Shown one piece after another: positions 1 through 64,000 of a stretch of 64,000 bases of DNA (position 1 is the first letter of the stretch; every line of letters starts with the position of its first letter). The notes beneath the pieces were generated by a model. The model saw only the letters and a program-made list of their open reading frames with translations. It was not told the origin of the DNA and did not search any database. The translations under genes were made by a program, and so were the position numbers. The DNA comes from Planctomycetota bacterium (GTDB taxonomy: Bacteria > Planctomycetota > UBA8108 > SXIK01). Location of the stretch: assembly GCA_965223845.1 (NCBI GenBank), contig CBDCXR010000004.1, forward strand, positions 5,152,001 to 5,216,000. The letters run 5' to 3'.

Positions 1-391
1 GAAAGAGTAGGAGTAGGAGAGGGAGAAGAGGGGTGTGTGATCCACGATTGGATCGGCTGTTTTGACCGGTGAGATCTCTAGGTGGTCGTTCTCCGCCTTG
101 GCCGACGTGGGGTGTCAGCGTTGAAGGCTCCGTTGTTTGCGATCCTGTGGTTCGCGGCTTTCGTCGTCACGCGCCGAGGAAAAGAAGACGAAGCTCGAGA
201 TCGAGATCTCTGACGAGGTTTCGCGCGAGGCCCTCGCCGCCCGCTACGGACCGAACTTTTCCATGCTCGGCCACTCGCCAAACGAGCTTGCGGTCCTCGG
301 TAGCTTCATTCGCTGGTTCACCGATACGCCGTCGCCGGAGGAAGCCAAAGCGTTCTGGTCGGAATGGCGCGCGCGGAATTCCGACTATCCG

Positions 392-3300
392 TCACTCGCA
401 CCGCACCGGACAGCCCTCGATCGCCACGCAGCTCGTGAGCGAACCGAGCCGCGGCTCGGAACCGTCCGAGAAGAGGTGAAGAAGACCCGCGATCGCGTCG
501 GCGATGTTGATCCCGCCGTCGCCATTCCAGTCCATGAGCGTTCCGTTTGGCGCATCAGCTGCTTCGCCGTCTCCACACGGGAGAACGTCGGGCGCGCCCC
601 CGAAGAGGAAACCGAGAAGACAGATCGGGTCGGCGATGTTGACTGTGCCGTCGGCGTTGCAGTCGAAGGGGCGCATGGCGCCGCTCCCCGGCGGCTGCGT
701 CGAGCAAGTCGCGATTCCCGAGGCGGACTTCGCTTCGCCGACGAATGCGCGCAGCTCGTAGTCGCCCGGCGCGGCGGACGGTGAAACGCGATCTTGGTAG
801 AGCGTCGCCTGACCGTCGAGGATCTCGACGAGGTGACCGTTTCGCGAGAGATGAATCGCGTCGTACGCTTCACCGTTTTGCCACGTGAGTGTGACGATCC
901 GCTGGCCGTCTTTCTGAGTTTCTTCACACGCGACGTCCCGAGGGGGCTGAACGCCGAGCGGGAGCGAAAGCGTGGCGTCGTCGACGCCCTTCGCACGTTT
1001 CTTCCACTTGCGGGCCGTCCCTCCCAACGTGAGCTCGAGCTGCGAGGAGGAGTGAACTGCGTAGGAGCCGATCGCTCGCGCAACGTGCGCGCCGGGCGAG
1101 AACACGGGTGGCGTCATGTTGACCGCGTCGACCCAAACGTTGTGCGGAGAATCGCTGGCCGGAATCATGCTGACGTTCATCTCGAGCGGATCCTCGACCG
1201 GCGCCAAGCCCGCGTTCCGGAGATCGACCATCACCGTCGCCTGTTCACCGGGAGAAGCGTGGCGATCGGAGACGGCGAAACGGTCGACGACGATCTCGGG
1301 CTCGAGCGAAACGAAGTACGATCGAACGCCGCGGTCCACCGCGCCTTCGGGTGCCGCTCGATCGAGCTTCGTGCTGTTCACGACGCACAGATCACCTTCA
1401 CGTCCCGTCGCGATCGCCGGCTCCCAGTCGCGCTCGCCGTCGCGCGCCAGATCCTTGACGTACCACGCGGCGTCGACTCCCTCGCTCGGGTAGAACGTCG
1501 CGACGAGAGCGTCGCCGTCGAGAGTGAGCGGCCCGCTCGTTCCGACCGGCGCGGCGACGCTCCCGGGAATCGTGTCGCCGGGTGGATCGCCCGGGTTGAA
1601 CGTCCGGGCGACGAGTCCGAACGACTCGTCGACCTCGTCCCAAACGATCACCGGAAACACCGCGAGCACCTGTGCTCCGGTTCCGGGCGGGCACGTACCG
1701 CGCTGAAGTGGGTACGCGTTTCCGAACAATCCGTTCGAAAGCTGCGCCGTGTAGACGATCTTCAGGTTGCCGACGCCGTTCGCGAGTGACGGGCCTTCGT
1801 TCGTGTTCACAAGAGGCTGATCGGCGGTGAACGCGAGCATCCCGTCGTCGTCCGACGAGAGCGCGATGGTCGGCATCTCGAGACCGGTCAGGCCGAAATC
1901 GAGCGTTTCGACCGGGGTCCATGCATCGCCGGTCCGGAACGAATACGCGATCACGCGGTCGGCGCTGGTCCCCATGAAGCCGTCGCCGTCCTGGACCCAC
2001 ACCACGCACACGGTGTTTCCGCTCGGCGACACGGCGATCGCGGGTTCGTAGTCGGCGACCGGTTCGCCGGCGACTGGCGCAGAGAGCTGCTCGATCGGCC
2101 CCGGCGGGCCGCCGATGGCGATGCGTCGCGCGACGACCTCGAGCTTGTCGCGAAGGATGAGCCCGTTCTCGGCGAAGAGGTCGCCGTCCATCGAGCGAGT
2201 CCACGTGCACCACGCTTCCCCGGCGCCCGGTGCCGCCGCCACCTTCGGCCTCCCGTCGGGAATCTGATCCGCGGTGAGCATCTCGGCGTCCGCCCAGCCG
2301 GAACCCTCCGTCCAAACGGAGAAGAAGATCTCTTCGTTCCGAAAGATCTCCGCCGTCGCTTCGGTGTCGCTCAAGACCTGCGTGAGGGAGACGACGTCCG
2401 CAATCGGGAGAGTGTTTTCGGTCCACACGGCGACCGCCTGCGTATCGCTCACGAACGCGAGCGACGAATCGCGCCGGAGCCGGTCGGTCGGCGGAAACAC
2501 GGGAGCGGGGACGCTCCAGCCTCCGCCGGTGTCTTCGGCGAAGTAGAGCTCGGGATCGTAGACACCGGGATCCGTGTCGACGTCCTTCATGAAGATCATG
2601 AGCGTACGATTCCCCGACGGGCTCGTCGCGACCGACGGGAACATCTGCTGCGGAACAGTGGGGTCGACTCCGATGCCGCCCGCACCGCCGCAGCCCGAAC
2701 CCCACTCGTTGTCGTAGACGTTGAAGGTGTGGTCGACGCAGAAGACCCCCCAGAGCGCGCAGGCATGGACTTCCGCGTCGATGTCGAGTCCGAGACAGAA
2801 CCCGACGCTCGTATCGAAGTCGCTCCCGTCCCAGTCCATCGTGATCGGCAGTGCGAATCCGACGGAAGGGTTGATCGTCGCGCCGACCGATCCGATGCCG
2901 TTCGCTACGACGAGATCGATCCCACCGGTGACGCCGAGACTGAGCTCGGGCTCGAACACGTATTCGAACTGAAAGTGCGGCTGGTTCCGGCTGAGCCGCA
3001 CCATGAGGTCGTTGTAGATCGCCGCGCCGAGCTGGATACCGAGGTATCCCCAGAGCTCGAGATCGACGCCGATGATCTTTCCGCTGACGAGTGGGCCGTA
3101 GAAAATCGTCCAGTCGAAATCTTTGTCGAGGAGCTGAATGTCGTCGACCTCGTAGACGATGTCGAAGTCGGGACACTCGAAAAAGACCTGACCCGGGATT
3201 TCGCTGTTCGGGCTCACCGACCACTGCTTGTCGAGCACGGTGAAATTGAAGAGCTCGAGCGCGAGGACCGCCTTTACCTCGTCCGCGAACCACTTCTCGT

Positions 3301-6300
3301 CCTCGAGGCGCATGCGCGCGGTCGCCCTCGCCTCGGCGTGGTTCTCGAGAACGAGATCGGGACCGGGAAGCGGAATCTCGAAGTCGTGCTCCCAAAGGAG
3401 CTGGCCGGGGAAGCTGCCTTCGACGATGTAGCGGTGAGATCCCGACTGATACGAGATGTCGGTCGAGATCAGCGGAAGATCGAGATAAGCGGGCTTCGGG
3501 CAGAATCCCATCGGCCAGACGTCACTCGCTTCCTTGTCGTCCGAGTCTTCGACGTGGACGCGGATGCGCGCCTCCGTGACGTTCGGGACGTCGCTCATAT
3601 TGAGCGTCGCCTTCCACCAAGAGAGCGCGGGGCTGCCGTCGAACATCGCCGCGGTCTCCGAGAGGTAGATCTGCGCATCGTTCGACACGTGAATGATCTC
3701 GAACCGCACCTCCGTGATCTCTCCGAAGTTCGACGGCGCAACCTGGGTGTAGAACGTCACCTCGACATCCGGGGCGATGTCCGGGATGTAGCGCTTCTCG
3801 TCCGGCGGCGGGTGGATCCCGAAAATCCGGGGAGGAACGATCGCGATGAGCTCATCGGTCGCGGGCGGCGGCGCGCCCGTTCCGAAGGCCTCGAATTCCG
3901 TCGCGCTCCCGCAGGCGTTGTCCTTCACGACGACCTTCGCCTGCGCGATCTTCCCCTTCTCGAACGAGTGCGTAATGGTCGAGCCGGCGGAGATCGCCGT
4001 TCCGTCGCCGAAGTCCCAGAAATACTCTGTGATGAAACCGTCGGGATCCTCCGCGTCTACGGCGAGCGTGAGCGTGACCTTGTCGCCGGCGTTTCCTCCT
4101 CCCGCCCCCTTCCGGCCGCCGACTCCGAATTGCAGATCGCCGAGGAGGAGATCCTCGACGCCGGGCGCGAGCGTGACGCGCCGAATATCGTGGATGACCG
4201 GAGGGATGTTCCCCGAAAGAGGGAGCACCTCGATGAGCGGATACGGCGGACAAGGATAGGGCGGCGCCACCTGCTGAACCGCGGCGTCCTTCGTGAGCCC
4301 GTAGACGTCGAGGTTTTCGTTCCCACCGTCGACGTAAAACCCGAGGACGTACTCGCCCTCGGGAAGAGGCACGGGGAAGATCGCTTCGGTCCAACGGCTG
4401 TACATCGAGACCGGGAGGTTGTTCACGTCGATGTTGTCGATGAGGACATCGTACGGCGGCTGGATCTCGCGGAGCCGCGCTTTGAGGTCGCCGCCGGTCC
4501 GGTAGCGGCTGCCGTGAACGCGGACTCGCACGCCGTTCGACGCGTCTTCGTCGAGCGAAAAATACGCGCGCCACTCGACCGTGTCGCCGCCCGGAAGCGG
4601 GAGGAGCTCGTCACTCGCGAACCCGGTGCCGCCCGTCGGTACGGGTGACGGACAATCGGTGAAGCCTCCGATTGCGCAGGTGACGGACGGATTCGCGGCG
4701 CCGAGCCTGCCTTGGAAGATCTCGACCGTGAAGAAGTGGTCGGTCGTCCCGTCCGCGATACGCCCCCACTCCTCTGCCGATAGACCGAGCTCCGTCGCGT
4801 CTCCGGGAAGCTCCGCCATCAACTCGCCGTCGCAGTAAACGCGAACACCCTCTGCCTCGATGACGTGCGACCAAGAAATGACGGCTCCGATCTTGTCGCC
4901 GAGGAACTCGCAGTTCAGATCCTGCACCGGCGGAAGACTCGGCGTGACGTAGGTCACGGCTTGCGCGCGGGTCGTCGTCGCGCCGCGATCGCGCGTTCCG
5001 ACGCGGAGGTCGTAGGTCCCCGGCTCTCTCGGCGGGAGCGTGACCGAAGCTCGATCGACGCCGTCGAACCGCATCGCGTACTCGCCAGGGAAGTCGTACA
5101 CTTCGTACGCCACCTCGGGGTCGATGGACTCCTTGAACACGAGAACGACATCGCCGCCCGAAGTCGGCAGCTCGGACGGAATCACGCCGACGATCTCGAG
5201 CTCGAGGTCGCGGTAGAGGACTCCCTGCTCCCAGGTGTCGAGCGTAGCGGTGAATCCGCGCTCGAGCGTCACTGGAGTCCAGCCCGCAGCCGCCGCCGGA
5301 GGGACCTTTCCCACGATTCGTGTCGGCCCGACCGGCTCGGCATCGACGAGCGGTACGCCTCCGATCTCGACGGTCAGGTCCTCGGTAAAATTGCGGCCGT
5401 CGATGGCGATGAACGTACCGCCGGACGTCCAGTGCTCCTGGGGATGGATCCGCGTGATCTCAGGTTCGGCCGATCGGTCGACGTAGCGGACGCCATCGGC
5501 TAGCGTCGCGACGACCTCGTCGCCATCTCGAACCTCGACGACGTAGTCGCCCGGCGGGAGAGCGGGCGCGGTTCCCGTGGCGCGCTGCTCGCTTTCGAGG
5601 TCCTGCGCGGTGAGGAGTCGACCCTCGAAGTAGAACGTGTGCTGTCGTTCGAAACCTTCACCGATGATCGTCACGATCTCTCCGCCGCGCGAGTCGAGCT
5701 CTTCGGGTTCTACGCGCCGTATCGCGACGACGGGTGGTGGCGCCACGTACTCGACGAGGTCCGGAGCGAACGCGAGTCGCGTGTTGAGATCGCTGAAAAT
5801 CGTCACTCCGGGAAGCCCGGGTTCGTCTCCCGCCGGCGCCGTGCCCTCGATCGTCATCGCGTCGACGATCTCGAGATCGAGCAGCCGCTTCGCCCCAATC
5901 GTCACGTATTGACCCGCGGCGAAACCCGTCCCCCGAATGGTGACCGTCGTGCCTCCGGCGAGGTCGAGCTCGCGCGGCTCGATGCTGCGTATCGTCACCG
6001 GGTCGGGGGGAGTGACGTAGGTCACCGCATCGGCGATGCGGTCGAGACGCTGATCCGAGGCGCTGAAGAGCGTCAAGTCGTAGCTCCCGGGATCGTTTGC
6101 CGGCGCCGTGCCCGTGATCGTCGTCGCGTCGACGATCACGGGGTTTACGAGACGCTTCGTCCCGATCGTGACGTAGACGCCGCGTTCGAACCTCGCGCCG
6201 GTGATCGTCACCGCCGCGCCGCCGGACGGATCGAGCTCGCTCGGATCGATCCCCTCTAGGTTCTGGGCAGAGACCGCTTCACCAGCGAGCGATGCGGCGA

Positions 6301-6328
6301 TCACCGCAAGACAGAGGAAGACTTTCAT
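392..6328 (-). CDS. Very large secreted surface protein: IPT/TIG repeats, PKD domain, beta-rich region, C-terminal dockerin-like domain
   Basis: Signal peptide MKVFLCLAVIAASLAGEAVSA with AAGGG upstream (ATG at 6328 preferred over 6346). Repeated I..v.P.el...GG..vtI.G..F motifs, a PKD motif YFWDFGDG, and paired DxNxDGxxNIAD motifs at the C-terminus. Confidence 0.8.
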   Translation of the reverse strand: MKVFLCLAVIAASLAGEAVSAQNLEGIDPSELDPSGGAAVTITGARFERGVYVTIGTKRLVNPVIVDATTITGTAPANDPGSYDLTLFSASDQRLDRIADAVTYVTPPDPVTIRSIEPRELDLAGGTTVTIRGTGFAAGQYVTIGAKRLLDLEIVDAMTIEGTAPAGDEPGLPGVTIFSDLNTRLAFAPDLVEYVAPPPVVAIRRVEPEELDSRGGEIVTIIGEGFERQHTFYFEGRLLTAQDLESEQRATGTAPALPPGDYVVEVRDGDEVVATLADGVRYVDRSAEPEITRIHPQEHWTSGGTFIAIDGRNFTEDLTVEIGGVPLVDAEPVGPTRIVGKVPPAAAAGWTPVTLERGFTATLDTWEQGVLYRDLELEIVGVIPSELPTSGGDVVLVFKESIDPEVAYEVYDFPGEYAMRFDGVDRASVTLPPREPGTYDLRVGTRDRGATTTRAQAVTYVTPSLPPVQDLNCEFLGDKIGAVISWSHVIEAEGVRVYCDGELMAELPGDATELGLSAEEWGRIADGTTDHFFTVEIFQGRLGAANPSVTCAIGGFTDCPSPVPTGGTGFASDELLPLPGGDTVEWRAYFSLDEDASNGVRVRVHGSRYRTGGDLKARLREIQPPYDVLIDNIDVNNLPVSMYSRWTEAIFPVPLPEGEYVLGFYVDGGNENLDVYGLTKDAAVQQVAPPYPCPPYPLIEVLPLSGNIPPVIHDIRRVTLAPGVEDLLLGDLQFGVGGRKGAGGGNAGDKVTLTLAVDAEDPDGFITEYFWDFGDGTAISAGSTITHSFEKGKIAQAKVVVKDNACGSATEFEAFGTGAPPPATDELIAIVPPRIFGIHPPPDEKRYIPDIAPDVEVTFYTQVAPSNFGEITEVRFEIIHVSNDAQIYLSETAAMFDGSPALSWWKATLNMSDVPNVTEARIRVHVEDSDDKEASDVWPMGFCPKPAYLDLPLISTDISYQSGSHRYIVEGSFPGQLLWEHDFEIPLPGPDLVLENHAEARATARMRLEDEKWFADEVKAVLALELFNFTVLDKQWSVSPNSEIPGQVFFECPDFDIVYEVDDIQLLDKDFDWTIFYGPLVSGKIIGVDLELWGYLGIQLGAAIYNDLMVRLSRNQPHFQFEYVFEPELSLGVTGGIDLVVANGIGSVGATINPSVGFALPITMDWDGSDFDTSVGFCLGLDIDAEVHACALWGVFCVDHTFNVYDNEWGSGCGGAGGIGVDPTVPQQMFPSVATSPSGNRTLMIFMKDVDTDPGVYDPELYFAEDTGGGWSVPAPVFPPTDRLRRDSSLAFVSDTQAVAVWTENTLPIADVVSLTQVLSDTEATAEIFRNEEIFFSVWTEGSGWADAEMLTADQIPDGRPKVAAAPGAGEAWCTWTRSMDGDLFAENGLILRDKLEVVARRIAIGGPPGPIEQLSAPVAGEPVADYEPAIAVSPSGNTVCVVWVQDGDGFMGTSADRVIAYSFRTGDAWTPVETLDFGLTGLEMPTIALSSDDDGMLAFTADQPLVNTNEGPSLANGVGNLKIVYTAQLSNGLFGNAYPLQRGTCPPGTGAQVLAVFPVIVWDEVDESFGLVARTFNPGDPPGDTIPGSVAAPVGTSGPLTLDGDALVATFYPSEGVDAAWYVKDLARDGERDWEPAIATGREGDLCVVNSTKLDRAAPEGAVDRGVRSYFVSLEPEIVVDRFAVSDRHASPGEQATVMVDLRNAGLAPVEDPLEMNVSMIPASDSPHNVWVDAVNMTPPVFSPGAHVARAIGSYAVHSSSQLELTLGGTARKWKKRAKGVDDATLSLPLGVQPPRDVACEETQKDGQRIVTLTWQNGEAYDAIHLSRNGHLVEILDGQATLYQDRVSPSAAPGDYELRAFVGEAKSASGIATCSTQPPGSGAMRPFDCNADGTVNIADPICLLGFLFGGAPDVLPCGDGEAADAPNGTLMDWNGDGGINIADAIAGLLHLFSDGSEPRLGSLTSCVAIEGCPVRCE

Positions 6329-6514
6329 GGCACCCTTTCGACTCACTCGATGCTCCGGGAAAAGTACGGCGCCCGAAAGATACGGGGAGCTCGATACGCG
6401 AGCGGCTCACCGAAAACAGACTCGGCATCGGGAAACGCGGAAACCGCGCGCAAAAGCGGAAAAAAATTCCGCGATGGTGCGCCCTCGTCCCGAACGGCCC
6501 CCGAACCGCCGGCG

Positions 6515-6973
6515 CTAGTCTCTCGGTGCCCCGACGTTCTTCGGTGAGGGGCTCACGATGATCGGCACCTTGCCGTGCTCCTCGAGGAGACGGACGAGCG
6601 GGCCGACGCTGAGCCCGGGCGTGGCGGCGATCTCGATCTCGAGAAACTCGCCGAGCTCCTCTTCGGCCGCGATGATTGCGGCGACGGCCTCGGGATCGAG
6701 AGAACCGTCGACCTCGACCGTCACCGATCGGCCGCCGAACGAGAGCTCGGCCGAATCGCCGCTCCTGACGAGTGCACCGAGCACTCGCCCCTCCCGTCGC
6801 CCGGCCGGCGCGGGGTCGCGAGGATGGACGGATGCGGGCTCGGCTGCATCCGCGGCGCCGAGGTGGTCCGAGCTCTGGTCGGAGAATCCGCTGCGCTCGG
6901 CCCCGTCGTCGCCGTCGGCGCAGCCGAAGAGACTGAAAGCTAAGATCGTGAGTCCCGGGAGCGCGCGCATCAT
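6515..6973 (-). CDS. Putative lipoprotein, hypothetical
   Basis: MMRALPGLTILAFSLFGC lipobox-like N-terminus; fits between flanking genes. Confidence 0.55.
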   Translation of the reverse strand: MMRALPGLTILAFSLFGCADGDDGAERSGFSDQSSDHLGAADAAEPASVHPRDPAPAGRREGRVLGALVRSGDSAELSFGGRSVTVEVDGSLDPEAVAAIIAAEEELGEFLEIEIAATPGLSVGPLVRLLEEHGKVPIIVSPSPKNVGAPRD

Positions 6974-7137
6974 GTCCCCAGTTTGACCGACGATCCCGCG
7001 CGGCGACACTTTTCCTTGGCCGCGGGGGTCGGGCTTCTTCTCTCGCGCTGCGGTTCGCGGGCGCCGGACGGTCGTAGACTCGACGCGGCTTCTGAGATCA
7101 GATGACCCCTCTAGCATTCAGGTCCTCGACCGCGCCC

Positions 7138-8055
7138 ATGAACGGCATCCTCAATATCGACAAGCCGAGCGGCATCACGTCCCACGACGTCGTCGATCGC
7201 GTACGGCGAGCTCTCAAGACACGCCGCGTCGGACACGCCGGAACGCTCGACCCGCTTGCGACCGGAGTTCTCGTTGTCTGCGTCGGAAACGCAACGCGGA
7301 TCTCCGAGTACGTGATGGCGGGAGAAAAAGAGTACGCCGCGACGATCCGCTTCGGCGAGACGACCGACACGTACGACGCGGAGGGAGTCGTCGTCGCGCG
7401 TGCTCCGGTCGAACTCTCGCGAGACGACATCGAGCGCGCACTTGCCGACTTCCTCGGCGACATCGAGCAGGTGCCGCCGGTCTACTCGGCGATCAAGGTC
7501 GGCGGTACACCGCTTCACCGTCGCGCGCGGAAGGGTGAAGCCGTGACTCCGAAGCCGCGCTCCGTCACGATTCACGACATCGCCATCGAAGGCTGGATCT
7601 CGCCGGATATCGCCGTTCGGATCCGCTGCTCACCGGGAACGTACATCCGTTCGTTCGCGCACGATCTCGGGGAGCGACTCGGCTGCGGCGCGCACCTCGC
7701 CCGGCTCGAGCGGCGCGCGAGCGGGAACTTTTCGATCGACGATGCGATCACCCTCGAGGCGCTCACCGAGCTCGCGCGGAGCGGAACGACCCACGACGCG
7801 CTGAGACCGATGGAAGACGGGCTGGCGGCATTCCCCGCCGTCACTGTCGACGACGAACTCTCCCGCGCGATCGGCCACGGTCGCGAAGTGACCCTCGACG
7901 CTCACGCGGCTTCGGATGGCGAGCTCGTGCAGGCGCGGGGGGCGGAAGGGAAGACCATCGCTCTCCTACGCTACGACGCGTCACGACGGGCTTGGCGACC
8001 GCGGAAGGTCTTCGCGGCCGGTATCCCGGCCTCGCCGGCGGAAAGCCGCGACTAA
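7138..8055 (+). CDS. truB: tRNA pseudouridine(55) synthase
   Basis: Motifs GILNIDKPSGITSHDVV, GHAGTLDPLATGVL, QVPPVYSAIKVGG and CSPGTYIRS. Confidence 0.97.
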   Translation: MNGILNIDKPSGITSHDVVDRVRRALKTRRVGHAGTLDPLATGVLVVCVGNATRISEYVMAGEKEYAATIRFGETTDTYDAEGVVVARAPVELSRDDIERALADFLGDIEQVPPVYSAIKVGGTPLHRRARKGEAVTPKPRSVTIHDIAIEGWISPDIAVRIRCSPGTYIRSFAHDLGERLGCGAHLARLERRASGNFSIDDAITLEALTELARSGTTHDALRPMEDGLAAFPAVTVDDELSRAIGHGREVTLDAHAASDGELVQARGAEGKTIALLRYDASRRAWRPRKVFAAGIPASPAESRD

Positions 8056-8179
8056 TGCGGATGGTCGGGGTTGAACGATGGACGACCTGGTACGAGTCCG
8101 CCCGGCCCGCTACCATCCGCGTGACGGGGCAACACACCGCCGTTCTCCGATCCCGATTTTCGCCGAGGACCCACTCTCG

Positions 8180-9535
8180 ATGCGCATCTTGATCCCCGCC
8201 GTGCTGGGCTCCGCTCTTCTCGGAGTCGCGGCTTGTTTTCTCGTGATCGCGTCGGAATCGCCGGACGGAGTCGCCCCGAATCGCGGGCCCGACTCGGCGC
8301 TCGAGGGCTGGGCGGGCGATCCAGCGAGCTCGCGCGGATCCGTGCGAGGGGACTCCGAAACCGCAGCGAGCGGCGAGCGCGCCGGAGGCGAGCTCGCCGC
8401 GGGCGAGTCGGCCGACGCGAACGCGCGTTCGGCTCGACGGGCCGCAGCTCGGGGACTCGGCACGTTTCGGGGGAACGGCGAAGGCCTAGGTACGGGCGGC
8501 GAAGGATCGAAGCCGAACGGATCCGCAGATGGTACGAAGAGCGGCGTGCTCGCCGGCACGGCGCTCACGGCGGCTCTCCTCGAGGCGCTCGAGGCCGAGG
8601 ATCTCGGTGCCCTTCAAGGCCTCCTCATCTCGGAGCTCACCCTCGACGGAACGAGACTTTCCGCGGAGGACCTTCCGCTTCTCTTCGACGCACTGAGCGG
8701 AGTCGACGACTACGGGATGGAGAAGCTGATCCTCACGCATCTCGAACGATTGGACGCTCCTCCGGACGCGCTCGTCGACGGTTACCTCGATTATCTCGAG
8801 GGCGCGCGAAAGTCCGCCCACACTGACGACATCTTCAAGAAGATCGTCGACCTCGGTGGGGACGCCGGACTGCGCGGTCTGTCCGAGCTCGTCGGGTCGA
8901 CCGGGAGCGAGAAGCTACGCGGCCGGGCGGCGCTCGCGCTGGCGGAGATCGGCGACGCTCGCGGAGTGGAAGCGATTCAGCGTGCACTCTTCGCCGCCGA
9001 CGATGCCAACTCGGCGCGACCGTTCATCCAGGCCCTCGCGCGTTTCGATGATCCCGCCGCGGTGTCCACTCTGGTGGACTACGTGTCGCGCAGCGGCGAA
9101 TCGGCGTTTCGCTATCTTCGGGAAATCCGCGGAGAGGAAGCGGCGCCCGTTCTCGCCCGCGAGCTGGATCCACGTGGAGACGGATCGTTTCAGCGGGAGC
9201 TTCTCCGAAAGCTGCGCGACCTTCGCGATCCGCGCACGCTCGGCGATCTGGAGAGATTCCTCCGGCGCGCCGAAGGGACGATGCTCCGCGATACGGTCAT
9301 GACGGTCGCGCGCATTCCGGATCCGCGGGCGGCGGATCTGCTCGAGCGTTTCGCCGCGCGATCACACGACGAAGCGCTCGCGAGCTACGCGCGCCGGAGC
9401 GCACAGAAGCTCGAAGAGCGCCTCGCGCGATCAGCGCGCGAGAGCGATCGTCGCGAAGCCGAATCGCGCGAACGACGCGCGCGGGCGGAAGAGAAGAAGC
9501 GCGCGAAGAGCGAAAAGCGCGGACGGCGGGTCTGA
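8180..9535 (+). CDS. Membrane-anchored HEAT-repeat protein
   Basis: N-terminal hydrophobic anchor, a low-complexity linker, then repeats such as RGRAALALAEIGDARGVEAI. Confidence 0.7.
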   Translation: MRILIPAVLGSALLGVAACFLVIASESPDGVAPNRGPDSALEGWAGDPASSRGSVRGDSETAASGERAGGELAAGESADANARSARRAAARGLGTFRGNGEGLGTGGEGSKPNGSADGTKSGVLAGTALTAALLEALEAEDLGALQGLLISELTLDGTRLSAEDLPLLFDALSGVDDYGMEKLILTHLERLDAPPDALVDGYLDYLEGARKSAHTDDIFKKIVDLGGDAGLRGLSELVGSTGSEKLRGRAALALAEIGDARGVEAIQRALFAADDANSARPFIQALARFDDPAAVSTLVDYVSRSGESAFRYLREIRGEEAAPVLARELDPRGDGSFQRELLRKLRDLRDPRTLGDLERFLRRAEGTMLRDTVMTVARIPDPRAADLLERFAARSHDEALASYARRSAQKLEERLARSARESDRREAESRERRARAEEKKRAKSEKRGRRV

Positions 9536-9601
9536 TGCCGGGTGGGGAGACCTCGACACCGAGGCCCGGCGACGTTTCGGAGATTCGCTAGAGCGCTCGA
9601 G

Positions 9602-10573
9602 ATGCGGAGACGCGTGCGAAAGTTCCGCCCGTTCCCGCTCCTCGGGAACCCCCATGTCCAAACGATTCTCGGGAGCCAGCTCCGCTGGAGCCGAGCCCCC
9701 GCTTCGTCGCGTTCACTCGTCCTTCTCGACGACGGCGACCGCATCGCGATCGAGGTCTCGACTCCGCCGGAGTGGACGCCACGGGAACGAACCGTTCTCC
9801 TGATCCACGGTCTCTGTGGATGTCAGGACTCGGGGTACCTCGTCCGACTCTCGCGGCGCCTATTCGCCGCCGGGATTCGCGCCGTGCGCATGAACCAGCG
9901 CGGCTGCGGTTCGGGAGCGGGACTCGCGCGCAACCTCTACCACAGCGGCCGAAGCGAAGACGTCGAGGCCGTGCTCCGTCATCTCAGGCGAGAAACTCCA
10001 GATTCCCCGCTCGACGTCGTCGGTTTCTCACTCGGCGGAAACATGGCGCTCAAGCTCGCCGGCGAGCTCGGCGACGCCATGACGGACCTATGCGATCAGG
10101 TCGTCGCGATCTGTCCGCCCGCCAACCTCCTCGCTTGCGCGCACCGCCTGAGTCAGCCGCACGCGCGCATCTACGATCAATACTTCGTCCGGCTCCTCCG
10201 CCGCATGGTGGCCGATCGCCACGAGCGCTTTCCCGACCTCGGTCCGTTCGAGCTCCCGCCTCGCCTGTCACTCTACGAGTTCGACGATCTCTACACGGCG
10301 CCGCACTCGGGCTTCGCGAGTGCGCTCGACTATTACACGCGCTCGAGCTCCGCTCCCCTCACGCCGAACGTCCGGGTGCGGTGCCGGGTCCTCTTTGCCG
10401 AGGACGATCCCTTCATCGATCCGGAAGCTCTCGCTCCGTTCCCGTCGCGCGTCGAGGTGCTGCGCGTTTCCCACGGCGGTCACCTCGGGTTCGTCGGCGC
10501 ACCGGGTCGGAGGTTTCGCTGGATGGACGAGTGCGTGCTCGGCTGGTTGAGCGTCGGCGACTCTCGGAATTGA
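9602..10573 (+). CDS. YheT-family alpha/beta hydrolase
   Basis: NPHVQTI, HGLCG, nucleophile elbow GFSLGG, DDPFI and HGGHLGF. Confidence 0.88.
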   Translation: MRRRVRKFRPFPLLGNPHVQTILGSQLRWSRAPASSRSLVLLDDGDRIAIEVSTPPEWTPRERTVLLIHGLCGCQDSGYLVRLSRRLFAAGIRAVRMNQRGCGSGAGLARNLYHSGRSEDVEAVLRHLRRETPDSPLDVVGFSLGGNMALKLAGELGDAMTDLCDQVVAICPPANLLACAHRLSQPHARIYDQYFVRLLRRMVADRHERFPDLGPFELPPRLSLYEFDDLYTAPHSGFASALDYYTRSSSAPLTPNVRVRCRVLFAEDDPFIDPEALAPFPSRVEVLRVSHGGHLGFVGAPGRRFRWMDECVLGWLSVGDSRN

Positions 10574-10600
10574 AGAGCTCCGAGGACGACGCGGACACGC

Positions 10601-12010
10601 TCAAAACCGGTCATTCTGCGTGAGCGCCCGCTCGACGTCGTCCGACCAGCGGGCGACCGTGAGGACGCTCCGCCGCAGCTCCTCGGCGTCACAGGTCGCC
10701 TGCGGGTAGGTGTCCACCATCACGAAGTGCGGTCTGCCGTCGATCGTCTGTACGGCGATCGATCCATGGGGCAGATCGGCGTTGAGCTCGAGCGCCCGGC
10801 GAAAGTAGCCTTCGTGAAGTGGCGCGCAGACGCTGTAGATCCGGACGAGGCGGGCAGCGAGCGGCTCACCCGGCGATAGATCGATCCTCACGCTCTGGCT
10901 CCGCCCTTCGGGGAGCGAGACGACGGTTTCGTAGCAACCGTTCTTCCGTGTCCAACTGAGCTGGAGCGCGCTGAGCACCTCGGTGACGAACGCGTCCATG
11001 TCGCGAAGGTGCCCGCGCACGGATCGCAGCTCTTCCCAGAGCGCCCCGGCATGGGGGTAACGACGCGCCGGGTCCTTGCTCATGCAAGCGCGGACGAGCT
11101 GCGAGAGCTCTTCGGGCACGGCGGGGATCTCCGCGGAAACGTCGGGAACGGGGTCGCTCTGATGCGCTTCGGCGACCTCTTCGACGGTCGGGCGGACGTA
11201 GGGCAATTGCCCGGTAAGCAAAAAGTAGAGCGTCACCCCGACGGCGTAGACGTCGCTGCTCGCAGTGGCCGCCTCCGCACGGAAGAGCTCGGGCGCCATA
11301 AAATGAGGCGTACCAGCGACACCGCGATCGCCGAGCGTCTGCCCGCTCGCGAGAACGCGCTTCGCGAGACCGAAGTCCGCGAGCTTCGCGGAGCCGGTTC
11401 CGGTCACAAGGACGTTCGCCGGTTTGATGTCTCGGTGAACGATTCCGAGGCGGTGCGCTTCAGCGAGGGCCGAGCAGATTTGACACACGTAGTTCGTCGC
11501 CGTCGCGACGTCGACGGCTTTGCTGTCCGAGAGAATCGCTCGAAGCGACTGGCCGGCGACGTACTCCATCTCGATGAAGTGATAGTCCCCGTCGCGGCCG
11601 ATGTTGTGCACGGTAACGACGTGGGGATGAACGAGAGCGGCGGCGCTTCGAGCCTCCGCGAGAAAGAGCGGAACGAACCGCGGGTCGCGCGCTGCGAGTC
11701 GCGGGCTCAAGACCTTGAGGGCGCAAGGTCGCATGAGCGTCACGTGGTTCGCCTTGTAGACCCGCGCCATCCCCCCTCGACCGACGAAGGATTCGATCTG
11801 GTATCCGGCGATCGTCCGTCCGACGAGATTCTCGTCTCCGAGGAGATTCTCGCCGGAGGCGTCGAACCGCGTCTCGCGATGGAGGACTTCGTGCGTGCTT
11901 CCGAGCGGAACGACCGACAAGAGCTGGCGACAGACCGGACACGTTCGGACGCTCGCGTCCACTGCGTATCGATCGTTGCAACCGTAGCAGAACCGAACTG
12001 CTTCGATCAT
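10601..12010 (-). CDS. Hanks-type Ser/Thr protein kinase with N-terminal CxxC..CxxC ribbon and C-terminal YbjN/CesT-like domain
   Basis: GRGGMARVY, ALK, HRDIKPANVL, DFG and GTPHFMAPE. The start could extend to 12157. Confidence 0.9.
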   Translation of the reverse strand: MIEAVRFCYGCNDRYAVDASVRTCPVCRQLLSVVPLGSTHEVLHRETRFDASGENLLGDENLVGRTIAGYQIESFVGRGGMARVYKANHVTLMRPCALKVLSPRLAARDPRFVPLFLAEARSAAALVHPHVVTVHNIGRDGDYHFIEMEYVAGQSLRAILSDSKAVDVATATNYVCQICSALAEAHRLGIVHRDIKPANVLVTGTGSAKLADFGLAKRVLASGQTLGDRGVAGTPHFMAPELFRAEAATASSDVYAVGVTLYFLLTGQLPYVRPTVEEVAEAHQSDPVPDVSAEIPAVPEELSQLVRACMSKDPARRYPHAGALWEELRSVRGHLRDMDAFVTEVLSALQLSWTRKNGCYETVVSLPEGRSQSVRIDLSPGEPLAARLVRIYSVCAPLHEGYFRRALELNADLPHGSIAVQTIDGRPHFVMVDTYPQATCDAEELRRSVLTVARWSDDVERALTQNDRF

Positions 12011-12416
12011 GATCGTCCCCGGGGCCGTCAGCCTTTCGTACGTTCGTTGTACCACACCCGGGCTCACGATCGCCGCTCGGAGAACCGCGAGCTCCGCAAG
12101 GAAGGCCCGTCCGCGCCGGGTCGATCGCTCGGTCGGCGCCCGGGAGTGTGCATTCAAACGGCACGTCGATTTCGCTGCTTCTCCGCACGGCTAAAGATAG
12201 CCTAGCGTTAGGGCCCGCCGGGTGCGTCCCCCGGTGTGTTACGATGGGGTTCGGTTGAAAGTCCCAAGGTCGCCCTCTGGATCGCCCGGCGGCCACCGCG
12301 TGCGAAGGTGTGCCGCGCTCCCGGCTCGCGACAACTACCGGCCAGAGACTCTCCGGGCCGTCGACGATTCGACGGTCGTCCGAGCGCGCTCTGTCGCCTC
12401 CGTTCCGAATTCCCGT

Positions 12417-14438
12417 ATGACCGTTCGACGCCGCTCGCCACCGTTCCGTCGCCTCTTCGTTGCCGCTATGGCCTTCGGGCTCCTTTCGGCGGCGACGGCT
12501 GCCGCCGACATCAGTCCGCGTGTGCCCGAAGACGTCCAGACCGCACTTCGCCGCGGCGAGGAGGTGCACGTCTTCGTCGAGGTCGATGCGGAGATCTATC
12601 CGGGCTCGTCGACGCGCCAGTCGCTCCGCGATTCCGTCGACCGATTCGCGCGCGCACAAGAGCGCGCGATCGCCTCCCTTCCCGCGTCCCTCCCCGTGCG
12701 CTACCGATATCGCTACTCGCCCGTTTTCACGGTCGTCGTCCGCAGCGAGAACGATGTCGACACTCTTCTCCGCCTACCCGGAGTCGCCGAAATCAGCTCC
12801 GACCTCTACGGCCGTGGCGGGCTCGAGGCGAGTCGAGCGGTGATCCAGGCGGACCGCGTGCTCGAGAGCGGCTGGGACGGTGAGGGGACGGTCGCGGCTG
12901 TCATCGATTCCGGCGTCGACAGCGACGATCCCGATCTCGCGGGTGCCGTCGTTCACGCTTGGCACTACCGCGACCGCGGAGAGATGGTGGGCGAGGGCGC
13001 TCCGGACGCCTCCGGTCACGGAACCGCCGTCTCCGAAATCATCGCCTCGCGCGGAGTGGACAGCGAGGTCGGTGTCGCCCCCGGCGCGGAGATCGTGGCG
13101 ATTCGCGTGCTCAATGACGACGACGGCGGCTGGACGAGCGACTGGGCGATGGGGATCGAGCACGTCGTCCGACTCCACGAGGAAGACAACGGAATCGACG
13201 TCGACGTGATCAATGTGAGCCTCCTCACGTTCGAAGAGTTCGATTCCTACTGCGACTTCAGAGTGCGGCCGCTCGCCGACGCGTGCGCGGCGGCGCGCGA
13301 AGCGGGAATCGTCGTCTTCGCCTGCGCGGGCAACTCAGGGGCTCTCCATGAGCTCGCCATTCCCGGTTGCTACCGGTCGACGACATCCGTAAGCGGTGTC
13401 TTCACCGAAGCGCCCGACACCTTCCCCACATGGGCGAATCGAGGAACGCATCTCGATCTGGTCGCGCCCGGAGAGGTCGAGATCCGCGAGGGGGACGCCA
13501 TCTTCCGCCACCTCGGGTGCTCCTTTGCGACTCCATTCGCCTCGGGAATCGCGTGCGCCCTTCGACAAGTCGACCCGGGCATCTCGCCGCAGGCGATCGA
13601 TCGCCTGCTCAAGGACACCGGAGTCCCCGTCGAGGACGCCGCAAACGAGCGATTCGTACCGCGGGTCGACGCCTGGAATGCGATGCAAAGCCTGCTCGAG
13701 ACAGATTGCGACGAGAACGGCACGGTCGACTACGAAGAAATCGATTCCTTGACCGACTGCGACGACGACGGACGCCTCGACGTGTGTCAGATCGCAGAGA
13801 ACGCAGCAGCGGATTGCAACACAAACGGCATTCTCGACGTGTGCGATATCGCCAGCGACCCGGGTCTCGACTGCGACGAGAACGGACTCATCGACTCGTG
13901 CGAAATCGCGGCGACGCCGGATCTCGACTGCGACGGAAGCGGCGGCCTAGATATCTGCGAGCTCGACGGCAACCCGATCCTCGACTGCAACTGGGACGGG
14001 ATCCCGGACAGTTGCGAGCTCGAGGCGGATCCGAGCCTCGACTGCGATTCGAGCGGAGCGATCGACAGCTGCGAAATCATCGCCGGTCTCGTGGACGACC
14101 TGAACGACAACGGCATTCCGGATTCTTGCGAAGACGGCCTCGTGAGGTTCCACCGCGGCGATGTGAACGACGACGATCGGCTCGCCATCGACGACCCCAT
14201 CTTCGCGCTCAACATCCTCTTCTCGGATGGCGGGACGGTTCAGTGTCTCGACGCCGCCGACTCGAACAACGACGGCGGGTACAACATCGCCGATCCGGTC
14301 TACACGCTTCTCTATCTCTTCGCCGACGGTCCACCACCGGCGTCGCCGGGGCCACCGGGAAGTCCGTGCGGATCCGATCCCGAGCCCCCCGGCTCCCCCG
14401 GCAATCTCGGCTGCGAGTCGTACACGAGTTGCGGATAG
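12417..14438 (+). CDS. Secreted S8 subtilase with Cys/Asp-rich repeats and dockerin-like tail
   Basis: Triad VIDSG / GHGT / GCSFATP, oxyanion AGN, signal peptide, and a C-terminal FHRGDVNDD...DSNNDG domain. Confidence 0.88.
   Translation: MTVRRRSPPFRRLFVAAMAFGLLSAATAAADISPRVPEDVQTALRRGEEVHVFVEVDAEIYPGSSTRQSLRDSVDRFARAQERAIASLPASLPVRYRYRYSPVFTVVVRSENDVDTLLRLPGVAEISSDLYGRGGLEASRAVIQADRVLESGWDGEGTVAAVIDSGVDSDDPDLAGAVVHAWHYRDRGEMVGEGAPDASGHGTAVSEIIASRGVDSEVGVAPGAEIVAIRVLNDDDGGWTSDWAMGIEHVVRLHEEDNGIDVDVINVSLLTFEEFDSYCDFRVRPLADACAAAREAGIVVFACAGNSGALHELAIPGCYRSTTSVSGVFTEAPDTFPTWANRGTHLDLVAPGEVEIREGDAIFRHLGCSFATPFASGIACALRQVDPGISPQAIDRLLKDTGVPVEDAANERFVPRVDAWNAMQSLLETDCDENGTVDYEEIDSLTDCDDDGRLDVCQIAENAAADCNTNGILDVCDIASDPGLDCDENGLIDSCEIAATPDLDCDGSGGLDICELDGNPILDCNWDGIPDSCELEADPSLDCDSSGAIDSCEIIAGLVDDLNDNGIPDSCEDGLVRFHRGDVNDDDRLAIDDPIFALNILFSDGGTVQCLDAADSNNDGGYNIADPVYTLLYLFADGPPPASPGPPGSPCGSDPEPPGSPGNLGCESYTSCG
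13700..14135 (+). repeat. About 8 tandem ~19-aa D-C-x-x-x-G-x-x-D-x-C repeats (putative Ca-binding stalk)
   Basis: DCDENGTVD, DCDDDGRLDVC, DCNTNGILDVC, DCDENGLIDSC, DCDGSGGLDIC, DCNWDGIPDSC, DCDSSGAIDSC, DLNDNGIPDSC. Boundaries are approximate. Confidence 0.85.
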
Positions 14439-14463
14439 CCAAGATCTCTGGCGCTTCCGGCGC

Positions 14464-14988
14464 CTACGGCCCGAGCGGTGGAAACTCGCCCGCGGCGTGA
14501 CGCTCGGCGAGACGCTCGTACTCGGTGAGCACGCGCTCGATGTAGCGCCGCTCTTCGGGACGAATCGAGCGGACGACCTTCGCCGGGACGCCCATGACCA
14601 CCGATCCTGGGGGGATCGCGGTTCCCGGCGGGACGACCGCACCGGCGGCGACAATGCAGTCTTCGCCGACCGCCGCATCGTCGAGAACCACCGAGCGAAT
14701 CCCGATCAGGGTTCTCGATCCCACGCTCCGGCAGTGGACGACCGCGTGATGTCCGATCGCGACATCGGCGGCGATCTCGAGTGGGACGCCTTTCTTGCAG
14801 TGGAGGACGCTGTGATCCTGAACGTTCACTCGATCACCGACGCGAATGGGCGCGACGTCGCCGCGGATCGTGACGTGATGCCAGATGCTCGCGCCGCGGC
14901 CTAGCGTCACGTCGCCGACCACGACCGCGCTCGCCGCGACGTGGGCATCTCCGATGCGCCCCATCGTGTAAATCGGCTCGACCGTCAT
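14464..14988 (-). CDS. Gamma carbonic anhydrase family (hexapeptide repeat) protein
   Basis: IRGDVAPIRVG, NVQDHSVLH and IGHHAVVH metal-ligand pattern. Confidence 0.92.
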   Translation of the reverse strand: MTVEPIYTMGRIGDAHVAASAVVVGDVTLGRGASIWHHVTIRGDVAPIRVGDRVNVQDHSVLHCKKGVPLEIAADVAIGHHAVVHCRSVGSRTLIGIRSVVLDDAAVGEDCIVAAGAVVPPGTAIPPGSVVMGVPAKVVRSIRPEERRYIERVLTEYERLAERHAAGEFPPLGP

Positions 14989-15004
14989 CGCCTGCCGAAC
15001 CGGA

Positions 15005-15250
15005 TCACCCGCGCACCAGAGCCATCGGCAGCGTCACCGGGAGAAGGGCGGTGTCGGCGACGAAGCTGAACGGCAGATCGAAGAGGTAGTAGACCTCTTT
15101 CGACTCGAAATCGACGACATCGAAGAGGATGCGCGTTCCGGCGTAGACGTCCGGCGATGAGCGCCCGTTCAGACCCGCGTAGCGCTGAGTCGTAAAACAC
15201 CCCGCAAGGAGTGGGAGCGCGAGGGCGAGCAGCCAGAGGGAACGATTCAT
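15005..15250 (-). CDS. YceK/YidQ-family lipoprotein
   Basis: Lipobox LAGC, YAGT and DLPFSFVADTALLP signature. Confidence 0.85.
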   Translation of the reverse strand: MNRSLWLLALALPLLAGCFTTQRYAGLNGRSSPDVYAGTRILFDVVDFESKEVYYLFDLPFSFVADTALLPVTLPMALVRG

Positions 15251-15335
15251 GCGATGACCTTTCAGCAATGTGGACTCGCGAGGGTGACGAGTCGGACGTT
15301 CACCGCCCGTCGCAATCGACTCGGGAGTCGGGAGT

Positions 15336-16670
15336 TCACTTCTCGATTCGGTAGAGGTGCGTCTTCGTCCGCAGGTAGAGCTCGTTCGCGATCACCGCCG
15401 GCGACGCCATGCAGCCGTCGTCGAGCTCATTGACCGCGACCGGCTCGTACGTTCGCGATGCACGAAAGACGAACGTCTTCCCCTCGTGGTTCGGTGCGAG
15501 GATCACTCCGCCTGCGTACACGGGAGAGGCGGAAAACTTGCCTTCGAGACGCTCGCGCCACACCCGCTCACCTGACTTGGCGTCGACACAGCTCGCGATT
15601 CCGTCGTCGTGAATCATGAAAATCTCGTCGCCGACGAGCAGCGTCGACGGTTTCGATGGCACGCCGTGGCGGTACGTCCAGTCGACGTGAGTTTCGGTGA
15701 TGTCGCCAGTCCCTCCGGTTCGCACGGAGACGAGATTCGCCTTACTGAAGCCCGTGTTGATAAAAACGCGGTCGTGTCCAAACATCGGCATCCCCGTGCT
15801 CGAGAAGCTCGAGAACCTCACCTGCCAGAGCTCATCCCCGGAGCGGGGATCGTAGCCCATGGCCGCGCGCGAACCGGCGCTGACGAGCTGGAGCTTCCCA
15901 CCGATGGTGACGATGATCGGAGTCGAATACGCCTTCTTGAAGTCGCCGTTCGTCGTACCGCCGAAGTCGTTCGAACGATCCGTTTTCCACGCGGTATCGC
16001 CCGTCCGTTTGTCGAACGCGACAACGTACTGATGGTCCGCACCGTCGAAATGGACGATGAGCAGATTCTCGAAGAGGATCGGCGAGGAGCCGGGGCCGCG
16101 GAAGTGATCGCAGGGAAGATCCGTGCGCCGCCAGAGCGTCGCCCCGGTCGCTGTGTCGAGGCAGGTGGTGAGATAGCTACCGAAGTGAAGGTAGACGCGC
16201 CCCGCCTCCACCGCAGGAGTCGGCGACGCGTAGCTGTTCAGGGCGTGGCAGAACCGAGGCTCCTCGACCTCGCGGACTTTGAGGTCGTGCACGATGCGTC
16301 CGGTCTTCCGCTCGACACAGACGCCGAACATCTGCTTCCCGTCCTCCGTCGCCGTCGTCAGCCAAAGCTGATCGCCGAGAACGACCGGCGACGACCACCC
16401 GCGACCGTGGATCGGCGTCTTCCAACGAACGTGACTCGATTCACTCCAGCGATGGGGCACGGAGGCGTTCGGGGCGAGGCCGTCGCCGCGCGGCCCACGA
16501 AACTGAGGCCAGGTCTCGACGGTCGACGAGCGTGAGCCGGGAGCGGTATCGGAGGATTCGGCGCGGGAGATCTCCGTCGAAAGGTAGGCCGAGAACGACG
16601 CGAGAAGCACGGCGAAGACGCCGTGTCTCCGCCGACACGAAACGCTGCATGAGCGCGGAAGAATCAACAT
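15336..16670 (-). CDS. PQQ-binding-like beta-propeller protein
   Basis: WPQFRGPRGDG, GWSSPVV, NSYASPTP and repeated TG..lW blades. Confidence 0.88.
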   Translation of the reverse strand: MLILPRSCSVSCRRRHGVFAVLLASFSAYLSTEISRAESSDTAPGSRSSTVETWPQFRGPRGDGLAPNASVPHRWSESSHVRWKTPIHGRGWSSPVVLGDQLWLTTATEDGKQMFGVCVERKTGRIVHDLKVREVEEPRFCHALNSYASPTPAVEAGRVYLHFGSYLTTCLDTATGATLWRRTDLPCDHFRGPGSSPILFENLLIVHFDGADHQYVVAFDKRTGDTAWKTDRSNDFGGTTNGDFKKAYSTPIIVTIGGKLQLVSAGSRAAMGYDPRSGDELWQVRFSSFSSTGMPMFGHDRVFINTGFSKANLVSVRTGGTGDITETHVDWTYRHGVPSKPSTLLVGDEIFMIHDDGIASCVDAKSGERVWRERLEGKFSASPVYAGGVILAPNHEGKTFVFRASRTYEPVAVNELDDGCMASPAVIANELYLRTKTHLYRIEK

Positions 16671-17077
16671 GTTGCGGCACCTTCTGCGAGAATTCTCCCA
16701 GCGTAGCTAGCGTGCACCGTTCGGTCGACCGCTAACCGGAACTTTCTCGCGCGATGGATTTCGTGGCGCGACTTTCTCGCGAGGCGCGATTCCGCCGCCC
16801 CTCGATCGCCGCGTCAGAATACCGGACTCCGAACCGATCGGAAGAAGCCTCGATGCCATGAAGCGAGCGTCCGGTGCGTGATATACTGCTCGGTCGATTC
16901 CGCACTCTCCTTGATGCGGCCGGAAGCTACCGCCCTCAGGTCTTGTCTCTCCGCCGCTCGGCCTCGAGCCGAATCCTGTTCTACCGCCGGCTTCTCGCTT
17001 TCCAACCAACGTACGAGCACGTCCGCGAACATCGAATCGACGTTCGCTAAGCCGCGTTCGGCAACTCGACCAACACC

Positions 17078-20000
17078 ATGCCGACCTCTCCTTTCTCCTG
17101 CGTTCTCATCGGCGCCGACACTCTCCTCATGGAGTGCGGCCGCGTGCTCTCGGACCGAGGGCACGAGATCGTCGCCGTGGTCTCGGACGCCCCGCGCATT
17201 CGCGCGTGGGCGGCCGAGAGCAACCTCCGCTCGTTCAGCGTTTCGGGAGATTACGCAAGCGAGTTGCGGGGCACTCCCTTCGATTACCTCTTCAGCATCA
17301 CTCACCTCGCAATCCTTCCCGAGGACGTCCTCGCGCTGCCCGCTAGAGGCGCGGTGAACTTTCACGACGGTGTCCTTCCGCGCTACGCCGGCCTCAACAC
17401 ACCGGTGTGGGCGCTCCTTCGCGGTGAGGAGCAGTATGGGATTACGTGGCATCGCATCACGACGGGAATCGATCGCGGCGACGTCCTCGAGCGGCGCTCG
17501 TTCGAGATCGCTCCGGGTGAGACCGCGCTCTCTCTCAACACGCGGTGCTTCGAGGCGGCGCTCGAATCGTTTCCCGATCTCCTCGCGCGCCTCGAGGCGG
17601 GCGACGAGACGGCTGAGACGCAGGACTTTTCCTCTCGGAAATACTTCGGCCGGTACGACCGCCCGGCCGCTGAGTGCGCGATCGATTGGCGGGAGTCGGC
17701 GGAGGACATCGCTCGGCTGGTCCGGGCGCTCGACTTCGGCACCTATCTCAATCCGATCGGTTGCCCGAAGATCGCCGCGAACCGCCACGGCGCACTCGTG
17801 CGATCCGCGGAGGTCCGCGCCGAGGCAACGAGCGCGGCACCGGGAACCGTCGTCTCGGTCGACGACGACGCGCTCGTCGTCGCCGCGGGCGACGGAGTGA
17901 TCGCGCTGACCGCGCTCTCCACTCCCGACGGCGAAGAGCGGACGGTCGCGGAGTTTTGCGAGGCCGCGGAGCTCGTCGCCGGTCGCGCTCTCGACGACCT
18001 CGCACCCGCGCTCGCCGAGCGGGTCGGGGCGACGCGCGTCGCCCGCGGCGAGACCGTGTGGACCCAGCGTCTCGCGGAGCTCGATGGCTACGAGCTTCCG
18101 TACGCCGATTCGTCTGCCGATCTCGGCGCGCCACCGGAAACGTTCGGGGAAATCGAGATCGATGTTCCCGCCGAGTTTCGCGCGCTCGAAGGAGGCGGTG
18201 ATGCGGAGTCGGTCGTCGCGGGGATCGCGGCCTACTTCGCCCGACTCGCGGACCGAAAGCGGATCGAGATCGCCTACCGCGACGCCGAGATCGATCGCGT
18301 GACGCAGGGTCTCGATGCGTGGTTCGGGACCCGAGTCCCGTTCGTGCTCGAGATCGACGATGCCGAGGCGTTTTCGGTCGCGCTCGGCGCGGTGAGGGCG
18401 GAGCTGGACGCCGTGCGGAAACGCGGCCCCTTCCTCCGCGACGTTCTCGCCCGCTACCCGGAGCTCCAGTCACGCGAGGATCTTCGCGCAGGGCGGCTGC
18501 TCCCCGTGGCCATCGAGATCGGCGATCGAGCGGACGACCGGACCCCCGCGCCCGGGACGCAGCTCCGTGCCCGCGTCAGCGAAGACGGGGCGCGCATCCG
18601 GCTCGACTTCGACCCGCGCGCGCTCTCCCCCGTCCACGTGGGATCGATCGCGACGCAGCTCGCCTCGTTCTTCGCCGGCGTGTCGGCTGACGCCGATCGA
18701 CCATGCTCACGAACGCCCATTCTCAGCGACGACGATCTCCGGCGGATCCTCGTCGAGTGGAACGACACGGAGCGCGAGTTTCCCCGTGACGCCCTCGTCC
18801 ACACTCTCTTCGAGGCTCAAGTCGAGCGGACTCCGGACGCGCCCGCACTCGTCTTCGAGAACACGACGCTGAGCTATCGCGAGCTGAACGCTCGCGCGAA
18901 TCGCGTCGCCAGAGCGCTCCTCGCGCGCGGCGTCGGCCCGGATCGGCTCGTCGGCGTGTGCATCGAGCGGGGTATCGATCTCGTCGTCGCGATCTACGGA
19001 ATCCACAAGGCGGGCGGGGCCTACGTCCCACTCGACCCCGACTACCCGGCCGACCGCCTCGCGATGATGGTCGACGACGCGAAACCGGAGGTCGTCCTGA
19101 CGAGCTCGCGATCCGCTTACGCCGTGCCCGAGGCTGCGGGAACGGTGATTTGTCTCGACGGCGATCGCGCTGCGATCGATGCGCAGTCGGACGAGAACCC
19201 GCGGGTGGAGGTCTCGCCTGCCCATCTCGCCTACGTGATCTACACGTCGGGTTCGACGGGAAAACCCAAGGGCGTGATGGTCGAGCACCGGAACGTCGTC
19301 AACTTCTTCGCGGGAATGGACGAAGTCATTCCGCACGAGTCCGGCGACTCGTGGCTCGCGGTAACGAGTCTCTCGTTCGACATCTCCGTCCTCGAGCTCT
19401 TCTGGACGCTCACTCGCGGACTCCGGGTCGTTCTCTATTCCGATCGAGCGCGCGGCTCGACGTCCACCGCCTCCTCCGCCGAGGAGAAGCACGCAGCGAC
19501 ACCGGTCGATTTCAGTCTCTTCTACTTCTCGAGCAACGAGGAGGAATCGGGCTCGAATAAGTACGAGCTCCTCCTCGAGGGGGCCAAGTTCGGCGATGCA
19601 CACGGGTTCACGGCCGTGTGGACGCCCGAGCGGCACTTTCACGCTTTCGGCGGACTCTATCCCAATCCGGCGGTGACCGGCGCAGCGGTGGCGGCGGTCA
19701 CGAAGAACATCGGCATCCGCGCAGGAAGCGTCGTGCTCCCTCTCCACCACCCGGTACGCGTCGCCGAGGCGTGGTCGATCGTCGACAACCTGTGCGGCGG
19801 GCGCGTCGGCATCTCCGTCGCGTCGGGATGGCAACCGAACGATTTTCTCCTTCGGCCCGAGAGCTACAAGGACGCGAAGGGCGTCATGTTCCGTGACGTC
19901 GAAGTCGTGAAGCGGCTCTGGCGCGGCGAGAAGGTCGCGTTCCCCGGCGCGACGGGCGAAGACGTCGAGGTGCGGACGCTTCCTCGCCCGGTTCAAAAAG

Positions 20001-21811
20001 AACTACCGATCTGGGTGACGACCGCGGGCAACCCCGAGACCTATCGCATGGCCGGCGAAACCGGGGCGAATGTGCTCACCCATCTCCTGGGGCAGTCGGT
20101 CGAAGACCTCGCGCCGAAGATCGAGCTCTACCGGAAGGCCCGAGCCGACGCGGGATTCGATCCCGACGAAGGTGTCGTCTCGCTCATGCTCCACACCTAC
20201 GTGAGCGACGACGCGAGCGAAGTGCGCGATCTCGTGCGCGAGCCGCTCAAGCACTACCTCGGAACCTCGCTCAATCTTCTCAAGCAGTACGCCTCGTCGT
20301 TTCCTGCGTTCACCGACCCGACCGGAGCCGGCAAAGACGCCGACGACGTTTTCAAAAACCTCTCAGAAGAAGAGCAGGACGCGATCCTCGAGCACGCCTT
20401 CGAGCGCTACTACGAGACGAGCGGTCTCTTCGGGACACCGGAGAGCTGCGTGGCGATGGTCGACACGCTCAAAGGAATCGGGGTCGACGACATCGCGTGC
20501 CTCATCGACTTCGGCGTACCGACGCCGAAGGTTCTCGCGAGCCTGCCCCATCTGAATCGCCTGCGCCAGCGCGCGAACGCGCACGCGAGTGATTCAGCAC
20601 GAGCGACGAATGAAAGCGTCGAGACCGACCAGTCCTTCGCGGCTCAGGTCGGACGCCACGAGATCACCCATCTTCAATGCACACCGTCGATGGCGAACAT
20701 GCTCGCCGTCGGCGCCGAGACGCGCGATGCATTGCGCGCGGTGCGTCAGTTCATGATCGGAGGCGAGGCGTTTCCTCCCCCGCTCGCGCGCGAGCTCGAT
20801 GGACTCGTCACCGGCACGGTCACGAACATGTACGGTCCGACCGAAACGACGATCTGGTCGTCGACACAAGTCGTCGAGGGCGCGCCGGACACGATTCCGA
20901 TCGGAAGACCGATTGCGAACACGTCGATCTATATCCTCGACCGCCACCATCAGCCAGTGCCGCCCGGCGTCCCCGGCGAGCTGTGGATCGGCGGAGACGG
21001 TGTCGTCCGCGGCTACTTGAATCGTGACGAGCTCACGGCGGAACGATTCGTCCACGATCCGTTTCGCGAGAGTGGCGCGCGAATGTACCGGACCGGCGAC
21101 CTCGCCCGCTTCCGCGATGATGGCGTGATCGAGTTCCTCGGACGCATCGATCACCAAGTGAAGGTGCGCGGCTACCGGATCGAGCTCGGCGAGATCGAAG
21201 CGGCCCTTCGTCGGCACGAAGGAATCCGCGAGTGCGTCGTCGTTGCGCGCGAAGATCGACCGGGCGACCAGCAGCTCGTCGCTTACTTCACTAGCACGGG
21301 GGACGGCGTCGACACCGATGCGCTCCGAGGCACTCTGCGCGAAACTCTGCCGGACTTCATGGTTCCCGGTCACTTCGTCGCGCTCGCCGCGCTTCCACTC
21401 ACTCCGAACGGGAAGATCGATCGCCGCGCGCTCCCGGCGCCCGAGAGCGTCGAGCCCGCGGCTGCGCGCGAATACGCTCCGCCCACAAACGACACTGAGG
21501 AGGTCATCGCCACGGTGTGGCGGGAGACTCTGGGCCTCAGCAGAGTCGGGGTGAACGACAACTTCTTCGACAGCGGCGGACATTCGCTCCTCGTCGTTCG
21601 AGTCCACCGCTCGCTCTCGGAAAAGATCGACCAGCCCGTCAATTTGACCGACCTCTATCGCTTCCCGACGATTCGCTCGCTCGCCGGCTACCTCACGGAG
21701 GCCGGTGACGAACTGGTGAAGCGAGGAACCGACCGCGCGGCGAAGCGTCGCGACGCGCTCCAGGGCCGGCGTCGACGGGCGGAAGCGCGGCGGAAGTCTC
21801 GCGTGGATTGA
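17078..21811 (+). CDS. NRPS-like module: formyltransferase, degenerate C-like linker, adenylation domain interrupted by a luciferase-like monooxygenase, PCP
   Basis: NFHDGVLPRYAG (formyltransferase); YTSGSTGKPKG, SFDIS, NMYGPTETT, YRTGDL and PNGKIDR (A domain); WTPERHFHAFGGLYPNP (LLM); FFDSGGHSLL (PCP). Confidence 0.93.
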   Translation: MPTSPFSCVLIGADTLLMECGRVLSDRGHEIVAVVSDAPRIRAWAAESNLRSFSVSGDYASELRGTPFDYLFSITHLAILPEDVLALPARGAVNFHDGVLPRYAGLNTPVWALLRGEEQYGITWHRITTGIDRGDVLERRSFEIAPGETALSLNTRCFEAALESFPDLLARLEAGDETAETQDFSSRKYFGRYDRPAAECAIDWRESAEDIARLVRALDFGTYLNPIGCPKIAANRHGALVRSAEVRAEATSAAPGTVVSVDDDALVVAAGDGVIALTALSTPDGEERTVAEFCEAAELVAGRALDDLAPALAERVGATRVARGETVWTQRLAELDGYELPYADSSADLGAPPETFGEIEIDVPAEFRALEGGGDAESVVAGIAAYFARLADRKRIEIAYRDAEIDRVTQGLDAWFGTRVPFVLEIDDAEAFSVALGAVRAELDAVRKRGPFLRDVLARYPELQSREDLRAGRLLPVAIEIGDRADDRTPAPGTQLRARVSEDGARIRLDFDPRALSPVHVGSIATQLASFFAGVSADADRPCSRTPILSDDDLRRILVEWNDTEREFPRDALVHTLFEAQVERTPDAPALVFENTTLSYRELNARANRVARALLARGVGPDRLVGVCIERGIDLVVAIYGIHKAGGAYVPLDPDYPADRLAMMVDDAKPEVVLTSSRSAYAVPEAAGTVICLDGDRAAIDAQSDENPRVEVSPAHLAYVIYTSGSTGKPKGVMVEHRNVVNFFAGMDEVIPHESGDSWLAVTSLSFDISVLELFWTLTRGLRVVLYSDRARGSTSTASSAEEKHAATPVDFSLFYFSSNEEESGSNKYELLLEGAKFGDAHGFTAVWTPERHFHAFGGLYPNPAVTGAAVAAVTKNIGIRAGSVVLPLHHPVRVAEAWSIVDNLCGGRVGISVASGWQPNDFLLRPESYKDAKGVMFRDVEVVKRLWRGEKVAFPGATGEDVEVRTLPRPVQKELPIWVTTAGNPETYRMAGETGANVLTHLLGQSVEDLAPKIELYRKARADAGFDPDEGVVSLMLHTYVSDDASEVRDLVREPLKHYLGTSLNLLKQYASSFPAFTDPTGAGKDADDVFKNLSEEEQDAILEHAFERYYETSGLFGTPESCVAMVDTLKGIGVDDIACLIDFGVPTPKVLASLPHLNRLRQRANAHASDSARATNESVETDQSFAAQVGRHEITHLQCTPSMANMLAVGAETRDALRAVRQFMIGGEAFPPPLARELDGLVTGTVTNMYGPTETTIWSSTQVVEGAPDTIPIGRPIANTSIYILDRHHQPVPPGVPGELWIGGDGVVRGYLNRDELTAERFVHDPFRESGARMYRTGDLARFRDDGVIEFLGRIDHQVKVRGYRIELGEIEAALRRHEGIRECVVVAREDRPGDQQLVAYFTSTGDGVDTDALRGTLRETLPDFMVPGHFVALAALPLTPNGKIDRRALPAPESVEPAAAREYAPPTNDTEEVIATVWRETLGLSRVGVNDNFFDSGGHSLLVVRVHRSLSEKIDQPVNLTDLYRFPTIRSLAGYLTEAGDELVKRGTDRAAKRRDALQGRRRRAEARRKSRVD

Positions 21812-22032
21812 CGCGGATTTGCGCCGATCGCGTCGACTCCGCGGGGTGGCAAGAGCCCTTCTGTGAGCGGGCCCAAGAATCGAGACTCGGCGCAGATCCA
21901 CCCGCGCGGTCGATCTCGTTGGCGCGACGCCGACCGAAAGGCCGCGTTTCCCGTGTCCGCATCGGTTCTTGGGCCGACCGGTAGCGTTAGAATCTCTTTC
22001 TCGGCAATGGAGAAACGGCGATCGAACCCGCG

Positions 22033-22695
22033 ATGGATTCACTGAGAAAACTCCGCGACGTCTTCTCGCCGAGCGTCATCGTCCAAGTGGCCCTCCCGCT
22101 CGGAGACGATCGCGAGGTCCTGCCGGCCGAACGCGACGTCGTTCGAAGCGCGGTTGAGAAGCGCCGGCGCGAGTTTTACGCCGGACGCGTGGCGGCCCGT
22201 CGTGCCCTCGCCGAGCTCGACATTCACGATTTTCCGCTGCTCCCCGACTCCGATCGCGCGCCGATTTGGCCCGAACGCGTGGTCGGCAGCATCTCTCACA
22301 CGACCGAGTACTGTGTCGTCGTCGTCGATCGCGCCGAGCGGACGCGCTCGATCGGCGTCGATGTCGAACCGAATGAGGAGATCGAAGAGAAGCTCTGGGC
22401 CTCGATCTGCACGGAGGTCGAGCTCGAGCGGATTCGCGAAGCTCCCGAGGAAGATCGCGGGCGTCTCGCGCGATTGATCTTCAGCGCGAAGGAAAGCGTC
22501 TACAAATGCCAGTACCCGCTCACCCGGATGTTCCTCTCATTCGAGGAAGTCGAGACGGAGATCGATCGATCGCGGCACACGTTCCGCGCGACGCTCCCCG
22601 CGTCTGCCGGCGACGCGATCGGCCAGCGGACCGTCGAGGGACACTGGTGCGTCGACGGCGGCTTTCTCGTCACCGGAGTCGAGCTGCCGCGCTGA
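22033..22695 (+). CDS. 4'-phosphopantetheinyl transferase (EntD/Sfp-like)
   Basis: KRRREFYAGR, GSISHT, IGVDVE and FSAKESVYK. Confidence 0.93.
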   Translation: MDSLRKLRDVFSPSVIVQVALPLGDDREVLPAERDVVRSAVEKRRREFYAGRVAARRALAELDIHDFPLLPDSDRAPIWPERVVGSISHTTEYCVVVVDRAERTRSIGVDVEPNEEIEEKLWASICTEVELERIREAPEEDRGRLARLIFSAKESVYKCQYPLTRMFLSFEEVETEIDRSRHTFRATLPASAGDAIGQRTVEGHWCVDGGFLVTGVELPR

Positions 22696-22800
22696 ACGCA
22701 CGCAAAGCTTGTTCGAACGCGGATGAGCGGTGAGACTGATGGGATCCTCGAACGGCGCGAGTTGCTTCGCGCGACGACGGCAGGATTCGTGATCCCTCGT

Positions 22801-24555
22801 ATGACTGCGCTGACCTCGACACGCAAGCCCGCTCCGGCTCGACGCGCGGCACTGGCCGCGCTGGCGCTGTTTGCCGCCGCCGGCTCGGCGGAGGCGTTCG
22901 ACGAGGTTCCGGCTCCCGATGCTCTCAAGGTCGCCGATCGCCTGCTCGAGTCCGTCCTCGACGACCGCTTGAAGGACGGCGTTCGTCGCACCCCGGCCGA
23001 CGTTGCGAAGTACGTCCTCGAAGAGGTCGCCCGCAAAGAGAAGGACCCCGCGGTTCGCTACGCTGCGTTTCGCGAGACGATTTCGCGCGCGATGCGCGGA
23101 AACGCGTTTCTTCTGGCTCATCGCGCGTTCGACGAGCTGTGCGAGCATCACCGCCTCGTCGATATCCTCGCCCGCGATCCAGAGCTCGCGCGTCGCGCGC
23201 GATCGAAGACGATGGCGGTTTGGACGATCGATGAGCTCGCTGCGGCCGCGCGTCTCGCGACGTCACTCGAGGAGAAGGTCGACACTCTGATGGCGGCGTC
23301 CGACATCGGAAGGAGCGGCGACCTCGCACGGCGGGTCGCCATCGAGCAGCTCTCGATCGCCGTCGAGTGCTTCGTCCGCGGCGCGGCGGCGCACGCGAGA
23401 ACACTCGCGAGATCGTCCGTCCGCCTGGCCGGCGGTCATTCCGCCACGCGACGGCTCGCGCGACGGATGCTGGCGACGTTCGACTCTGCGGTCGCCGAAT
23501 CCTCCCGCCCCGAGGTGAATGCGGCCCTCCGCCGAACGAAGTCGAAGCCGAGCACCGCCGAGCACAATCGCCTCGCCGGGCGATATCTCATGGGCGGCGG
23601 CTGGCGGTGGAAGCGAGCGCTCGCGCTCCTCCGAAGGTGCGACGATGCCGTGCTCGTTGCGCTCGCAAAGAGCGACGCAGCAAATCCGACCAGTTTCGCG
23701 CAGCGCCTCGAGCTCGCCGATCGCTGGCGTGATCGAGCAGCGGAGGAGACGGAATCGCACTACCGCGACGGTATCGCCCGCCGCGCACTACACTGGTACA
23801 CGCTCGCCCTCGGCGATCTCCGATCGATCTCGGAGCGACGAGTTCGCGAGAAGACACTCGAGAAGATCGAGGAGCTTCGGCGGACGCACGATCTCTGGGA
23901 AGTGTCCGAAATCGCGCTCGCGCGGGCGAAGGTCATTTTCACGTTCGAGCCGGACACGGTTTCGGGAACGAAGGACCGAATTGTAAAGGACCAGAGCGGC
24001 TACGGCTTCGTCGGCGCCCTGCGCGGCAAGGCTGCCGTCGTCGAGGGAATCGCGGGCTCGGGATTGAGGTTCGATGGGAACAGTCGCGTACGCGTCGAGC
24101 GGACCGACGCGCTCCGCTTCACCCGGCGGATGACCGCGACGGCTTGGATCCGATCCGACCATCCCGAAGGTGCGATCTGCGTGCAGCATCGGAGCGGCCC
24201 CAACGGTTGCTTCGTGTTCTCGATCTCGCGCGGCCGGTTCTTTTTCGGCGCCTCGCCGCGCCCACATCTTTCCGACCCGATCGCGGACGGCGAGTGGCAC
24301 CACGTCGTCGGTGTCTACGACTCGTCCGCCGGACGCGTCGCTCACTACATCGACGGCGAGCTCGTTGCTTCGTTCGAAGAAAAGCTACCGCTCCCGAACA
24401 AACAGTTCGGGACTCGAGTGGGAAACGAGTCGTCCCACCGGTGGTACTTTCGTGGGACCATCGACGAAGTCGCGCTGATCCCGCGCGCGCTCTCTCCACG
24501 CGAGGTGAATTCTCTCTTCGAACGCGGGCGCGCCGGACGACCACTCGCCGACTGA
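22801..24555 (+). CDS. Secreted helical protein with C-terminal LamG-like jellyroll domain
   Basis: Signal peptide ending SAEA; DGEWHHVVGVYD...YIDG...FRGTIDEV. Confidence 0.78.
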   Translation: MTALTSTRKPAPARRAALAALALFAAAGSAEAFDEVPAPDALKVADRLLESVLDDRLKDGVRRTPADVAKYVLEEVARKEKDPAVRYAAFRETISRAMRGNAFLLAHRAFDELCEHHRLVDILARDPELARRARSKTMAVWTIDELAAAARLATSLEEKVDTLMAASDIGRSGDLARRVAIEQLSIAVECFVRGAAAHARTLARSSVRLAGGHSATRRLARRMLATFDSAVAESSRPEVNAALRRTKSKPSTAEHNRLAGRYLMGGGWRWKRALALLRRCDDAVLVALAKSDAANPTSFAQRLELADRWRDRAAEETESHYRDGIARRALHWYTLALGDLRSISERRVREKTLEKIEELRRTHDLWEVSEIALARAKVIFTFEPDTVSGTKDRIVKDQSGYGFVGALRGKAAVVEGIAGSGLRFDGNSRVRVERTDALRFTRRMTATAWIRSDHPEGAICVQHRSGPNGCFVFSISRGRFFFGASPRPHLSDPIADGEWHHVVGVYDSSAGRVAHYIDGELVASFEEKLPLPNKQFGTRVGNESSHRWYFRGTIDEVALIPRALSPREVNSLFERGRAGRPLAD

Positions 24556-24701
24556 GGTGCGGGATCCAACCGGAGAACAGATGGCGAAGCGGTGACGAAG
24601 ATGCTCTCATCGCGGTCCCGCCGTTCTCCGAGCCGCTCCTCCGGCGATTTCCCCGCCCCCCTCGCAATCAGACACGAACCAACCCCAACGGGAGATTGAG
24701 A

Positions 24702-27700
24702 GTGAGATTCGATCGACCCCGCATCGCGCGTGAGCTCACCGTCACGACAACCGCGCTCCTTCTCGCCGCCGCGCTCCTTCCCACTGCGGAGACCGCTGCC
24801 GCGCCCCAAGGGAAGCGCTGGACGGACATGAACTACGGTCCGTACCTCACCGCGGCGATCGAGATTACGAAAGGGAACATCGCCCACAAGGGACTAGCCA
24901 TCCGGCTGGATGCGGGTGACGGCGGAGTCGCGGCGGGACGCGAGTTCTGCATGTTCGATACCGACACGCTCCGCTACGCAGGCGCGTGGAGTGGAGCGGA
25001 GTTCACCGATTGGCGAAGCATCGTGTTCGACGGTTCGCACGGAACTCACCCGAAGATCGTCGGCGATCTTCTCTACGAGAATCGAATCGGACCGGGCTGG
25101 GCGGACGCGGACGGCGGTTTCGACGATCCACGCGTGCGCGGCCGCGACGACGTCGCCTACGGGCCGCTTCCTCGCGAGTGGGCTCGCTGGAAGGGACTCT
25201 ACCTTCACGAAAACCACGTCGTCCTCAACTACACGGTCGGGAGAACGGAAATCCTCGAGCTACCCGGAGTCGAAACGGTCGCCGGCGTTCCCGTGTTCAC
25301 CCGGACGATCGAGCTCGGGCCGCGCTCGGCCGAGCTCGTTCTCCAGGTCGCCCAGCCAAGCAGCAGCGAGATCAAGATCGAAACGGGAGGCGTCCTCGCG
25401 GGACTCTCCAGCGGCGGCGAAGAATCTACGGCGGCCGGCGCGCGACGCCTCGACGGAACGACCAGTCTCGAGATCGCGGGTTCGAAATCGTTCAATCTGA
25501 CCGATGAAGACTTCACGATCAGCGCGCGCATCCGCACGAAGAAGGGTGGGACGATCCTCGCGCGCGCCCCCGCTCGCGGCAATTGGGCTCCGGACGCCGT
25601 CGCGCTCTTCGTCCGCAACGGTCGAGTTTGCTTCGACGTCGGCTGGGTCGGCGTCGTCGTGTCGAAGCGACGGGTCGACGATGGCGAGTGGCACGATGTC
25701 GCGGCGACGTTCGATCAAGCGACCGGTCGGATTCAGCTCTACGTCGACGGGGAAGCGGACTCCGGAAAGGAACTGCAGGCGAAGAATAACCCGAGCGGGC
25801 ACGTTGTTCGCATCGGGTTTGCGTCCCCCGATTTTCCGAAGCCGAGCGCGTTCTCCGGCTCCATCCGAGAGGTTCGTTTGTATCAGCGTCGCCTCGACGC
25901 AGCTCAGTTGGCAGCGGAAGCTACGAAGGACGCGCAGGATCTCCTGGGTCGCTGGATTCTCTCGGACGACGCGCTCCCGCCTCGCGTGGACGATGTCTCC
26001 GGCGGGAAGCATCACGCCACCGCACGGGCGATCGCAGCGAATCGCCCCTCGGTCTCAGCGGCTGCTCGTCCGACCGCATTCGTCGTCGTCGGAGACACGG
26101 ACGCGACGACGTGGAGCGTCGACCCGGCGAATCGTGCGCTCCGGCTGCGGATCGCGGCGGGCGACGACCCGCTTCGCTTCAAGATCGGAATCGCCGCGGC
26201 GAAGAGCGGTGCTGCGCTCGATCTCGATGCGATTCGCTCTTCGCTCCGCGCTCCGGGAGACATCCGCGCGCTCACTCGCGGCGGACCCGGTCGCTGGAAC
26301 GAGACTCTCAACACGAAAGTGTCGACGCTCGGGTCTCCCGAAGGACCGTACGTCGCGGAGGTGATCTCGACGCCGCTCGACAACCCCTACCGCGCGTGGA
26401 TGCGGCTCGGCGGCTTCGACTTCTTCGCGGACGGCAAGCGCGCCGCGGTGTGCACGTGGATGGGAGACGTCTGGACGGTCGACGGCCTCGGCGGCGAGCT
26501 CGAGACGTTTCGCTGGCGCCGGATCGCGACCGGTCTCTATCAGGCGCTCGGACTCAAGATCGTCGACGAGACGGTGTACGTCCTCGGTCGCGATCAGATC
26601 ACGCGTCTACACGACCTCAACGGCGACGGCGAAATCGACTTCTACGAGAACTTCAACAACGACGTCCAGAACACCGAGCATTTTCATGAGTTCGCGATGG
26701 ATTTGCAGACGGACGCCGCGGGAAACTTCTACTTCATGAAGGGGGGACGCCACGCGCTCGACGCCGTCATTCCGCATCACGGCACGGTGCGCAAGGTGTC
26801 GAAGGACGGCGCCACATCTTCGACGGTCGCCTACGGTTTCCGCGCGCCGAACGGGCTCTACGTGCACTCGAGCGGTTCGTTCGTGACGAGCGACCAAGAG
26901 GGACACTGGACACCCGCGAACCGGATCAACTGGGTGAAGCCGGGCGGGTTCTACGGCTACAACTGGAGCTACCACGCGGACGGGACGAAGCGCGAGACGT
27001 ACGATCCTCCCCTCTGCTGGATCCATCCGAAGATGGACCGCTCCCCCGCCGCGCAGCTCTTCGTCGAGAGCGACCGCTGGGGGCCGCTGGGAGGCAAGCT
27101 GCTGTCCCTGTCCTACGGAACGGGCAACGTCCTGCTCGTTCTCAACGAGGAAGTCAATGGAACGCGGCAAGGCGGCGTCGTGCGGCTGCCGGTCGAAATG
27201 TTTCCGACTGGGATCATGCGCGGGCGATTCCACCCGGGGGACGGTCAACTCTACGCGTGCGGGCTGTTCGGCTGGGCCGGGAACCGCACTCAGGCCGGCG
27301 GATTCTATCGCATTCGCTACACCGGAAAGCCGCTCGACGTTCCGACCGCGCTTCACGCGACGGATCGCGGGCTCGTCCTCGAGTTCTCGCGCCCGCTCGA
27401 TCCGCGCCGCGCCGCCGACGCTCGCCGGTACGCCGCCGAGCGCTGGAACTATAAATGGCAGCAGCAGTACGGATCGAAGGACTACCGACTCACGGACGGA
27501 TCGATCGGTCGCGACAAGGTGAAGGTGACGGAAGCGCGTCTCTCGAAGGACGGGCGGAAGCTCTTTCTCGCGATCGACGACATGAAGCCGTGCATGCAGA
27601 TGTGGCTCCGTTATCGGATCACCGCCGCGGACGGTGCTCGCGTCCAGAACGAGATCTATCACACCGTCCACGCGCTCGGCGCGTCGGAGAATCACCTCGA

Positions 27701-27710
27701 AGGGTTCTGA
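24702..27710 (+). CDS. DUF6797-like protein with inserted LamG domain and C-terminal beta-propeller
   Basis: GTG after GGAG. MNYGPYL..KGLAIRL..FDTDTLR N-terminal region, DDGEWHDVAATFD, and a GFRAPNG/DQEGHWTP propeller region typical of PVC-group proteins. Confidence 0.7.
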   Translation: MRFDRPRIARELTVTTTALLLAAALLPTAETAAAPQGKRWTDMNYGPYLTAAIEITKGNIAHKGLAIRLDAGDGGVAAGREFCMFDTDTLRYAGAWSGAEFTDWRSIVFDGSHGTHPKIVGDLLYENRIGPGWADADGGFDDPRVRGRDDVAYGPLPREWARWKGLYLHENHVVLNYTVGRTEILELPGVETVAGVPVFTRTIELGPRSAELVLQVAQPSSSEIKIETGGVLAGLSSGGEESTAAGARRLDGTTSLEIAGSKSFNLTDEDFTISARIRTKKGGTILARAPARGNWAPDAVALFVRNGRVCFDVGWVGVVVSKRRVDDGEWHDVAATFDQATGRIQLYVDGEADSGKELQAKNNPSGHVVRIGFASPDFPKPSAFSGSIREVRLYQRRLDAAQLAAEATKDAQDLLGRWILSDDALPPRVDDVSGGKHHATARAIAANRPSVSAAARPTAFVVVGDTDATTWSVDPANRALRLRIAAGDDPLRFKIGIAAAKSGAALDLDAIRSSLRAPGDIRALTRGGPGRWNETLNTKVSTLGSPEGPYVAEVISTPLDNPYRAWMRLGGFDFFADGKRAAVCTWMGDVWTVDGLGGELETFRWRRIATGLYQALGLKIVDETVYVLGRDQITRLHDLNGDGEIDFYENFNNDVQNTEHFHEFAMDLQTDAAGNFYFMKGGRHALDAVIPHHGTVRKVSKDGATSSTVAYGFRAPNGLYVHSSGSFVTSDQEGHWTPANRINWVKPGGFYGYNWSYHADGTKRETYDPPLCWIHPKMDRSPAAQLFVESDRWGPLGGKLLSLSYGTGNVLLVLNEEVNGTRQGGVVRLPVEMFPTGIMRGRFHPGDGQLYACGLFGWAGNRTQAGGFYRIRYTGKPLDVPTALHATDRGLVLEFSRPLDPRRAADARRYAAERWNYKWQQQYGSKDYRLTDGSIGRDKVKVTEARLSKDGRKLFLAIDDMKPCMQMWLRYRITAADGARVQNEIYHTVHALGASENHLEGF

Positions 27711-27817
27711 CTCGGGATCGAAGCCAGCGTTCTGATGTGACGGGAAGCCGTCGATGCGGTAGACATCGAGTGCGGCGCATCGACCGTTCCATTCCCGCAG
27801 GATGCCGAGGGCGGTTC

Positions 27818-28435
27818 ATGAGAAGACCATCGCGACTTCTCATCGGAGTCACTCTGCTCGCTTCGTGTCGTCTGCCGACGCCGGACGACGGGACGCATTC
27901 CTCGCGCGAGTCTGTCGCGCGGGGCGGAGCGAGAGCGTCCGACGAAGCTGCGGGTCGCGCGGGCGGCGGTGCAGGCGTTCTCGACTGGCGCACCGCCCTC
28001 CGTGTCGCGCGCCTCGAAGGAGCCCGAAGCGGAGAGCCCCGCGTCGAGTCCGGGCGAGCAGCACCCAAGCGGTCCGAAACCGGCGGACTCGGTCGAGGCG
28101 GCGAACGAACGCGGACGCCAAGACCCGCACCCGGGGATGGCTCCGCGACCGAGTCTCGTTCGACGTCGGGAGCTCGCGACGGCGAGCTCGAAGCTCGACT
28201 CTCGGAGCGTTCTCGCCCGAGGCTCGGTCGCCGCCGAGAGCGCGTCGAAGGCGACGATCGCGTCCCCGCCGAACCGGTCGAAGAGCACGATCCCGCCGCG
28301 GAGCGCGACGCGACGCTCGTCCGGACGCGCAAGCATCGCATCACGGTCGTGCGAGATCCGTTCTTCGATCCCTATCGATCCGAGAGCGGCTGGATCGACC
28401 TCGACGAATTGGATGGAAGGCCGCCGCGGAGGTAG
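27818..28435 (+). CDS. Possible lipoprotein, low complexity
   Basis: MRRPSRLLIGVTLLASC lipobox-like start; fills the gap between co-oriented genes. Confidence 0.35.
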   Translation: MRRPSRLLIGVTLLASCRLPTPDDGTHSSRESVARGGARASDEAAGRAGGGAGVLDWRTALRVARLEGARSGEPRVESGRAAPKRSETGGLGRGGERTRTPRPAPGDGSATESRSTSGARDGELEARLSERSRPRLGRRRERVEGDDRVPAEPVEEHDPAAERDATLVRTRKHRITVVRDPFFDPYRSESGWIDLDELDGRPPRR

Positions 28436-28564
28436 TCTCTCGACTTCCACCGCCCGATCGAGCTTTTCGCGGTGAATCTCGCGCCGTTCTCTCGGTTGGG
28501 TTTTCGCGAGCGAGGAATGCTCCCGCCACCTCGAAATCGAAGTCGTAAGCGCAGTGAGTGAAGC

Positions 28565-29467
28565 ATGAAGATTCTCATCTCCGGCTCGACCGGACTCGTA
28601 GGCACGGAGCTCGTCCACCGGCTCAGCGAGCGGGATCACACCGTCGTGAGATTGGTTCGCCGGGCCGCGACGAGCGAACACGAAATTGAATGGGACCCCG
28701 CCGGCGGACGGCTCGATCCGGGCGCCGTCTCGGGATTCGACGCGGTCGTCCATCTCGCCGGCGAAAACGTCGCCGGGCGGCGCTGGAGCGCGAAACAGAA
28801 GGAGGCGATCCGCTCCAGCCGTGTGGACGGGACGAGACTCCTCGCAGAAGCGCTCGCAACGACCGAGTCCCCTCCCCGCAGCCTGGTCTGCGCGTCGGCG
28901 ATCGGTTTCTACGGCTCGCGCGGCGACGAAGAGCTCACCGAAGACAGTTCCCCGGGCGACGAGTTTCTGAGTGACGTCTGTCGCGCGTGGGAAGAGGCGG
29001 CAAGGCCGGCCATCGACCGCGGCATCCGAACGGCGTTTCTTCGGTACGGCGTGATCCTCAGCGACCGCGGCGGCGCGCTCGCGAAAATGCTGACGCCGTT
29101 CAAGCTGGGTGTCGCGGGGAAAATGGGTCACGGTCGCCAGTGGATGAGCTGGCTTTCGCTCGATGACGCGGCCGGCATCATCCTTCACGCTCTCGAGACC
29201 GAATCCCTGGAGGGACCGATCAACGCAGTCTCTCCGAGTCCCGTAACGAACCTTCAGTTCACGAAGGCGCTCGGGGCGGAGCTCCGGCGGCCGACGGTCT
29301 TCCCGATGCCCGCGTTCGCCGCGCGCCTCGCGTTCGGCGAGATGGCGGATGCACTTCTCCTCGGAAGCACTCGCGTCATCCCGAATCAGTTGCTTCGTTC
29401 AGACTACAAGTTCCGCCACCGCGAGCTGCAATCCGCATTGCACGACATTCTGCAGTCGAAGCAGTGA
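28565..29467 (+). CDS. TIGR01777 (YfcH-like) NAD-dependent epimerase family protein
   Basis: ISGSTGLVG, HLAGENVA, SRVDGT, ASAIGFYG and G.G.QWMSW. Confidence 0.92.
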   Translation: MKILISGSTGLVGTELVHRLSERDHTVVRLVRRAATSEHEIEWDPAGGRLDPGAVSGFDAVVHLAGENVAGRRWSAKQKEAIRSSRVDGTRLLAEALATTESPPRSLVCASAIGFYGSRGDEELTEDSSPGDEFLSDVCRAWEEAARPAIDRGIRTAFLRYGVILSDRGGALAKMLTPFKLGVAGKMGHGRQWMSWLSLDDAAGIILHALETESLEGPINAVSPSPVTNLQFTKALGAELRRPTVFPMPAFAARLAFGEMADALLLGSTRVIPNQLLRSDYKFRHRELQSALHDILQSKQ

Positions 29468-29639
29468 CGACTCGTTCAAAACGCATTTCCCTTGAACGAC
29501 GCTTCGAAGCGCCCAAGATGTCAGGACGATCCCTTTCGGGCGAGAGCCGCGGCGCGCACCCAGCATCGGCTCCCGGGGGCAGCCAGCGACGAAGAGGAGA
29601 TACGGAACGCGCGAGCGTGAAGATCTCCGGGAGTCTCGA

Positions 29640-30071
29640 ATGCCCGACGACACCGGGTGGGACAGCGGCGCGATCCCGCGGATTTCCGGTCGCATTTTGG
29701 TCGTCGACGATGTTGCGACGAATCAGCTCTTGCTCGCCAACCGACTCGGTCGCGCCGGAGCGAACGTCAGCGTCGCCGGAAACGGCCTCGAAGCGCTCGA
29801 GCTGGTTCGCTCGAGTTGGGAAGCGCAAGAACGCTTCGACGTGATCCTCATGGATCTCCAGATGCCCAAGATGGATGGGCTCACCGCGACGCGCGAGATC
29901 CGCAAGAACGCGGACTCGACTCCGATCATCGCGATCACTGCGCGTCACAGCGAGAGCGCGCGGGAGCAAGCCGCCTCGGCGGGCTGCAACGAGTACGTGA
30001 CGAAACCGGTGCACTGGCCGGACCTCTTCGCCGTGCTCGAAAAGTACTTGCCGCGAGGCGAACCGAGCTGA
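29640..30071 (+). CDS. Single-domain response regulator receiver
   Basis: ILVVDD, ILMDLQMPKMDG, IAITA and TKP. Confidence 0.88.
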   Translation: MPDDTGWDSGAIPRISGRILVVDDVATNQLLLANRLGRAGANVSVAGNGLEALELVRSSWEAQERFDVILMDLQMPKMDGLTATREIRKNADSTPIIAITARHSESAREQAASAGCNEYVTKPVHWPDLFAVLEKYLPRGEPS

Positions 30072-30311
30072 GGTTCGGGCTCCGGAGTTCCATCGCCCGT
30101 TGGCGTCCGATCGAATTCCCGCCCGTTGACTGCCGTCCAAACGGAATCGTACGCGACGCCGGACCCGAACATGTTCCGAGCGGCGCGACGGGAGTGGCCG
30201 AGTCGAACGAAGGCTGCGAGGTGACCCTTCTCGCCCCACGACTCGAGCCGTAGAATCTCTGCTTCGAACGTAAACGACGCGCAGCAACCGCAGATAACGG
30301 AGCCCCCTCGC

Positions 30312-31622
30312 ATGACGCGCCCCACGACCACTCGCCGCCGGTTTCTGAAGACCTCGGCTTCGGCCGCCGCCTCGACGCTCGCGCTGCCAACGATCTTCAC
30401 CGGCGAGGGCTTCGCCGCGGAAACGGGGAAGCCGGAGAAGCTCATCACCGCGGCGATCGGCGTCGGAGGGCGCGGCAGTGGAATCGGACGCCAGCTCCGA
30501 GACCGGAGCCGCATGGTGGCATGCTGCGATGTCGATCAGAACCACGCACGCAGGTTCAAGGGGAAGAGCGATATCGAAGCGTACTCGGACTACCGCGCCG
30601 TTCTCGACCGAAAGGAGATCCAGGCGATCACCGTCGGAACTCCCGATCACTGGCACACCCCGATCGTGCTGCGCGCGATCTGGTCCGGGAAGGACGTCTA
30701 CTGCGAGAAGCCGCTCACGCTCACGATCGCGGAGGGTCAGCTCCTCGTGAACGCGGTGAAGCAGACCGGCCGCGTGCTCCAAGTTGGCACTCAGCAGCGG
30801 ACGGAGATGGGACGGCGATTCCTTCAGGCGGTCGCGATCGCGCACTCGGGGAAGCTCGGCCGCGTGAAGCGCGTGACCGCGTGCATCGGCGGCGCGCCGG
30901 ACAGCGGCTCATTCAATCCCTCCGCCCCGCCCGCCCATCTCGACTGGGACTTTTGGCTCGGTCAGGCGCCGCTCGTTCCGTACACGCGCGAGCGCTGTCA
31001 CGGGAACTTCAGGTGGTGGTACGAGTACTCCGGCGGAAAGATGACCGACTGGGGCGCCCACCACGTCGACATCGCGCAGTGGATTCTGAAGAAGACGGAC
31101 ACGGGTCCGACATCCGTGACGCCCCTCTCTTCGACCCATCCGAAGGCCGCTGACAAGAACGGCTACAACACCGCGACGAAGTTCGAGGTCTCCTGCATGT
31201 TCGACGACGGCGGCGAGATCGTCATCCGCCACGACCGACGGAACGGCTGCCACATCGAAGCGGAAAAAGGAAACTTCTACGTCGGACGCGGTGCGATCGA
31301 AGGTCAGATCGTCGACGAGATCAAGAAGTCGAAGGAGCTGACCGAGTGGCTGAACGGCGAAGTGCACAAGCTCTTCGCCGGCAGGTCGCCGAAGGGTCAC
31401 ATGGACAACTTCCTCGACGCGGTCGCCGACCGGAAGCTGCCGATCTCGGACGTCTATTCACACCATCGCATCCTCACGACGTGCCACCTCGCTAACATCG
31501 CGATCCGCACGGGGCGCACGATCCGCTGGAACCCGGAAACCGAGCTCGCGATCGGCGACGCCGACATCAACGCGAACTGGATCCGGCGAGAGCAGCGCGC
31601 GCCGTACTCGTTTACGGCGTAA
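30312..31622 (+). CDS. Tat-exported Gfo/Idh/MocA oxidoreductase
   Basis: TRRRFLK twin-arginine motif, IGVGGRG, TPDHWH, DVYCEKP and DWGAHHVD. Confidence 0.93.
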   Translation: MTRPTTTRRRFLKTSASAAASTLALPTIFTGEGFAAETGKPEKLITAAIGVGGRGSGIGRQLRDRSRMVACCDVDQNHARRFKGKSDIEAYSDYRAVLDRKEIQAITVGTPDHWHTPIVLRAIWSGKDVYCEKPLTLTIAEGQLLVNAVKQTGRVLQVGTQQRTEMGRRFLQAVAIAHSGKLGRVKRVTACIGGAPDSGSFNPSAPPAHLDWDFWLGQAPLVPYTRERCHGNFRWWYEYSGGKMTDWGAHHVDIAQWILKKTDTGPTSVTPLSSTHPKAADKNGYNTATKFEVSCMFDDGGEIVIRHDRRNGCHIEAEKGNFYVGRGAIEGQIVDEIKKSKELTEWLNGEVHKLFAGRSPKGHMDNFLDAVADRKLPISDVYSHHRILTTCHLANIAIRTGRTIRWNPETELAIGDADINANWIRREQRAPYSFTA

Positions 31623-31661
31623 CCGAGTTCGACGGGACACGGACCGAAGGCGCGGTGCGCC

Positions 31662-31692
31662 GCTCCCGCGCGCGATGGTCGCGGGGCTTTTT
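31662..31692 (+). terminator. Probable intrinsic terminator of the Gfo/Idh/MocA gene
   Basis: GCTCCCGCG...CGCGGGGC stem followed by TTTTT. Confidence 0.5.
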
Positions 31693-31784
31693 CACGTTCG
31701 TCGGAGTAGATCGCGACGCTTCGATCGAGCGTGCGCGCTAGCGAAGCGGGCGCGAACGAGCGCCGTCGCCGTTCATGAGACACG

Positions 31785-31823
31785 AAAAAACGCCGGGCGC
31801 TCCAGCTCGGAGCGCCCGGCGTT
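31785..31823 (-). terminator. Intrinsic terminator of the minus-strand gene ending at 31851
   Basis: Perfect stem AACGCCGGGCGCTCC-agctc-GGAGCGCCCGGCGTT, with a U6 run on the minus strand. Confidence 0.85.
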
Positions 31824-31850
31824 CGTCGATGCGAAACGTCGGACCCTTGC

Positions 31851-32732
31851 TCAGGTCGACGACTCGCGCTGCGCTTGACGCACTCGGACGTACCCCTTCC
31901 GCGCGACGTCCTTCAGCTTCTTTACACGCGAAAACGATCGCGCGACTTCGGCGTAGATGCGCTCGGCGGAATCCAGTCGTCCGTTCTTCTCGTACTTGCG
32001 CGCCGTCCGAAGACGACTCTTTCCGTCGGAGAAGACCTTGCTGTGGTACCGCGCGACCTTCTTCTTGAGCGTTGCGGTCAAGTACGACTCATTGATCCGA
32101 CTCAGCGACTCGAGCGCCTTCTTGTAGTCCCGATCGTTGATCAGCTTCCGCGCCTTGCTGAGGCGCTCCTCGACCTTCGGCGCGTAGGCTTGCTTCCGCG
32201 CCGAAATCGCGCGCGCCACGGCGAGGCCCTTCAGACAGTCACGAGGCTCCGTGCAACGCTGCGTTTTGTAGAGAAGCGTGCCGTCGAGGTCGAGCGCCAA
32301 CACGGAAGGCTTCTTCGAGTCGAGCTCGAAGCTCGCGTAGAGCTCGCGGCCGATACCGTGATCGCGGTTGAAGCGAAACGGAACCGCTCCGCCGCGCGCG
32401 TACTTCACGAGGCGCGGGGACCGGAAGAGCGTACGCTCGTAGTTCGCCGCGCAACAATCCTTCCCGTCGCTCGGCGACACGAGAAGGACGAGGGCGACCT
32501 TACCCTTCTCTTTGCGAGCCGCCTTCGCGATCTCCGAGATGCCCACCGCGTCAGAACGCCAGGCGAGCTGCTCGTTCTCCATGGGTGAGTACGGCGCCTG
32601 ACCGCCGATACCACCGCCGCCGCCTCCGCTCCCACCCGGGGAGCCACCGCCGCCGCATCAGCTGCCGGAGAGGCTTTGCGGACTTAGCCAGAGGAAGAGG
32701 AAGGACGCGAGGAGAAACCCCGTAACTCTCAT
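31851..32732 (-). CDS. Exported thioredoxin-like protein with in-frame TGA at codon 25 (putative selenoprotein)
   Basis: AGAGG RBS, ATG at 32732, then MRVTGFLLASFLFLWLSPQSLSGS-TGA-C-GGGGSPGGSGGGGGGIGGQAPYSP, in frame with ORF 31851..32582 (KDCCAANYERTLF...KPSVLALDLDG). Confidence 0.7.
32628..32660 (-). promoter_or_regulatory. SECIS-like hairpin downstream of the in-frame UGA
   Basis: UGA, 13 nt, then GCUCCC-CGGGU-GGGAGC: a 6-bp stem with a G-containing apical loop about 20 nt after the UGA. Confidence 0.55.
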
Positions 32733-32886
32733 GGCTTGACCTCTTTAGATATGCGGATAGCCCCGGACGGATCCCCCTGCGGACGCGAGCGCCGCGGTCC
32801 GGCGGGCGTGTCGCTCCAGAGCGACTCCATCGTTCTACTTCTCCCGCGCCGCCCAAGCAAGAAACGATCGGCGCGAAATGTTCGAT

Positions 32887-34071
32887 TCAGGGGCACGAGG
32901 CTCGACAGCCGAGGAGCGGCCGATTCGGGACCCCGCAGCCCGGGTACGGCCGTGGCGGCGGGGATCCGCCGAGGAAGAGGAAGCGAAGGAGGAAGAGCCC
33001 GTCGACGAAATCCGCCCGCTCGTTCCCGTCGGCGTCGGCGGCAGCCGGACATTCCACGCCGGTCGCGAGGCCGAGCGAGCGGAGAATCACGCTCACCGCA
33101 TCGGCGATGCGGACGCCGCCATCGCCGTCGACGTCCCCCCGAACAAACCGCGGCGGCCAAGGAACCGTGGTGTCAGGTTCGATCGGCCTGCCCTCCGTCC
33201 TTTTCGGAACTTCTAGCCCGAGCGCGACGAGGATGGTGGGGAAGGTATCGGAGACTCTCACCGGCTCGGCGAGCTCCCGGTAACCGCCCCACTCTCCGCC
33301 AGCCGCGACCCACGGCACGGTCCTCACCTCGGCGACGGGATCGACGTGAGCGTGGCCGACTCCGCCGTGGTCGGAGGTGACGAAGACGGTCGTCTCGGCG
33401 AGATCGAGCACTGCGGTGGCCTTCGCGAGAAGCTGGTCCGTCTCCGCGACGGCCGACAGATACTCGGGCGACATCCACCCGTACCGGTGGCCGGTCGAGT
33501 CCGGCGCAGCGAAGTGGAGAAACGCGAGGTAGTTCGCTGCGCCGAGCGTTCGGAGGTCGTCCGTGAACGCCCTTGTCGCCTCCGCACCGCCCGGCGCGAT
33601 CAAGCACCGATCGAGGGAAGGGTGGCAGAGGAGATCGAGCTTTTCCTTCGTGAGGTAGGCGCGGGCCGAGAACCCCGCCGCCTGCGCCAGCGCGAGAACA
33701 GTACCTTCGATCGTGATGTCGCCCGCGTCGACCGCCTCGACGACTCCGTGTGTCTCTGGCGAGAGCCCGGTCAACATCGAAACGTGGTTCGGAATCGTGA
33801 ACGTGGGCTCGTGGTTCTGCGCGTTGAGCGTGTACGAACCTCGCTCGAGAAGAGTCCACAGAGCCGGCGTTCCGACGGCGCTCACGGCATCGGCCCGGAG
33901 CCCGTCGATCGACACGAGGAGCACGCTCTCCGCTCGCGCGTTCGCGTACAGGACGACGGCAGAGAAAAGGTAGCCCGCTACACCCAGCGCCGTCGGAGGC
34001 CGTGGTCGACGCACCAGAGGGCGCGGTGGGTGATTTCGAATCGGTAGCGATCGGCGAGCGCAGGAGGTCAT
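32887..34071 (-). CDS. Alkaline phosphatase superfamily (nucleotide pyrophosphatase-like) enzyme with dockerin-like tail
   Basis: LVSIDGLR, TFTIPNHVSMLTG, PDSTGH, TSDHGG and FVRGDVDGDG. The start is uncertain. Confidence 0.85.
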   Translation of the reverse strand: MTSCARRSLPIRNHPPRPLVRRPRPPTALGVAGYLFSAVVLYANARAESVLLVSIDGLRADAVSAVGTPALWTLLERGSYTLNAQNHEPTFTIPNHVSMLTGLSPETHGVVEAVDAGDITIEGTVLALAQAAGFSARAYLTKEKLDLLCHPSLDRCLIAPGGAEATRAFTDDLRTLGAANYLAFLHFAAPDSTGHRYGWMSPEYLSAVAETDQLLAKATAVLDLAETTVFVTSDHGGVGHAHVDPVAEVRTVPWVAAGGEWGGYRELAEPVRVSDTFPTILVALGLEVPKRTEGRPIEPDTTVPWPPRFVRGDVDGDGGVRIADAVSVILRSLGLATGVECPAAADADGNERADFVDGLFLLRFLFLGGSPPPRPYPGCGVPNRPLLGCRASCP

Positions 34072-34495
34072 TCGTCGGCGCGTCCGGAACGGAGGACGGG
34101 AGAAGACGGGGACGAGAGAAAGAGTCGACTCCCGAGGAGCGGATCCGCCGGAGAGGGCGTTCAGCGGGTTCGCCGAGCTCGGGAGTCTTCTCCTCGTTCG
34201 TTTCGTGGCGTCGTCCGGAGGGAACCGGCGAACGACTCGGCCGTAAACGTAGCCCGAAGCGAATTGTCTTTCAAGATCTTTTTGTATTTTAAGAAATATC
34301 TGTCGGTCCGAACCTACCGTCGGGATCGAGAACGAACGCGCATCAAATCGATGGCGGTCTCGGCGACGGGCGGCCGATAGAGGAGGAACGGACGCCCCCC
34401 GCGCGAATCACGCCGCCGAGAGTAGATCGCGCTGCGTGGCCGGTAATCTTCGTGCCGGCGCGACGCCGGGCTCGGATCTCATCCCCTAGAACCAC

Positions 34496-35689
34496 ATGCC
34501 ACAGCACACAGCGAAAGCTCGAGCTGAACGACGGTCCTCGCGTCGCATCGCGCTTGCCATCACTTCACTCCTCCTCTGCGTCCACTCGTCCCGAGTCGAA
34601 GCCGACGAAGAGTCGATTCTGACCGACTCCTCCGTGATCGGGCAGAATTTCGGCTACCCGTCCGGCGATCCACTCTTCCCGTCGAGCGATTCGCCGGTGG
34701 GCGCGATCGAGCTCGGCGTCGAAGGCCTCTTCTTCTTCAAGAACCTCGAGCTCACCGATCTCGATCAGAACGGCATCGACGGCGAGACCTTCGTCGGCTT
34801 CCTCGCCCCGCTGCGACTTCGCTACCGAGTCCACGAGAAGGTCTTCATCGAAGCGGGCGCGGTCGTCGGACAGAACTACGGCGACGAGGACGAGCTCGAC
34901 ATCGCCGAGCCGCTCGCCCGGCTCGTGTTAGAACCCGTCGAGAAGTTCTTCATCATCGGCGGAACTCTCATCCCGACCCACGCGATCCACGACGCGCTCC
35001 TCGACGACATTCAGATCTTTCGCATCGGCGCCGAGCAGGGATTTCAGGCCCGCACCGACTGGGAGCGTTATCGAAGCGACACCTGGCTCAATTGGCGGGT
35101 GCGCGAGACGGACACCGATCCCGAAGAGTTCGAGGTCGGCCACGTGAGCAAGCTCCTCTTCGGCGGAGCCGAGCTCGACGGACAAGTCCTCTGGGCACAC
35201 GTCGGCGGTCAGCAGAACGCGTCCGATCGAGTCGAGAACAATCTGCAGATCCTCCTCGGCGGATCGTTCGGAATCGCGCTTTCGGATCTCATCGCGGATC
35301 TTCGCGCGCACGCACATTACCTGCACTCGTTCGACGAGTCTCGCGTGACGGACGATATTCACGGCGACGGCATCGAAGTTCGCGTGAGCGCGGATCTCGT
35401 TCCGATTCCCGAGCTCCTCGTTCGTCTTCACGCATCGTATTTTCGCGGCGACGACATCATTCCGCGCCGCGGCGATCCGCTCTACAGTCTCGACGAGTAC
35501 TCGCAGCTCGGCATCCATACCGTCTGGACGTTCGCGGCTGGAGTGCGAGTCGAAGGTGGACTCGTCGGTCAAGTCGGCGACGGTGAGCTCGTGAGCACCT
35601 ACTTCCTCAACTTCGTTTGGGGGAGAAACTTTCACGTCTTCACCTACGATCCCACTCGAAGAGCTCCCGAAGCGAACACGACGCCCTAG
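34496..35689 (+). CDS. Secreted hypothetical protein, possibly an outer-membrane beta-barrel
   Basis: Signal peptide ending VEA; alternating amphipathic beta-strand pattern. Confidence 0.6.
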   Translation: MPQHTAKARAERRSSRRIALAITSLLLCVHSSRVEADEESILTDSSVIGQNFGYPSGDPLFPSSDSPVGAIELGVEGLFFFKNLELTDLDQNGIDGETFVGFLAPLRLRYRVHEKVFIEAGAVVGQNYGDEDELDIAEPLARLVLEPVEKFFIIGGTLIPTHAIHDALLDDIQIFRIGAEQGFQARTDWERYRSDTWLNWRVRETDTDPEEFEVGHVSKLLFGGAELDGQVLWAHVGGQQNASDRVENNLQILLGGSFGIALSDLIADLRAHAHYLHSFDESRVTDDIHGDGIEVRVSADLVPIPELLVRLHASYFRGDDIIPRRGDPLYSLDEYSQLGIHTVWTFAAGVRVEGGLVGQVGDGELVSTYFLNFVWGRNFHVFTYDPTRRAPEANTTP

Positions 35690-36016
35690 CCTGGCCGCTC
35701 TCAACCCGTCCGGCGCGATCTCGCCGGTCCCGTGGGAGAAGAGAGTTAGCCAAATCGCTGCGTGATGCGCGCGTTACGGAAGCGAGCGCTCGCTCCCCTA
35801 CCGGTGTGCGTTCGCGATTGCTCCGCGATCGCGCGCAACGGTAGAATGGCCGCCTTGGGTCGAAACTCGAGGAAGCGGCCGGGCGCGACGGTCGTGTCGC
35901 GTCGTATTCGAGGCTCGCAAACGGTCGCGCGATGACGATCGCGGCAAGCGAGGATTCGCTAGCTAGATCCGCGCCGTCACCTCGGCGAACCGGAACGCGA
36001 CGTACGGAGTCCCTCT

Positions 36017-39000
36017 ATGTGCCGCCGCAGCGAAACGACGCAATCCGTCGCGCGATCGCTCTGGATCGCCGCCGCAATCGTCGCCCTCGCCGGCGGAGGC
36101 GCACGACTCGGCGCGCAAGACATTCCCGATGATCCGAACCCGCAGGGGTTCATTCTGACGTCGGGATACAACCTTCTCTTTCCGCTCGGGAATCCGTACG
36201 GATGCGACGGCGGGGGACAGAACAATCTCCTCCGCGCGTGGCTCGCGCCGCGCGCGCCGGAGACGGAAACGGCGCGGCCCGGCGACGAGTGGAATGACAT
36301 CGACTTCGGCGGCGCGGCCGCGGCTACCGGATTCGAGGCGTCCGAGTTCTACGCCGAACTCGGCGAATCGGGCGCGCCCGTTTGGCACAGTCTCTCGTCT
36401 CTGCAGAAGCTCGGTTCCAACCTGCCGCAGACTCCCCCCGCGCTCCCGAACGTCGACGGCGTCGGCTTTCAGCTTCTTCTCAACGAGTTGAACACCAATT
36501 GGGTTTCACAACTTCCCGGCACGCGCCGTCTGCCGACGGACAATGTGGTCGGTGCGGCGCAGACCTTCATCGAAAACAACCGGGAAGGAGTGATCTGCGC
36601 TTCGCTCTGCGTCGCGAGCGACGACTCGATCCAGATTTGGCTGAACGGCGTCCTCGTCCAAAACACGAGCGCGTGCCGCGGACTCGACCAAGGCTGCGCC
36701 GAGATCTCGCCGGTCGAGTTTCTGCCCGGGATGAACCGCCTCACCGTCCTCTGCTGGGAAGGTGTCGGCGATTGGAGCTTTCGGATCGCAGTTCGCGACG
36801 GCCAGGGACAGCTCCTCAGCAACAACAATCAGGACGAGCTCACCTTCCACGGTGCGGAGCCACCGCAGGGAAATATCGGGGGCGCGTTCTCCGTTCGACG
36901 AACGGTTGCGAATCCGGATTGCTGCCCGGCGGGCGAATTCGTTCGCGTCAGTTTGCGCGGAAGCGGACCGCGATCGGGCAACGTCACATTGATCGAAGAG
37001 TACAGCGGCGATCAGCCCGTCGAAGACGTAGCAAACGTGACCGCCGGCGGCGAAGTCATCTCTTTCGGTGAGAACGAAGGGTTCTTCATTCGCTGGACCG
37101 TCCCGGCGTCGACTCTCCGATCGACCGGTGTTCGCTACGATCTCAAGGTCACTCCCGGAGCGGAGGCCATCCCGGTCGGATTTCTCGAGCCGTGCTTCAC
37201 TCGCATCGTCGGTGAACCCATCGTGAAGGGAGCGCTTCCGAATTCGGGCCCGATCGGCATCCTCGACGACTCCCACGCGATCGGTCGCGCCACCGATCTC
37301 GCCGATGGGCTCGGCTCGCTCTCCTTCAGCGCTGGGCGCGACGGTGAGGTCGGCACCCCCGACGATCGGTACACCATGGTCGGGGCGGGCGCGGACATCT
37401 GGAACACCGGCGATTCGTTCCACTTCGGCTACCGCGAGCTCGAGGGCAACTTCCGCGTGCGAGTGCGCATCGCGAGCCGTGGATTTCCGCAATCCGGCGG
37501 CCGCTGGGGACGCTACGGGCTCATGGCCCGGCGCGACTGCGCGCCGAATTCGCAGTACTCCATGGTGCACGCGAATCTCGAAGCGGATCCCGGTCCGAAC
37601 GCCGACCATCCGCAGGGCGATGCTGTCTTCTGGCAGTTCCGCCGCGCCCATCGCACCGACGGCGGCAACGACAACGCTCAGTCGGTGTTCTTTCCCGATC
37701 CCGATGGAAACGGTCCGCTGCAGCTGAACCAGCCGAATTGGTTTCGCCTCGAGCGCCGCGGATCGACGTTTTTCGGCTACGCGTCGTTTGACGGTGACGA
37801 CTGGAAGCTCATCGGCTCGAACACTTGGCCCGACCTTGCAGCGGACGATGCGGTCCTCGTCGGCATCGCGTATTCGAAGCACAGCTCGGCATCGAACGCA
37901 GGGACCGTCGTCTTCTCGAACCTCGAGTACGGCGAGTCCGAGCGGGCGGAGATCTTCGACAACGATCGAAATCGCCCCGGTCGCGTCATCTTTCAAAACA
38001 ACTTCAATAATGTTGCCAACAACACGCTCCCGGCTCAGCTGCAGGGGAACTGCGCATTCAACTGCGACGGTGCCGGAGGCTTTCGTCCGCGAGTCATCAA
38101 CGGGCGCCTTCGCCTCACGCAAGAGGGCGTGGGCGACAATGCGACGAGCGTCTTTCTGCGGACGCCGCTCCCCGCCGACTCGGGGGCGCTCGTCATCGAG
38201 TACACCGCGTTCGCGAGGCACAGCGGGATCACCGGGCAGCCCGTGCTCGGCGATCCAAATCCCGCCGACGGAATGACGATGTCCGTGATCGCGGGGAACG
38301 ATCCCGGCCTCGTCGGCGACGGGGGCGGCGGTCTCGGCTACAACGGCATCGGACGCGGCTTCGATCGCGCTCGGCCGAGCCTATCGGTAGAAGCCGACAC
38401 GTGGGCGGGCGCATTCAACAACGAAGGGACCGGGGCGCCCGAGAACGACGGCACGTGGCATCTCGGCATCAACACCGGCGGGAATCTTCATTCGGTAGCG
38501 ATCAACAAGGATCCTCTCCCCGATCTCTTCGCGCCCGAAGGTGTGCGCCACCGCGTCGTGATCACGTCGGAAGGAAAGGTCTCCGTATTCCTTCTCGGCG
38601 ACGGACGAGCGGGCGGAGTCGACGACGGCGAGCCCGCCGCCGAAGCGACGGTCGAGCCGCTCGGAGCGAGCGGCGAGATGGAGGCGGTCGTCGGGTTTAC
38701 CGGCGCAACGGGCGGAGCGTCGCAGACGTCGGAAATCGACGACGTCACCGTGACCGTGCTCGAGTGCGACGACAATCCCGAGCGAGCCGAGATCGACGGC
38801 CCCGCAGCCGCCGACCCCGGAGACGAGATCCGCCTCGACGCGAGGCGCTCGACCGCGGGCGCGGGCGACGCCGACGAGACTCTCACCTACAACTGGACGG
38901 CAGTTCGAAACGTCACCATCCTCTCCGATCCGACGCTCCCGGAGATCACGGCGCGCGTCGGCGACGGCGAGGTCATCGTGCGCGTCGAGGTCGACGACGG

Positions 39001-39316
39001 CCACTGCCGGAACTCCGACGTCGAAGAGTTCATGCTCGACACGTCGGGCGGCGACGAGAACAACTGGGTTTCCTACGACCTAAACGGCGACGGTCTCTTC
39101 GACATCTCCGACCCGGCCTGGCACTTCAACTTCCTCTTCGGGACGGGAGGCGCCCCGCGGTGCCAAGAAGCAGCAGATTTCAATCTCGATGGGGAACGAA
39201 ACATCGCCGACCCCATCGCTGCGCTCAACTTCCTCTTCGGCAGAGGCTTCGCGCCGCGGCGCGGGCTCGGGTGTCAGAGCTATCCGACGTGCGGGGCGGG
39301 CGCGGGTTGCCCGTAG
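36017..39316 (+). CDS. Secreted multidomain lectin-like protein (jellyroll and L-type lectin-like domains, PKD-like domain, dockerin-like tail)
   Basis: SDDSIQIWLNG, GADIWNTGDSFHF, LRLT..PADGM..VEADTW..VGFTGATGG, and DLNGDG...DFNLDG. Confidence 0.78.
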   Translation: MCRRSETTQSVARSLWIAAAIVALAGGGARLGAQDIPDDPNPQGFILTSGYNLLFPLGNPYGCDGGGQNNLLRAWLAPRAPETETARPGDEWNDIDFGGAAAATGFEASEFYAELGESGAPVWHSLSSLQKLGSNLPQTPPALPNVDGVGFQLLLNELNTNWVSQLPGTRRLPTDNVVGAAQTFIENNREGVICASLCVASDDSIQIWLNGVLVQNTSACRGLDQGCAEISPVEFLPGMNRLTVLCWEGVGDWSFRIAVRDGQGQLLSNNNQDELTFHGAEPPQGNIGGAFSVRRTVANPDCCPAGEFVRVSLRGSGPRSGNVTLIEEYSGDQPVEDVANVTAGGEVISFGENEGFFIRWTVPASTLRSTGVRYDLKVTPGAEAIPVGFLEPCFTRIVGEPIVKGALPNSGPIGILDDSHAIGRATDLADGLGSLSFSAGRDGEVGTPDDRYTMVGAGADIWNTGDSFHFGYRELEGNFRVRVRIASRGFPQSGGRWGRYGLMARRDCAPNSQYSMVHANLEADPGPNADHPQGDAVFWQFRRAHRTDGGNDNAQSVFFPDPDGNGPLQLNQPNWFRLERRGSTFFGYASFDGDDWKLIGSNTWPDLAADDAVLVGIAYSKHSSASNAGTVVFSNLEYGESERAEIFDNDRNRPGRVIFQNNFNNVANNTLPAQLQGNCAFNCDGAGGFRPRVINGRLRLTQEGVGDNATSVFLRTPLPADSGALVIEYTAFARHSGITGQPVLGDPNPADGMTMSVIAGNDPGLVGDGGGGLGYNGIGRGFDRARPSLSVEADTWAGAFNNEGTGAPENDGTWHLGINTGGNLHSVAINKDPLPDLFAPEGVRHRVVITSEGKVSVFLLGDGRAGGVDDGEPAAEATVEPLGASGEMEAVVGFTGATGGASQTSEIDDVTVTVLECDDNPERAEIDGPAAADPGDEIRLDARRSTAGAGDADETLTYNWTAVRNVTILSDPTLPEITARVGDGEVIVRVEVDDGHCRNSDVEEFMLDTSGGDENNWVSYDLNGDGLFDISDPAWHFNFLFGTGGAPRCQEAADFNLDGERNIADPIAALNFLFGRGFAPRRGLGCQSYPTCGAGAGCP

Positions 39317-39569
39317 CCGGAGGGCGCACAACAAACGAGGCTTCCGGTTGTCCCCGCGGAGGATCGCCGCGAAAAAACTTGCGAGGAATGCGCTCGGCGT
39401 CGAGGTCTTGAACCGCCTCGCCGAGCGGAATGCGTTGTCGCGCTTGGCTTCAACGCCGCAGAATCTGGTGCGGCCGCGGGATTCGCCGGGCCACCGTGCT
39501 TCCCGCCACCCAGCTTCGAAACGAGCGGATACGAGATCGTCCGCGGAGGAAAGAGAACGCACTACGTCG

Positions 39570-40127
39570 ATGTTGACTCAGGCCAACATAGTCGCAATCT
39601 ACGACCTACTCGCGTTCAGCTCAGTGCCGCTCGGCTTCTTTTTTCGTGAGGATTCTCAGGCCGCACTCAACCTTCCCGACCCGATCCCGTCTCCTCGCGA
39701 AGTCGTGCCGTTCTTTTCTGAGGCCATCACCTCCGGACTGATGGTACTGAGGGACAGAGACAGCAATGAGCTGAAGAACGATCCCCCCAGGGGACCGACG
39801 GTTGATTACACTCGATGCGCGGAGCTCACATCCAAAGGCGGGCAACTCTGGGAACGACGCTGCCCGTACGATTGGGATTCTCACGTAACTCGTTCGTATT
39901 CGGGAGCGGAAAGCCACTGGGCGCTGAACCATCTCTGCGTTTCGCTTGAGTGTCTTTGGGAAGTTCGACTATCGCTCTTTTCAGGTATTTCTCATCGGGA
40001 ATACAGAAAGATCTCTATTGGAGCCGTTGAAAAGCGCGGGCCATCGCCCATTACCTATTGGAAGTCTATGGACTGCTGGGGGTTTAGCATCACGTGGGAT
40101 AAGGATCTCGGTCCCTATTTCATCTAG
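39570..40127 (+). CDS. Hypothetical protein in a lower-GC patch
   Basis: Protein-like composition from MLTQANIVA onward; visibly more AT-rich than the flanks. Confidence 0.5.
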   Translation: MLTQANIVAIYDLLAFSSVPLGFFFREDSQAALNLPDPIPSPREVVPFFSEAITSGLMVLRDRDSNELKNDPPRGPTVDYTRCAELTSKGGQLWERRCPYDWDSHVTRSYSGAESHWALNHLCVSLECLWEVRLSLFSGISHREYRKISIGAVEKRGPSPITYWKSMDCWGFSITWDKDLGPYFI

Positions 40128-40187
40128 CCTCGGCAGATCAGTGGTCGCCCCGATTCGTGAGCGCGCCGAAATGGCAAGAGCCACGAA

Positions 40188-40224
40188 CGAACTTGAGTTC
40201 GGACGAACTTGAGTTCGGACGAAC
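40188..40224. repeat. Two tandem palindromic CGAAC-TTGA-GTTCG boxes (16-bp period)
   Basis: Copies at 40188-40201 and 40204-40217, plus an extra CGAAC half-site at 40220. Confidence 0.8.
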
Positions 40225-40233
40225 GTGACAACG

Positions 40234-40620
40234 ATGCATCGGCGGAAGATCCATCGAGCCGCAGTGCTTCTCGCCGTGACGGCGATCATGTTCGGTCCCT
40301 TCTTCCTCCGATCCTGCAACCCTGGTGGTCTCTCGGAATCACTCTGGGTGCTCGCGTTCGGAGAAGACACGGAGTACGCGCCGGGATACTCCAACTACAA
40401 TTTCTCCCGAGTGCGAGTCGGCATGTCCGGTGCCGAAGTAAAAGCACTGCTCGGGCCGCCTCTGTCGGTGCGAACTGATCCCTACGCGCTGCGCCACGGA
40501 GGCGATTTCGCGTGGGCGTACACTCGATCCCCGGGATACACCGACTACAGATTGAGATTGATCGTTTTCGATCTATACCGAGGAGTCCGAAGAAAAGAGG
40601 CCAGCTTTTGGGGTGACTAG
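40234..40620 (+). CDS. Small membrane-anchored SmpA/BamE-like domain protein
   Basis: N-terminal TM segment; FSRVRVGMSGAEVKALLGPP...WAY. Confidence 0.65.
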   Translation: MHRRKIHRAAVLLAVTAIMFGPFFLRSCNPGGLSESLWVLAFGEDTEYAPGYSNYNFSRVRVGMSGAEVKALLGPPLSVRTDPYALRHGGDFAWAYTRSPGYTDYRLRLIVFDLYRGVRRKEASFWGD

Positions 40621-40654
40621 CTCTTCCCGCGAGGAGCCGGCGCCGACCGAGAGA

Positions 40655-42436
40655 TCAGAAGATCTCGGGCTCCTTCTCCTCGTCGATGCGGAGCAGGTGG
40701 TCGAGCGAGAACGGCCCGGAGCCGCGCCACACGAGGAGGATCAGGGAGAAGAACACGAGCAGCGTGAACTGGAACCCCAGGTTCGATCCCCAAAGGCTTC
40801 CTTCCGCGCCCGTGACGCTCACGATCACGGCTCCCAGCATGACCACCGCGTTGACTCCCGCGGCAGCTCTCGTCACGAATCCGAGCGCGAGGCTCGCGCC
40901 CCCGATCACGTGAGCGAACACGACCGACCAGGCGATCATCTGCTGCCCGAGGCCGAGACCGTCGCTGAGCGAGGCCTCGAGCTCGGACATGTTCATGATG
41001 TAGTAGACGCCTTTGATCAGGAGCGCGATGCCGAGGTAGATCCGCAAGGCATCCATCGGACGGATGTGGCGGATTCCCGGGACGAGATCGCGGACCGGCT
41101 TGCGGTACCTGCGCTCGACTCGACGCCGCTCGATCGCTCGTTGGAACTCCTCGGAGGCGGCCTTCTCCTGGGCGGGGCTGAAGCGCACGAGAAACGCTGC
41201 GAACGCGCAGAAGGCGACACAGCACCCGAGGATAAGGAATGCGTCCCGATAGGATATGTTCTCGGCTCGGAGGAGGAAGCCGGCACAGACGGCGCCCATG
41301 TTTCCTCCGGCGCCCACGATTCCGGCGACCGCACCGAGCGCCTTCTTGTTGATGAACGGGACGACCGAGTAGGTCGCACCTTCGGACATCTGAACGAAGA
41401 GGCTGAAGACGATCATCGACGGGATCGCCAAGGCGATCACGGTCATCCGGGAGAAGAAAACGAGAGCGACGCCTTCGATGAGGAGAGCGATGAAGAGCCA
41501 CCGGACGCGGCCTCGGAGACCTCCGTTGCGGACGAACCGGTCGCTGATGTAGCCGCCGAGCGTGCGCGCGAAGATGTTCATGAGGCCGAAGAGTCCGGCG
41601 ACCAGCCCGGCGGTCTTGAGGCCGAGTCCGAAGTAGTCCCGGTAGTAGATCGCAGCGACATTGTTGATCGTGAGCTCGATCCCGAAACATGCCGCATAGA
41701 TGACGAAGAGCGCCCACACCCGATAGTCCTTCACCGCGGACCAGAAGGCGCCCTTCGACTTGGCGACGGTCGTCAGCTCACCTTTCTCGCGCAGCTCCTT
41801 AAAGTTCCCGTCCGGCAGATCGGTCGTGACGAACCAGTACGCGATTCCGGTGATGAGGCAGACCGCGCCGGCGACCACCATCGACGCGCGCCAGCTCGCG
41901 GCGTCCGAAAGGCCCATCGTGAGAAAGGCGGCCATGACGAGCGGCATCACCATCTGCGTGACGCCTCCTCCCAGGTTGCCCCAGCCGGCCGAGGTGGCAT
42001 TGGCCGTTCCCACGACGTTCGGAGCGAACATCACCGAAGTGTGATACTGGGTGATGACGAACGAAGCGCCGATGGTCCCGATTCCGAGACGGAACAAGAG
42101 GAACGTGGTGTAGTCCTGCGCGAGGCCGATCCCCATCACCGGCAGCGACCCGAGAACGAGAAGGATCGTGTAGCTCTTCCGCGGACCGATCCGGTCGCAG
42201 AGCCAGCCGATGAAGAGGCGCGCGAAGATCGTGATCGCGACGGAAGCGATGATCGTGTTTCCGATCTGCTGTTTCGTGAGCGACAGCTCCTCTCGCACGA
42301 CCGCCATCAAAGGGGCGATGCCGAACCACGCGAAGAAGCAGAGGAAGAAGGAGAACCACGTCATGTGGAACGCCCGCATCTGACGCGTCTTCAGCGTGAA
42401 GAGATCGATGCTCGTTGCCTTGTTCCGAACTTCCAC
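40655..42436 (-). CDS. NRT2/NarK-family nitrate transporter fused to a C-terminal DoxX-like domain
   Basis: GTG after GGAG. AFHMTWFSFFLCFFAWF, nitrate signature GTANATSAGWGNLGGG, GIVGAGGNMG, then LRIYLGIALLIKG...GFVTRAAA...GSGPFSLD. Confidence 0.9.
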   Translation of the reverse strand: MEVRNKATSIDLFTLKTRQMRAFHMTWFSFFLCFFAWFGIAPLMAVVREELSLTKQQIGNTIIASVAITIFARLFIGWLCDRIGPRKSYTILLVLGSLPVMGIGLAQDYTTFLLFRLGIGTIGASFVITQYHTSVMFAPNVVGTANATSAGWGNLGGGVTQMVMPLVMAAFLTMGLSDAASWRASMVVAGAVCLITGIAYWFVTTDLPDGNFKELREKGELTTVAKSKGAFWSAVKDYRVWALFVIYAACFGIELTINNVAAIYYRDYFGLGLKTAGLVAGLFGLMNIFARTLGGYISDRFVRNGGLRGRVRWLFIALLIEGVALVFFSRMTVIALAIPSMIVFSLFVQMSEGATYSVVPFINKKALGAVAGIVGAGGNMGAVCAGFLLRAENISYRDAFLILGCCVAFCAFAAFLVRFSPAQEKAASEEFQRAIERRRVERRYRKPVRDLVPGIRHIRPMDALRIYLGIALLIKGVYYIMNMSELEASLSDGLGLGQQMIAWSVVFAHVIGGASLALGFVTRAAAGVNAVVMLGAVIVSVTGAEGSLWGSNLGFQFTLLVFFSLILLVWRGSGPFSLDHLLRIDEEKEPEIF

Positions 42437-42495
42437 GGTTGGTTCTCCGGGCGGTAAACCGGTTCTCTGTGCACGCACTCCGTCATCCGCCGACA

Positions 42496-42511
42496 AGAAA
42501 ACTCCGTGCCA
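42496..42511 (-). promoter_or_regulatory. Sigma54-type -24/-12 promoter of the NRT2-DoxX gene
   Basis: TGGCACGGAGTTTTCT (non-canonical -12 element). Confidence 0.65.
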
Positions 42512-42667
42512 TCCGACAGACGGAGCTTCTCGCGAAACACAAGCCGCCGAACGATAGCGACTTACCGTGAAGTCCGGCCCGCATCTCGCACCGTGTTCAC
42601 GTGCGGGTGTGTGTACTTACGAAGGCTGTGACTCGACGCCCAAACGTACAACTACGTCTGACGCGGC

Positions 42668-42697
42668 GAGTTGCGTGCGCATACGGCCGTATGCGCA
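42668..42697. promoter_or_regulatory. Putative upstream activator site containing a perfect 22-bp palindrome
   Basis: TGCGCATACGGCCGTATGCGCA at 42676-42697; 42668-42694 is 24/27 identical to 60542-60568. Confidence 0.7.
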
Positions 42698-42788
42698 GCC
42701 GGATGCTAAGTGCGACACCCATGCAGCATTCGCCGGGCATTCGGCGACGAATACGCGCCGTCCTCGGATCCCCGCGTCGAGCCGTCTC

Positions 42789-43697
42789 TCAGACTTGGAG
42801 AAGACGGGCGAGATTCTCGGCGAAGATGAGTTGCTTGACCGAATCATCGACACCGAGCTGGTCGAGGGCCGCGTCCTGCGCCTCGAAGAGATCGCGTCGC
42901 CACCCGCGCGGAAACGTGGATGAGTCCGTGCCGAAGAGGATGCGCTCCGAACCGAACACTCCGAGCGCCCGCTCGAAAACATCGCGGAGCTGTGTCGGCG
43001 TCGGCTGGGCGGACATCCACGAGTTCGAGCTCGACGTGTCGACGTACACGTTGGGGCTCTGAGCACCGGCGAGGAGCGCCTCGCTCAGGAACCCGCCCCC
43101 GAAGTGGGGAAGGACGAACGTCACGCCCGGATGGCGCTCCGCCGCCGCCGACACGGCGAGCGGTGTCGCGCAGCGAATATCGTAGGTCGGACGGACGCCG
43201 AGAAGATCTCGAAGCTTGATCGCGAGAACGCCACAGTGGACGACGATCGGTGCGCGGCTCGCTTTCGCCTGCTCGTAGAGCGGATCGAGAGCTTCCGAGC
43301 TCGGATCGAAGTACCCAATCGCCGGGAAGAGAAGTACGCCGCGGCCGCCGCGGCGGAGCCCTTCGGCCGCGGCTTCGACGCCGCCGGGCTGCGACGGATC
43401 GCACGCGAGATACGGGATCAAGCGGTTCCCGCTCGACGCGCAGGCCTCGAGCACGGTGGGCCCTTCCGGGGGCACGCTCGCGAAGCTCACGGCACAGTTG
43501 ACGCTGTTCCCGTCGAGCTCGCGGATCCAACGTTTCGTGTGATCGGACGTGACCTGAGAAGGGAGCTCGATGCCGGTCTTTTCGACGATCTGAGCGAGTA
43601 GCTCACTCGCTTCACTCTCGGACTTCGATGCGGCCTGGCTCGCCAAGGTGCTAAAGAAGCCGTACGAGAAGAAATGGGTGTGAGCGTCGCAGATCAT
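42789..43697 (-). CDS. Amidohydrolase family protein (amidohydro_2-like)
   Basis: DAHTH, PIVVHCG, LPHFGGG, NVYVDTS and RILFGTDS. Confidence 0.88.
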   Translation of the reverse strand: MICDAHTHFFSYGFFSTLASQAASKSESEASELLAQIVEKTGIELPSQVTSDHTKRWIRELDGNSVNCAVSFASVPPEGPTVLEACASSGNRLIPYLACDPSQPGGVEAAAEGLRRGGRGVLLFPAIGYFDPSSEALDPLYEQAKASRAPIVVHCGVLAIKLRDLLGVRPTYDIRCATPLAVSAAAERHPGVTFVLPHFGGGFLSEALLAGAQSPNVYVDTSSSNSWMSAQPTPTQLRDVFERALGVFGSERILFGTDSSTFPRGWRRDLFEAQDAALDQLGVDDSVKQLIFAENLARLLQV

Positions 43698-43721
43698 GAT
43701 CCACCGCCGAGTCCGATGTTT

Positions 43722-44924
43722 CTACTGGTGGTGTTCGAGGCTCTCCGTCAAGCGGGGATCCGTCGTCGGGATGATAGGTGCTCGACCGAGGTTTCGGAAG
43801 AACACCAAAGCAAAGAGCGACAGGACACCGAGCACCGGGAAGATCTCCCACACGCCGAGCGGTGGCCCTTCCCGGTGAAACGGAGGCTCGATCATCAGAT
43901 AGAGATCGAGCCAGCGCCCCACGATCAACAGCCCGCTGATCGTGAGCAGTGTGTTGGCGCTCCGCTTGGCGCTCCGAGGAAGAAGGACTAGGAACGGAAT
44001 CAACCAGTTGACGACCAGGTTGAGGACGAAGAGGACCCCCCACGTTCCCTTCTGTCGCGCGATGAAGTGAGACGTCTCCTCCGGGATGTTCGCATACCAG
44101 ATCAGCATGTACTGGCAGAACCAGATGTACGCCCAGAACGTGCTGAAGCTGATCAACAGCTTTCCTAAATCGTGGAGGTGATCCTCGCGAACCAATCCAC
44201 CGAGCGGGCCGAGTCGCGTCAGGATGATCACCGTGAAGGTGACCACGGCGAGACCACCGACGAAGAGCCCGGAAAAGTTGTAGAGGGCGAACGCCGTGCT
44301 GAACCAATGGGGCTCGAGCGACATGATCCAGTCGAAGCAGATCACGGAGAACGTAATCGCAAAGACGGCGAGAAAAATTCCCGAAGCTCCAACGGGGCGA
44401 TCGTGGGCATCGCTCGCTCCCGCCGACTCTTTTCGTCTCGGGGCCACGACGAGGAAGTAGGAGAAGACGAGCCAGCAGGCCGCACAGATCACGGTGCGGA
44501 CGATGAAGAAGAGCGGATCGAGCCAAGCGCTCTTGCCCTCGAGGATCGGGTCGGCGGCGACGACCTCGGCGTGACTCCATTCGTAGAGAATCGGGATCAG
44601 CGAGAGGACCGCGACCGAGAGAAGGACGGCCAAAGGCAGCGTCATCGCCATCGCTTCGGGCACCCGGCGGAGCACGACGCTCCACGAGGCCGAAGTGACG
44701 TTCTGAAACGCGACGAAGAGGAGGCCCGCCAATCCGAGCCCCAGGACGTAGAACACGCCGACGAGGATGTTCGCTCCCATCCTCTCCGGCGCGACGAAGA
44801 GACCGATGATCGCAGCGGCCACGCCGACGATCGCGAGAGTCGTCAGCGCGCGGCTCCAGACCTCGGGCAGCTTGGCGATAGGCGTCGAGCGCGAGACGCT
44901 TCGGTGTGCGGTTTCGGTGGTCAT
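43722..44924 (-). CDS. actF: Alternative complex III subunit F
   Basis: Polytopic membrane protein with DWIMSLEPHWFST, HLHDLGK and QYMLIWYANIPEE. Confidence 0.9.
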   Translation of the reverse strand: MTTETAHRSVSRSTPIAKLPEVWSRALTTLAIVGVAAAIIGLFVAPERMGANILVGVFYVLGLGLAGLLFVAFQNVTSASWSVVLRRVPEAMAMTLPLAVLLSVAVLSLIPILYEWSHAEVVAADPILEGKSAWLDPLFFIVRTVICAACWLVFSYFLVVAPRRKESAGASDAHDRPVGASGIFLAVFAITFSVICFDWIMSLEPHWFSTAFALYNFSGLFVGGLAVVTFTVIILTRLGPLGGLVREDHLHDLGKLLISFSTFWAYIWFCQYMLIWYANIPEETSHFIARQKGTWGVLFVLNLVVNWLIPFLVLLPRSAKRSANTLLTISGLLIVGRWLDLYLMIEPPFHREGPPLGVWEIFPVLGVLSLFALVFFRNLGRAPIIPTTDPRLTESLEHHQ

Positions 44925-45508
44925 CGTGAGGAGTCTTCCGGCGCCGCCTGTTGCAGCGAGCGCACGTACAAGATCACTTTCCAGCGATCACTTCGCTCGA
45001 CCTGCGAGGCGTAAGAAGCCATGTTGCCCTGCCCGAGAGTCAGAACGTGGTACATCTGCCCGTCCTTCATCTCGCGTGCTCTCTCGGCGAGCAGCGAGGG
45101 CGGCGGGGGAACGCCGCGCTTCGTCATCGGGCCCTGCCCGCTTCCATTGGCCGCGTGACACATCTCGCAGAACGTCCGGTAGACGAAAGCTCCCCGCTCG
45201 ACCGCTCGGGCGTCTTCTGCGCTCTCGGGATTCCGCAGCTCCTCGCCTGCCCGGAGGGCTTCTTCCGGCGTCGGCGAGTAACGGAATGCCGGATACCCCA
45301 CGGCAGCCGACCCCGGCGGCGGAAGCAGGCCGCTCCCATCTCCCGTGACCGGAGTCGATCCCTGCGAGTCGTAGGGAACGGAATCGTGCATGTCCGCGAG
45401 GATCTGAAAACTGCGCTGGCTGCGGTCGGGGATCACGGCGAAGTGGAGAAGAACGACCAGCACGATCGCCGCGACGAGTAGCTTGCCTCCGAGTCCAAGA
45501 CTGCTCAC
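44921..45508 (-). CDS. actE: Alternative complex III monoheme cytochrome c subunit E
   Basis: GTG overlapping the actD stop codon; DMHDS, CEMCH, G.GNM.SY and DRWKVILYVRSLQ. Confidence 0.85.
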   Translation of the reverse strand: MSSLGLGGKLLVAAIVLVVLLHFAVIPDRSQRSFQILADMHDSVPYDSQGSTPVTGDGSGLLPPPGSAAVGYPAFRYSPTPEEALRAGEELRNPESAEDARAVERGAFVYRTFCEMCHAANGSGQGPMTKRGVPPPPSLLAERAREMKDGQMYHVLTLGQGNMASYASQVERSDRWKVILYVRSLQQAAPEDSSR

Positions 45509-46044
45509 CGCGTCACCTCCTCGTAGCCAGTCACGACCTCGACGGCGCCGAACTCCTCGAGCAGTCGGTTCACCGTGTCCGGATTCTGCGACGCATCCGC
45601 CAAGCGAAGCACGATGGCGAAACGGTCGTCCGTCACCCGCGGATGCACGAGCTGCGCGCGCCTCCCCGGTAGGAGTCGGCGATGGAAGAGCAGGGCGAAG
45701 ATCACTCCGTAGCCGCCGCACAGGACGACCATCTCGAAAACGATCGGAATGACCGCCGGGAGCGAGTTGAACGGTTTGCCGCCGATATTCGTCGGCCAAT
45801 CGACGGCCAGCGTCCAGGTAGCAAGCCAGAGCATGCCTGCGCCCCCGAGGAGTCCACAGATGAAGCAGACCCACGGCAGCCAGGAGCGCCTGAGCCCCAT
45901 CGCTTCGTCGAGGCCGTGCACGGCGTAAGGCGAGTACACATCTACGATCTGAAGGCCGAGACGGCGCGACTCGCGAGTGACCCCGAGGATCGATTCTTCG
46001 TTGTCGAAGATTCCGGTCCATTGCCGGACGCCGAGCACGCTCAT
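45505..46044 (-). CDS. actD: Alternative complex III subunit D (DUF3341)
   Basis: [19 protein letters not shown] and IPIVFE. Confidence 0.9.
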
Positions 46045-47405
46045 TCGTCACCTCCCTTCTCGGACTTGCCGACGTGGAGGACACCCTTGACCTCGGCGAT
46101 GGCGATCATCGGGAGGAAACGGCAAAAAAGGAGAAAGCACGTGAAAAAGAGCCCGAAGCTCCCGAGCAGCGTAGCGAGCTCGATGGACGTCGGAGCGTAG
46201 CTCGACCAACTCGACGGCAGAAAGTCTCGGTGGAGCGAAGTGACGATGATCACGAAGCGTTCGAACCACATGCCGAGGTTGACGAGGATCGTGATCGCGA
46301 ACACGAGGGCGATGTTCGCTCGCACCCGCTTGAACCAGAGAAGCTGCGGTACGATGACGTTGCAAGCCACCATGATCCAGTACGACCAACCCATCGGCCC
46401 CGCGGCGCGATTGAAGAAGGCGAACTGTTCGTACTCGTTCCCGGAATACCACGCGGTGAAGAACTCGGTGCCGTAGGCGAGTCCGACCATCAAGCCGGTG
46501 GCGAGCACGAGCTTGCACATGGCATCGATATGCCGAGTCGTGATGTACTGCTCGAAGCGCATGACCCGGCGCGCGATGATCATCAAGGTGAGAACCATCG
46601 ACATACCGCTGAAGATCGCTCCGGCTACGAAGTAGGGCGGAAGGATCGTGGTATGCCAGCCCGGTATGACCGAGGTGGCGAAGTCGAAGCTGACGATCGT
46701 GTGCACCGACAGAACGAGCGGCGTCGCGAGACCGGCCAAGAGGAGGTAGACGATCTCGTAGTGCGACCAAGTCCTCTGCGACCCGTTCCAGCCCAGGCTG
46801 AAGAACGCCAAGATGGCGCGGCGCACCTTGGACGTCGCGCGATCCCGCAGTGTTGCCAAGTCGGGAACGAGTCCTAGCAGCCAGAAGCCGAGCGAGATGA
46901 GGAAGTAGGTGCTGATCGCGAAAACATCCCAGAGGAGAGCCGAGCGAAAGTTCACCCACAGTGGCCCTCGAGTATTCGGGTAAGGGAGAACCCAGTAGGC
47001 TAGCCAAGGCCGACCCATGTGAATGAGAGGAAAGATGCCGGCGCACATCACGGCGAAGATCGTCATCGCTTCCGCCGAACGGTTCACGGCGGTGCGCCAG
47101 CGCTGACGGAAGAGGAAGAGGATCGCCGAGATCAGAGTGCCGGCGTGGCCGATACCGATCCAAAAGACGAAGTTGGTGATGTCGAAGGCCCAGCCGACGG
47201 TCCGGTTGAGGCCCCAGGTCCCGATGCCCAAAACCGTCTGATAGGTGACGGCTGCGATGCCGAGGATCATGACCGCGAACGAGACGAAGAACGCGATGTA
47301 CCATGCGCGCGTCGGTCTCCGCTCGAGCGGCGAGCATACGTCCCTCGTCACTTGCCCGAGGCTCTTGCCTCCGTCGACGAGCGGAGGAATGACCCGGCTA
47401 GCCAT
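46041..47405 (-). CDS. actC: Alternative complex III subunit C (NrfD/PsrC family)
   Basis: [34 protein letters not shown] and PLVLSVH. Confidence 0.93.
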
Positions 47406-50400
47406 GACGCGCCTCCCCTTCCTCGCGCCCGCCCTCGTGCCCACCTTCGTAATTGCGCACCTTTCTCAGATAGCCCACCGAGGGGAGGACGTTCAGCTCC
47501 TCGAGGACGTGGTAGTGGCGGGGATCGCCTCGCTGCCTCGCGATCGCGCTCTCACGGTCGTTGCGGTCGCCGAACACGATGGCCTGAGCGGGGCATGACT
47601 GGACGCAGGCGGGTTGAATTTCTCCGTCGCGCACCGAGCGGCCTTCGCGCTTCGCTTCGATCTTTGCCTCCTGGATGCGCTGAACGCAGAAACTGCACTT
47701 CTCCATGATCCCGCGCGAGCGCACCGTCACATCCGGGTTGAGAACCATGTTCTCGAGCTGGTCGTCGCGGGGGTAGTCGAACCAGTTGAAGCGGCGTGTC
47801 TTGTAGGGACAGTTGTTCGCGCAGTAACGCGTGCCGACGCAGCGGTTGTAGACCTGCTGATTGAGCCCCTCGTCGCTGTGGACCGTGGCCAGCACTGGGC
47901 ACACGTTCTCGCAGGGAGCGTTGTCGCAGTGTTGACACATCATCGGTTGGTGCGCGACCCGGACATCGTCCCCCTCTCCGCTGTAGTAGCGGTCGATGCG
48001 AATCCAGCTCATCTCGCGATTGCGCGCGACCTCGTCCTTGCCCACGACGGGGATGTTGTTCTCGGCTTGGCAGCCGATGACGCATCCGCTGCACCCGGTA
48101 CAACGCGAGAGGTCGACGGCCATCGCCCAGTGATGTCCGTCGTAGGAATGATCCTCGGGCCACATCGACTTCAGCTCGTGAGTGGGATGTCCACCGGCGT
48201 GCGGGTCCTTCTGATACTTCGCGAGCGTCGTCTCTTGGACAATGGGACGCGGATGCGCGTGACCCGCGGTGAGATGCTTCGGCACCTCGAGTGAGTGGTA
48301 CTCTTGCGTGCGAGCCAGCGTGCGAGTCTCGTTGGTCCTCGCAACCTCGACGACCGTTCCACCGTAGCGCAGCCCGCCGCCCGCAAAGGAGAGCAGCGGT
48401 GCCGCGTTCACGCCGACCGTCTCACCCGCCTCGACGGTGGGTCGGGCCTCGATCCACTGGGGGCCGACGTTCAGGAAGCGGTCGGTTCCCGTGCGGCCGT
48501 AGCCGAGCGCGACAGCGATCGTCGCAGCGTGTTGACCCGGCTGGACCAGAGCCGGGAGCTCGATCGTCACCGAGGCGCCGTCGGCCGACGATCGCGTCAG
48601 GCGCAGGACATCTCCGGTCTCGACGCCGAGATCTGCGGCGTACGCAGGTGCGATGGCGGCGTAGTTGTCCCAGGCGACCTTGCTGATCGGATCGGGCAGT
48701 TCCTGCAGCCACGCGTTATGCGCGTGGCTGCCATCGCGCAGCCCGATCTTCTCGTAGAGCAGCACTTCGACTCCGCTCGCGACACCGGTCGCAGGCGCAG
48801 CGATCGTCGGCTCTCGATACTCCGTCGGCGCCGTCGACGCAGGAGCGACCTCGACGAATCCGCGCTGGAGCGTGTCATCCCAAAGTCGGTCGAGCGACCG
48901 GTCCGAGTCCGGAAGCTCGGATCGCGGCAGTATGGCGCTTCGCCAGTGGTCTCGCAGTATGTCGAGGTGGCTTCGTGCCCCGCCGCTCCAAGCGGCCAGG
49001 CTTTCGACGACGGAACGCGTCTTTCCGAAGGGCCTCACCACGGGCTGCGTCACCGTGACGACGCCGGCCACAGGCTCTGAGTCGCCCCAACTTTCGAGGA
49101 AGTGGTGATCCGGACAGACGAAGTGTGCCTGCGCCGCGGTTTCATCCACGCGTTCCGCGAAACTGACGATCACGGAGGCCTTTCCGAGTGCGCTGCTCAG
49201 CTCGGTGCTCGTCGGGAGATCGTAGGCAGGGTTGACCCCGTGGACGAAGACGGTTCCGACCTTTCCTTCACGCAGCTCCGAGAGGAGATCGATCAGATCC
49301 CGATCGTTTCCGCGCCGCTGGAACGACGGGCGTTGAAGATCGATCGCCTCCGAGCCCGAGCCGACGTTCTTCAGAAGGTTGTTGGTCCACGCCGTGACGC
49401 GCTGCGCCTCGAGGTCGTTCGCACCGCAGACGATGAGAGTTCGTCCTCTCGGTGCGCTCCACAGGCGCGCGGCGAGCCGCTCGACGACGCCGGGGTCGAG
49501 AGGGCCGCCCGCAGGCTGCGCCCAGGGCGGAGTGGCGCCGGCCTCGGCGGCTACCGCCGCCGCGAGCTGCGCGATCGCCGCGTGAAGCTGGGAGGGACGC
49601 ACGGTCCAGCGGTCGTCGGCGTTGCTTCCGGTCACCGAAAGACCGGACTCGATCTGGGCGTGGTACGCCACGCGCGAGTTGGCGCCGTCGAGCTTGCGTC
49701 CCTCGAAGTACGAAGCGGTGAACTCGACCGGCGAGATCCAGGCGCCGAGAAAATCCGCCTCGAACCCCACGATCACCTCGGCGCGATCGAAGCGAAGGCG
49801 GGGAAGGACTCGGACCCCGTAGGCTTCCTCTTGGGCGTCGAGGAGCGCGGACGCGGATACCGGGTCGTACTCGACGAGCTTTCCATCGGGGAACGTCGAC
49901 AGGAACGCTTCGATGCTCGCGCGAAGCGTCGGGCTCGTGATGCTTCGCGACAGAAACCGCACCGCGCCTCCTCCTGCGCGAACGCGATCGAGCTCGGCGC
50001 GAAGCGCGGGATCGAGCTCCGCCCAGTCCTTCGCTGCGCCGCGGAGGAGCGGCCCCTTCAGGCGCTTCGAGTCGTAGAGCCCGAGCAGGCTCGCCTGTCC
50101 GACCGCGCACAGCCCGCCCTTCGACACCGGCTGCTCGAGACCCTCGAGCTTGATCGGTCGGCCGTCGCGGTTCTTCGTGAGGACGCCACAGCTCGCCGTG
50201 CAAGCCCCGCAGGTCGACGCGTACCACGTCGCTCTTCCCGGCGTGATCTCCTCCGGCTTGACGAGGTAGGGGATGAGCTTTTCCTCGCGCCCGCGGGTGC
50301 AACCGGTGAGGGCCGTTCCGCCGAGGGAGAATCCGGCGAGCTTCAGAAAGGATCGACGATCGACGCCTTCCCGCTCGCCGCTCTCCGGCTCGCGTCCTCC

Positions 50401-50427
50401 ACTATCGATCGATTCTCCGGGCCTCAT
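47398..50427 (-). CDS. actB: Alternative complex III subunit B (molybdopterin-oxidoreductase-like domain plus Fe-S domain)
   Basis: Tat motif [30 protein letters not shown]; Fe-S motifs [38 protein letters not shown] and MEKCSFC. Confidence 0.92.
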
Positions 50428-50442
50428 GGCTTTCTCTGCGTT

Positions 50443-51093
50443 TCAGTAGTGGCATGCCGAACAATCTGTCGAGGCGTCCACGTGTCCCTGCGCGGGGTCC
50501 TCGCTCTCGTGACGGTGGCAGTTCACACACCAGCCCATCGACAGAGTCTCCACTTGATGCATTCGCTCCATCGTCTCGACGGCACCGTGACAGCGGCGGC
50601 AGTCGATGCCGGCGGCGACATGGGGCCGGTGGTCGAAATAGACGTAGTCCGGAACGCGGTGCACCCGAACCCACTCGATCGGGCGCGTCGTCCGGGCGGG
50701 GTCCGGCTTCAGGTTCTCGTCGAGGCCGAATGCGTCGTACAGCTTTCGAAGCTCGGGAGAGACGACCAGACGCGCCTTGCGGCCCTCGGTCTCGGCGAGC
50801 TTCTCTTCCGCGCGGACATCGATCATCGGGGCCGTGACGAAGTTGTGGCAGTTCATGCACACGTCGGCTGACGGAATGCCGGCGTGCCGGCTCTTCTCGG
50901 CCCCCGAGTGGCAATAGAGGCAGGGGACGCCGAGCTCGCCCGCGTGGAGTCGGTGAGAGTAGGCGATCGGCTGCTCCGGTGAGTATCCCTGGTCGTTCCC
51001 CGGCAGGTGGACGGTGCCGAGAAGACTCACCAGCGAAATCGTGCTGTAGAGGAGTGCCAGAACCAGAAGAATGGTCAGTGTCCGACCGTGCAT
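50443..51093 (-). CDS. actA: Alternative complex III pentaheme cytochrome c subunit A
   Basis: N-terminal TM segment, QPIAYSH, and five CxxCH motifs (CLYCH, CMNCH, CRRCH, CVNCH, CSACH). Confidence 0.92.
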   Translation of the reverse strand: MHGRTLTILLVLALLYSTISLVSLLGTVHLPGNDQGYSPEQPIAYSHRLHAGELGVPCLYCHSGAEKSRHAGIPSADVCMNCHNFVTAPMIDVRAEEKLAETEGRKARLVVSPELRKLYDAFGLDENLKPDPARTTRPIEWVRVHRVPDYVYFDHRPHVAAGIDCRRCHGAVETMERMHQVETLSMGWCVNCHRHESEDPAQGHVDASTDCSACHY

Positions 51094-51106
51094 CGACGTC
51101 TTTCCT

Positions 51107-52723
51107 TCAGCACGAGATCTCTGCGTTCTTCCGGGCGTAGAACCACCAGTTCACTGCCAGGCAAGAGAGGTAGTAGCCCGCGAATCCGTAGAGCGCGTAC
51201 TGGGGTGTCCCCGCTTTGATCTGAGTCGCGAAGATTTTGGGGATCAGATAGGCACCGTAGGCCGCGATCGCGGAGGTCCACCCGAGCACGGGGCCGCGCT
51301 GGTCCTTGTCGAAAATCACGCCGATCATGCGGAACGTCGATCCGTTGCCGATTCCCGTGGTGGCGAAGAGCACGATGAACGTGAGCAGGAACGGAATGAA
51401 GTACTGCTGCGGCCGGTCGGACTCCATCGCGAGGGCACAGAAGTATCCCGCCGCGATGGTCGCAACGATCATGACGATCGTGTCCCAATGGGTGACCCGC
51501 GCGCCGCCGAGCTTGTCGGATAACCAACCTCCCAAGGGGCGGATCAGCGCGCCGACCCCCGCTCCGATGTAGATGTATCCCGCGCTCGAGAGGCCGGTGA
51601 GCTGGCCTGCATTCTCGCCGACGCGGTACTGGCCGAAGACGTCATCGATGAGCTTCGGGAAGGCATTCGCGTAGCCGATGAACGAACCGAACGTCATGAC
51701 GTAGAGCCACGTCATGATCCAGTTGTGCTTGTGCTTGAAGATTGCGAACTGCCCCTGGAGATTCGACTGCGTCTCCTTCGGCGTTAGGTAGCGCATCGCG
51801 AGCAGTGTGACCGCGACCGCGACGACGACGACGAGGAAGGTCTTCAAGAGAACCGGGAAGCCTCCCCACGGTAGGATGAGAAGGGCGATTCCAGAGACCG
51901 CCCCGAGGTAACCCAGCGCGGTCAACCACAGGAATTTCGCGCAGGCGATGGGAGTCGGACCACACTTGTGGAACGGCAAGTTGTCCATAAAGAAGAACGC
52001 GAGCACGAGGCAGGTGACGAGAATCGGCACCCAGACGAGTCCAGCGTTCTGGATCCACAGGTTGCTCGTCGCTCCCCCCTCAACCGTCACGTAGGGGTCG
52101 CCGCCGAGCTCGCCGAACAGCCCGAAGGTGATCACCCATGGAATGAGGAACTGCATGACGCTGACCCCGAGGTTGCCGAGGCCGGCGTTGAGTCCGAGCG
52201 CGAGCCCCTGCATCCGCTTCGGGTAGAAGAAGCTGATGTTGGACATCGACGAGGCGAATGCGCCGCCGCCCACTCCGGAGAGACCGGCGAGGATGATGAA
52301 GATATAGAAAGGCGTCTCGTGGTTCTGCAGCGCGAAACCAGCTCCGATTGCGGGCAGGATTAAGAGCAGCGTCGTCATGAACTTAACGTTCCGGCCGCCG
52401 CAGATCGCGATCATGAACGAGTTCGGGATCCTGAGTGTCGCACCCGCCAGACCGGCCACTGCGGGGAGCGTGAACAGGAGAGCCCGGTAGCCGTCGTTGT
52501 CGAACGGCTGCCCATCGTTCATGAAGGTGAAGTTGAAGAGATCTCCTTCGGAGGCGAAGTGGAGCTTCTGAATGTACTTGGCCACCATGCCCCAGTAGAT
52601 CCAGACGGAGAATCCCAGCAGGAGGTTGGGGATCGAGATCCACAGGTTCCGTTTGGCTACGGACTTACCCGTGCTCTCCCAAAACTGTTCGTTCTCAGGA
52701 TCCCAATGCTCGATGCGCGCCAT
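51107..52723 (-). CDS. narK: NarK-family nitrate/nitrite transporter
   Basis: WDPENEQFW, RNLWISI, GLNAGLGNLGVS, TFGSFIG and GIGNGSTFRMI. Confidence 0.93.
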   Translation of the reverse strand: MARIEHWDPENEQFWESTGKSVAKRNLWISIPNLLLGFSVWIYWGMVAKYIQKLHFASEGDLFNFTFMNDGQPFDNDGYRALLFTLPAVAGLAGATLRIPNSFMIAICGGRNVKFMTTLLLILPAIGAGFALQNHETPFYIFIILAGLSGVGGGAFASSMSNISFFYPKRMQGLALGLNAGLGNLGVSVMQFLIPWVITFGLFGELGGDPYVTVEGGATSNLWIQNAGLVWVPILVTCLVLAFFFMDNLPFHKCGPTPIACAKFLWLTALGYLGAVSGIALLILPWGGFPVLLKTFLVVVVAVAVTLLAMRYLTPKETQSNLQGQFAIFKHKHNWIMTWLYVMTFGSFIGYANAFPKLIDDVFGQYRVGENAGQLTGLSSAGYIYIGAGVGALIRPLGGWLSDKLGGARVTHWDTIVMIVATIAAGYFCALAMESDRPQQYFIPFLLTFIVLFATTGIGNGSTFRMIGVIFDKDQRGPVLGWTSAIAAYGAYLIPKIFATQIKAGTPQYALYGFAGYYLSCLAVNWWFYARKNAEISC

Positions 52724-52935
52724 CGCGGGCTCCTCTATTCGACGGGCCGCGTGACGGACCGTCGCGACTGATCAGCTTCGCGGTCTCGATGAATGCCGAG
52801 AAGCATGGATATCCGGGCTTCCGCCGGGAGGGAGATACGGGACCGTTCACGCAGCGGTGTAGCCTTCCGGCCGCTGCCCAACACTGCGCTCCCCGCCGGA
52901 GACGCGAAGTCCCCGAATACGTTTGGGTGGTCGAG

Positions 52936-53697
52936 TCAGGAATCGGTCTTCCACGCCGCACTTCGGTTCGCCTCACTTTGCCGGATCTTCGTGCGATCCC
53001 AGTTCCAACGAACGACCTGCGCGCGCCTCCAGAGATACATGTTCGGAATGACGAGAATGTGAACGAGTCGCGTGAAGGGAAAGACTGCGATCAACAGGAA
53101 CGCGCACACGATGTGGATCTTTACCCACGGAGGCATCGACTCGACGTAGGAGATGTCCGGGCTCAGCTGCACGAGCGACCAGAGGTACGGACTCAGAGCG
53201 GCCGCAAACCAGGAAGAGCCCCAACCGACGAATACCGCGACGTAGATCCCGCTGAAAATCTGCAGAAGGAGGAGTCCGTACACGACCCAGTCGGCCTTGG
53301 TCGTCACGATCCGCAGTTTCGGATTCGTCCACTTCCGCACGATGATATTGATCAAGCCCACGAACGTGAGCAGGCCGAAGATGAGCGCGGCGATCTCGAG
53401 GATGTAGAGCCGCAGTGGCTCTTGGTTCCAAAGAAGCACTTGTCGCGGAATCAGGAACGCGATGACGTGCCCGAGGAGGATGACGAGGATTCCGTAGTGA
53501 AACGGAACCATGCCCCAGAAGTGGTGGCGATTCTCGAGGAACTGCGACGACAAGCTGGAGTAAGTAAACGACTGCATTCGGTAGCGCTGAATCGTCATGA
53601 GTATGAATATGACGAACGCCACATACGGCAGTACGGCGAACAAGACTTGGTCGAGATAGTGCAGTCCCTTTAGATCGAGGAAGGCTAGCCAGTTCAT
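52936..53697 (-). CDS. narI: Respiratory nitrate reductase gamma subunit (diheme b)
   Basis: SSLSSQFLE, FHYGILVILLGH and FPFTRLVH; the ATG overlaps the narJ stop codon. Confidence 0.93.
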   Translation of the reverse strand: MNWLAFLDLKGLHYLDQVLFAVLPYVAFVIFILMTIQRYRMQSFTYSSLSSQFLENRHHFWGMVPFHYGILVILLGHVIAFLIPRQVLLWNQEPLRLYILEIAALIFGLLTFVGLINIIVRKWTNPKLRIVTTKADWVVYGLLLLQIFSGIYVAVFVGWGSSWFAAALSPYLWSLVQLSPDISYVESMPPWVKIHIVCAFLLIAVFPFTRLVHILVIPNMYLWRRAQVVRWNWDRTKIRQSEANRSAAWKTDS

Positions 53698-54317
53698 GCC
53701 GTGCCTCCGCATTGGCTCTGGCATCCGGGAGGCAGCACGTCCAACTCCCGGAAGTACGGTAATGCTTCCTTTCCTGCCGTCAGCTCCTCCTCGATGGAGA
53801 ACAGCTCACGGGCGACACGTTCCACCGCTTCGAAGACGCACGCGTAGGGACGGTCCTCGGGCATCTGCTTCTGCATCTTCGCGAGAGCCGGAAGCAGGTA
53901 GTCTCGGCAGAGTTGGCGAGCCTCCTCCTCGGCGAGGCGTCCGATGACCTGAAGCACGTGGCTGAGGTGGTCCGGAAGCTCGGCGGTTTCCGCCAGGCCG
54001 AGAGCTCGCATGTGACCTCGCATCTCCACCAGGAACGCGCCTCTGGTGTAGTTCTCGCCGTAGAGGTGCCAGCCGATCTCGAGTGCGCAGTCCGGGGAGA
54101 TGTCGAAGGTCCGCGTGTACGCCTCCTCGAGCGCGAACGGCTCGAGGGTATCGACGTGCTCGCGCAGCGGCCCGAGGGTCGTCTCGAGTCCCGCACACCA
54201 GCTCTCGAGATACGCGATCGCCTCTCGCACCCGTGCGGCGTAGTTCGCATTCGGGTAGGCGAGGAGCGACGCGAGGTCGTCGAACAGCGCGATTCGGTGT
54301 TCGGTGGTCAGAGTCAT
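53694..54317 (-). CDS. narJ: Nitrate reductase molybdenum cofactor assembly chaperone
   Basis: LLAYP, YTRTFD, RGAFL and ELPDHL. Confidence 0.9.
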   Translation of the reverse strand: MTLTTEHRIALFDDLASLLAYPNANYAARVREAIAYLESWCAGLETTLGPLREHVDTLEPFALEEAYTRTFDISPDCALEIGWHLYGENYTRGAFLVEMRGHMRALGLAETAELPDHLSHVLQVIGRLAEEEARQLCRDYLLPALAKMQKQMPEDRPYACVFEAVERVARELFSIEEELTAGKEALPYFRELDVLPPGCQSQCGGTA

Positions 54318-55807
54318 CAGAGACCTCGCTTCGGACCGGACACGAAGCCGAATCCGGCGCTCTGCCGGTGTTCGTGGGGATCCTTCATCATTTCCATGGC
54401 TTCCTCCCGGTGCGCCGGCGGGATCACGAAACGATCGTCGAAGGTGCAGAGAGAGGTGAGCTTGTAGATCGCATCGGCCTCTTCCGCCGAACAGTCCGCC
54501 AGTTGCAGAGCACGGGAGGCAGCCTCCTGATCCAAATCACCGACAGTCAGGGAGCGCCGGAAGGCTCGGACGGCCATCTGCTTGCGAAGGGCGTACGTGA
54601 CCTTGCCGATATTGCCGCCGCCGAAGAGATTGCCGAGAAAGGCCAGCGGCACGCGGGCTTCCTCGATCTCGTGGAAGAATTCGTCCGACACGCTGCCGAC
54701 CGTCTTGTCGCCTCGCTTCGACATCACGGGAAGAAGCGGAGGTACGTAGAAGAGCATCGGCAGGGTTCGGTATTCGATGTGCGGCGGAAGCGCGATCTTC
54801 CAGACCTTGACGAACTGGTAGACCGGCGAGTGTTGCGCCGACTCGATGACCGAGTCGTGAATGCCGTTTTGCCGCGCGGCCCGAATTACGGCCGGGTCGT
54901 GCGGATCGAGGATCATGTCCCGCTGCGCCTCGACGAGCTCGTCGTTCGGCATCTTCGCGATCTCTTCGATGCGATCGGCATCGTAGAGAAGTACGCCGAG
55001 GTATCGGATGCGCCCGACGCACGAGTGGAAGCAGGCTGGTGCCTGTCCGGTCTCGAGTCGAGGGAAGCAGAGGATGCATTTCTCCGACTTCCCCGTGAAC
55101 CAGTTGTAGTAGGTCTTCTTGTAGGGACAGGCGGCAACGCACGAGCGCCAGGCGCGACAGACCTTCTGGTCGATGAGCACGATGCCGTCCTCACCTCGCT
55201 TGTAGAGCGCACCCGAGGGGCACGACGCCACGCAAGATGGGTTCAGGCAGTGGTTGCAGATGCGGGGGAAGTAGAAGAAGACCAGCCGCTCGATGGCGAA
55301 GAGCTGCGCTCTTTCCTCGGGCGTCAAGGATTCGAGGTTGGGATCGTTCTCTGCGTAGACCGGAGAGCCACCGAGATCGTCGTCCCAGTTGGGCCCGGCC
55401 TCGATGTTCATGTACTCGCCGGTGATCTGCGAGATCGGCCGAGCCGTCGGCTGATCGTCTCCCTCCGGCGCGTTAAAGAGATCCTCGTACTTGTACGTCC
55501 AGGGCTCGTAGTACTCGTCGAGGCTCGGCTGCGAAGGATTGTGAAAAATATTGGGGACGACGCGCTTGCGGCTCGTCGAGCGCAGGCGAAGGCGGTCGCC
55601 GTCGGATTCCCAGCCGCCGCGGTACTTCTCCTGACTTTCCCACTGCGTCGGGAAACCCGTGCCCGGCTTCGTCTCGACGTTGTTCCACCACATGTACTCC
55701 GTGCCCTTTCGGTCGGTCCACACGTTCTTACAGGCGATGCTGCAGGTGTGGCACCCGATGCACTTGTCGAGGTGAAAGACCATCGATACTTGCGAGCGAA
55801 CGTCCAT
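54317..55807 (-). CDS. narH: Nitrate reductase / nitrite oxidoreductase beta subunit
   Basis: LDKCIGCHTCSIACKNVWT, CNHCLNPSCVASCPSG, CRAWRSCVAACPYKK and CILC. Confidence 0.96.
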   Translation of the reverse strand: MDVRSQVSMVFHLDKCIGCHTCSIACKNVWTDRKGTEYMWWNNVETKPGTGFPTQWESQEKYRGGWESDGDRLRLRSTSRKRVVPNIFHNPSQPSLDEYYEPWTYKYEDLFNAPEGDDQPTARPISQITGEYMNIEAGPNWDDDLGGSPVYAENDPNLESLTPEERAQLFAIERLVFFYFPRICNHCLNPSCVASCPSGALYKRGEDGIVLIDQKVCRAWRSCVAACPYKKTYYNWFTGKSEKCILCFPRLETGQAPACFHSCVGRIRYLGVLLYDADRIEEIAKMPNDELVEAQRDMILDPHDPAVIRAARQNGIHDSVIESAQHSPVYQFVKVWKIALPPHIEYRTLPMLFYVPPLLPVMSKRGDKTVGSVSDEFFHEIEEARVPLAFLGNLFGGGNIGKVTYALRKQMAVRAFRRSLTVGDLDQEAASRALQLADCSAEEADAIYKLTSLCTFDDRFVIPPAHREEAMEMMKDPHEHRQSAGFGFVSGPKRGL

Positions 55808-55823
55808 GCGGAACTTCCCTTCC

Positions 55824-58800
55824 TTACCACACGAGTTCTGGCAGCTTGCGGACGTAGATATGCGTGTCCCGGTTGCAGCCCGTGGGGCCCCAATAGTTGA
55901 AGTGATAGGTAAACTGCCCGTAGCCGCCGACCATCAGGTTCGGCTTGAGACGCGTTCGAGTCAGGCTGTTGTGTCCACCCGCTCGTCGGTAGTTCCGGAG
56001 TGGGGATTTCGGGACTCCGTACGTTCGCTCGGGCGAATGATAGATGATGCAGACGCCTCGAGGGATCCGCGCACTGACCGCCGCTCGAGTCACCACGACC
56101 CCGTGGTCGTTGTGCACCTCGACGTAGTCGTTGTCGTCGATGTCGAGCTCGGCCGCGTCCTTGTCGTTGATCCAGAACGGCTCGCAGCCGCGGGACAGCG
56201 TGGTCATCCGTTCGTTGTCGCCGTACGTCGAGTGGATGTGCCACTTGCCGTGCGGCGTGAGGTAGTTGAGCGTCTTTGTCGGTCCGCGTTCTTCTGAGAA
56301 GCGCAGGTCCGCGTACTCGGTGGGAAGCGGCTTCGGCTTGTAGGTCGGCAGGTGCTCGCCGAACTCCAAGTAGCCCGGGTGATCGAGATAGAGGTGCTGG
56401 CGGCCGGTGAGCGTCCTCCAGGGAACCAAAGTCTCCTTGTTGTAGGTGAACGGCGCGTACGCGCGCCCGTTCTCGATCAAGCCCGACCACATAGGGCTGT
56501 TGTTGAAGCGGAATGGAGAACCCTGAAGACCGTCGTAATCCACCGATCGGCTGCGCTGCTTCTCGGCGAGGTGCGCGAGCGGCACTCCGACCTTCTTCTC
56601 CATGTTCTTGTAAGAGCGGTAGGCGAGCTCACCGTTGGTGACGGTCGCGAGCCTCAGAATCGTGTTGCAGACCTCGACGTCCTTATGAATCGACGGATAC
56701 TTCTCGCCCGCAATCTCGACGGCGGGATGAATCTGAAACAGCTCTTCGTAGTAGTCCTTACATTCGTAGTGCGTACCGTGCGCTCCGAGACCGTTGTCCC
56801 GAATCTGAGGCCCGAGCGAGATGAACCGCTTGTAGAGGTTCACGTAGTCGCGCGTCATGACCTTGATGCCGGGCATCGTCTTCCCGGGAATCGCCTCGAT
56901 TTCGCCGCTAAACCAGTCCTTGATCTCGGGCTGAGCAATCTCGGCGGGAGTGTCGTGCGCGAGCGGTACGACGACGACATCCTTCACGGGCTCGGGGAAG
57001 TGGCGGGGTGCGAGCTCCGAGAACCTCTTGGCGATCGACCGGAAGATGTCCCAATCGCTCTTCGATTCCCAACAAGGCGGCACGGCCTGCGACAGCGGGT
57101 GGATGAAGCTGTGCATGTCCGTGGAATTGAGATCCGCCTTCTCGTACCACGTCGCGGCAGGGAGCACGATGTCGGAGTAGAGCGCCGACGTGTCCATGCG
57201 GAAGTTTAGGTCGACGACGAGGTCCATCTTTCCCTGCGGGGCGTGCTCGTGCCACGCGACCTCTTTCACCGAGTCCTGCGCGATGTCCTCGGCGACGTCG
57301 TTGTGGTGAGTACCCAGGTAGTGCTTGAGGAAATACTCGTGCCCCTTGCTGGACGACATCAGCGCATTGCCGCGCCAGATGTACCAGACGCGCGGCCAGT
57401 TCTCCTCGGAGTCGGGATCCTCGATCGAGAACTGGAGCGAGCGATCCTTGAGACGCTCCACCACGCGGGCAGCGATCTCGGCGTCAGTGGTCGCGCCGGA
57501 CTCGATGGCCTCGCGGGCGACTTCGAGGCTGTTCTCTTTGAACTGCGGATAGAACGGCAGCCAGCCGCTCCGGACGGCCCGCACTTGCACGTCCATCGTG
57601 TGGCCGTGGTTGAGGGCCCCCTTCTTGTCTGGGACGGTGTGGTAGTCCGTGAACTCTTTCTCGTATCTCCACTGGTCCGTGTGAACGTAGTGCCAACTCG
57701 GCGCGTTCTGCAGTCGCGATGCGGGGTGCCAGTCTTTCCCGAGTGCGATCGCCGCCCAAGGCTCCGCCGGCGCGAGCTTCTCCTGCCCGACGTAGTGCGC
57801 TAGTCCACCTCCGTTCACACCCACGCATCCGCAGAAAAGAAGCGCGTGGATTCCCGCTCGGTACATCAGATTGGCGTGGTACCAGTGGTTGATGCCGGCA
57901 CCGATGATGATCGTGCACTTACCGTTCGTGAACTCAGCGGTCGTGCCCCACTCCCGGGCGAACTGGATCAGATCCTTGCGATCGATTCCGGTGTAACGCT
58001 CCGCCCAGGCGGGGGTGTACGGTTTGGTCTCGTCGTCGTAGCTCTCGGGGTAGTCTCCGTCGAGTCCCCGCGGAACGCCGTACTGCGCGAGCAGAAGGTC
58101 GTAGACGGTGGCGACGACGACCGTCTTGCCGTCGGCGGTCTCGATGCGCCTCACCGGGACGTGCCGCTCGAGAGTCCGTCCCTCGCCGAAATCATCGAAG
58201 CGCACCGAGACGGTGCCCTCGCCGTCGTCGAGGAACGAAAGCTGCGGGTCGATCGCGCTGCCATCGATCTCGTCTTCGAGCTTGAGGTTCCACTTGCCGT
58301 GCGCTTCGCCCCAACGAGCGCCGACGCTTCCCTGCGGGACCTTGACGCGACCTTCGGCCTGATCCCACATGAGGAACTTCCACTCGCCATTCTCGAGATC
58401 CGCGTACGACTCGAGTCGCCCGGCGCGCAGCAGTTGCCCCGCTTCGTGAACCTTGCCCTCGCCAGACTCTTTCAGCTCGACGAGAAACGGTGAGTCCGTG
58501 AAGCGCTTCGCGTAGTCGAGGAAATAGGGGACCTGCTTCTCGCAGTGGAACTCTTTGAGGAGGACGTGGTTCACCGCCATCCACCACGCGCCATCCTGTC
58601 CCGCGTTGATCGATACCCAGTTGTCCGCGTACTTGGACACCTGGCTGAAGTCCGGCGAGAAGACCCACATCTTCGTGCCGTTGTGGCGCGCTTCGGCGGC
58701 GAAGTGGCAGTCCGGCGTGCGGGTCATGTTGAGGTTGGACCCCATCACGGCCAAGAGCTTCGCGTTGTACCAGTCGGCCGACTCGTTGACGTCCGTCTGC

Positions 58801-59468
58801 TCGCCCCAGGTCTCCGGCGACGCGTTCGGAAGATCGCAGTACCAATCGTAGAAGGAGAGCGAGATCCCCCCCATGAGCTGCATGAGCCGCGCTCCGGACG
58901 CGTAGCTCACCATCGACATCGCGGGAATCGGCGAGAATCCGGCGATGCGATCGGGGCCGTGCTTCTTCGTCGTGTGGAGATTGGCCGCGGCCATGATCTC
59001 GAGCACGGTGTCCCAGTCGGTTCTCCTCAGTCCTCCTTTCCCTCGCGCTCGCTGCCAGCGAGCGCGCGTCTCGGGGTTCTCGACCATCGAGGTCCACGCG
59101 TCGACCGGGTCATCGTGCTGCGCGCGGGCCGCGCGCCACGCATCGAGAAGCGCTCCGCGGATGTAGGGGTACTTGACGCGTAGAGGGCTGTAGAGGTACC
59201 AGGAGTACGAGATGCCTCGCTGGCAACCACGCGGCTCGTACGGAGGCAAGCCGTGCTCGAGCGACGGGTAGTCGAGACCTTGCATCTCCCACGTGACGAT
59301 GCCGTCCTTGACGTGGATCTGCCAAGTGCAGCTCCCCGTGCAGTTGACGCCGTGAGTCGAGCGCACGACCTTGTCGTACTGCCAGCGGTTGCGATAGAAC
59401 TCCTCCCATCCTCGACTCTTCGGGCTGACCTCGTCGTGGATCCAGGGGTTCTTCCCGTTCGAGCTCAT
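55824..59468 (-). CDS. narG: Nitrate reductase / nitrite oxidoreductase alpha subunit, cytoplasmic (no Tat signal)
   Basis: ATG at 59468 overlapping the upstream stop codon; [30 protein letters not shown] and [13 protein letters not shown]. Confidence 0.96.
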
Positions 59469-60334
59469 GACGTTACTTTCACCTTGGAGGTTGGAGCGAG
59501 CGTCTGGCGGACCGCGCGCAGTCGTCCGCGCCAGACTTGTCCCATGAGGAACAGTCCGGCGACGGTGCCCGCGAACGCGAGCAAGAGGAAAAGGAGCGTG
59601 CCCGACGAGTGTGTCTCCTCTTCGGTGCTCGCCCTCTCCTCGAAGTACGCCACGAGGGCGAGGATCTCCTCGGCCTCGAACGAGTGATCTTTGAACGTGG
59701 CCTGCATCATCGGAGTCGCCGGGGCGGACAGCCACGCGACGAGCCCTTTGCGCGCTTGAAGTCGCTCGTAGACCTTCGTCAGATCCGGGGCGAGGCGTCC
59801 GCCGCCCAGACCGCCGAGCCCGGAGATCGCGTGACAGGAGATGCACGCCGCGCCACCGTTGGCGAGAGGTGTCTGCCCCGTGAAGATGGTGCGTCCCCGT
59901 TCGACGTCCGCGGGCGTGAGGGGACGTTCGCTGACCTGCGTTCCGGCAAACTGGGACTCCTCGAGCTGGGACTCGGCCGCAATTAGATCGAGCAGCAGCT
60001 CGGCGCGCTCGGTCGTCATGCCGGGAAGGCCGGGCATCACCACGCCACGGTATTCGTCCTTCATCGCGAGGGCGTAGGCGTCACCGGAGTCGAGCACCGC
60101 CGCGGGGTCTTGAATGAAGCGGATGAGCCACGCTCGGTCCTTCCGCTCCTCCACGTTCTTGAGGTCGGGTCCGGTGATCCGTCCTCCGCCGATCGTGTGG
60201 CAGCTGGCGCAGTTCTTCTTGAAGTCCTCGATCACCGCGTCCTGCGCGGTGACCGCACCGGTCGCGGCGAAACACGACAGCAGGACGACGACGATCCGGT
60301 GTGGCTCGCGATTTCGTCGTGCTGATTCTTCCAT
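59465..60334 (-). CDS. Membrane-anchored diheme cytochrome c (NarC-like)
   Basis: AGGAG RBS, signal peptide, CASCH and CISCH motifs, C-terminal TM segment; first gene of the nar operon. Confidence 0.88.
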
Positions 60335-60369
60335 CGAACTCTCCTACTCAGGGTTCGACGGGCGCTCAT

Positions 60370-60385
60370 AGAGAATGCCGTGCCA
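60370..60385 (-). promoter_or_regulatory. Sigma54-type -24/-12 promoter of the nar operon
   Basis: TGGCACGGCATTCTCT (non-canonical -12 element). Confidence 0.65.
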
Positions 60386-60541
60386 CGCGACGAGGGCGCG
60401 CGAGGTTGGCCGTAACTGACTTCGGTTTAGGCGTTTGTGGCGGTAGCCATACCGGGGTGCCAGCCCCCTGAGCGCGCCGTGTGTGCGTACCGCGGTTGGC
60501 GGCGGAGAGCCGTCGTCGACGCTAAGGAAGCGACGAGAACG

Positions 60542-60568
60542 GAGTTGCGTCCGCATACGGCAGTACGC
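60542..60568. promoter_or_regulatory. Putative upstream activator site
   Basis: GAGTTGCGTCCGCATACGGCAGTACGC, 157 bp from the -24 box, the same distance as at 42668. Confidence 0.7.
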
Positions 60569-60633
60569 AGTTCCCGGCGGAGGTCGCAGCACCGGGATGC
60601 GGTCCGGATGGGAGCGCGCTCACATTTAGCGCC

Positions 60634-61926
60634 TGTCCCCCAGCCCGAGATCTTTGCCTGAGAATTGAGCCCCCGAAGTAGAGGGATTCGCCGGACCTGA
60701 GAGGCGGCCGAGCCGCCAGAAAGGACCGGAGATGTCCCAGGCGATTCAGCACGAGGGAGAGTGGGAAGAGAGAACAGGCGAGCGCCGGACGGAACGCGAG
60801 GCCGGGGATCCCGCGACGAGGGAGGGTGAGAGCCTCGGAGGAAGCGAGACCCGGGACGCAGAGGAGGCGAGCGGAGTTACGACTCCGCGGGAGGATCTGG
60901 GTGGGCCCGAGCTCGACCCAGAGCTCGCCCCGGAGGCGGAGGGATCTGAGAGCACCGAAGCCGCCGAAGGCCCGGAACACCCGGCGCTCCCGTTCCCGCT
61001 TCCGCGGCTTGCCGCCCGCCGCCGGGGCGGTCGCCGTCTTGCGAAGCCGAAGGAACGCGTCGTCCTCACGGCCGAGCAGCGTCTCCTGTTGCTCGATACT
61101 TGGCGCCGGAGTGGTCTTCCTGCGCGCGACTTTTCTGCGTTCGTCGGCGTCTCTCGCCACACGCTCTACGCGTGGAAGCGTCGGTTCAAGGACCGCGGCC
61201 CCGCGGGGCTTGTCGACGAGCCGCGCGGTCGTCCTCGGGGGAGCCGTCTCTCGGAGATTACCAAGCGGACGATCGTGATGCTGAAGGAGGAACATCCAGA
61301 GTGGGGCTGCGAGCGGATCAGCGACACGCTCCTTCGCGGTCCCGCGCTCTCGGCCAGTCCGTCGGCGGTCGCTCGTGTTCTTCGCGAAGCGGGCTACGAG
61401 CTCGAGGAGTCCCGGAGTCGCGTTCACCGCGATCACCCTCGGCGCTTCGAGCGCGAGCGGGCGAACGAGCTCTGGCAAACGGATCTCTACGTTCGTCCTC
61501 AAGCGTCAGAACCGCCGGGTGTACCTCGTCGCCTTCCTCGACGACCACAGCCGCTTCATTGTGGGCTGGGGTCTTCGCAGCTCGCAGTCGACGGATCTCG
61601 TCATGGAAACTCTGCGCTCGGCGATCGTGAACTACCGCACGCCGCGGGAGATCCTCACCGACAACGGCAGCCAATACGTCACGTGGCGCGGGAAGAGCCA
61701 GTTCGCCCGAGAGCTCGAGCGCCGCGGGGTGAAGCAGATCGTGGCGACGCCGCGGCGACCGCAGACGCTCGGGAAGATCGAGCGGTTTTGGGGAAGTCGT
61801 TGGCGCGAGTGTCTCGAAGTCGCGTTGTTCGTCGATCTCGAAGACGCTCGAAGACGTCTCGGGCACTACATCGACCACTACAACTTCCAGCGTCCGCACC
61901 AAGGGATCGGTGGACTCGTTCCCTGA
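60634..61926 (+). mobile_element. Degenerate IS481-like insertion sequence
   Basis: Candidate left end TGTCCCCAGC at 60634, followed by an HTH plus rve-type DDE transposase. Confidence 0.75.
60732..61926 (+). pseudogene. Frameshifted, apparently truncated IS481-like transposase
   Basis: One frame runs to RFERERANELWQTDL, and a second frame continues TFVLKRQ..LDDHSRF..ILTDNGSQY..GKIERF..YN.QRPHQG. The shift is near 61488. Confidence 0.8.
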
Positions 61927-61957
61927 AAGGGCGCAGTTTTCGGCAAGGATTAGCTAG

Positions 61958-62290
61958 GTGGTACAAGTTATCGGCGGCATCTGCGTGGGCCGCAAGATGG
62001 GAAAAGAGGCGGTGAGCAAGCAGGATCTCTGCAGCTGCATGGACGGCGATTCCAGTGGTATTATTGAAGGGTTGGACATGGACAGCCGAGCGCATGACTT
62101 AATGGAGCCGATGTGGCAGCTTTCGCCCGGCGAAGAAATGTCGTTTTTCTACCAGCATTGCCATGATTGCAACATTAGTTACATGGGGCCAAATAGTAGC
62201 CCTAACGCCCCTTCTCAGTTTTCCGCCTTTCCGTTTGCGGAAATGTATGGAGATTTGGGTGTTGACCGGGAAGATGTTGATATTAACTAA
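61958..62290 (+). CDS. Hypothetical ORF or gene remnant in lower-GC DNA
   Basis: Open frame only; no recognisable motif. Confidence 0.25.
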   Translation: MVQVIGGICVGRKMGKEAVSKQDLCSCMDGDSSGIIEGLDMDSRAHDLMEPMWQLSPGEEMSFFYQHCHDCNISYMGPNSSPNAPSQFSAFPFAEMYGDLGVDREDVDIN

Positions 62291-62433
62291 CGAGGTTTTC
62301 TCGTATGAGTCAATTCCACGTCGCCTCCTTCCGCGATCGTTGGTCAGGTCCGTCTTGCCGTGAAATAGATTTTTGGTGTCAGCCGATTGATCGACAGTCG
62401 GTCGAGGCTTACAACCGAACGAGGCGCAATGCG

Positions 62434-62877
62434 CTATTGACGTTTGTAGATGGACCGCGCGGTGTCGTCCTCGATGAATAGATCTCCGGAATCCGAAAAC
62501 CCGTAAGTACATTCGTAATGTATAAATCTGTCGCCTGTTTCCGGGTACACCTTTAGCCGATTTCCTCTTAAAGAAAACGGAAGTCGCAATGTCTTAGGCC
62601 CATCCTCGAACGGCGACTTGATAAGAATATGCCTATCTCTGCTAATGGTTATTTCAGAGCTTAGAGGGGGATGGTAAAAGGAGGTTCTTTTTCTCTCATT
62701 GAGAAACTCCAGTTGTCGATTTTCCCAAACACCCACTAATTCCCTCAAGTGATGCCATTCGACAATTGTGTTCCACCGCAGGGCGAGCAAGGCGACGAGG
62801 GATATAGTTAGTGATCCGAAAAGCAGGGTGACTATCTTTCCTCTCATGACGAACCTCGCGCGCAGTTTCGAAGCCAT
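62434..62877 (-). CDS. Hypothetical membrane-anchored protein (lower GC)
   Basis: GAGG RBS, N-terminal TM segment, then LVGVW followed by a beta-rich domain. Confidence 0.6.
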   Translation of the reverse strand: MASKLRARFVMRGKIVTLLFGSLTISLVALLALRWNTIVEWHHLRELVGVWENRQLEFLNERKRTSFYHPPLSSEITISRDRHILIKSPFEDGPKTLRLPFSLRGNRLKVYPETGDRFIHYECTYGFSDSGDLFIEDDTARSIYKRQ

Positions 62878-63216
62878 ACCTCAAATCCAACGAATCTAAA
62901 CTCGAGTCGAAAGAACCCCACCGAACGAGTGTCCAGGCTCGATCTTCGACCGCAATCGAATAGGTGTGCAATTGTCGCGGCTAACGGGAGTGGCGTCAAA
63001 AGCCGGGAAGCCCCCGAACCCAAAGATGTTAACGCCCAGCCGACACAGCCTCGAACCCGGTCACCGTGGGGAGTGGCAAAATAGAAGTAGGCGATAAAGA
63101 CTGTGGTGGCGCGGGCCCCGAGGGTCGAATGCGACTCCGGCCGTGCCCCAACTCGCCCGAATCAATCGAAGTTGCCGCCCGGCGGCAAGCACTCAGTCGC
63201 TAACCGCGAACCTGGG

Positions 63217-63462
63217 AGCAGCCCTTCCCCACCAGCGCGCCCGTTACTGGCGCGCTCAAAGAAGCCCCCGAATCCGGTCCATCCATAGGAGACTACGTAT
63301 AAACAACTATATCGTCGCGAATCTCAACTGCCGAGTGGTACTCGAAACGTGCTCGGGCTCTCCCGAATCAACAGCATTCGCCCTCGCGCACCAACTTCTC
63401 AATCACAAACCCCAATCCGGAAGCAGCCCCTCCCCGCCAGCGCGCCGGTAATTGGCGCACTC
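63217..63462. repeat. Imperfect 41-bp direct repeat pair
   Basis: 63217-63257 versus 63422-63462, 35/41 identical by manual alignment. Confidence 0.7.
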
Positions 63463-63724
63463 GGATCGCGATCGAACGCGGTCAGAGCCCAGTCAGAGCC
63501 GCCCGGGCGCGCGATTCTTCGTCCCGCCTGTGAGCGCTCAAACGCTCAAGTCGCTCGTCCGATCGTCAGGCTGTCAATGCCGGCCGAAAAGCTCGCCTAT
63601 TCGCCGGGGAACGCGGAGTTTCGGGCGCACGCCGAGCTACCCCGCGACTCCGCTTCGCGATGCATCTCCGTACCCCGACTTCCGGTAAGCAGCGGATGCC
63701 TCAGACCGGACACCCCCGACCGGG

Positions 63725-64000
63725 CTAAACCGATTCGTCGTCGAGGAACGCGGCGCGGTCGACCTTGAGCGCACGCATGATGCGCTGGAGAGCGGCACGA
63801 GTGAGACCACAACTCTGTGCGGCCTTGGTGACGTTTCCGTGCGCTCGCCGGAGAGCGTCCTGAACGTACTGGCGCTGGAAACGCTCGACGGCTCGCTTCT
63901 TCCCCTCGTCGTAGCTCAGGTCCTCGTCGAGCGGGTTCGGCGATGCGTCCTTCGAGTCGTCGAGACCGAGATTGTGGGCCCGGATCGTATCCCCGTGCGT
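63725..64000 (-). CDS. C-terminus of a Fis-HTH sigma54-dependent transcriptional activator (partial; runs off the window)
   Basis: Manual translation: ...LSYDEGKKRAVERFQRQYVQDALRRAHGNVTKAAQSCGLTRAALQRIMRALKV...DESV*. Confidence 0.8.
   Translation of the reverse strand, partial: THGDTIRAHNLGLDDSKDASPNPLDEDLSYDEGKKRAVERFQRQYVQDALRRAHGNVTKAAQSCGLTRAALQRIMRALKVDRAAFLDDESV

Follow-up and report, generated by a model that had tools for sequence, protein, structure and literature searches.

A probable exported selenoprotein family of Planctomycetota with selenocysteine on an N-terminal arm ahead of a thioredoxin-fold domain

In the window (the whole 64-kb stretch of DNA that was analysed) a gene on the reverse strand contains an in-frame UGA as codon 25, and it is nearly certain that this codon encodes selenocysteine and that the gene is a selenoprotein gene. 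The UGA is very probably decoded by ordinary bacterial Sec insertion and the protein is probably exported. The selenoprotein family is absent from the catalogues searched, and judging from the sequences what is new is its architecture, with Sec placed on an exported N-terminal arm, including forms where two Sec residues follow each other.

The ORF called with translation table 11 comprises 243 aa and begins at Met51, exactly 50 codons past an upstream ATG in the same frame (Table 1), and both this ATG and the AGAGG ribosome-binding site in front of it were found where the initial annotation had placed them. The frame upstream of codon 25 encodes MRVTGFLLASFLFLWLSPQSLSGS, followed by the TGA (32660-32658), TGC and a linker of 20 residues that are 70% Gly, in agreement with the single TGA, Cys codon and Gly-rich stretch described earlier, and the read-through product of 32732-31851 (-) has 293 residues. 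The strong terminator noted after the gene can also be seen, and a T-rich tail after a hairpin is visible 3' of most of the 8 homologues inspected. A σ70 promoter scan at the gene found none; the gene appears to be transcribed alone. An assembly error had been raised at the outset as a possible origin of the TGA. Assemblies of 3 public runs, which come from no more than 2 samples of 1 study and possibly from the window's own source, showed 0 differences in the stretch around it, and as these contigs match, the TGA cannot be put down to an error private to one assembly. Among the sequencing runs listed as containing the stretch there is no RNA data set, which has no bearing on its expression.

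Table 1. Features of the gene and its surroundings, in coordinates of the 64-kb window
Feature	Position	Strand	Basis
Shine-Dalgarno-like AGAGG	32740..32744	-	sequence; 7 nt ahead of the upstream ATG at 32732
Predicted signal peptide, residues 1-23, ending in L-S-G	32664..32732	-	hydrophobic core and homologue pattern
Ser24, predicted first mature residue	32661..32663	-	cleavage site read from homologues
In-frame TGA, codon 25, very probable selenocysteine	32658..32660	-	TGA at the tip in the family and Sec machinery
Cys26, TGC, vicinal partner of codon 25	32655..32657	-	TGA here in UU homologues
SECIS-like hairpin, 6-bp upper stem, loop CGGGU	32628..32644	-	fits published model; support at family level
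Gly-rich linker, residues 27-46	32595..32654	-	predicted disordered; homologue lengths 20-46 aa
Conserved P[YF]xP[GFM]E[NS]xxLxW segment including Met51 (ATG 32582)	32559..32594	-	homologue comparison
Thioredoxin-fold domain of DsbDgamma/DsbH/Thioredoxin_7 type, residues ~52-182	32187..32579	-	predicted model, structure and profile comparison
Cys93-Cys94 in DCCAANYER, at the CxxC loop	32451..32456	-	alignments and hhalign
Cys160 in QxC	32253..32255	-	alignments and hhalign
TPR-like helical C-terminal region, residues 183-293	31854..32186	-	model and weak TPR Pfam matches
Terminal stop codon TGA	31851..31853	-	sequence
Intrinsic terminator, 17 pairs and T run	31788..31824	-	sequence

The reading of the TGA as Sec, put forward in the initial annotation, agrees with the machinery found: selA, selB, selD and a tRNA-Sec were all detected above curated cut-offs in the window's genome (G000; 7.93 Mb in 4 contigs, 91.7% complete). 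Among the 34 genomes bearing the gene selA was found in 33 and selB in 32, all 34 having at least one of them; this co-occurrence is weak evidence, since 58 of the 61 related genomes overall have selA anyway. All four carriers outside the class (4/4) have selA and three of the four have a tRNA-Sec, the genome without one being 66% complete.

When comparing the 45 distinct family sequences with DNA, a TGA was found at the tip in 42, the other three being two Cys-only tandem paralogues and one sequence masked by N. The TGA exchanges with TGC or TGT, TGG never being seen, and at the position of codon 25 the homologues have either TGA or a TGC beside a TGA, never a codon for Trp, Arg or Gly. The frame is kept on both sides, with the signal peptide upstream and the domain downstream, and a signal peptide together with the TGA is retained at 28-46% identity. 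Only 8 of 38 parsed homologues have any Met between tip and domain, so that starting internally is not the general pattern in the family. Against these findings it is highly improbable that the TGA represents a genuine stop codon or a lesion, with the protein starting at Met51, or that UGA is read as Cys or Trp, even though TGA is the commonest stop codon in G000 (ending 1805 of 2901 long coding-like ORFs), a Met at the MEN position is present also in several close homologues and the hairpin of the window gene is not significant alone; in addition, ARAGORN found one tRNA with anticodon TCA in the genome, the tRNA-Sec, and no other. Global recoding of UGA was rejected on this tRNA result and on the role of TGA as the main stop codon. 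ARAGORN also labelled two tRNAs with anticodon CTA as Pyl (G000:C4:1643846-1643919 and 6791124-6791203), calls that are probably false.

Downstream of the UGA the sequence GCUCCC-CGGGU-GGGAGC, pointed out in the initial annotation, can fold into a hairpin of -9.6 kcal/mol with a loop starting 19 nt after the UGA, and it fits the SECIS model in the legend of Fig 2A of PMC13188914. Hairpins with a G first in the loop, situated 16-24 nt after the UGA, recur in homologues with unrelated stem sequences, as that model requires (PMC13188914). In the MAFFT alignment the SECIS region was not well enough in register for pairs to be counted, and synonymous-codon shuffles were used instead. A strict test for perfect stems gave p < 0.05 in 10 of 18 genes, while with a permissive fold the model hairpin was found in 25 of 27 homologues, p 0.05 being reached by 4/27 and p 0.1 by 13/27, with a combined Fisher value of 3e-6 that is overstated as kin are not independent. 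A Cys-only paralogue (p 0.58) still folds, with a hairpin of -15.9 kcal/mol, which indicates that Gly codons form hairpins cheaply. Taken alone, the window hairpin does not rise above chance (z -0.64 to -1.32 with dinucleotide shuffles and p 0.11-0.12 with shuffles of synonymous codons), so that of the earlier description the presence of the hairpin stands and its weight does not: a SECIS-type hairpin is common to the family, and beyond chance at family level only. A scan for the combination of signal peptide, RBS, TGA and coding frame gave 6 candidates, among which the window gene has the strongest hairpin.

A word-based search yielded 6 proteins, each with its annotated start lying 3' of the tip, and a profile search of 1.84 billion representatives gave 188 matches, 55 of them at 1e-10. 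Out of 156 proteins 98 were aligned over the motif and, in the form in which they had been called, a signal peptide was absent from 41 of the 42 flagged as having the vicinal CC and present in 42 of the 56 without it. This flagging is crude, two CC rows being distant proteins, one signal peptide having been missed and one truncated row being the Cys-only paralogue. The 41 CC-flagged database proteins without signal peptide are consistent with truncation by gene callers, as is the called ORF beginning at Met51, and the selenium-bearing members of the family are cut short by gene callers, which the initial annotation had expected to miss the gene.

Comparison of the 38 parsed TGA-bearing homologues revealed A or G as residue -1 in all of them (38/38) and L as residue -3 in 32/38, while the residue after the predicted cut is Gln in 33/38 (one QG counted) and Gly in 4, the window gene having Ser. 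The signal peptide proposed earlier is retained, but the U-C pair had been taken as the first mature residues; from the homologues we infer that signal peptidase I cleaves after Gly23, leaving one residue, Ser24, ahead of the pair. Processing as a lipoprotein by signal peptidase II was rejected, the residue after A/G being Q, S or G in 38/38 with no lipobox Cys. An exposed N-terminal Gln can cyclise to pyroglutamate in Bacteroidetes, as described in PMC5837995 and PMC10653852, and by analogy pyroglutamate at the Gln-first tips of the family is only a possibility.

The protein search gave matches in 34 of 61 related genomes, G000 included, and a sample of 401 genomes of the phylum gave strong matches in 4 further genomes outside the class. 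Named records with the family are almost all Planctomycetota MAGs; two loci in records titled Proteobacteria (L043) and Bacillota (L057) encode domains that are found in identical form in G032 and G038, both placed in the class of the window, and these titles look mislabelled. A tblastn search of G000 for the domain showed no paralogue.

When all loci were pooled, giving 45 distinct domain sequences, the U-C tip described for the window, which is correct for this gene, appeared as one variant among several, the CU, UU and single-U forms having been missed. The tip is CU in 20, UU in 10, UC in 8, a single U in 4 and Cys only in 1, the 2 left unreadable there being one masked by N and one later resolved as Q-D-C-G without TGA. 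In three of the four single-U cases a Cys follows five residues on, and in the fourth (L011) none is nearby; a vicinal pair is hence not obligatory, and the Sec of L011 would need a partner elsewhere, e.g. in the domain. On a tree of 44 rows, with one short row left out and with long branches that make it unsure elsewhere, UU occurs in three places, namely at L023, at L039 and in a clade of 8 that branches from within the CU forms. The series UC, CU, UU, single U and Cys only at one site makes it testable why Sec is used over Cys, and the UU members do the same for whether bacterial SelB decodes back-to-back UGA with one SECIS. Both Cys-only genes are tandem paralogues of a TGA copy (L081:1225-3620 in G307 and L095/L108 in G159), with a long linker containing several spaced Cys (CP.. 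repeats), and they are possibly a selenium-independent backup.

To the initial description of a thioredoxin-like domain with a vicinal CC, which is supported by the predicted model and by structure and profile comparison, a third near-invariant cysteine, Cys160, and a TPR-like half have to be added. The AlphaFold2 model (26 sequences) has a mean pLDDT of 87, with residues 18-43 below 50 and disordered, and it shows no docking of the disordered arm. Residues 52-182 are closest to the DsbD C-terminal, DsbH and AGR/UAS types (3f9u_B, Z 13.3, rmsd 2.1, 120 aligned), and for the helical region a comparison with 4wng_A gave Z 11.1 over 61 aligned residues, below the level meaningful for helical bundles. 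Pfam and NCBIfam searches with the read-through protein gave nothing significant, the TPR Pfam matches being weak, and some family members match Thioredoxin_7 or DsbD weakly, while a PDB sequence search with alignment A1 gave linker and helix noise only.

Alignment with CxxC relatives by hhalign (probability 99.5) places C93-C94 at the CxxC loop, in a register uncertain by one residue, and C160 at a conserved Gly after the last strand of these relatives. At that loop the family has DCCA or DCCC and no CxxC, UxxC or CxxU motif. Both C93 and C94 are invariant in alignment A1, and in A3 C93 is invariant and C94 is present in at least 90%; C160 is invariant in A1 and A3 and absent from the L095 U-C copy. 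Pro142 occupies the usual cis-Pro position of the thioredoxin fold and is presumably in the cis conformation, and from thioredoxin geometry we take the C93-C94 loop to border the active site.

By and large, proteins with the arm also have the three domain cysteines and proteins without it lack them. Armless sister proteins with intact signal peptides and the same thioredoxin plus TPR architecture lack CC and C160, and a paralogue in G159 is without Sec, CC and C160 together; exceptions are the L095 U-C copy without C160 and the L081 Cys-only paralogue, which keeps CC and C160 without Sec. The distant Thioredoxin_7 and TPR relatives L100 (G097) and L102 (G331) have a TGA in the active site (WUGYC), so that Sec is found at two different places in the superfamily.

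The most likely mechanism, to which we give about an even chance, is that the probably exported thioredoxin-fold protein acts as a periplasmic redox relay with its Sec-Cys arm recycled on the domain cysteines. SelB would read the hairpin 3' of the UGA and Sec would be inserted, after which export by the Sec pathway and a signal peptidase I cut after Gly23 would produce Ser-Sec-Cys-Gly, or Gln-Sec/Cys-Sec/Cys-Gly in most homologues. The arm selenolate would then attack an oxidised substrate (for instance a disulfide of a protein, a sulfenic acid or a small oxidant) and close into a vicinal selenenylsulfide, in UU forms a diselenide, before swinging back to the active-site face where C93, C94 and C160 would re-reduce it. 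The domain would draw on the DsbD/CcdA pathway for its recharging, with a client or partner bound by the TPR-like helices. Contact between arm and domain is favoured because of the coupling of arm and cysteines, the tether and the lone-U tip. The thioredoxin fold, closest to periplasmic DsbDgamma and DsbH types, counts for the relay and the missing CxxC of the domain against it; a DsbD transmembrane domain was found in 5/5 carriers tested and also in 10/14 control genomes. Stated as one joint claim, which we offer tentatively and would sooner doubt than assert, the family may be a new class of extracytoplasmic redox enzyme whose selenium sits on a swinging arm at the N-terminus and which mirrors, within one chain, the tail of thioredoxin reductase; several lineages would have been independently upgraded from Sec-Cys or Cys-Sec to Sec-Sec, with SelB decoding two consecutive UGA from one hairpin and a vicinal diselenide cycle operating, likely with a pyroglutamate cap.

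The main rival to the redox relay is binding of soft metals or metalloids (Hg, Cu, Ag, As) by the exported selenoprotein, the arm capturing the ion and handing it to CC/C160, so that the protein would serve as a periplasmic chelator or chaperone. Each chain would offer five or six S/Se ligands, the interchangeable order of the tip (UC, CU, UU) suits ligation and spaced linker Cys are present in the L081 Cys-only paralogue. Moreover, CU dipeptides recur in the metal-linked SaoL, SaoC, HgcA and MbdU according to PMC13188914, SaoC being described as an exported protein that ends in CC or CU (10.1101/2022.07.06.499078). This reading is nevertheless rather unlikely when set against the annotated recurrent neighbours, among which no metal transport or resistance gene was seen, and against a thioredoxin fold that has kept the proline at the cis-Pro position, which favours thiol-disulfide chemistry.

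The top Foldseek match of the model is E. coli YbbN (3qou, E 7.6e-4), followed by 3qdn, which would suit a periplasmic chaperedoxin like CnoX/YbbN where TPR-like helices hold unfolded clients and the Sec arm shields client Cys through mixed bonds; CnoX is likewise described as having an atypical active site and using a Cys away from it (PMC8129009). The whole-length superposition is poor, however (TM 0.26, rmsd 17.9), the thioredoxin half is nearer to DsbDgamma and Thioredoxin_7 and the helical part is shorter than the ten helices of CnoX, a protein that works in the cytoplasm with GroEL and glutathione (PMC8129009) whereas a signal peptide is predicted here, all of which makes a chaperedoxin improbable.

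When analysing the surroundings of the gene, a PF10023 aminopeptidase was found downstream in 8 of 35 loci (seen in L037, L039-L043, L046 and L050, in some of them followed by an ECF sigma factor and a zf-HC2 anti-sigma factor, mostly past a terminator-like hairpin), while other loci are flanked by large CCP_MauG di-haem proteins of 500-1600 aa, on the 3' side in some genera and on the 5' side in others (L034, L036, L044, L047, L051, L055, L057). An operon with recurrent neighbours was rejected, as terminator-like hairpins intervene, and since the gene stands alone the recurring aminopeptidase, ECF sigma and MauG-type neighbours name no substrate. An ECF sigma gene in 5/35 loci and a zf-HC2 anti-sigma gene in 4/35 could suggest that the arm is a redox switch or latch whose Se-S bond with the domain opens or closes a TPR partner surface without catalytic turnover, and the armless Cys-poor sisters, which keep the scaffold, imply that it can work without catalysis. 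A latch is still quite improbable, given that a terminator-like hairpin separates the gene from the sigma and anti-sigma genes, that both are absent in the window and that a second Sec was gained repeatedly, which speaks for selection acting on the chemistry.

Beside the gene the window contains a nucleotide pyrophosphatase/phosphodiesterase with a dockerin-like tail (32887-34071, -) and a Gfo/Idh/MocA oxidoreductase with a twin-arginine-like leader (30312-31622, +), neither conserved beside the homologues. Further away, 40655-42496 (-) encodes what we take to be an MFS transporter similar to nitrate/nitrite porters, with a DoxX-like membrane segment fused at its C-terminus. A rough scan of the G000 chromosome gave 29 further in-frame TGA candidates, of which 11 were checked (L109-L119, G000:C4); these have SECIS-like hairpins, several with loops like that of the window (CGUGA, CGUGU), and in most cases leader-like N-termini. 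Proteins with an in-frame TGA among them are of TlpA/ResA type (L109, L116, L117), a GPx (L110), a peroxiredoxin (L113) and an FG-GAP/ASPIC-UnbV/redoxin protein (L114), and three have no Pfam or NCBIfam match: L111 (GGLU), L112 (CFGAGU) and L115 (GCVU). L119 is an ArsC family selenoprotein over the cut-off and L118, UshA-like with a cytochrome c tail, falls just under it. The findings point to an uncultured lineage of Planctomycetota in which the exported selenoproteome is sizeable.

As the initial annotation had supposed, the family does not correspond to a selenoprotein family described in the sources searched. NCBIfam 20.0 with 26 members gave best E-values of 0.0011-0.09 and no selenoprotein model except a weak match to NF041199 (E 0.0024, one member), Pfam gave no significant match, and the 2026 list of 119 prokaryotic selenoprotein families (Table 1 of PMC13188914), compared by name and motif, holds no matching entry. 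Searches of mainly open-access literature gave no description of the family. The listed bacterial thioredoxin-fold selenoproteins (Sec-Trx, DsbA/DsbG-like, Trx7/PDZ NF041199 and TsoA-Y; PMC13188914) share with it the UGA and hairpin within the CDS, the Sec machinery and the fold, but have UxxC, CxxU or similar motifs where the window family has CC and QxC, and in the latter Sec lies outside the domain on a disordered arm at the mature N-terminus. No UU motif is among the entries of Table 1 in PMC13188914; consecutive Sec has a precedent in the PDI-like algal PDI_e (GUGUU), a eukaryotic protein for which the authors found no bacterial homologue (PMC7539508).

SaoC (NF040734) is likewise exported, has a terminal CC or CU pair and is truncated by gene callers (10.1101/2022.07.06.499078), but its pair is C-terminal and it is described as mostly a lipoprotein of ~158 aa from a nine-gene operon, and the window family has no NF040734 match. 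CnoX/YbbN (PDB 3qou) has an atypical-site thioredoxin domain fused to TPR helices, an architecture that the window family may share, with the same domain order but a poor global fit, and it differs in its cytoplasmic partner systems, its thioredoxin subtype and the lack of a Sec arm. Exported Planctomycetota proteins with Thioredoxin_7 (PF13899) and TPR, together with the DsbDgamma/DsbH folds, present the same scaffold (hhalign 99.5, ESM Atlas neighbours), but have CxxC, UxxC (L100, L102) or a single Cys and no arm.

In mammalian thioredoxin reductase the C-terminal GCUG centre sits on a flexible arm. By analogy this centre is the nearest chemistry to that proposed here, with a vicinal Cys/Sec pair at a chain end that could form an eight-membered selenenylsulfide ring and be recycled by a second Cys centre (PMC9598160). 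The two are not homologous, no FAD/NADPH domain being present in the sequence or the model of the window protein, and in contrast to the reductase the pair of the window family would lie at the N-terminus of an exported protein, in an order that varies between UC, CU, UU and U.
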